From Catajapyx aquilonaris (lineage: Eukaryota): a stretch of 46,542 nt of DNA. The DNA is taken from the NCBI GenBank assembly GCA_000934665.2, contig KZ538813.1, forward strand, positions 1 to 46,542. The letters run 5' to 3'. The notes under the pieces are model-generated. The model had not been told where the DNA came from. It ran no database searches and saw only the letters and a list, made by a program, of their open reading frames with translations. Position 1 is the first letter of the stretch; every line of letters starts with the position of its first letter. Shown in pieces: positions 1 through 46,542 of this stretch. A program made the position numbers and the translations under genes.

Positions 1-872
1 CTCCTGAAGACGAAGAGGACAAGAAGAAGAGGCTGGCATCCATACTCAAAAGGGCGTACGGAAGCCAGATTGACATTCCCAGTAAGGAAAAAAAAAACTA
101 CTTCTAAAATCCGTGATGTTTGTCCGAGCTGATAGTACCACTTTCATCCGCATAAGTGGCAGGCGTATGCAGAGAGTGTGCGCCATCTATTTTTTTAAAA
201 CTAAAAGACGGTTTGATGTTTGTCCGAGCTGTTAGTACCACTTTCCCCCGGATGATCCTGATAGTGGAAGTGTGCCGTGTATGTACTACCGTTACTTAAA
301 CTCCGATCTTTCCAGGTATAATGGAGGAGAAGGAAGAGGATGCTCCGAAGAGTCGTGTCCAGTCCTCTTTCTCCCAAACGGGATACGAACTCCTGGCCTC
401 GTTTCTGCCAACATTGCACAACATACTCAACCAGCAACAAAGCGAAGAACCACCGGACGAGTCACCGTCTGACGAACTGGTGTTGTCTCCACGGTCGCTG
501 CTGAACTCGACCAAAACGGTGGTCAACGGGTCAGGACCTCCTAAACATGAGGAGGTCAAGAGGTCAAGGACCCTGTGCTCCAAGTGCCAAAGCAAGTTGA
601 CTGAACCCGGATGCGCCAACAATTGCACTCCGACCACATCGGAGGAGTATTGTTGGTCAGCTCCGATGCGTGATCCAAAGTTCCACATACTTGAGGAGAC
701 CGCGAGCGATTGCAGCGATACTGGAAGTTACGAGGTCAAGAAGATTACCATAAAGTTGGGGTCACCTGGTACTACTGGGAAAGAGGGCAGCAGCTGTCGA
801 AGCAGCCTCGGGTCAGAGGTCACCACAACCAGGCGGAAATCCTCGGCCGCTTCGTCTTCCAGCGCCTCCTAA
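1..872 (+). CDS. 3' part of an unidentified protein-coding gene (partial exon <1-81, last exon 316-872)
   Basis: Open frame from 3 reads PEDEEDKKKRLASILKRAYGSQIDIP. Donor A|gtaagg at 81/82 and acceptor tctttccag|GT at 315/316 are phase-compatible (A+GT=Ser) and join the 321-872 ORF, which stops at TAA. The product is Ser/Glu-rich and I do not recognise a family. Confidence 0.7.
115..190 (+). repeat. Short dispersed repeat, copy 1 (partial copy at 215-245, full copy at 22906-22988)
   Basis: gatgtttgtccgagctgatagtacc...gtggcaggcgtatgcagagagtgtgcgccatctat aligns by eye with gatgtttgtccgacctgatagtatc...gtggcaggagtgtacagacagggtgcgccatctat at 22906-22988. Confidence 0.8.
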
Positions 873-928
873 TAAGACTGTGTTCAACTTATTCACAGCC
901 TTTGTTGCTGTTTGCTAATTGTTGTTTA

Positions 929-1372
929 CACTGCTTGGCTTCTACCGGAGCCTTTTTAAAAAATATTGCAAAAATGACCAACCGATAAACCTATAACACC
1001 AGGGGATCACCGGGTGTTAAAATATGACGGCTGTTGATTTACAGTGCATAATTAACTCGTTTAAAAAAAAATTGCACAATTATTGCGGGTTACCTATCAT
1101 TGCTAATAATTATGACGAATTGATGCTGTATTTATTATTACGATGTGTCAAACTGACCGTCAAATTACCGGGCCGAATGAGCAAAAGGTCAACGAGCACA
1201 ATTTGCAATTAACACGCATACGTGTAATTATGCACGAAAAGAATTTTACAAATTTAAGATTTTTACTGAAATTTTTTTAATGGCGGATTTTTAATAACTA
1301 TTACAACTCACTGAATATTCAAACTTCTGCTGTTTTATTAAAGCTTTTAATGTAACCCGGTAGAAGCCAGCG
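929..1372. mobile_element. Putative non-autonomous DNA transposon (CACTG terminus, TA flanks)
   Basis: Perfect 13-bp inverted repeat: tggcttctaccgg (936-948) and ccggtagaagcca (1357-1369). Left end is ta|CACTG at 929, and the right end is a degenerate CAGCG|ta at 1372. Confidence 0.5.
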
Positions 1373-1957
1373 TACATGACCAAAAAAACCGCATAGTTCA
1401 GTAGTTATATTGTGTAATATTTTGCTTTCATGTTCTGACCACGTTTTTCCATCGCTTCAATGTGATAATTGTTGAAGGGTTGTACCCAGAAAAAAAAAAT
1501 TCAGCACACGTTGGAAGCAACAATACAATGAAAGATACTCGTGATAACGACAATCAAGCACAAAAAAAACACACACAAAAAATCGTCTAAGTCATTTAAA
1601 AATGTATACGGGTGTGTAGTTACATTTAAAAAATAATAACAATGCAGGAGTGAAAAGTCTTTGTCGACTTTGTGCTGTTAGAAAATTGTCAAATTTTTTC
1701 ATCCACCTTTAAACTCTTTCCAAGACTGATTTTTTTTTTTCCGTTCCATCTCATAGATGCAGTCAGTTGTGTACAGTTCACTTGGTATGTGATTACCTGT
1801 TAGATTAAGCCAATATTGTGCGAAACTGTTCTCCAAGAGGAAGCCAGTGCTATTTAAAAATATATATATACACAAATATCCTTAATTACGTATCACTTTT
1901 CAATTGGCAGCCACATTGTTATTGAAAAGTAAAATGAAAAAGATATGCATTTACCTA

Positions 1958-1963
1958 TTTATT
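1958..1963 (-). promoter_or_regulatory. Polyadenylation signal AATAAA of the RPS26-like gene
   Basis: tttatt on the + strand, about 50 nt downstream of the TGA stop at 2012-2014. Confidence 0.6.
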
Positions 1964-2011
1964 TTCAGAAACAAATGGGTCAATCAATGGGGTCAACAAT
2001 GGGTCAGATCT

Positions 2012-2542
2012 TCACAGGTTAGGTCGAGGTGCAGGCGGGCCAAAGTCCTAGAATAAATAATTGATTACTCATTTGTGGAAATGTAACGATGTGTACTGTA
2101 CCATTCGTCGAGGAAAGCGTGGCGGAGGTGTACGGTTACGTCGTTCTTCCTTTGACCTGTTCTTGACCACTTTCGAGTGTATGGCGCATGACACGCAGTA
2201 CACCAGGTGGAAGTACATCTTGGGCAAGGCATAAGCTGATGGGAATATGCAATTGCTCAATTTTATTGGTACTTTTAAAAAAATATATATAAGCTGACAC
2301 GTACTTGGATACACAGAGGCTTCCCTGAGATCGTTGATGGCTGCTATTTCGACCATGTTCCGGACCACGAACTTCTTGACAGCCTTGTCCTTCGGTACAC
2401 ACCGACCACAGTTGGTGCATCGTACTGCTCGGACGTGGCCTCGACCATGCTTGGAACGGCCGTTGTTGCGTCGCTTCGAAGTCTAAAACACACACAATGC
2501 ATCGTGATACGCTAAGGACAGCATACATATACAACATACCAT
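2012..2542 (-). CDS. RpS26: 40S ribosomal protein eS26 (RPS26)-like, 116 aa, divergent; exons 2542-2540, 2482-2305, 2235-2102, 2047-2012
   Basis: Spliced translation: [116 protein letters not shown]. All introns are GT-AG (57, 69, 54 nt). Zn ligands C23/C26/C74/C77 are intact. An ATG-only first coding exon is typical of animal RPS26. The first and last exons are less certain than the middle two. Confidence 0.92.
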
Positions 2543-2960
2543 TTCCAAAGAAGTAGTGTCCTATCACAATGAGAGTTGGATCTGGACTGAAATGGCTTTC
2601 AGGAATGCACTGCAGATTAAATAGACCGACCCATTTTACTGGAAGGATTAGACGTAAAGCAATACACAAAGGGTGTATTCGACAAGTAGATGTCACAATT
2701 TTATCCACTCACTGAAGAGTGAATTCATGACTGAAACGTAAAGAATAACTGAGCGGAATAGCATGGGATAGAATCAAGCAATATATTTTTATCTATACAT
2801 AATTTGGCAACAATTCCATGAAATACCATCAATTCCTAATACCATATCTTCATGCAAGCATGCGGTAGTTGAGCTTCAGAAGTGAACATATCTTAATCTG
2901 TCGCAAATAAGATGCAGTCATTAGATTCACGTCACCAGACATCAATTAGGGCAACGGTCA

Positions 2961-5546
2961 TCACAACTTGCCTTCGATTGGCTTTGACTGCTGTGCCACC
3001 TGTTGGGCCAACTTGGCCAAATGCTTAACCTGGTCCGAACTTTCAACTTCCTGGCGTTCCAGGTACTTCTGGCTGTTTCCCTCACAGGCTTCCAGAAAAT
3101 ACCTGTAGTTGACCATGATCCCACAGGAGTTTGTGAGTCCCCGAGGGGAAGGATCGGCCTTCCAGTTCAACCGCCACATCATGGCTCCATTGCGGAGATG
3201 GAAGTTTGCTGGAATGACAGAAATGGGCATTACATCCGTATTACAATTACAACGTTCTCGTTAATGGTAATTACCTACGCTATCCAGTGCGTACCCCCTT
3301 CTCTTCTCAGTATGCAAATACTGTGCGCATAATCTCATTAACGGAGTTTCCAGCCTGCTTGACACGGCTTCGTCCTGGAACCAACTGTTGAGATCTATTT
3401 GCCGTCTGAGGCAGCTCCAAAATGCTTTGGGTCCTTCTTCGGTGACTCTCAGATCCTCCCGCAGTCCTGCCATCTCCGACTCGGTCAGCAACGTCGTGTT
3501 TCCTCGCTCTGCATCGGCCATTTTGCTCATCAACCAAGACTTGAAGCCAGGAACCGGAGAGAGGCTGGAAAACTGGTGCATCTTTGGAAATTCTGACTGG
3601 AGCTCCTTGACCACACGTTTTATGAGGTAGTTTCCCAGTTCTATACTCTGCAAAAGTGAAAGCACAAAATCACATTCGATACTCGCAATGCATCTCAGTA
3701 AGGTACAAACAATGGCAATCATTTCCTGCCGTAAAATTGAGTGCTGTGTAATTAATTACCTGCAATCCCTTCTGCGTGGAAGTAATGGAGTAAAATATTG
3801 CTGTGCTTATAAAATTAGGGTCCTCCACTTGCGGTGCTGCTGTTGACGATGTGCTGTCACCTGAATTTACAAACTGCACGTTACGAACATTCAGGGTTCA
3901 CTTTCAGGTCGATAACCAACCTTCAAAGCTGGAGAACCTCCTGGACATCGGATTACCCTGGAACATCCTAGGGTTGACCACAATACTCTTGATGGAGCTG
4001 GATATTTCCTTGGTGAGAGCAGTGTGCAGCACGACCACCGGCTCTCCTGGCATACTCCCGTGCGTGAACACAAAGCATCTTCTGAATGGGCCCACTCTCC
4101 TCTTCAGGTCGGTCCAGTTGCGCATCGGATGGACTGCCTCGTATTCTGACACCTTCTGCAACATGTCACACCTGCAGGGATATCGTACAGCATGTTACCC
4201 GATTTTACATGTAATAAAATATTGCTCACCTAGATTGCCAGGTGACCCTCTCAAGTTCAAGGAAACCGACGGAGAACCACAGAGTCAGCAGGTCTCTCAG
4301 TGAGGTGTTGAGTGCCCTGAGATGAGGGGAAGATGGGGCATCAAAGGTCGAGGAGGATATGAGGTCGAGGAGATCGGTGCGAAGGTCCACCAGGAATTTG
4401 ACCCCTCTTTCCACCCGGCCGATCTGGGCAAAGAGCCATTGATGCTGCGGGATGAGCACTTCACGAAGGTTTTCCTCCGCCTTAACGACATGAAACTCCC
4501 CACGATCCTAAAATGTTTGTAGAGGCTGATCATTATCATAAAAAACGATAACGCAACATGTAATGTACATACACTAAATTGACGGTAGTAATAATAAAAA
4601 TAAGTTTGCACTACGACTAGAATACAGATGTAAGAAGTGTTAATGAAGGTCACATTACATCACTTCTTTTTGTTTGATTTTTTTATCCATTTTAAAATCC
4701 CGGCTCAGATTCAGTCATCCTTGCACATGCAATGGTGGCAAATTATATGCTTTATGTAAGATCTACAGTATAACTCAACTATTTCTAGTCTTCAAAATGC
4801 GACAGGCAACAATCCTGATAAACCAAGCTGTAATTAAGAATTTAAAATGTGGTCTGACGACCAGTCTCGGAACAAATTGGCGTAACTCGAAGGCATAATA
4901 GCACCACGTTTAATGTGTTGTTTCCGCACCTGTGAGTCAAGGATGGCTTTGGCTAGCTGTGCGACTTTTGGATGCTGGACTCCAAACTCTTGCGCCAAGG
5001 TCTGCAGAAATACGTGACGTCCAGCGTGGTCCAGGCTGCTGTACACGGTGCACAGGTTTCGTACCTTGCCCTGCGAAGAACCAAGCACAATGAGGGTCCA
5101 ACTACATAACAAGTCACTTCAGGCAATGCGCAAAATAGTACCTCAACCACAAGTGAGCTCGTGTTCTTCTCCCTGAATTGCAGCACGTCTTGCAACAAGC
5201 ATCTGGCATCTTCCACCTCAAAGGGAGGTCCACCGTCCCCTTCGCCATCACTACCATCACCAGGAAACGGGCTGGAGGATCTGGAGCCTGCCTCGGACTC
5301 TTCTCTTGTTGTGTGCAGGAACCGAAGAGGAGCCAGGAAGGACGAGTTGCTCGGGGAAGATATCGGCGACAGTGGAGCACGTGACTTCCGTATTGTTATA
5401 GGACTATTAGAGGCAAGAATGGATGTGAAGAGGGACGGGGAGGTGCCGGCTAGGTTGTCCAAGCTGTCCATTGTTGTGGATGGAACGAACGCCTGGTTTA
5501 GAGGCAGCCTGGCTATAGGCCAGTGGCGGACAGAGCGGTGGAGCAT
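2961..5546 (-). CDS. MLYCD: Malonyl-CoA decarboxylase, ~598 aa (586 aa with the alternative donor); exons 5546-5142, 5070-4930, 4507-4230, 4171-3921 (or -3957), 3860-3760, 3647-3275, 3208-2961
   Basis: Recognisable MCD segments: [98 protein letters not shown]...[19 protein letters not shown]. All junctions are GT-AG and phase-consistent, and the protein ends in -GKL. The start codon is less certain. Confidence 0.95.
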
Positions 5547-6029
5547 CGTACGTTGGGCTGTTTGGAAAGGATGCCAAGTTTTTTTTAAAAATAGCTACAC
5601 ATCATCAAGGCCGCAGGTGGGACTATTGTTGTAGGGCAATGTACCTGTGGCCTTGTGAAGGTCTCGCTACTCTGGACACACATGCAGAGCAAGGTTCGAC
5701 CTCATTTTTAAAAATATTACTGCCACCTCTGGTGCCAATAATAAACCAGAATGTCTCAATCCATCCTACTAAATGTCAACGAGGCCCAACGCAAAGGTGA
5801 CTTTGTACAGTTTTGCAACTTGTAATTGCGAAATGTTTCAACTATAACAACTGGAGTAAGAAATTTAATGTAATTATCTACTAACTTTTAATGATCATCA
5901 AATTTTAACACACTCTTTGTTTGCTTTTACCTAATTGTGTGTGGCTAATTTTCAATTGACAGCAATTGCAAAGAATTCATAGATTATACTATGAACCTAA
6001 CAAGCCTGTTTAAAAAAAAAAAAAATCAC

Positions 6030-6137
6030 CGGAGACACCACTGGAATGTAATTATCAATAATTATTAATAATATCTTACACCTTTTCATAGCGCATTCAC
6101 TTATAATCGTAACAATTATTTCCAGTGGTATCTTCCG
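6030..6137. repeat. Small foldback / MITE-like inverted repeat
   Basis: cggagacaccactggaatgtaatt (6030-6053) pairs imperfectly with aattatttccagtggtatcttccg (6114-6137) around an AT-rich core. Confidence 0.6.
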
Positions 6138-7412
6138 CTAATGCAAAAGATATTATACTAACCTGCTCCATCATTCTGAACTTTGCATGAAAAGTTTGCA
6201 AGTACCGTTAATAATATTCACATGCTTACTCCACTGCGAAATTAGCTAATTAATCCTACTGCTTATAAACTAATTGCACATTCTCATTAATGATCAACAA
6301 GTTTCATGCGAAAACCTGCTTTTTAAATAACTGAACAGAAAGTGTGTAAAAATATCTGATTATGAATTATGTCCATAATAATCATTAATCTTAATTCATG
6401 CTGGCACAATTAGCTTTCAACGAGATCCACCTGTAAATATACCAAATCGCATTACACTGTACCTGCTACGTAACATATTATTTTACAAAATTACTGTAAC
6501 AATGATTCCGTACGATACCTTATAACTTAACCAATGTAATTAGTAGAAGGTGCTATTATTTCACAGCACGCTCAAGACATGCAGAAACTTACAACCATCG
6601 CTGTTGCTCCTTGCCGAGACAATGAGAGTACGAATAGCAAGTTATGCGGTTTTGACAAGCACATAAAAAAAGACCCTTTCAAAAGATTCAAACATGACAA
6701 GGACAATGCGTCACACGTGGCCTTCAAAAATTACAATTACACTATTTGCGTGGGTGTTAAAAAAAACTGGTGCGAAATAATTACTTTTTGCTACATTTAC
6801 ATACGTGTGCGGACAATCCAAACACTGACAATATTTTAGCGATACGTACTATCCCATGGGCTTGCGGATAATATTTTTTTTGCAATCACAAGTTTTTTTG
6901 AAGTGATGATCAATTTTTGCAGGGTTGCCAAGTGGAAAAATTTAGCGAGGGTCGAAACAGCATAGCAGCTGCCTTGCATTGTAACTGTTACAAGATGATG
7001 CAAAAACCTGCTACAAATATATTATCATTAAAATTTTTAATATATAATCACGATTATATTCACACTTTCTAAGCAGGGTTTTTTGTGTGTATATTTTAAA
7101 ACAATGGTGCTTACAAGTTAATTTATGGGCTTTAGCCAATTTACTTATTTAAATATAATTATACTGCGTACGTTTTACTTAGATCTTAATGTACATTTTA
7201 TTATATATAATTAACTTATTGATACCTTTTTTTGGCCCTTTTATGGGTCCATAACAGGCAGACAATATTGAGAAATCTCCATAAAATTCATTATTAATTT
7301 TTGTACTTATATTTCATTATAAAATAAATATAATACACAAAAATTCCCTTAATTGTATTGTATATTTCATTATACTGTACAATTATATTATAGCCTATAT
7401 TGATCTACTTTG

Positions 7413-7542
7413 GGGGTCGATTCATCAAATGTCGTACAGTACGTTAAATTTTCGTCGTAACCAGCCGTACCCATTACTAGTAACTACGGTTACTACCGGT
7501 TACGACGACAATTTAACTTACGGCGTTTGACGAACCCACCCC
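7413..7542. mobile_element. MITE-like foldback element
   Basis: Outer arms ggggtcgattcatcaaa / tttgacgaacccacccc and inner arms gttaaattttcgtcgtaacc / ggttacgacgacaatttaac. Confidence 0.75.
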
Positions 7543-7860
7543 ATTATTAATAACAAAATTGTTCAATTTTTTGGGGGCACGTTAACAGGCCAGCAATAGC
7601 GATAAAATCTCCTTAAAAATGTAATATATATTAAACCATCCTTTATTTTACACAACTGCAGAAATAATTTGCTAAGCGCATGATAGGTTACATATCAAGA
7701 GAGATTTTTTTGGTTAAAAAATCAAAAACTTTGCGCATAAATAAGACACTCTTGTTTGATAAAACTCTTTTGCGGTGGAATGGGGGGGGGGGGGTTAAGC
7801 GCAGGTTCATTTTTTAGTCTTTCGAGAAGGAAATTGAATGGGGAGAAAAAAAAAGACGAT

Positions 7861-8356
7861 TTAGATGGAGAGGCCGAAGACGGACACGATGCAGTACATG
7901 GTCTTGTTCTCCCAGCGTACGGTGCAGCTTCCGTCCGTGTTGTTGTCCCAGTAGCAGGAGCTGGCCGTGTGCAGACCCGCGCCAGTCTTCTGCATTATGG
8001 TGCAAGTCACTGGAAATGTAAAAACGACATGTCACAACGCAAAAACCATGAAGCGCCAACAATATGTACATACCGATGTACTTGAAGGCCTTCTGCAGCT
8101 TTGTGAGCGATCCCAAGCAGGACTCGACGACACCGTTCGTCCACTGGTTCACCTTGTTGTGAGTGTACGCATTTCCACCAATGTTGCTCTCGATGGCTTC
8201 CTTTATTATGTTGCTTATCTCATCCGCAACAAACTGGCTCTGTAATTAGCAATAATTAGCCGTTTGAGTAACTGCGACCGGTTAATACATTAACCGCAGT
8301 TTTGTTCAACTAATTAATCCGGATACTGTCCAACTTACGTCCTCGTCTGCGTCCAT
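7861..8356 (-). CDS. DYNLT1: Dynein light chain Tctex-type 1/3 family (Dlc90F-like), 110 aa; exons 8356-8339, 8239-8074, 8009-7861
   Basis: Spliced translation: [110 protein letters not shown]. Donors are gtaagt and gtatgt, acceptors are cag. Confidence 0.96.
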
Positions 8357-8473
8357 GTCCAGGTGTTGTCCAAGTTGGACTGTCCTCCAAAAAAGGTCCT
8401 TCTAATTCTGACTTCAACTGCTTGACAAGAAATGAATGGAACACAAGAAGAAAAAAAATATATATATCAACAA

Positions 8474-8495
8474 AAGATGGCGGACTATGACGTCA
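8474..8495. promoter_or_regulatory. Probable DYNLT core/proximal promoter: YY1-type motif and palindromic CRE
   Basis: AAGATGGCGG at 8474-8483 and TGACGTCA at 8488-8495, about 120-140 nt upstream of the ATG. Confidence 0.55.
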
Positions 8496-9205
8496 GCGGC
8501 GTTGCCAGGTTGACCAAAAAACAGCTGCTATATTATGTTCGGAATATTAGTTAACAATAACAGATTTTCAACAAAAAAAATGTATTTATTTTAATGTTGC
8601 AACAATTGGTGGAAAAAAAAAGTTGCTTCAAGTACAGTACAACTGGGAGGGGGGATTTAGATTTTTAACAATTAACCACGCTTTTTTTTTTGGTTGGAAG
8701 TTGGCCCACATTGTTGGCGTTTGTTACTATTGTTGAGCAACCGCACTTTTGATCGGAATATTCTAGTCGTTAACTATAACAACCGGTTTTATTTACACTT
8801 GTACAGATTGAAACCGATGGTTTGTAACGTTCGCCCAAAAATTATGTTCGTATAAAGTTAAAAAAAGAAAATGGTAAATATGTTACGACTATAAAGCAAT
8901 TAAACAAAATGTTGTGGCTGCCACCTTTTTTATGCAAATGACCGTAATGGAAGTGGAAATCAATACTGCGTTACCGGTACATTTTGAGTGAGCGATTACA
9001 TTATCTTTTTTTTTTGTACATGACAATCCTACGGGACATTACAAGGAAGACAGAGACCACAGCATCGTTTCATCGCATACACACACAAAAAAAATTACAG
9101 TTTTGGTCATGGGTATGGAGAGTACTCCTAATAAGCGTACAGATAAAAAGGAGAAGTACATCAGACTCATTGTTGTCTTTTGTATTGTTAGAACTAGGTG
9201 AGTAA

Positions 9206-9350
9206 AGCGGCGTTTACATGTGAGCGATTTGACGAGCGAAATCGTTGCCGAGGCTGAAATTAACAATTGATTTTCGGCTGAAACTATATTGGCGATTTAT
9301 CACTCGGTGATGACATCGCGCGATCAAATCGCTCGCATGTAAAAGCACCT
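9206..9350. mobile_element. Tourist/PIF-Harbinger-like MITE, copy A
   Basis: TIRs agcggcgtttacatgtgagcgatttga / tcaaatcgctcgcatgtaaaagcacct with TAA next to the ends. Same TIR family as 10808-10943. Confidence 0.75.
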
Positions 9351-9453
9351 AAACTCATTCTTCGCATGGCCTGTTTCCATGATATTGTAATCAACAACAC
9401 TCAATCATTGTTAATACCATGGGAACCAGTTGCCAACCAGTAACCAAACCTGG

Positions 9454-9476
9454 ACAAACAAACAAACAAACAAACA
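9454..9476 (+). repeat. (ACAA)n microsatellite
   Basis: acaaacaaacaaacaaacaaaca. Confidence 0.85.
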
Positions 9477-10155
9477 TTCCATTTTATAGCAACGAGAGAT
9501 TTTTTTTGAATGTCACCCGTATGTATAACGAGGACTTCCTGATCGCAGTTGGCATGAAACCAACATTAGTGTGAATTAAGAGGCAGGAAAATTTCAAGAG
9601 CCATTGCGCAACTGATGATCCAAACCGACGTTGCGTAACTGACACCCTTACCAATCAAGTCAACCATACTTATACAACAAGATGGCATCAACTGTTTGAC
9701 TCGTCCAACAGTGCGGATCAAGCCAGGCGCATTGAAAAATTTGGATTAAAAACCTAGATTTACTTAAAACATGCGTGAAACAATGCTGCTGTCTTTGCTT
9801 ACTTGAATAAGCAGCATGGAGGGAGGTACACAGCATGTAATAAAAATTTCAAGAGCGTTCCTGCAGAATCCGCAACTGTGTACTTGAGCAAGCGTTAAAA
9901 ATAACAGCCTTCAGATTGAAGTACAGAACAGTTACAAAAACAGCGTAACATTGTGCAAAAAATTTTTGCAAGCGCATAGGACATGCATGGCGCAATAATT
10001 TTCATGATAAAATCAAATTGAAATTGCGGTTCAAATGTAGGAATGCTCTTCGTTCACTGCAGGCATCTTTTTGGCCCACATTAAAAAATCACTGAATTAC
10101 TCTTGAATACCACAGAGTAAGTCTCAGATCTAAAACGACCTTTTTCCTGCCATCA

Positions 10156-11713
10156 CTAGCAGCAGCTGGATTTTGCCGGTTCGGCTTCAATCAGTCCGAA
10201 ATCGTAGCTTGTCGTAGCCTGCTGCGAGAACCCGACTTTTATTCCATCCCAGCCATCCTCGACCCTGTATTCTCCTGACAAGACCCTGTCATACACATCC
10301 TGAGTCAGCGCCCTGAAGGCCTCCTCCACGTTACGACCAGACCTGGCGGACGTCTCCACCCACTGCATCCCATGCTGGTTGGCCATCTCCCGCGCCTCAT
10401 CAGCCGACACCTCCCTCATGCTTGAGAGAGAGGTATCCAAATCAGTCTTGCAGCCGACAAGCACAAACGCAGGCCGATGTGGCTCCATATGCCGTCTGGC
10501 TTCCATCATCCAGGTCGGTATGTGCTGGAAGGACTGGCGGTTGCACACATCGTACACCAAGAGCGCACCCACCGAGTTGCGGTAATACGACTTCGTAATG
10601 GAGCGGAAGCGTTCCTGACCAGCCGTGTCCCATAGCTGCAGCTTTATCCGGGTTCCATCCTTGACTTCAATCAGACGAGCGAAGAAGTCCACACCAACAG
10701 TCGGATCTGACACCTGGAATATGTCACAATTAGTACATACGCCATGGAAAGACATCACTTCTTATCATAATCGCTCATAGTAACAAATTGCACCTTTCCC
10801 TTAATTAAGCCTTGTTTGCATGTGAGCGATTTGATCAGCGATGCATCAAATTGTTTGGGGCGAAAGTAACAATCATGGTAACAATAGATTTTCGCCCCAA
10901 TTGGATTCATCTCTGATCAAATCGCTCACATGTAAATGCGGCTTTACAGACATGCTGATCTAACCATGATTACAACGACAGTTTCAAAGAGGAGTCGTGT
11001 AATCATTGAGGTTACAAGCGTGCTATTCATTGCGATCTTTCCGACAATGTTTTTTAGAGGCGCAACAATAAGTTAAAAACTGGTACAATAAAGTAAGTAC
11101 AGCTGTACAGTAAGTACGCCACAAAATATTACAATATTGCAGCAGGAAAACAGTACAAACAAAGTTTCCTGACACGCCTAATCAGCATTGCTGAAAACTG
11201 CAAATATTAGCACAAGTATCTATCATGTGCTTACTGGCATAAAAGTCCGACACGCAATCTTGATAGCAAATTTCATCAGAATTCGTCACAATTGAAATCC
11301 TGTATGTGAGACTAGAGAGAGTAAATTGCGGTTGGCGAATTAAACCCTTGGCAATTCCTACTTTCCATCATCGTTTCCTTTTACATTTCAATTGCAACAC
11401 TACGTACTACATCGCTCAAAAAAATGGGAGACGATTCTACATTGGAATCTTTTTGAGTGATATCGTACAAATGGTACAGAGCAAAATCTCATCCTGCGGC
11501 AAGCCTCATGTGCTACGACGACTCGCTTGGACTGGTTAAGCGCCTGCTTGCGGCACAGTGCGACGGATGCGATGCATGTACGACCACCGCTGTTGAGATG
11601 CTCACCTCTGCGAACTTCCCATCGGTGAAGTACTTGAGAAGCGAGCTCTTCCCAACGGTGCTGTCTCCGATGAGGATGAGCCTGAACTGGTAGTCGAATA
11701 TGGGCTCCACCAT
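10156..11713 (-). CDS. Rab39: Ras-related protein Rab39, 221 aa; exons 11713-11606 and 10713-10156
   Basis: MVEPIFDYQFRLILIGDSTVGKSSLLKYFTDGKFAE|VSDPTVGVDFFARLIEVKDGTRIKLQLWDTAGQERFRSITKSYYRNSVG... contains the P-loop, DTAGQ, the Rab39-type GCKxD, ETSAR and a C-terminal CC prenylation motif. The phase-0 intron is gtgagc...ccag. Confidence 0.96.
10808..10943. mobile_element. Tourist/PIF-Harbinger-like MITE, copy B, in Rab39 intron 1
   Basis: TIRs agccttgtttgcatgtgagcgatttgatcag / ctgatcaaatcgctcacatgtaaatgcggct, flanked by TTA on both sides (10805-10807, 10944-10946), plus an inner inverted repeat ttggggcgaaa / tttcgccccaa. Confidence 0.82.
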
Positions 11714-11968
11714 CTCTCTCTCTGCATGTGTACTTACCGCACTACCATTACTCCCAACCAAATGAGGGTGGCATGAGGGTGAGGGGCGTGTGTGTCTGTG
11801 TGTATATGCGCGTCTGTTTGTTTGTTTGTCTGTCTTCAGATCAGAGCACCAGGAGGCGAATAAGAAGGGAGGAGGAGGAGGAGGAGACCTTCAGAGTGAT
11901 CAGCTGATGCGCGTGACTCCTTTTCCGCCTTCATTTACACCAGGAAACGACCAGGGTTTGGCTGGGCG

Positions 11969-11980
11969 GGCGCCATCTTG
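11969..11980 (-). promoter_or_regulatory. YY1-type motif in the probable Rab39 promoter
   Basis: ggcgccatcttg (CAAGATGGCGCC on -) next to gggcggg, about 260 nt upstream of the Rab39 ATG. Confidence 0.45.
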
Positions 11981-12117
11981 GGGCACGATCACAACCGGGG
12001 GGTTTGAATTGGGAAGCAGAACTAGACGCGGCTGGAAACGCAGGCATATTGGTTCGTCATTTTCAAGTCGGAGATGGTTGGATTCGTGCTAGGAAGGTTG
12101 TCTCGACCGAGCTATGG

Positions 12118-12885
12118 AACGCGCTGAAACGCGATCCAGACGTGGTCCAAACGCGGTTGAGACACGTTCCATAGCGTCGTACTCGTTCACTCTTATTCGC
12201 GGTCCAGAAGCAGTCGAGACGTGGTCCAAACGCGGTTGAGACACGCTCCATAACGTGTACTCCCTCACTCTTAGTCGCGGTCGAGACGCGGTCCAAACGC
12301 GGTTGAGACACGCTCCATAACGCACTCGTTCACTCTTAGTCGCGGTCGAGACGTGGTCCAAAAGCTGTTGAGACACGCTCTATAACGTAATCGTTCACTA
12401 GTCGCGGTCGAGACGTGGTCCAAACGCAGTCGAGACGTGATCCAGACGTGGCTTTACAGGCGGTCCAAGACGTACTCGTACACTCTGAGACGCGATCGAG
12501 ACGTGGTCCAAACACGGTTGAGACGCGCTCCATAACGTATTCGTTCGCTCTTAGTCGAGGTCGAGATGCGGTCCAGACGCAATCGAGACGTGGTGCAAAT
12601 GCAGTTGAGACGTATGGCTTAGACGCGGTCCAAAATGTACTCGTTCACTCTTATTCGCGGTCCAGACGCAGTCGAGACGTGGTCCAAACGCGGTTGAGAC
12701 ACGCTCCATAACGCGTACTCGTTCGCTCTTAGTCGCGGTCGAGATGCGGTCGAGACGCACCGAGACGTGGTCCAAGCGCGGTTGAGACGCGCTCAATAAC
12801 GTAGTACTCGTTCATCACTCTTAGTCGCGGTCGAAACGCGATCGAGATGTGGCTCAAACGCGGTTGAGACGCTGCTTAGATTGTG
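12118..12885. repeat. Hierarchical tandem array: 11-bp subunits grouped into ~65-90 bp higher-order units
   Basis: Subunits GAGACGYGGTC / CAAACGCGGTT / GAGACRCGCTC followed by CATAACG..TACTCGTTCACTC and TTAGTCGCGGTC. There are roughly 9-10 higher-order units with variable subunit counts. Confidence 0.95.
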
Positions 12886-12903
12886 GTGCCCGGGCATGCC
12901 TCG

Positions 12904-13655
12904 GGGCCAAGGGTGTGCGTGGGGTTGGGGATGCTTGCGAGAGTAGGGATAGCCTGGAGGTTATACGACAAGTGTGACGTCTCAGCAGGTTTTGGCGCCA
13001 AAAATGGAGGGGGAGGAAATGTGGACCCCGTGCAAGGCTAGAGTATATGCAAGATGGCGCCGATCATCACAGTACAATAAGATGGCCGACTTTTGGCGCG
13101 CCAGATGACGATTGGGTAGGTCCAGCCAATCAGCGCCCCCCATCTGGAAGGGGTAGAATCTTCTCGATCTTTCCTTTTCTTTCTCGCTCTTTTTGTTGCT
13201 GGGTCTGGAGTGGATCCGACTCACCTCAGGGACGCTCTTCGTGTAGGCCAGTGCCAGTGACCCTCGCTCAGGGGGGGATCATTGACCCCGGGCCGCCCTT
13301 GGCCAACTCTTCACCGGGAAGCCAGTGCCACGAGGTCGACTGGTGACCACCACCGAGGGCCAACCATGGGTAAGTATCACTGCCATTTTATTCGCAGCCA
13401 AGCCGTGAGTTTAGGGTGCATGGGGGCTGGTTGGATGTGTCGTCGGGGTTGGTGTGACAGCCAGGTTAGGGCCAAGGGTGTGCTTGGGGGTTGGTTGCGA
13501 GAGTAGGGATTGTCAGGAGGCTATACGACAAGCGTGACGTCATAGAATGTTGGCGCCAAAAACTAGGGGGGGAAGGGTATGATCCATGTCGCGAGAGTAG
13601 GCTAGAGTAGACAAGATGGCGCCGATCTGCACAAGATGGCGGACATTTGGCGGGC
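12904..13655 (+). repeat. Diverged ~190-bp direct duplication, copies 565 bp apart (12904-~13100, 13469-~13655)
   Basis: Both copies read gggccaagggtgtgc...ttgcgagagtagggat...ggagg.tatacgacaag.gtgacgtc...ttggcgccaaaaa...ggctagagta...caagatggcgccgatc...aagatggc.gac.tttggcg. Confidence 0.9.
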
Positions 13656-13817
13656 TTTTACAGTCCAAAATGAGGTGGGAGGTGAGCAGTAGTGGCATAG
13701 TTGGAATATGTGCAGGGCAATGATGATAATTATAGTCGTGCAATATTTTTTTCTCCGGGTCATCCACGTCGGCGCGGAGTCAAGCGATTGCAAGATGGCG
13801 GCCGAGATGTAGAGGTG

Positions 13818-13861
13818 NNNNNNNNNNNNNNNNNNNNNNNNNNNNNNNNNNNNNNNNNNNN
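13818..13861. other. Assembly gap (44 N)
   Basis: Run of N followed by a G tract. Confidence 0.99.
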
Positions 13862-16169
13862 GGGGGGGCACTTCTCTGTGTCTTAGATGTTATTGTAAGG
13901 TGGATAGTCGTAATGAGGCCTAGGCATTGAGCATTGCAGGCGCCGGTGCATCTGATATGGGAATATTTGAGCTGACAGCCATGTTTTGCGGGTGTCGCAG
14001 CCGCGCTGCTGCTTATCCGGGCTCCAAAATGGGGATCCGGATAGTCCAAACCGTATCGAGCCAAGTAACCAGCCAATGGCGCAAAGGGTCCTGCGTATGG
14101 TGGGGGAGATTGGTCGTCGGGAGATGTCGGCGCGGTTGTTTTTTGGCGCAATCAATGGCCCAATGAGATCTGGCGCGAGGCAATGGCAGTCGGTGGTGAG
14201 TCCGAGTATAGTAAAATGGCGGATATGGAAAGTGCGGGTGTGGGTGTTTGTAATAGAAGAGTGGAGGAATCAGGGCCCAGGACCGAAGGGTTTTGTGACA
14301 AGCTGGACCGGAACTTGGCAGATCTTGGCAAATGGTAAGTCAACCCTTCACTACTGACATAACGGGGAAAAACCCGGGCCCGGTCAAGTTACGTTTTTTC
14401 CCGCCCGAAACTGTAACCGCACCGGTCACGTTGTTTCTGGAACTATTCTTAACGGGCCGTTAAGTCCTAACCGGAGCAAACCGGTTACTCCAACCGAAGT
14501 TTAAACGTGTGACATGACATGGCATGTGTTTCATATAGTTTAGTGTTAAGCATACAATCGGCATGGAGACAAACATTGATTAAAACTGCAAGCTCTTAAC
14601 TGGCAGTTAAAAGTTTGGAGAAACAGCAACTTTTAACCGGCCGTAAGCTAACTGCCAGGGTTTAGACCTAATTTATCTCAGAAAACCGGTCGTTCATGAT
14701 GGTACGCAGCATCCCCCGTTTTTAAAGAGGAGAGGTCAGTCCCCTGGTTAAAGTTGGCCCGGATAAAAACGTGTGCGGTCAATTATCGGCCTCGCCCAAT
14801 GTTGACCGTTTGGTCCCGATCGGCATCGTACATAACGAAAGGGAAAAGCTCAATATGTGACATAATCCTCCAAGCATGGATTTAACCCAACTTCCGAGGG
14901 AAGGTTTTGAAATTTACATAAAATTAATCCCAAGCAAAGGCCTTCAGAGTTTGTTTGAGTCTGAAACTTTGTAACAACAAGTTTACAATGGCGGTTCATC
15001 TTGGGCCCCGGTTTTGTTGACACTGCGACGACAGTGTAGCCGGACCGATACAGAGAGATAGCGATCACTTATTCAGGAGTGTTTGCAGGTAATTTATGTG
15101 GAGTCATACGCTTCCAGCTGGAAGTTTAGCATTTAACCGGCCGTTAAGAGCATGTTTGGACAATTAATTTATTTTTTGGCTCTTAGATATGTCTTTGTAC
15201 ATTTTAATGAAGATTGGTACTATTAACTCAGGTTTATACTTTTAACTGAGGTTTAAGCTACAGGTTAGCTCAAGGTCATCCCTCTGGCGTTATCTCATCC
15301 GATACGTCTACAGTCCTTTGCTGCTAAGCGACAGCGTATTATTTCTGTGCCGTATACCCCTCGAGGCTTTTTGCGCAGTTTTTGCTTCCAACTGATTTAC
15401 ACTCGAGATCTCCCAACTTTTGCGACACTCTGATTGTCCCCCTTCAGGGCTAGGTGCCTCAAATTACGTTTCAGAACTTTTTTTAAAGTCTCCGCACGTA
15501 ATTTCCAATGAAGATTAACCACACCTCAGCATAAGTGCTGATCGGATTCAAATGACGGGGTAATTTTAAAAATGGAGAGAGAAAATATGTACGGAGCTTT
15601 TTTTTGTTTTGTTTAAAAAAAAAACTGGTTGTGTTGTTTGGAGATAGGTGACGTCAATGAGCGGTTGGGTTTATCCGGTGTGAAATCCGCGGTTTATCTT
15701 CCGCCCGCGACCGGTCCCAAACAACACAAAAAGTGAAATATCTCTCTGGCCCTTTTGTGTAATTGCGGTGTCGAAAATCGGACCTGGATAACGCAGATAA
15801 ATCATTTTGGGACTGGAAATAGTGGAAGGGGGGGAGGGGGGGGGGGTGGAGGTGTCGAATGGTCCGATAATGGTGGACCACACAATAACATAAGATTAGG
15901 CATCTGTGGGGGACACATTATTGTCACTAGGTCGCGTCACTCTCGGACGTCACTGCGTCAAAAAAAATATTAATAATGTTCAAATTAGCGATTTTTAAAT
16001 AATTTTTATCTAAAAAGCTGCTTATTCTGGTGATACGATTTATTATTTTGAACTAATATAGGATGATATAGGCTTTCAAAGTATTTATTTAAAAAAAATT
16101 TGATCAAGATTTAAAATCTAAAATTTAAATGACGTGATCACACGATATAATTGTGTCCAAAATGCATAA

Positions 16170-16357
16170 AATTCAACTTCATACCAGCAGGTAATTTTTT
16201 TAATAACAACGAGCAGTAACTGGTCGAAGTAACTGCTTAAAAATTAAAATTAATTAAATGTCCGGAATGAGTTATATTCAATAATTCAACTTCATTAGAG
16301 CAGGGAATATTTTTATAACAACGAACAGTAACTGGTCAAAGTAACTGCTTAAAAATT
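16170..16357 (+). repeat. Tandem duplication with ~113 bp period
   Basis: aattcaacttcat...agcagg.aat...ataacaacga.cagtaactggtc.aagtaactgcttaaaaatt at 16170-16245 and 16283-16357. Confidence 0.9.
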
Positions 16358-17635
16358 GACGAAAATTTCAGCTTCATTTATAATAATACATTATTTTTAT
16401 AGTTATAATTTGTGTAATAGCACATACAAGTACTGTACAGTATTCAGCCTCCGTACAGTACTGATGTTATTACATGCAATATTATTAAATAAATATTTTA
16501 ACCAAATCACCACACCAGCAATCTCTGCCTCTTTTTACAACCTTGCACTATGTTGAGCTTCATTGTAAATAAATTTTTGCGCTGTTTTAGCACAACGCGA
16601 TTGGAGCGATAGGCACAAAATAATGCTAAGCTGGGCCTGTTAGTGCGCAGTACTTAACCGGAGAGTTATTAGTCAATTTTATTGCACAGGCCCTGGGTGT
16701 ATATATGAGCCGATGTTATGCTGTGACGCAGCAGATGTTACGGCGGTGTATTTTGCGTGCATAAATATGCTCCACCCCCCACCTCTCCATTTTATATTAT
16801 TAAACCTATTAGAGAGGCGTATTCGGGTGCCGTCACCAGCTTGCCCGGCTGTAAATTTTAATGATCTGTCCATAAAAATAAGACATGGGAGCAAATGCAT
16901 TAAGTTTTTAAAACATTGTCGATTATTTTTTTTGTGCGAATTTTTGTTTGTCAATCCTGCCATACTACCCTCAGGTAAATAGCGTGCATTAGACCGCAGA
17001 AAAAACGGTGCACTTTTTTTGATAGACGCTAAATGGCAATGAACTATCGGCCTTTTTTCCGTGCCAAAACTATAAAAATGCATGTTCCCCCCCCCCCCCA
17101 CGCCCCCTTGCACTTTTTCGAAACTCGGTTGATCGATGAAACAAGTCAATTTCCATCCTTTTACCTTCCTTGCCCCCCCAATGCGCCCCCTCCCCTCTCT
17201 CTCACCCAATTTTATGATACTATTTTAAAAGGGCCCCCTATTTTGTAGTAATATCGTTCCCATGTCAAGTGAATCGAGTTATTTTACGATAACGTAAAGC
17301 AAAGATGCAGTGAAATATCGCCATCGATCTGGCGAAATGACATTTGAGCGATCATAAAGCATCCGGGAAGCCTCCTCTTTTATACCTATACACCTTTTTG
17401 CCACAGTAGAGATGGAACAATATTACAGAATGGAATTTTGCTTTTAAAAAAAATGCCCCCCAAAAATTGCAAACAAAAAAATTTGTTCAGGCATCACTAT
17501 ATACACTGAAACAAGATTGGCAAATCATATGAGCGTGATTCGAGTATACGTTTTCTCCTATTCAAATTGAACAATGACATAGAATGTTGTCAGCTGTCTC
17601 ATATCTTGTAAGTTGGCGGATAGAGTGAACACGGG

Positions 17636-17765
17636 AAACCGGAAGTTGACCATGAAACCTATTAAGGAACCGGTGAATCCGAATCCGAAAACCGTTTGTC
17701 GCTATCTCTTGCGGTTTAGGCCCTGATACCTGTCCACAGACAGACGGACAGACCCGTTTTATAAG
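17636..17765 (+). mobile_element. DINE-1/Helentron-associated-like repeat fragment
   Basis: aaaccggaag...gaatccgaatccgaaaaccgtttgtcgctatctc...cagacagacggacagac. The GACA/GACG microsatellite layout resembles arthropod DINE-1-type elements (pattern recall, not a search result). Confidence 0.5.
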
Positions 17766-20700
17766 ACATTTTTTCGATGAGAAAGTCTGAAAGGAATCAC
17801 TGTAGCTTGATCAATATTTTATAGTCATTTTGCGACCAAGTGAAGAGAGGCTTATGTTGAAGGCAGATAAGAATTAAGTCGACTGAATATATCATTTTGG
17901 GAGAAAGAATAGGGTGTCACTAGTGCAGGAGATTTTTTAGTAATATCGATGAGATCGGATAAAGTTGCTGCCCCCTTTTCTCATACACTCTCATAAGTGA
18001 CGAATGGCACTATTTCAACGGGGGAGGTTTCTTTGCGGGGGCAGACTTTCTACAGATGTCTATGATGATTAATTGCGTGTTGGGCATGAGGGTTTTTTTT
18101 AGAGGGATAAAGAGAGAAGGCTTCTCGGTTGGGGGGGTTATTTTTTAAAGTGGGCTAGACAGCACTTTAAAACACTCGTTTTTTATGCCTTTGTGGATCA
18201 ATCACGTCGGATCTGCTGGGTTTGCATAATGACGTGCTTGCAATATACACTGTACGTGGTGGGTATGAAGTTGCACGTTCATGTATGCACAGTATAGCTT
18301 ACTCTAATATTTAACAACTGTTAGTAACAATTTCTATAACTAATAGTGGATTAAAAGAATGCCTCAAGTTGCAAATCGGCAAACACTATATTTAGTAAAC
18401 AATAAATTAGCGCTACTGTTCGTCAATAACTTTTTTGGCAAAGAGACTAAAGGCGAATTAATAATTGACGCGTCTAATTCGCCGAATTGCGTTTCCGTTT
18501 GAGAGTGATTTTGCCTGATTGCCTTTTCTCCGAGTTTATTCCGGATGGTCGCAAATTGGTGACTTTAATTAGTTGGCGAAGTTAGGGATTGTGTACTCCG
18601 GTTTAAATGATATTTTTTTTACCAACAATGGCACCTCCTATATCTTAGAAGAGCTTGCATTTGGTGTACATACTCTATTGAAGGCATTGTTCAAATTGCA
18701 GTGACCTACTTTGCTATTACAGGTACAAACGCTAGGACCCCAACCAGCATTAAATGGTTTGAACAATTACCATAGTGTAACTAATGCAGACTTCGGAGCT
18801 CCCCTTTGTTGCATTAACTATTAAGAGGTGACTGTAAGACCATGTTCTGGGTTCTATACATCGCCCACACCTAGTTAAGATCTATTTATAGAACGCTTTT
18901 GTGCTTACATCGAGAGATGATTAGTCGGTAAGGAGGCACATAATTAATTTAATTAATTCTTTGCTCATTTTAATTTTTGCAATTCATTATTTAGATATTC
19001 TTAACTTATGCATCATTTCATGCTTTACATGCTTCAACTATTTTAATTATTATGAAATTAATATTTTCCATTTCTTGTTCTAGCTCCCACCCAAATGGAA
19101 TCTTGTTTTCTCATAAAAATGCGTTATTTTTTTTTGCACCTCCTATTTGATTTATCAGGAAATGTACAGTCTGACAAGGCGTCTGATGGTTCCGACGAAA
19201 TAAGGAATCAATGAGAGTTGAAAAGAAATGCATATACAGGGCGCCAAAAAGTCTCATTTGTCGGCAAGGAAAGGTGAAAGCTTTGAGGTTTAGGGGGCTG
19301 TGAGGTCGAAGGTTGAAATTGGCGGGTTGGTGAAAAGGCATATATTTTTTTCGATGTGTACAGGGTGAATCACTAATGATTCGTACTTGGCTTATACTTG
19401 GGACTTGACATTTCCATATGTATATATCGTCCAACATTCATGAATTGAACTGACTGTAATAATTAGGTCTGGAGGTGCAAAATTTGTTGCTTGCAATCGA
19501 TATTTTAATGCCTGTGGCTCGTTTTGCGGGCAGAATAATAGTTAGCGGAAAGTTGCGTCTGAACGCACAGCTTGAATGGGTTTCAAGCAGTAAACTGATT
19601 AATTATTACTTGCTGGAAATCTGTCAAATATTGAAATACTGCTACTGGCAATGTAAGGTTGGGAAGGTGGCCCTTTCATTTTTCTCTGACTCGTTTTGTC
19701 CTACAGCCACACTAGCAGTCATTAAAACTATGTAGTAGCCCTAAGTAATCGTTACTAACTTTTTAGCAACACTCGTTGAATATTAATGGCAGGTTATCCC
19801 ACACATGGTTTTTAAACTGCGTGTTAAGTGAGATCCTCCTAAAGTTTGGCGCAAAGCGATTAAATTCCAATATTTTCTCCCACATCTCCCTGTGTTATCC
19901 ACTGGCATACATGAGCGATAACACAATGTTGAGCGTCCTATACATAGTACATACAATCATGTTGATCCTGCTGCTGGAAAGCATGAAAAATATATTCGTC
20001 CATTGCAGGTGAGTTGAATAAATCACAATGCTGCACGAGGATCGCTTTCAAAAAAACACAATTATTATTCTACAACTATAATGGCGCATCACAACCGCAT
20101 CAGTGTTAATAATGAACGTTGCGACGATAGTGTTTTTTGACATAAAAATTAGGGCAATGTTCATTTAATCAGCTAATTTTTCCGAACACGTTTCCTCTGG
20201 TAACATTACGACTTATTCGCGGCCATCAGGCCAATAAACACTGTCGTTGACTTTGTCCAATATGGCCTGAGATGCTCGACGGCAACTCGTACGTAACACG
20301 ACCATGACAATCTGCTTAACCGTCCGATAGGTGCATGAATCCCGAAGAAAAGGTGTGGAGGAAAAGAACCTAACTGGACAGAATAGCCCTTCAAACAGCT
20401 CGCTTTTGGGAGTTTATGGACAAGGAAAAAACTGTCCGCGGAAGATTTGATAGCCCCGTCGGGACTTTATAGTATACTATAGATTGCGTGCCTGCGACCT
20501 TCCATTTCTTTGTGTTTCCCGAACCCTGCTTTAAATTAAGGGGGACTAACGATAGCTGTGGGCAATAAAAAAAACACAGGCTCCGGACGGATGTTTCGAC
20601 TTGCATGCACCCACCCATAGACTTTTTTATAGGTCTCCACTTTCATTTTTACACTCACATTAATACTTGTTTACAGCCACGATAATTTCATTCCATCATG

Positions 20701-22905
20701 TTTGTTACAATCTGAAACCTTTTTTTCTTCAATTACAACGACAACCTTTATTTGGGAGGTAAATTATTGCCAATTAGCTGGTTTGAAATCCTGAAACGTG
20801 GTTAGGTCATCGGAATGAATGAGTCGTTTTTGCAAAAAAGGGGTTGGATTTTTTTGGGGGTGGTGGACCCCGGCGAGACCTTTTCCACCCCTCGGTATCA
20901 ATCCCTGTAATGAGACAATTAAAAACTCGTTAGCCGTGCGGATGAGTAGGGGTAATGAGCTTCATTTGCAAAACTGCGTGTTTCGGAGGCTTGGAAGGGG
21001 TCAGTTTGTAGATGGGTCTTGCCTTGACATATTCCCTAACCATCCCTAGAGAGTTCATAGTTTTAGGGCGGAGTTGGACATAGGTCGTTATGTGCCCTAC
21101 ATCTCTCTCTCTCTGTGTTTTTGAGGACTTGTTGATTTTCACGACTGCAATGGACAGGGGACCCCGCAATGCCCCTGGAGCTTGAAGTTTGTCCAAGGTG
21201 CACTTAGCCGGTTGACATCTGAATTTCCTGTCCGCAAATTGTCGCCTGGAGGGATGGAGAAGAGTGGTGCTGGGGTGCTGTAAGAGGCAAAAGCGGTTTA
21301 TGAGAGGTTTATTGCCAGCATTTTCAAACTTGTCATCAGCCATAAATTGATATTGACATCAGTGTAGTCAATTTTTATTTATTAAAATCTGTACGTCCAA
21401 CATCTAGCGGCGCATTCACATAAACTGAAATTGTCAATAACCACATCATTTATAATAAAATGTGCACTATAGGGTATGTCACCTAATCTTGAATTTAAAA
21501 AAAAAATCAGCGTACACATGCATCAGCAGATTTGTGTCATGTGTCTCTGTGGAACGTTATTTCATAACGTGACTGAATGCCCAAAAGGAATAAAATTAGG
21601 CAAAAATTACTGAAACATCACAAAACTGGGGTAACTGATTTACAAGAGAAATAATACAATTCGTCATAAATATTCATAACTTGAAGCAAATTATCACACC
21701 AGCCGTAATATTATTACAGTGGCAGGTTGGATGGAGGGATTTTCCAATATTTTCTACTCGTATTATTTTGGAGTATTTTATTCAGCAGGATGAATATTTT
21801 TTAATAAAGTGTGTAGAATGAGCTGGGATGGCCATTGTCGTCTGTTTAACAGCTCTAAAGCTACAAAACTAATACCCTGTAATATTCTTCATCCTGCACG
21901 CGATATGTTCCAGATTATCCCGGTGATTATGCATCTGCAGGACAATGAAATTTAACAGCATAATGGCTTTTGTGAATCCCGAAGCATACAGCACCACATC
22001 GTGTCATTTTATGCCAGTTGTTGTCGAATCCATTGTGTTAGATTTACACTGCCCCCCCGCCGGGTGTATAGAGAGAGCCCTGGCTTCCTTGTAAAATACT
22101 GCTTGAAGGCACAGTATATTCCATGCGTTCTATTGTGTACATGCCAACAACAGTTATTGTGTCAATGCTGCGCTCCGGAAAAGCAGATTGTATGCAGTGT
22201 TGAAGCAGGATTCATTGCTTTGCCTTCCAAAATTTATATAGTGTTGTATTATAGCCCTGGGCACTATAACGTTGCGAAGGTAAACATGTGATCCTGATCC
22301 ACCCTAGGATCCAGACGAATCCTGACACGACGCTTATGATCTCCCAAGATTTTTCTTAAGGGTTCTATACTTTTTTATCATCTTGGAACCACCCACCCAC
22401 CCACCCACTTCTTGGCTAAGCTAACATTGATCAGGGGTCGTGGGCCGAGGCCCCTCGGCTTCAGTTGGCTCGTGTTTAATGTTCTCCTGGGGCTCGTCAT
22501 GTCAACTCCAGCCTCTTCAAACGGCGGGTGCGGGACTCATTACATTCCGGGTTACGGAGTCGCGCTCAGCTTGGCTGTGTGGCAGCATGACAACCCGCAC
22601 GCCTACCAAATTGCTGCAAGCCCCCATGCAAATTAAGGGGGGAGAGAAGAGAGGTGGGTGGGAGGCTTTTTTATGTTGCAAAGACTCGAGCACACATACA
22701 GCAGGCTGGACTTGGCCGCACAGAATTTTTAAACCGCAGTGTTCATTCCCAGCACCAGCGTGGCTTGACCATACAACGCCTGGGAGTGTCTAGAGAAGGG
22801 AATGGATGAGGGAGAAAAAATACAGGTGTTGTTGAATAAACATACAGATTAATCATATTCATCAACTTCAAAATCTTTCTACTAATAGGCTTATTCTCTC
22901 CGTCG

Positions 22906-22988
22906 GATGTTTGTCCGACCTGATAGTATCGATACTTCTCGCACGACCTGAGGGTGGCAGGAGTGTACAGACAGGGTGCGCCATCTAT
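22906..22988 (+). repeat. Short dispersed repeat, homologous to 115-190
   Basis: Shares gatgtttgtccga.ctgatagta at the start and gtggcagg...gtgcgccatctat at the end. Confidence 0.8.
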
Positions 22989-23424
22989 GCGTGTAGAATA
23001 GTACTATGTGGTAAATCGGAGTGCCATCCCATTAAAATTGCTTGATTGTCACTCTCATGCTGATTATAGGTTTTGTTAACTTTCTTTTAGCAACTGATTA
23101 ACTACAGTATCATATATTACCCCTTCAGCATACACCATTCTTTTTCAGTCCAGTTATGATTCAAATAGATGGCCAAAATTTTTGTGCCGAATAGGTTTTT
23201 CGTGAATGTTCCAATAACCCGGAGGCAACTTGAAGTTCAATACGTTATTTCTTCCGAATTCTGAAGTATACATTACGCAAATTCTGCGCAAAAATGCAAC
23301 GACCATATTTCCCTGTGAATCGATAGGCAGTGATGAAACAGAAGAAGTAAAACACTCACATGCAACAGATGGATGTAACAAACTTCAAGAGACTGCTGAA
23401 ATCAGTCTACTATAACCAAGGTCT

Positions 23425-23463
23425 GTTATATAGCCTAGGCTGTTATATCCGGAGTCAACTGTA
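23425..23463. mobile_element. Possible single terminus of a Tc1/pogo-type MITE
   Basis: gttatatccggagtcaactg|ta, which reads TA|CAGTTGACTCCGGATATAAC on the - strand. The partner terminus is not convincing. Confidence 0.35.
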
Positions 23464-26400
23464 TAATATATTGACAAAATACTGATTATAATAGACTAAC
23501 AGTTGCGACAATTAGTGTACAGGCCTACTTGAATTTTTTGATAATATACTGTAAAATAGTAGCTTATAGTACAGATGTTATTGTTCAGTACTTTGATGGT
23601 AAAAAATAATGCGCCATAAAAATTATCGCGAATTACTTCCAATAAATGAACCGAACTTCCACATTCTGAGAATCATGCAAGTCATTACGCAAATGTGTTG
23701 TGTAAGTCGATAATTTTTTTACAGTACCGCGCACACTGCACTCCAAACATGCTGGTAGGGAACCTAGTAGTGCAGCATTTTAATTGTGCTTTCAGCCATG
23801 CTTTAAAGCGGATGGAAGCACTTTTCCTGAGCTCTTTCCGTCGCCATTTTTTTTTAAAAATTCCTAGGCGCTTATACTACATACAGTAACATGAACCCTG
23901 TTTTTCCCTCCCCGAAAAAGAGAGTGCGGGTCCAACCCCTGGCTATGAAAACCTGACCGATTTTTCACCAGCATGAAACTTGCGCAACTCGGTTCATGAA
24001 CCATGAACATCGTTTCATAGGTGGAAGCATTTGTATTCGGTTGCCTGCAGCCAACTGTACTGCACCTTTTTTATAAAAAAAATTTGTACTTTCCGGTGCT
24101 GGTAATCCCCTGAAGCTTGCAGTACTGGTATCAATTTACATCCTGTCGTATATACTTCCTGCTAACCAATAGAGGCACATAGGTTACCTACATGCCAGGA
24201 TATCATATTCTGTTTAGAAAATTAATTTTTGTAATTATTTTTTGTTATCGTACGTATAACAAGCTTTGATGCAATCTATAAAATGGACATATGCCGCTCA
24301 AATTCACGCCTCAAATTTTTATTTTTGAAATTTTCTCTCCTGCATTTCCCCCCCTGGCAGACTCAAAGGAAGCGCATAACACAAAAGGGTTTGAACTTGT
24401 TTCTTTGATCTCCATGCCTGTACATATACGCAAGTACTCTTTTTCCTGTGCATTTCAACGGGCTACTCACGTTTTTCCATCTTGAAACCGGAAAAAAAGC
24501 TGGACCAAAACGCTAATAAAAGGGGTGGGCCGCAAAGTGGAATTTGTTGCGGAAACCGGCAATAAAAAGCTGGTGGTGGTGTTGCTGGTGTGGAGAGGGG
24601 GTCGAATATTTTAATCATGAGAGCCGGGGCTAGAGTATGATAATTAACGGATCTGATAGCCGCTGCCTGGCGCATATGTTGTGTGAGAGCCCGCCCCCTC
24701 CCCCAAAAAAACCTGGATTTTTTTTCCCCACAGACTGATTGTGAATCCTAACGAGACCCAAACACATGTGTGTTTCGGTACAAAAATTTTTACATAGCTG
24801 ACAGTACCGGTAGTGACACATCCGCCTTGGCAATCAGCGTTACATATATCCCCCTTTTTTTTTACCGGAGCCGCTTATCTTGCCTGCAGTTATTGCTCGA
24901 TTGCCTACCCAGGCTGGAATTGTGCAGAAAAAAAAATCGGCGAAATAGGAAAGGATAATTTGCATCTCACTACTCGGAGCTATGCCGCAACAGTAGGGCC
25001 AGGGAACAGTGGCGCAAAAAAAAAGCGGAACAGAGATAAAATTAATTTCGGTGCGGAAATTCTCATGTACGTATGGTTAGACCAGGACTGCTAGAAATGT
25101 ACATTCCGGGTAACGTGGATGTGCAGAGAGAAAAAAAATTTGTTGGATGGGTGGATTTTGGATTCATTTCGTAATTAGGACGTTTGCATGCTCGTTTTCA
25201 GGGGGAGAAAAAAATCTACAAGCGTGGGCAAAGGTTTGGAAATATTTGGAAATTAATGACGGATTGTTGGATGGGCTGGTGGAAAATAAACACACATTTA
25301 TGCAATAATTATGATAATGTTGAAAATGTTGATATAATACCTGTAAGGCAAGTAAAAAGATTATTATTAATAATTTTATGCTCCTATATGCTCAGTGTTT
25401 GAAAGACCAGATAATTTTAATTATGAATGGAAGAGTATCCTCTAATTATTGGGCATAGAGATGGGTCTTTTCGTCCCACTGCTAGTTACTGCTAACTTAG
25501 CAGTATCTTGCAGTGTGATGAAAATGCGACCTATTCTTCACATATTGACACTAGTGAATGTGCAAGAGTTTGTTGCATATCATTTGAATTTCCAGTCTAA
25601 CCATGACCGCGTCTCGACCGCGTCCAGCCACTTTGCAATCGGCTTTTAATAAAGATGTGCCAGAGTTTCGCAGCTGCAACTACTGTCGTCGCAATTAAAG
25701 TGTGCCCCCCATATTGATCTGGTCCAACATCCTCCGATCCGACGACCAAAGTCAATTCCAAGTCCGTGAAATATATTCCCTTGCGAAGTTTAATAGCAGA
25801 CTGGAAGGTTAGTGTCCTTCTGGCCCTGGTCCAAGTGGAAGCAAAGGGCCTTTTTGCCCCGAAAAAAAAAGTACAGCGAAGGTATCTCCCAGCCAGGAGC
25901 AGCTAATGGTCGGGATCTCTTCTTTGGGAAAAAAATATATAGTGCAAGTTCTTCCTAGATCCTAGAGCCCGGTTGTTAACCTACTTGCCGAAACATTGGC
26001 TCAGATTAACCAGGCCCACACTTGTCAATTGAGGTTGGTACATTACTCCAAAAAAAGTGTACCATTACTCGAGAGGATTTTATTGCACACAATTATGAGG
26101 AATATTAACCAAGGTGAGACTAATAAATTGCACAGCTTTGGTGTTGTAATTGTTGCAGGAGTCGTTTCTAATGCACTCTTGAGGATGTTCATATGCTAAT
26201 TAATTGGAATTATAGTTGTGCGATTTAATCATAAAATGCGTGTACGTTAAGTAGTTTTTATGTTGTTAGAGCGCCAGTTCTTCTCGAGCGCTTTTTATGA
26301 GAAAAAAACGGGGGTGAAAAAAAATCTATTGTTTGGCGAGAAGCAAAAGGAGGAAACGAAGGTGTACGCCTAAGTCTCCAAAGACCTCTAAACTGCTCAA

Positions 26401-29400
26401 GTCCCTGAGTTTATGGAGACAAGGGTAATTCTAGAGTTTCTAGACCGACCACCGGTGCTCCTTTGTAATCTAGCTGTTGAGGACCCACGAAATCGAGAAA
26501 GATTTTTTTTTTGTGTGTGTGCCATTTCTCACCTCCGAATTTAATTTTTTTCGTATATATATAGGGTGTAAATTCATGGAAGTTCAATATTCTTGTTTGT
26601 AATGATCAGAGTCCTTTCAAACATTTTCGCAGCATATAGCAGCACCAGCTATTATTGAAATTCCTGGTAACCCACCCGACGAGTTCTGAAAATGACAAGA
26701 CTCTAACTAACCCTCCCCAATTTTGCCTCCAGAGAGATTGTATGTCTCCGGCTAAAATCCGCTTAGTCGAAATGAGTAATTTATCCCTTCTACTGCTGTC
26801 AGTGTTTTTTTTTGCTCAAAAAAAACGGGGTCTACTGCCGCTGCATAGTTTTTTTTGTCTAGCTCTATTTTAGCCGCCTGGAAAAAGCAGCATGAGGGCT
26901 CCCCCTGAAAAAGAAGCGTCCTCTGGAAAATGCAATTGAAAAGTGACGTGCGTGAGCTGGATCCATAAAGTTGTGAGAGGCGAAGAGTCGGACAGGAGCT
27001 GACGTGTGTTGTCCCCGGATATACACCATCCGGGTGGTGGTACCCGGATCCTGGAAAAAAAAACTTACATGAGAGAGAACTGAGCATGATTGGTGTCCCG
27101 CTGGGAGGAAAAGGGCTTGGCAGGTTTTGACCAGACTTTTCTCCGGGACTTGTCTCTTGCTTTTTTAGTTTAAAAAAAAAAAACATAAAATGAGCTGGCC
27201 GGAAAGAGCTGGCCGGATGGGCTAGTTCTCATGGAGACGGTTGGAATTTGGCACAAACCCTGGTTCAATCTCGGAAGGGGGGTATTAATCAAGGGAGGCA
27301 TAATTGCATACTTGCTGCTATTAGAGAGATTGGGGCAAGCAGTCGGACTGTCCTCGAAGGTATTTCTCCAGATTGGAGATGGAATGAACTTAATAGGCGG
27401 GCTTGATTACACAAATTCCGGATGATTAATCTCCGGTCAATTATTGAGGTCATATCCACAGGAGCAAAGTTGTCTCCCTCTGCTTTTCTGGACCACTTAA
27501 ATGTGAAACAGAGTGTCCCATTCGGAGGCACCAAAGCGGATTGGGGAAAGGCGAAATGGACGTCCAGTTTGAAAGGGGGGTGTGGTCCTTTCCCCTGTGG
27601 AAATTGCCAGCAAAGTGATGATCTCGCTCGATTAAATCCGCCACCTTTCCCTGTAAATTACGTCGCCATCGGATATTCCTCCTGACATGTTTATAAACTC
27701 TGGCTCCAGAACCAATCTCCGGGACTGGGGTTTTGGGGGGAGCTCTTGCTGGATTTTAGGGGCGGACATACAGTTCAAAGTCCCCTGGATGACCTCCCCC
27801 CCCCAAACTCTAGGTGGACATCGTCCTTTAACCCCTCTCTTTTTTTTCGGTGCTGTCTTACTTTTTGGGCGGGAATCGGATTTGTTTCGCTACCGTCCAG
27901 ATGAAACACTAGGAAGTATTGACTTTGGATTGAGCTGGGGCGAGAAGAAGATCCTTGCCATTCGTTTCGGGGCGAGGTTCTTACAAGAGGGGCCTTGCCA
28001 GACCCTAATGTGAGCCAACGGAAAAGCCTGGGCCCCCGCCGAAAAAAAAAAAACGAAAGAAAGAAATAAGAAAATGCCTGCCTCAGCACAGGCAATCCTA
28101 GTTCAGCCAACCTGACTTTTTGGGAGTCTGTCGTCGCCAAAAAAGCTGCCAATTTTTTTAAGGTTGTAAAACTTTAATTTTATCAGAAGCACTATTGGCA
28201 AACAAAAAAAATTAATGTCGAATAACTAGTGTAAAAAACAGGCTGACTGCGGCAAACCCAGATCAAAATTCCATTAGACCGGGGGATTTGACAGCATTTT
28301 TATGCGTTTCCCCTTCCCCCAGCGTTTGCCGAATTACAACCATCCACGGCTTCTATTTGCCAGTTGATAAGCTTTATGAGGACGCTTATCAGATGGAGTT
28401 CTTTGTGGGCTTCATCCTTGTTTGGGTTAATCATGAAGAAGTTAATGCCACGAATACGTCAGATAGTTGGTAATGGAAACTTTGTGCAAAAAAATTCTGG
28501 TGAATGTACGCTCCATACATTACCTCTTTGGCGTATAAATAGGCTGCATTAAAGGTGAACTCTCTCTCTGTGCAATGCAAAACTGTGAGTGCAGCTAATG
28601 CACGGCTCGTTGCACAAAAAAGTACGTATAATTACATTGCATTGCACAATGGAACTGAAGTGCGCAAATTTTAACTCTGGAACTGCTAATAACTCACCAG
28701 GAGCACATAATTTCAAAATTGAGTTATGTAATGAAATTAATTATTTTTGGATTACTTACATTAATTAGTGCTTTACAGTTGAATAATTAAAAAATCTCTG
28801 TAGAAGGAATCCTTCCAACATTTTTTTCTCATTTTTGTGTGTGTGCGTTTCAAGAGTTTGTATATATAGTCAGGAGGAATGGCCTCCACCCAAATTTCTG
28901 TCGGGTTGGATTCATCACGAGGCTTTGGAATAGTCACGTTCGGAACCGCCCATAAAGATTGACGGCAGAGGAATGAAGAATTCTCCAGTCTGCTCCATGC
29001 AATCCGGGCCCCTCCTGATGATCGGGAGCCTCTGGAATTAGAGCACTCTTGTGATGGAAGGAACCTCAGCTCCTCATTTATGCCAGCCTTCACTCCTTTT
29101 TTTTACCCACGTTTGAAGGAGAGCATTGATCTCATCAACACTACTTATGCAGTTTTTTTCCCCCCTTTCATTCAAAGCCCACTGTTGCAGAGATGACAAA
29201 AAAAGGCTGTGGTCATATAGAGCTGGTGGTGCTATAAGAAAGAAATATCTTCCAGTTTTTTTTTGTGTGGGTTCCCCCGTTGGTCATTTTTGCCTCGACG
29301 TCCCATTGTGTCACACTGTGCACTTTAATTCGTCAGCCGGAGCCCCCCGGAATCTGTTCATCGCGTTTCTTATCACGGTTTTCCCCCCCTCCGTGCTTCT

Positions 29401-32400
29401 TACTTATTCAGACAAATTCAGAGCAACGCTGACAAACCCCTCCCTTTCTCCTCCAAACCCTCCACCAATCCTCAAACTTTTTTTTCTTCATCCTTTTCTT
29501 GGCGAAGGGATGTCGTCTCTTCTGGAATTGTTTAAAAAAAAAGACGACTCCAAAAAAAAGAAGGGTTATGCGAATTACAAGAACGGCTGAGATATGCCTT
29601 GCCATTTTTTTGTTTAGAAATTTTGGCGAAATCTTGTTATCTTGCGGATACAGCATACATTTTGAGCTAAGGTTTTGAAACAAAAGGGCGCAAAAATTTT
29701 GACATTAAAAAAGCAACATTGCATGCTGTGTTTGTAGGCGAAATTATTCTGAAGAACATTGTTCATAACTTTTTGCGAAGTTTGAGCATCAGCATGCATG
29801 ACATCGCGTAGGAAAGTTGATAAGCCATTAAGCTTCCCTCTGAGCAGCATAAACTTTTCATTATTTTCCAATTTTTGTTCAGCTGCCTAAGTACACAAGG
29901 GGTGTAATAATGTCGTGTCCCAGTTGGCTATGACCCCACTTTGTGCATCAACCCCTGCAGCATATAGTGCTTGAAAATGCTTCTACAGTGTATTGCACGC
30001 CGTTAGTGTGGTACTTAAAGAAGATAACGACGTTAAATTTCTCGATACACTTTCTGGGCTCAAAACATTAAGAACTTTGGGTAGCGTAATGGTTTTCAGC
30101 CTTAGTAAAATGCAAGTATATATAGGGGGGGGGGGGGCAAGGCAGTAAGCAAGTTTCAGGAGAGAATAACAAGGCCTCCCCCTTATTGTTGCTGTGCTAT
30201 GTTCGGATCCTGCTGCACACTCTCAAGTTTCTCCCCCCATGCTGTCTAGACATTATGTGTGAGCTGGCAGTAATTTCAGACCATGGTAGTAATTTGCACG
30301 TATTGGAACCGCAAGCCTTTTAGTGCGCTGTAATTTTAGAGATGTGACCAGTAATCCAATGACTCACACTGTACTTGCAAAATGTGGGTCAACTTCAAAG
30401 AATGTACCTTCTGTGTGTTATGTGTGACATCACGAGGCTTTTTACGAGTTAGAAAGTACTAGTACGTGCCTTTCTTGTCCGTAAAATGAAAATCGGCATC
30501 TTTTTCCTCGCAAAAAAAAATCCCTTGGAATTGCAAACGAGCCATATCCGTGAAAGCATAAGCGAAGATTCTCAGAAAGGAAACGATGCTCGTGTTCGAG
30601 ACCTTCCTTATTCTTTTTTTTTTTACATATATATATTTTCAGCCAGCGTACCTTTGCCTCCTTCCTTTTTTTTCTCCTTGGCGCTATTATTGAGGGGTTT
30701 CATCTTGAAAAAAAAGAGGTGTCTGCAGTGCTACTGTAAGGTTCTGGGAATCCTCACCACTCTCTCCAGCAGCTTCTATAATGGCTCTACGTGGAGCTAT
30801 CGTCCTACCCCGTCTACTACATACCCAACATTTCTTTTCTTTTTTTGAAAAAAAGGGGGCCGACTCGATTGTCTCTTTTTGGAGGAGAAATGGAGCGTGG
30901 CTAGGGTTATTCCTGCTCAATTCCTCACCAGCAGCCGGATATTTCATTGCTTGTCTGTATATCACTCGGCCCCATCCCGCATTCGGCCCCCGCACATAAA
31001 TTTTAATTTGCTCCAGGCCTGCATTATGCATCTCTTTCTTCTTAAGGCTCCATTTTTTGAACTTTTTTTTGGGAGGTATCTGTTATACCTGAGAGATATG
31101 GCCCGATTCTAACTTCTGACTCACCCAGTAGATTGTGAGATCCAATCGACTGGTTGTTTTACGCAACATTTGCTCAAGTTATTGGCGTGAGACAAAACGA
31201 CAAGTTCCTCGCACGCCGGATGCAGCGTCTGAAAACTAAGTTTGGCTTTCTTCCCCCCACCCCCCCCCCCACCCCCCCAACCATTTTCGATATATCGATA
31301 AATCAATATTGCCGAGGATTCCATGTGTAAAATATATCGACAAAAAGTATTGTTAGCAGGCTTGATGATCATTCAAAAGTTGGAAAAACCAATTGTTTAG
31401 TTCCGAAAAAAATAATAATAGTCGCCGAGTTGTAAGCATGGCCACCTCCCAACTTCTGGAGTAATTACAGCAGTTCACTTATTAATAGACTTGCTGTAAT
31501 TAACTAGGTCTCCGCATGAGTTTGTGCAAGCAGATTTGTTGCTTTGTACATCTCAAGAGCGGGAAAGTTATTATGTGCAGTGAAATTGCCTCATAAATGA
31601 TTAGTCGTGATAGTCCTTTGCTGTTAGAAAAGCCTTGTGGGTTATGTTCATAGTAAATAATTATTTGGTACTGTACTTGATTATAGAGACATGCATATAT
31701 TTTTGTTTAATCTGCAACCTTCAATCTCAAAATATAAGTATGAGTGGTTGTCATCTCATGTTTTTTTTACTCAATATTCGAGCCATATATTGGCTAATTG
31801 ATTTTCTCCCCCTATAGAATTAATTCAACATATTTTTTTCCACAAAATCAGCTCAAACCTACATTTGAAATGTACTAATTTTTTAAAAAAAAAACCTAGC
31901 CTCTCACAGACACAGTCTGCTCTGAAAAATATTCACCCTTTTTTTCCACTGCTAATGTTCCAAGGTATATACCGAGCGATGCATGGATTAGCATTATCTG
32001 GTATCAGTAGTTGAATAATGGATGTGTGCTCTGGAGAAACTTTGTTATCATTGATCCTAGTTCATCTGGGGGATATTTCCTCCGGAAATTGCAATCAGCA
32101 TTAGCTTGAATGAAGTCGACTTTTTTTTAAAAAAAAGTGCTGTATTATTCCGGAGCAGTAATCAGAAACTAAGCAATGTAAAGGAGCTTTCATTATACAC
32201 TCTATTTTCCTGCAGATTATATTCGGACATATTAAAATAGTTTCAAGGCACCCCTCCCCCCCTCGTTTATTACAGTGTGATATTAAAAGTGCCTGAAGGG
32301 AATTTTAAAACACATTCCTATCTACTGGCTATTCAATTTTAGGCCCAATTTTGGAAGAAGAAAAAAACGGGGTTCTGAAAAGTTTAAAAACATGGGGGAA

Positions 32401-33954
32401 GGTTCATTTTAATCAGAAAAGTGAGCGGCTTTGGTTGGTCGTTGGCGAATTCGGCACACGTTCCCATATCGATCCCAATGTTGCGTTTTTGGCTCTTCCT
32501 CGAAAGGCGGGAAGCTATACATCAGATGATGCTCGGGCTCTCCAAGATTCTGCAAAAAAAAAAGTACGAAAAGTTGTGCGAGACAGAGAAAAGGAGAGAC
32601 TGTTTGTTGGGGATGGGAGGATGAGAGGGGGGGGGGACACACATCCATCGGACATTGCGGAAAGGAGAGAAGGGACCTAAGGATTTGATCTCTTTAAGTC
32701 TGAGTTTGATGCCGGTCCAAGATTGGCAAAAAGGTGACGCAGAGCGATGGAAATACGAGTTGCCGAAGGAAATGAGATTGGACTCAGGTCTTGAGGTGTC
32801 ACATCACCCCCCCTTTACCAAGAGGTTAGGATATATAAGAAAGAAAAAAAATAAGGTGGAAGAGGTAGAAAGAAAAAAAAAACGGACATTTCCTCTTATC
32901 GAGGTGGTATCAGTTTCAGAAAACATGGGAGGTTGCTGACCTGAAGGACCAACGGTGTAAACGAAAGAAAGAAAAAAAAAATTGTATTTCACTCGCGATT
33001 TCACTATAGGAAAAAAAATAAAGAAAAAGAGAGATAAAAGTCCACACAGTTTCAGGGTGCTGAAATACTGTACCGCTTGGAAGGTTTGGATAATTTCTTG
33101 CGTTGTGCAATGTATGCGAACGGGTTGTATTTCAAGTTGGGGAAATATTTATATATTTTTTAAGGCTGAAAGTGTGCGAGTCGGTGCACTGCGGACTGTG
33201 AGAATAATTTAATGGTCGACAAATTTTCCATACCGAATGCCAACAGAGTAGAACTGAAGGACAACAATGCAGAAATTCTGTTTGGTATTTTCCGAAATTA
33301 CTTTTAGTAGTTGACTTCGAATAGTACAGGCTGCACATGCATTTGATTTTAATACCGTTACGTAATAGATACCATTTCATATTTCATGCACAGTGGAGCA
33401 TAATCTGCAAATGTTTGATGTATCAATTACGTTCTAAAAGTATGGAAACGATGGTCACTTCATAATAAGCGGATTTTTTAACAAGCTCTGGCCCGCATGG
33501 AAAATGAGGCACTTACCGAGTTTTTAGCAGCATAAAATTGTAATGGAATTTTGTAACTTCACATCAACCGAAAATGGCATCGGTACTAATGCCTTTTACA
33601 ATTTGATGTATTTGTACTAGTCCAAATGCAATCCAAACATGAAGCTTCTTGTTGATTACTATGTGCTTTGCTAATGACTCCCTCAAACAACGGCGACGAG
33701 AATGTCTTGATTATTCTGTTGCAATCAGAATCGATGTTGCATTAACGTTATTTAAACTGGCCGCTAATGGCCATTGCACAACAGTTATGTATATACAGCA
33801 ATGTGAATCCTCTCTGGTAACTTTTGTGTGTCCTTTAATCTCTGGAAGGTTTTTGGTCATATAGAGCTGAGAATATTGCAATTTGTTTCCACGACGCAAC
33901 ACCTCTCCCAAGCCTTAAATATTCATTTTGAAAGTCGACTCCTCTCCTTATCGC

Positions 33955-34008
33955 CGCATAATGTGAAGCCAGCCTCACATTATGTGGACTTTATATAAGT
34001 CCACTAGT
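33955..34008 (+). mobile_element. Helitron-like 3' terminus (hairpins followed by CTAG|T)
   Basis: Stem cgcataatgtga (33955-33966) / tcacattatgtg (33975-33986), second stem gtggact / agtccac, then CTAG at 34004-34007 followed by T. Confidence 0.45.
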
Positions 34009-36355
34009 AAGGACACAAAGGGGGGGCCAGCTGAATATTAATAAGCTCCCCAGACGCCTTGGTATGCTGCCTTTCACCATTTTACAACCCTCCTTCAAAC
34101 CCTTTTACTTGGGGCAGTATGCTGTGTTTTAAGTTAAAAAAAATTGTTTCAAGGAAATGAAATATGAACCGATATCACTTTCTTGAGCGGATCATCCGGT
34201 GTCTATTTTAGCTCAATGTTTTATGGGGTTATTTTGCGTTTGGATGTTGGGTAGACCATGCGCACGTCACTTGTGGCGCTAAAGTATCTCATTGGGCGGG
34301 CAGCCTGTAATAAATTACTTAACTCCAGACACTTTCAGGGGAACAATCCTCCGGGCCTGGGCCTGCTGTGCTACACCCAGGGTTTTAGGCGTATATACCG
34401 GTGATGGATTAGTAGTGTAAATCAATGTGCGCCTTTTTGCATGAAAAGTAGGATTTCTAGTTGACTGGTTCAAAGCCTGATGGAAAGTTGTGTATATGTA
34501 ACAAACATCCAGGTTGAAATTGTATTATTATGCTCGCAAGTGGATTTAGCGCCAACTGTGCTTTATGCTGGCATAAATTTTGATAACCAGTGATGGTTTG
34601 AAGCCCACCCCTGCTGCCTAGCTCTACAACAAAACATTATGCTCTCTAATTTTAACTGACATTATCATCGTTAGCTTTCTTTTTAGGTTTCGAGCGCGTA
34701 TGATTGTGGCGTGTTGCTATCTCAATATTGTGGGGTCCTGCATTGTTGTTAACTCCCAGTGCGTTAATGTGTACATGGTGCGATATTCCAACACTTAACC
34801 TGAAAGGGCTGCCTGACGTATCCTAAAATCCCGTGTCATTGAAACAGTTTATGCAACGATTCACCTCAAATCGCCGATTTACACTGTAAAACGTTCGTTA
34901 AAAATAATATAGCTGCACTTCTGTATTTAAAAAAAAAACAGCGCCCATTTTTATTGAGCAAAAATATGCGAACTTAATCTATCTGGATAGTTATAGTCGA
35001 ATCATCTGAAAATTTATTCAGCGACTTTTACTTATCCATTATTATAAAAGGCAGCGTTTAAAAAAAATGTTTGTCCATTAGCTAATAAAAACAACAGTTG
35101 CTTATGACCAATGCTGTATATTTCTCACCTGTCAGTTTGTGCGAAACTAGGTTGCAATTGGCAGGCAAAAAGTCAAAAGGGGGGGGGGGTCTTATTGGTA
35201 GGGGCCAANGGGGGGGGGATCTTATTGGTAGGGGCCAAGTCCCCATTGGGCAGATAAAATCGATTTCGGTTTCAACTGTGCCTCAGCATCCCTGCTGGTT
35301 GTGGACCTCTCTGGAGGGCACGTACTCTCTCCAATAATAAAAAAATTTTGTAAAAAAAAGTGTGGAAAAAAAGGAAGGGAGAGGGGGGAAAAACCGCAGT
35401 GGTTAGAAGGGGGAGATGGCATGATAATAGAGTGCAATATTTGTAATAAACTCGCAAATGGTGCGGGCGGACTATTCGATTTTCGGGAATTGCGGCGGGG
35501 AAAGTTTGAGTTGGAAAATGATTGAATTTTGGCCTCTCTCTGGTCGGTGCATATACAGTGTGAGTCAAAAATTATGCAGTTAACACTCTTGTTGTAATAT
35601 ATGACTCACCCAGTTGGCTTCGAGCAAACTATTGGTGCTGTCGTATATCGGAAAATATTTTCTCTCCAAAAAACATTTCTGCAACCAGGAAGCAGGAGAC
35701 GAAAGGCTATCTGTTGCATCTTTTTTTTTTGGTTTGACGCACGTTGGCATGTCAACCGATCGATGGCGACATTCCTGCGGTTAATTTGAATCCAGCTTTA
35801 TTAGAGCTTTAAATATATGTAGAGAGAGCGACGGATTCCATCTTGAGTGATCAATGGAAAAGACGCTTTGGTGGGCTTTGGGAGGGTGTTAGAGAGAGAC
35901 GCAAAATAAATGGTTTTGCCTTCCTGCAAACCACCCCCTTGGTGGAAACCAGGAAGAAAACTCTGCCTTGTAAAAGTCGACGCCCCCTCGAACCCCCCTT
36001 TTTTGGGGTCAGAAAAAAAACATGCATCAAGGGAGACGGTTTACTGGGGAGGTGGGGGAGAAAAGAGGCCCTTCTAGAATTAGGCTGATAAAGGTTCCCC
36101 GTCACCAATCCACTATTTTTCAAAGGGGGGGGGGGGGCTCTCTGTCAGGACCAGGCATATGGTCGAGGAAAAAGAAATACGTCTTTGCCCCAAGATGAAG
36201 GAAACACTTTGAGAAGGAATGCGAAGAGAAGCTGCAACGATAGATGTGTGTGGGTGCAACATATATTAGTGACAAAAAAATGAATTGGATCACCCTGTAG
36301 AAACAACGTCACAATGTATGGGAAAATTAGATTTAATTTATGACTAATATAGTAA

Positions 36356-36405
36356 TCTATATAATTACTGTATATAAAGGAGAGAGTTTGTCTGTATGTA
36401 TGTCA
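36356..36405 (+). mobile_element. Helitron-like 5' terminus fragment
   Basis: a|TCTATATAATTACTGTATATAAAGGAGAGAGTTTGTCTGTATGTATGTC resembles the TC...TATAAA...TTTGT-microsatellite start of arthropod non-autonomous Helitrons. Confidence 0.4.
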
Positions 36406-39400
36406 CTGCTGTACCTAACCCACATTCAGACTACTGAGAGTTTATAATGCAGTTAAAAGTGCAGTTAATAAACTGAAACTCGTAGCTGCTCTGGCCTTAA
36501 ATTGTTTTACATTATTGTTGAAAATTGAATATCATGTAAATTGTCTCCAATTCTAACTAATAGCATCGTAATACTAGAACTTCAAATGCTGTAGCAGCAG
36601 CTGTTAACTTTTAGTGAGAGCCAAAAACCCATTGTTTCCAGGTATACTATAAAGGGCTATACATAGTCAATTCTAGCAGTATGAAGCAATATTTTCCAAT
36701 TAAACGCGGCTACAACTTTGAAGCCAAACCGCGGCTATTTATAACTTACAGCACCCAATATATCATCGGGCTGATAGCTCACGTCACGAACCTAAAAGCA
36801 GCTATAAATCGTTTGCATAACATTCAGCAGAATAACCTGTAACTTTTTGTAGCAAGCACAGCTCTTTCCTTTTCACACACGCACACAAAAATAATAATTA
36901 ATAATCCAGCACCACTAGTGAGCCATAATTTAGCAATCGTGTGAGGTCAAAAAGTCTCCTCGGGCTATTCCATAGCCGTGAGGTTAAAAAACAAGGGGGG
37001 GGGGGGTTGCCAAAAAGCTATTAATGACTAGTGCAAAGCTTTTGGCCGGGTAAAAATGAACAGCTTTATGAGGCCGCATCGTATATACCCCCGGAGCGGA
37101 TTTTGTGAGAGTTTTTGGGAGCTCCCACTTGGCACATGTATATATATATACACACTCGGAAACTACTCTATGACGCTATCCCAGACCCTTATAAATTCTT
37201 ATTTGCTTGCTGGGGGGTCCTGCGGAAATGGCTGCGAGATGGAAGAAGAAGAAGCCATGAGAGTTTCCAAATGTGATAATAGCCAGCCACAATTCTCACT
37301 TCCCCTCAGCACCTAATGTCGCCTCATGTTGCTGTGATAAATTCTTGAACGTGATTAGGCTCTCAAGATGACTGTGCTCTTTTTGAGGGGGGGTTCTTTT
37401 TGTGGACGCGATTCTGCGACTTTACTTTTTAGTTGCAGGTTATTAAACGGCTGCGATGATGGGATTCCGTTTGTGCTAGGAATACGAATTGCACGATTTT
37501 CACCGCAGAATCAGTTTTAAAAAAATTTACAAATAATTACAAATAAAAAATTTTATAGGGAGTGATTTTTTGGAAGCAGAAGCATATTCAGCTCAACGCA
37601 GTTTTATACCGAGAATCCACTGGAGATTCCCTGTAATGAAGTTTCATAAACTAGTTTCCCACACATTCATTAGGGAACGGCGTGACAGAATTGAATAACG
37701 ATTCAGCCGGAATTAAAAACTTTCGGAGAAAAAAAAATCTGCCTTATAATACAATCGGGCCAGCCTTTCAGCCCTTGGTAATGCCTACCTGATTATTATT
37801 GCATAGCCCGCCTATTAAAATATAAATCCCTGTCCTCAGAGAAGCAATGGCGACACTATACTAACTCCGTGCTGAAACAGTGGTTTAAAGTCACCGCAGA
37901 ATTTGTACAGTGCATGTGACTGTAAAATTTTCACACCTTGTACAGCAGACCCGTGTTGTTTGCTTGTTATACGAGGCATTAAAAATGAGAACGCAGCACA
38001 TTTGTATGTGTCACACTCTGAGGAGGTTATCAGCCCAAAGCTTCTCGCAAAAAAAATGTCTCCACTTTATTAACTTCAATTTCCGGAAAATGTGATTTAA
38101 TGGCGTCTAGTATAGTGTGATTACTAATCCGGTTTAATTGTTAGGAGTGTTCTCTCTCTCTCCTACACTCTCCTTTGCGATTTTATCCGGGCTTCTCTCT
38201 CTCTCTCTCTCTTCTGTGTATATAACAACATCACACCGCCCTATAGCGCGCTTTATGAAACAAATTTCGTCTGAGTGGGCGCAACGGAAAATATTCAATT
38301 AGGAAGCAAGGCCCATGAGAGTTGATTAGGAAGTGAGGAACCGTTTCTCCTGGTTTTAGTGCAGGTAAATGTCAGCCCGAATATACGCACTCATTTTGGC
38401 TTGCGGGGAGAATGGGAGCCGGCCATTAGTAGGGCTAGAGACCAGGCAGAAGCAAGCCGAGTAGTATAGTGATATTTCCAGGAAGAAAAGGAGAAGGTAT
38501 ACGTAAATGATGGGAAAACGAGGAAAGAGCTTTTCCCTAGCATCTTCTATCCGCTTGTTTCCAGCAGGTGCGCTGTTTAAACTACCTTCCAGGCATTTTG
38601 CTCACTTGCAGCATTGCGCTAAATTGCAGAGAGTGTCAAGATGACACTTTGCAATCAGCACAAAACGAGCATCACGGTCGTGCTGACATGTCACGCTCTG
38701 TGATCTAAAGAAAAATATGAAATATTCTGATTACATATTTTTTGTTATGTGCCCCCGTGCGATCATACCCACGAAAAACCAACTTTAAATTTCGTATTGT
38801 CTGCAATACACTGGGGTCTGAGAAGGATAAAGCTCTGCACAGTTGATTTAGGCTCGATGCAGGTTGGTGGAATATCCGGCAATCATGATGGGCCATGGTT
38901 TTAATTAAATTATAATGAATTTGGATTTCATGGCAGTTCTTTTTTCAAGTTCCGTTAGGCTATCAATACAGATTGCAAACTAGGCGGTGGATGGCTGGTG
39001 GTTTTATGTTGCGGCAAATTCCGGGCTGCCTCTGCCTCTGACCTGAAAACAAGGGCCCGTGATTGTTTACAGATTTTGCAACGTAAACAGTACGGTAAAT
39101 TAGTTTTTGTTGTTCATGAGGACAGCGAAGGCGACAGAAAATTGAATGTGCTGGGGGTATATTAACGTTTTGCGCATTATGAGGACACATAATTGAAACT
39201 GAACATATACGCGTATACTGTCAATAAATTAAAATCGTGGCAATAAACTGGCAACAAAAGCCAGTTCCCTACAGTTTTTGCCAGTGTTTCATTGCATGGG
39301 TGAATTGCCAAACACAGTGTGTTTCATAATGAGACCAGAAACCTGACTTTGGATTACATGAATCTCTGAGTCGGATACAAATTGTGGAAAGAAACTGTAC

Positions 39401-39984
39401 AAAATTATAAATGCGTTACGAGAATGAATTCAAAGGAGTTGGTTCATTATTCAGCATCGATGTACTCACAGTGTGTAATAAGTGCATTTTTACTTTAAGG
39501 GGATGCATGAGAAAGCTTTTGGCAACAAAAACAATGCAAAATTCTTGGAACATGCAAGAGCAAGATATTATATAGAGAGAGAGTTTCATTACGAGAAACT
39601 AGTTTCAAGAATTAGCTTATTTCAAACCGCTGAAGCTGAGCGTCGCTTGCTAATTTGGAAGCTCAAATAATACGGGGGGCGGTGTAGTAAGCAAGCAAGT
39701 ACTAGTTAATTACGTGAAGCCCTCAGGGCATGAAGCCTCTTCTGGTGGATATAATTTATAGGTACACAAACGCCGAATATTAGTGTAATGTTCTGCATTG
39801 TACCGAGTATTGTGTTTTAATAATTACAATTAAATTCATTAATTAAACTCAGGAGTATAATCTGTGGGATTAGTGGTTTCTCACTGTTTCGGGGCTAGAA
39901 ATACCACACCATTTTCCCCAGCCATTTAAAAATAAATTCCAATTTTGCCTATTTTTGAATAATTTGTCAATATATACTAGGTGC

Positions 39985-40175
39985 ATCAATACCGCATAAA
40001 TTTATTCAGAAAGTGCATAATTTAATTTTATGCACTCGATCTAATCTGCACTTGATGCATTCGGTGCATAAAAATTTATTACAGGAAACGTTTCAAACCC
40101 GAGACAAGTTTTTATGCGCACCTAATTGCATAAAATATGCACTTTCGCTTTACAGTGAATTTATGCAGCTTTGAT
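39985..40175. repeat. AT-rich degenerate foldback element with repeated TGCATAAA/TTTATGCA motifs
   Basis: atcaataccgcataaatttattcagaaagtgcata is the approximate reverse complement of tatgcactttcgctttacagtgaatttatgcagctttgat. Confidence 0.6.
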
Positions 40176-43100
40176 TAAATATTTTACTAATTTATGAAAA
40201 TGAACTCTGATTTATTTTTAAAATTTGATTGTTCGTGCCAATGACATTATTATTTATGTCCTATTATTTAAAGTAATATATTGTCGAATAATTATGCGAA
40301 CGATTTTTATCTAATATTTTTCTTAAACATTGTTCAATCACGGTTGGAAATTTTCACTCAAATTCACTTCTGAACCCCCCCACATCACACTGAGACAATT
40401 CCACTCCGGATTTTCAATGGTCTTGTCCCTCCCCACTCTTATAACTTGCAACTTTGAGGCGCCAAATTTTCGTTCCGACGAGACGTGCCCCCCCCTTCCG
40501 CGCACTTCCAAATTTTATTTTCCCGATACTGCATGAGAGCTCTCGAGAACCTTTCCCTCGTTTTATTTTTTAACTTTTTTTTTTGTAGTCCAAGTTGCAG
40601 AAGTAGTTGAAACCTTTGCCTTGCCCAAGATGTATAGCAAAAGACTTGGCAAAGTTGCAGCCAGCGACCTTGTTGATGGAAAGAAGAGGCAGGCTGGGGG
40701 GAAAAAGGAAAGAAGGCGAGAGAGGAGCAATTAGCCACGTCGTCCCAAAGGCAAGAAGAGGGGGGGGGAGGCCCGCAGCATTAAAATTCAATGGAAGTGA
40801 TCACAGTTGGGCTAGAGAAGCGAATATAGTCGTTCTAGGCAGTGCTGGAAGAGCCTTGCACTCGCTTCAATATTGCCCCCCCTTTTCCTTCCTTGCCATT
40901 TGGCCTCCAATCGAAAACTTCCTTTGCCAAGGAAGTTAAGCAAGTTTTTTTCCCCCCTCCTTCTCCTTCTTCTTCTTCTTCTTCTCCTTCCCGAAATTTC
41001 CTCTTCGTAATGTGTCCAATTCTCCCGCTCCCAAAAGACCTTCCCAATCAAATACTTGCTTTCCTACCAGCCGCTCATAATTTAGAGCCTCGGAAGCTGT
41101 CGTCAGGAATGTGTGTAGACGACGGGAGACACGAAAAGACAAGAAAAAGGAACCAGGAGAGGAAGAAAAAAAATGACTAATTTATTCTTTCTCGTCTGGT
41201 CGACTCTTAACAAGGGATTTAATAAGATGAGAGCCAATCGTGAGAGCCAGCGAGAAGATTGGCGTCGAATAGGGAAGAAAGTAAAAAAAAAAAACTCCAG
41301 CTCTCGGAATGATAGAAAGGAGGGGGAAAAAAATCTTATTACTGGAACGCTTGAAATACTGCCGCAATCTGCGTTTCCAGCAAATAATGCTTCAATGAAC
41401 GTCGCCGAATTGCATTGGAGAAATTTTCTGTCCCGGAAATACATATCCGATGTCAGAGCTAGAGAGGAAAAGGGCGGAATTTGAACCCTTCCAAAAGGCA
41501 TGTGTGCCAACGAAACTTGTCCAATTTCTGAGAGAATTTACAGTGCACCGTGTAATTAGAAAAGTTGCTCTATTACTATAGAGTATTGTACGCTCCATTA
41601 ACTGCACTGTGATATTGTGTAACTTATGAAGTGCTCTACACCTACGCTGGGTAAAATAATGTAAAGAGAAAGGACTGTCAGGGCTGCCTCTCCTGGAGCA
41701 ATAAGTCTTCATTTGCTGCACGTAATTATTCCAATTTGCGAGGTCAAATACCCTGCAGTTTGTATATGGCAGATGGACGTATTGTGCTCTAGCGGACAAA
41801 TATACATTTTCGACAGCTGTACTTGAATATATCACCATCATGATAGTAGCCTACTTCCTATACTTTTTCAGTTTAAAAATAATCATTATACTTTTTTTAA
41901 AGGCAGGTTATAGTGGGAAATATTGTGAATTATTTTTAGCAAGTATTTATTGCTTTAGAGTGTATGTTTTAATTTTTAAAGCACCTATCTTACAGTAGGC
42001 CTACTTTTCGAGTGAATTAACTGAAACTTTGTATATTTTGTTGAGTAATTTTCGCAAACTGCGCGGTGTGCATCGAGGCTAGTTATCTTTTAAACTAATA
42101 AGCTAGCTTAATTGCAGCCCTGCCACAAATGAGCGACACACACTGCACCGCCCCCCAATTATGCAATGATATGATACAATAATGCCAAACCAGTACCTGT
42201 CAGTGATTCAAGCCACTAATCCACACTACGCCCTGGCACTTGCAGCTAATTATGAACCAAGCGCTCACCCTGAGATTGGCTCAATAAACTAGGATCCTGC
42301 TGGGTTTATATGCTGTACACATGTACAAGGTGATCTCTGAAGAAAATATTCACTCTGAAAAATATTCAGATTTTAATTCTCTTGTGCTGTTAATTTCAGC
42401 AGTGAATCACCCTGTTGGATCAAAATCGGTTTGGGTGGTACCAGATTAGTCCTTTTTCGGGTTTCTGACTTGGATGGGGAGGGCTAACTAACTGGATTGG
42501 GACGATTGTGGTCGCGGCAAAGAGAAGTACAAACGGCTGGGGTTGTTTTCCATACTGTCAGCAAAATTGTTTCGCATCATTGAGGATAAAAGATCGCGGT
42601 CCGCGGGATTAAACCTTTTCTGTCTGTGATGTGTGGATGCTGCTCTGCAACATTGGGATCGATTGATGGCTTGGGACTAGGAAGTGCACCAGCCAGTCAG
42701 TCGGTCCAACCTCAGCGTTATTTTTTCCAGCCAGTTCCAATTGCCAGAATGGACCTGCTACAACTTTTTTTTTGCACACACAAAAAAATGAGCGAGGCCT
42801 ATTGAGGCTCAGGAATTCGCGAAAACTTTGTTAAGGCTGCGCGGCACGTACTGGAAAATCGGATCTATCAGGGAAGTAGCTCGCCAACTTTCATTTTTAA
42901 TCTCAGCAACACTGGTCAGGGTTCACTGGATTGCTAGGAAAGCCTATACAAAATGTACTAGCACATAATAATATCCAGTAATTACTGATCAAGCGCACTC
43001 ATTGTCAGCCAATTTCAGCCTAAAGTAAATTTTTCTGAAAATGGCAACCTTTTGCCGGCGTCTGATTGGCCCATATTGAATATCTTTCAAAATGGCAACA

Positions 43101-43438
43101 CTGCATCGGGCATTTTTTTGGAGGGAAGGCTTCTGATTGGCCAGGATAAAGTGAGGGCTCATTATCCGGGGTCGGCCATCTTGTTGGAATGAAAAATTTA
43201 CTGCCTCGTAATACCCATTCCAACCATAATATTCAGTTGACGTAGCGCTATTTTGCACCAGAGGATTGCTTGCAAAAGTGTCGGTTATGATTAGGACCCC
43301 CACCCCCTCCACACCAGGCTTTTCATTTCCTCATGTGACAATCCCCACCCGTGCACTAAAAACCGAGCCTAGGAATATATAACTTATTATCACGCGCACA
43401 TTTTCAGGCTCTTTTATTTTTTTTTTGGGGGGGGGGGG

Positions 43439-43455
43439 NNNNNNNNNNNNNNNNN
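43439..43455. other. Assembly gap (17 N) between a G tract and a C tract
   Basis: Run of N. Confidence 0.99.
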
Positions 43456-46400
43456 CCCCCCCCCCCTCTTTCCCTTTTAAAAGCTCGCACATTACCTCGG
43501 TTGAGTTACGCACCGTGCGATACCCTCATTTTTAATTTCACACCCACCACAGTCTACGACCAAACTCTCACTTTCTGCCCGAAGCGCAATTATTCCAACT
43601 TTCCTTGGGTAGAAATTAAATTACAATTTAGGCCCATATAGGAGCAGATTAGGGAAATGAAGTTTCACACGGTGCAAAGTTGGCGGTGTCGAGCCGAGTG
43701 AGCCTAATGAGATAACAGCTGTGTGTTGGTGACGAGTTATAGCAGGTGCGGTCCTATAGGCGATTAGGCTCCCAGACTTGGTGATAGCCCCAGCCACCGG
43801 TACAGAAACAATGTTCGGACAAGGGCTGCGGCAAGAGGAGAAAATCCAATTTCCCAACCAGTGAGAGACGGAGATTTTGTTGAATAGTATTTTACACACA
43901 AAAAATAGGCCTTTTTATACTTTCATTGATGCATTGTATAGTGGAATGAATGCGATGTGAACTTACTAGCGGTTGTCCTCAGCACGTGCGGTATTTCCCC
44001 TCTCGAAAGGAACCACTCAAAAGGTTTTGCATCGAATTAGCCTCGCACTCGGTCTATAGCAAGAGTAACATTGTAGTAGTCTCGCAGGTGTCTTCAAAAA
44101 GCTCCGAACAATCCGGACAACCCGGTTAAAAAAAAAACTTTTAAAGGCTGGTTGATTGGGTTGGTTGTGGGGGATTCGAAGATCGATACTTTGCCGGAGT
44201 GATGATCGAGGCGGTCCCACACCATTTGTCACGATAGTCTCTGAAAACTTTTTTTTTGTCTAACTGGATTTCACCTAAGGGACACTGGCCTATAGATATT
44301 CATGCCAACTCTATGAATTTGGCGAAATTATGAAGCTACTAATATTAGGTTGCTATCTAATATATGTCTGATTGGGATGTGAGAGTGACTCAAAAATTCA
44401 TCCATAAAAGCCTCAATGCGGGCTGCAAATTAAAAATTTCACATCATAAAATATTAATGCGTAGTTGGTGTGTGGTATGGCCAAATCCTGACCACAATTT
44501 TGGAAAGAGCGTGGGTCTCTCGAGAGGCCTTTTTTTTACAGCTTTGCCCTTTGGCTTGATCAGGTCGGCAGCCGCAGGCATAAATTCTGCTTTGGTCAAG
44601 TAAAATTTTCAAGTCCCTTAATTTTCCGGGCACGCTATCAAAATTTTAGTGCCTACTAAAATTCGACATATCCTTTCTTTAATGAGCTGTGTTGTTAGTT
44701 GCACTCTATTTGTGTTTGACTGTTACGGTCCGCGTTATATGATCCTAGATGGGCGAGTTTGAATTTTTTTTACCACACCTTTATGCCCTTGCTTTATGAT
44801 GGTATGTGTATAGGGAGGGGGGGTTAGGGATGAGAGAGATCCTTTTGATGCGTGGCCTTCCCCAGGAATTCCAGATATTGTCAGCCCAGGTCGCATCCCT
44901 ATTTGCCCAAATTTACTGCGGCTGCTGGCCACCGGCCTTTGAATAGAGCTGGCGATAAATCACGCCCGCAATGTAATAATATGTGCACAAAAAAAGAAGC
45001 ATAAAAAGCGGTGTCCTTAGGTTCCTGACGAAATAATTCAAAGATGCAAGGTTTACAGGTCATATCGTCAGGATATGCTGCTTTGTATTAATTCGCTTCC
45101 GTCATGTCGTGCCTGCATATAATTCATGAATAGGTAGCATACGCCATCTAGTGATTTCCTTCCCAACTTCCCAGTTGTCCGGTACAATATTGTGCGCTTA
45201 ATAATTGTCGCTAATTTTATTAATATTTTCTTTGTAAGTGTGCTTGTAACTACGTGCTGCTGAAAGTAATCTCCCTTTTTTGGAGTCCTCGTTTTAATAA
45301 GGATGTAAATTGGATTAAGCCTTTGACGAAAATCTGAAAGGCCTATATAAAAAAAACTAAGGTGTATGCCGCCTTTTACCAGTCGTCGTCGTCTTTCCGC
45401 AGCTAATTTAACTAACGGCACCTCGAATTTCTGCAGCCTCTCTCCTGACTCCTTGTGTAATTGAACGCCGCAGCAGAAGCACTAAGACTCCAGGCATCTA
45501 GGAGTGAAGTTTCTCTGAGATGATCCAAAAAGGGCTGCGGCCAAGAGCGATATTTTGGAAAGATGAAGATGAAGAAGAAGAAGAAAAAAAACGGAAAAAG
45601 AAAAAGACGTGAAAATTTGCAAGGCCCCCTTGAGTCACTTGAGAGTTAAGGAGTAGAATGGTCAATTTACTCTTCCCTTTGATGTCCTTTCTTCATTAGC
45701 ATCCGGAGAATATCGCTGGCGGAATTATTTAAGATGCAAAGGATATACCGGCAATGTACTTAGTGTCTCGCTTGCTAGATTTTTTTTAACAAATTTTTTT
45801 GGGCGGAAAATTTTGGAAGAGAGAGGGGAATTTAATTGTCATCCTCATTTGTATGTGGACCAACTTTTCAATGTAAATTGTCCCGAAAAACAGGGGGCCA
45901 TGTATTGTCAGGCTGCTGCCTGCAGGCACTATTAATTGGTCGGGATGCTGCTGCTGCTGCCAACTAAACGTACACAAAATGCTCGTAAAACATTTCCAGG
46001 TTCGGTGTCATAATAACAATGAAATTTACGGGATCGTTTTTAATTTCCGTCGGGTTTTGATAGCAACCAAAAAAAAAAAACTGGCGAAATATCTGTGTTG
46101 ATTTTTTTCGACAGAGCGGTTTTTCGCCATCTGGGAGTTAATCAAAACAGAAGCGATAAAAATGTGTTATGCTTTTTTTTTTACAAATTTAATGGATGTC
46201 TCGGTACGCTATTAAATACGAATTTGGTGCAGTTGTTTGGTAGTCGAATGGTTTTTTNATTCAGTTCTCTTCAAAAGATCGATGGATTTGGAAAGTCAAA
46301 TTCGACCTTGGCGTTTCCGAAGCGATGAAAGCGACTTGTGAAGCAGTTGTAGAGCAAAAAGAGATGAAAAAAAAATTTGGGAAGTTCTATCAAGCCGAAT

Positions 46401-46542
46401 AAGCGATGAGCAAGACATGCTTGGATTGCGGTGAGACCGCCTTTAAAAAACCACGTAAACAGTCTGTACTCTTCCTTACTCATTTTTGCTACTGTTTTTG
46501 TTGGTATATGCACCAACCATATTGAGAACACATGCGCCATAA

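Follow-up and report, generated by a model that had tools for sequence, protein, structure and literature searches.

Does the ribosomal protein eS26 (RPS26) encoded in this stretch of DNA represent a working variant that is kept by selection, or a spare copy that is drifting away from its family? The window, which here means the whole stretch of 46,542 nucleotides that was analysed, carries on its minus strand at 2012-2542 an eS26 gene with substitutions at positions that hardly vary elsewhere. The original prediction saw in it a paralog, perhaps tissue-restricted, that could change the selection of mRNA. We consider it fairly probable, at roughly 60%, that the gene is a selectively kept and ribosome-entering minor paralog, which stands beside a more canonical and apparently more abundant copy.

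The gene was found to be intact. Its four exons give a spliced coding sequence of 351 nt and a protein of 116 residues, with no stop or frameshift in the 116 codons; all three introns are bordered by GT..AG, and their G+C content is 29-39%, compared with 54% in the exons. The 5' UTR comprises at least 2543-2580 (minus strand, as for all features of the gene), according to the piece at 2540-2580, free of mismatches, of a spliced contig from X5, the one RNA-like run among the public sequencing runs aligned; the true start may be further upstream. The coding part of exon 1 consists of the ATG only (2540-2542), and the X5 contig joins 2482 to 2540. Intron 1 (2483-2539, 57 nt) is in phase 0 directly after the ATG, and is removed in X5 and kept in the DNA runs X1, X2 and X4. 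Exon 2 (2305-2482) encodes residues 2-60 and the first base of codon 61, and contains the first CxxC (C23, C26), D33, the helix with M44, I47, I50, N51, D52 and R54, and Y59. Intron 2 (2236-2304, 69 nt), in phase 1 in codon 61, is also removed in the X5 contig. Exon 3 (2102-2235, residues 61-105) contains the stretch Y62-A-L-P-K-M-Y-F-H70, the second CxxC (C74, C77), H80 and K85. Intron 3 (2048-2101, 54 nt) and the coding part of exon 4 (2012-2047; 11 residues of a proline-rich tail and the TGA at 2014-2012) are predicted from the GT..AG borders and from the tail, which is typical of eS26. With intron 3 retained, a stop would follow after 13 codons, at 2069. A candidate polyadenylation signal, AATAAA, lies at 1958-1963, about 50 nt after the stop. 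A tblastn search of the window revealed no further eS26 pieces besides this locus; one weak match at 40597-40773 (E 0.002, 36% identity) looks like chance or low complexity and was rejected. The whole window gave 0 Rfam matches at gathering thresholds.

Membership in the eS26 family is clear. The frame reading through exons 2 and 3 matches the Pfam family Ribosomal_S26e (PF01283) with 155.2 bits (E 9e-46; the cut-off is 27), and each exon matches independently (exon 2 alone, 90.8 bits; exon 3 alone, 64.2 bits). Solved eS26 chains were matched in 71 distinct cases, the best being 9qql_F3 (E 8.9e-43). Together with the coordinates and the intron borders, this family match bears out the original prediction of an intact four-exon eS26 gene with all Zn ligands. 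The Zn cysteines C23, C26, C74 and C77, which are found in 120, 120, 119 and 119 of the best 120 homologs, respectively, are all kept, as are D33, D52, Y59, Y62, P65, K66, Y68, H80 and R100. Like canonical eS26 (PF01283; chains 9qql_F3 and 7oyc_a2), the protein is of the 116-residue length class, has the CxxC...CxxC Zn ribbon, and retains the PPPRF stretch and the proline-rich tail. In published descriptions, eS26 contacts uS11 via D52, Y59 and Y62 (PMC5148605), D33 holds an Mg2+ needed for binding (PMC8880767), and cryo-EM places H80 and the C-terminal tail, up to A107, in direct contact with the mRNA (PMC13334024). Every residue published as a 40S anchor or contact (D33, D52, Y59, Y62 and H80) is present in the spliced window protein, the mRNA-contacting H80 being unchanged.

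The substitutions are nevertheless unusual, as originally claimed. When the window protein was aligned with the best 120 of 1158 homologs, five of its states (V36, R54, F69, H70 and K85) were found in 0/120, and others were rare (M44 in 4 homologs, I47 in 1, I50 in 5, N51 in 3, M67 in 1 and V72 in 1). Position 36 is I in 120/120 of these homologs and V in the window copy; position 67 is L in 118/120 and M in the window copy; position 70 is K in 119, Q in 1 and H in none, and is H in the window copy; position 85 is R in 117 and H in 3, and is K in the window copy. States of less than 5% frequency number 12, compared with a median of 2, which places the window protein third among the 121 rows, after a protist-like tandem form (34) and a fungus (14). 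The stretches quoted in the original prediction, [11 protein letters not shown] vs [23 protein letters not shown] vs Y(V/A)LPKLYVKLHY, were recovered exactly in the alignments, VVKNRS against VVRNRS agrees letter for letter in the alignments to solved eS26 chains, and His at position 70 and Asn at position 51 were both seen. The motif 62-YxxPKxYxK-70 is thus incomplete: Y62, P65, K66 and Y68 are present, and K70 is replaced by His. Three of the five positions of the segment ESS1 (68-72) are changed (F69, H70 and V72), and the helix that flanks D52 is changed on both sides (M44, I47, I50, N51 and R54). Judged from the sequence, the changes are rare or unique yet chemically mild, and fall in three places, namely the uS11-contact helix, ESS1 and K85.

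The distribution of the changes is informative. At the 53 columns that are fixed in at least 118 of the best 120 homologs, the window copy changes three (I36V, L67M and K70H), all of them mildly, whereas among the remaining 51 columns it departs from the majority state in 20. For comparison, none of the 53 fixed columns is changed in 98/120 of these homologs, and three or more are changed in only 2. This sparing of fixed columns is a pattern of apparent constraint, not of decay. The closest of the best 120 homologs is 80% identical (83/104 positions), and the median identity to these homologs is 74%, compared with 82% among the homologs themselves. In a quick maximum-likelihood tree of the window protein and 42 sequences picked from the best 120 homologs (named taxa and P0069), its end branch measured 0.44, about 7 times the median of 0.063. 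No starred clade of this tree contains the window protein, which is attributed to the shortness of the protein and the length of its branch. An ortholog with the same substitutions was not found among the best 120 of 1158 homologs.

Two of the homologs deserve comment in their own right. P0069, an eS26 from a 514-nt contig, shares R19-A20, G27, V41, I47 and P60 with the window protein and keeps K70, R51 and R85; it may belong to a related lineage or may show recurrence of some states. P0003, the top database match, is a 218-residue model in which two ordinary eS26 units of fish type follow each other in tandem, flagged at its source as a possible contaminant, and it scores high because it matches twice.

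The clustering of the changes on partner-facing surfaces (ESS1 and the helix by uS11), and not in the core, is what might be expected if the eS26-like protein had been neofunctionalised and acted away from the ribosome, for instance by binding RNA or as a regulator. However, every residue with a reported part in holding eS26 on the 40S subunit is retained, and the protein shows neither an extra domain nor a signal or extension. An extraribosomal role is therefore considered highly unlikely, and the reading of a paralog that enters the ribosome is retained.

Is the gene used? The X5 run comes from another sample and another study than the DNA runs, its kind and tissue are not on record, and it comprises 85,611 contigs (31.8 Mb). 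One X5 contig of 323 nt follows the window from 2132 to 2580 with 0 mismatches and joins 2235 to 2305 and 2482 to 2540. The introns skipped are of 57 and 69 nt, the ends of the 57-nt intron reading CT..AC on the plus strand. Because these joints are present in X5 and absent from all three DNA runs, X5 was read as RNA-derived: the window eS26 gene is transcribed, and its introns 1 and 2 are correctly spliced. The X5 contigs leave 1741-2109 uncovered, an interval that includes exon 4, intron 3 and the 3' UTR. The case of an unexpressed gene, which the original prediction had raised against itself, is contradicted by this mismatch-free spliced contig. The pyrimidine stretch CTTCTTT (2547-2553), proposed as a partial TCT/TOP-like element, does lie 5 nt upstream of the ATG and inside the transcribed contig. 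It is not the 5' end of the observed transcript, since the spliced contig extends 27 nt upstream of it.

Upstream of eS26 on the same strand lies a gene for malonyl-CoA decarboxylase (MLYCD; window 2769-5600, minus strand; PF05292, E 1e-27 for 3261-3755), an exon of which is at most 57% identical to any match, with arthropods on top. Less than about 190 nt separate the end of MLYCD from the start of the eS26 transcript downstream of it, and an X5 contig begins at 2769, probably at the MLYCD 3' end; the intergenic stretch that should hold the eS26 promoter is accordingly very short. Word depth in X5 was 22.6 for the contig beginning at 2769, 49.8 for the window eS26 copy and 432.3 for a second eS26 copy. 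Contig depth is a poor measure of expression, and the approximately 9-fold gap between the two eS26 copies is a hint that the window eS26 is the minor one.

This second copy was sought in public sequencing runs, four of which (X1, X2, X4 and X5) were aligned at 80% likeness. The DNA runs X1, X2 and X4 share a single sample, and the window assembly itself may derive from X1 and X2. A separate contig of 1361 nt with a second eS26 copy was found in 3/3 of the DNA runs, at depths of 35.9 against 34.7 for the window locus in X1, 29.6 against 20.8 in X4 and 37.6 against 29.1 in X2, that is, at about the level of single-copy DNA. The second copy aligns with window 2352-2484 (exon 2, 133 nt) with 23 mismatches and 2 gaps, corresponding to about 83% identity, and with window 2166-2200 (exon 3, 35 nt) with 5 mismatches. 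Its central 82 nt, the site of most of the odd residues, stay unaligned at 80% likeness, so that about 30 residues are readable. The 15 differences listed for X1 and X5 fall mostly at every third base. A rebuild of 19 codons revealed 18 changes in 57 bases and only 2 changed residues, HVRAV in the window copy becoming HVKPV in the second copy. The second copy has K19-P20 and R85, where the window copy has R19-A20 and K85; the assignment of the usual R85 follows from the loose end of the second copy beyond 2166, which reads V-R-N-R-S-R-E-E-R-K. The existence of a canonical-type partner, on which the idea of a paralog depends, is thus supported by three DNA runs and one RNA-like run, with HVKPV and R85 where the copy is readable. 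The two copies have in common the uncommon states G27 (13/120 of the best homologs) and E91 (6/120), and these shared states, together with the equal DNA depth, argue that both copies belong to one genome.

In favour of the opposite view, that the window copy is the only eS26 of the organism and its odd residues are spread through the lineage, are G27, E91 and N94, which also occur in the other copy or in pancrustacean eS26. That the gene is the sole RPS26 of the genome, a case also named in the original prediction, is contradicted by the presence of the second locus in 3/3 DNA runs at approximately single-copy depth and in the RNA-like run, and by its different intron structure, its K19-P20 and its R85. 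The probability left to a sole copy is negligible.

The surroundings of the gene were also inspected. Further on from MLYCD, at higher window positions, are an exon of a Tctex-1 family dynein light chain (7814-8245, minus strand, E 8.4e-10) and a Rab39-type GTPase with at least two exons (10156-11890, minus strand; Ras family, E 5.6e-43). Identity of the Rab39 exon is 70-73% to insects from many orders and about 60% to crustaceans, and reaches 84% with one transcript-derived protein; this gene gives the best clue to the organism. From these neighbours and from the eS26 tail states, the organism is judged to be probably a hexapod, one that lacks a close annotated relative in the databases searched. 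Two G+C-rich tandem arrays of related units adjoin each other at 12213-12834, immediately upstream of the 5' exon of Rab39, one with a unit of 65 nt repeated 3.5 times (88% match) and the other with a unit of 89 nt repeated 3.9 times (69% match); they sit in the most G+C-rich stretch of the window (0.537). In the half of the window from 26000 to 46542, the long open frames at 26752-27228, 41392-41850 and 45068-45481 gave no Pfam match. Runs of N at 13818-13861 and 43439-43455 indicate that the window is a scaffold with gaps; single N letters occur at 35209 and 46258, and none is near the eS26 gene.

A scaffold of this kind could in principle hold foreign DNA or a chimera of two loci, and the runs X1-X3 may be source data of the window assembly. 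Yet single contigs of X1, X2 and X4 each span 1700-2900 with 0 or 1 mismatches and at the normal depth of the run, and X5, from the other sample and study, contains the spliced form and both flanks without a mismatch. The neighbouring MLYCD, Tctex-1 and Rab39 are animal genes, with Rab39 closest to its insect counterparts; E91 and N94 in the tail of eS26, which recur in pancrustacean rows of the alignment, fit pancrustaceans. An assembly artefact or contamination is accordingly regarded as very improbable.

What is the relationship between the two copies? The gap between the aligned pieces of the second copy measures 82 letters, whether taken from the DNA contigs or from the RNA-like one, whereas the same interval in the window measures 151 letters, of which 35 + 47 are exonic and 69 intronic. 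The equal spacing in DNA and RNA-like contigs indicates that the second copy is without the intron at codon 60/61. The two kinds of contig part company before exon 2, where the second copy has an acceptor-like ...CAG at the end of its DNA sequence and ...AAAAATG in the RNA-like contig, a divergence indicating that the second copy keeps the intron after the ATG. Inserts of 11-38 residues, attributable to read-through, were found right after residue 60 in 11/120 of the best homologs (P0004, P0005, P0006, P0008, P0009, P0014, P0021, P0042, P0048, P0085 and P0089), indicative of a widely shared intron site; both the intron after the ATG and that at codon 60/61 are at sites common to other eS26 genes. 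The three introns of the window eS26, at sites common to other eukaryotic eS26 genes, thus agree with the earlier proposal of a DNA-level duplicate and show that it is not a retrocopy. On this comparison of gene structures, the divergent window copy appears to be the one with the ancestral structure, and the canonical-sequence copy the one with the derived structure, which could have arisen by intron loss or through a partly processed origin.

Several observations bear on selection and age. In the 19 readable codons, 15.5 synonymous differences were counted on 15.7 synonymous sites, which is essentially saturated, whereas dN is 0.06. Over the whole 133-nt piece the divergence is lower, 17%, and still amounts to about half of the third positions. 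When unconstrained substitution of the window eS26 coding sequence was simulated (4000 trials, with indels and splice sites ignored), the frame stayed open in 21.6%, 6.2%, 2.4%, 0.75% and 0.15% of trials at 0.1, 0.2, 0.3, 0.5 and 0.75 substitutions per site, respectively. The saturated sites, the simulation and the sparing of the fixed columns together point to an old duplication, its age being estimated from 19 codons, and to continued purifying selection on the window eS26.

These results have to be weighed against the view that the window copy is redundant and drifts under relaxed constraint, with low expression, no role of its own and perhaps loss ahead, and that its odd residues are tolerated since the canonical copy supplies nearly all eS26. 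Such drift would agree with the lower X5 contig depth of the window copy (49.8 against 432.3, a weak measure), with an end branch 7 times the median, and with the lack of an ortholog of the same states among the best 120 of 1158 homologs. It would also agree with the passages of a Drosophila study according to which copies of ribosomal protein (RP) genes seldom keep coding capacity and expressed paralogs are mostly dispensable (PMC12704716). On the other hand, the frame, the start, six splice borders, the Zn ligands and the contact residues are intact in spite of nearly saturated third positions in the readable stretch. A neutral frame would have stayed open in at most 2.4% of simulated trials at 0.3 or more substitutions per site, and only 3/53 fixed columns are changed, all conservatively. 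Drift without a role is possible, though we hold it to be unlikely.

For a paralog maintained by selection, the following course can be proposed. After an old duplication, purifying selection would have held the frame open; the product would fold and dock at the normal eS26 site of the 40S subunit, and would present there a less basic and more hydrophobic ESS1 strand and a modified helix on the uS11 side. The altered surface would face the reported approach of eIF3, of the 5' stretch of the mRNA and of the escortin Tsr2. mRNA analogues at positions -3 to -9 were reported to cross-link to eS26 residues 60-71, K66 and/or K70 being proposed to touch mRNA phosphates and the motif to meet eIF3 (PMC3326325). 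ESS1 (68-72) and ESS2 (99-119) were described as the eukaryote-specific segments that bind Tsr2 (PMC6131548). Effects of the window eS26 on eIF3, on the 5' mRNA stretch and on handling by Tsr2 are plausible.

A stronger version of this proposal holds that an anciently kept variant enters the 40S subunit and that its re-made ESS1 (Y-F-H-L-V for Y-x-K-L-H) and helix alter eIF3 retention, 5' mRNA contact or Tsr2 loading and release, giving rise to a distinct ribosome population. It includes a swap of roles between parent and daughter, in which the locus with the ancestral introns became the variant and the intron-losing copy took over housekeeping. We regard this combined version as rather doubtful. 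Published work weakens the step from an altered motif to a changed mRNA selection by the window eS26, which the original prediction had taken. A mutant with five alanines in YxxPKxYxK (Bulygin et al. 2022, as summarised in PMC10380927) was tolerated in yeast and human cells, and was described there as shifting polysomes and eIF3 retention and altering the translation of selected mRNAs. Since replacement of the whole motif by alanine is tolerated, K70H may matter little. The results quoted from a systematic study of Drosophila report no specialised function for noncanonical RP paralogs, which were mostly dispensable; the one RP paralog that was required was interchangeable with its canonical partner, and few new RP copies kept coding capacity (PMC12704716). 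Because of this precedent, an extra or differently regulated supply of eS26 seems to be favoured over a distinct translational output as the role of the window paralog.

The case is of interest for several reasons. eS26 is among the few RPs with experimental links to mRNA choice, through the Kozak position -4, stress release mediated by Tsr2, and eIF3 retention via YxxPKxYxK. If selectively maintained, a natural paralog with K70H and a rebuilt ESS1 would be a ready-made experiment on the role of that surface, in a lineage of animals whose RP paralogs are mostly regarded as a means of adjusting dosage. Should the copy prove only a low-level spare, it would still show how far eS26 can drift at nearly fixed positions with its anchors kept.

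How does the window eS26 compare with known systems? RP paralog pairs are already known, and what is notable here is the loss of K70 and the apparent swap of the copy that keeps the ancestral intron. RpS5b and RpL22-like of Drosophila are reportedly noncanonical RP paralogs of insects. As with the noncanonical paralogs of Drosophila, the window eS26 is a duplicated RP gene that is coding and transcribed beside a canonical copy. Its intron-bearing structure fits a DNA-mediated origin, the class of Drosophila RP duplicates that was described as rarer and on average older (35/269 classified events; PMC12704716). Unlike the Drosophila paralogs, it is here the canonical-sequence copy that misses an ancestral intron. 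No description of an arthropod eS26/RpS26 paralog was found in a non-exhaustive search of open-access full text.

Engineered eS26 mutants (the five-alanine mutant, and RPS26dC in PMC13334024 and PMC10201367) were described as viable with an altered exit-channel face, and as shifting the translation of mRNA subsets via eIF3 retention and Kozak/TISU effects (PMC10380927, PMC13334024, PMC10201367). The window variant alters the same face. Of the five motif residues replaced in the five-alanine mutant it changes only K70, and it differs additionally at M67 and F69, which are x positions of the motif, and at the neighbouring V72. Unlike RPS26dC, it keeps the full-length tail, as known here from the predicted sequence.

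The present eS26 pair is also comparable to RPS26A and RPS26B of yeast and to the eS26x/y sets of plants, in that the genome has more than one eS26 gene and all are predicted for the same 40S site. The yeast and plant eS26 paralogs are nearly identical in sequence, whereas the two copies of the present pair differ at residues that are otherwise nearly invariant.
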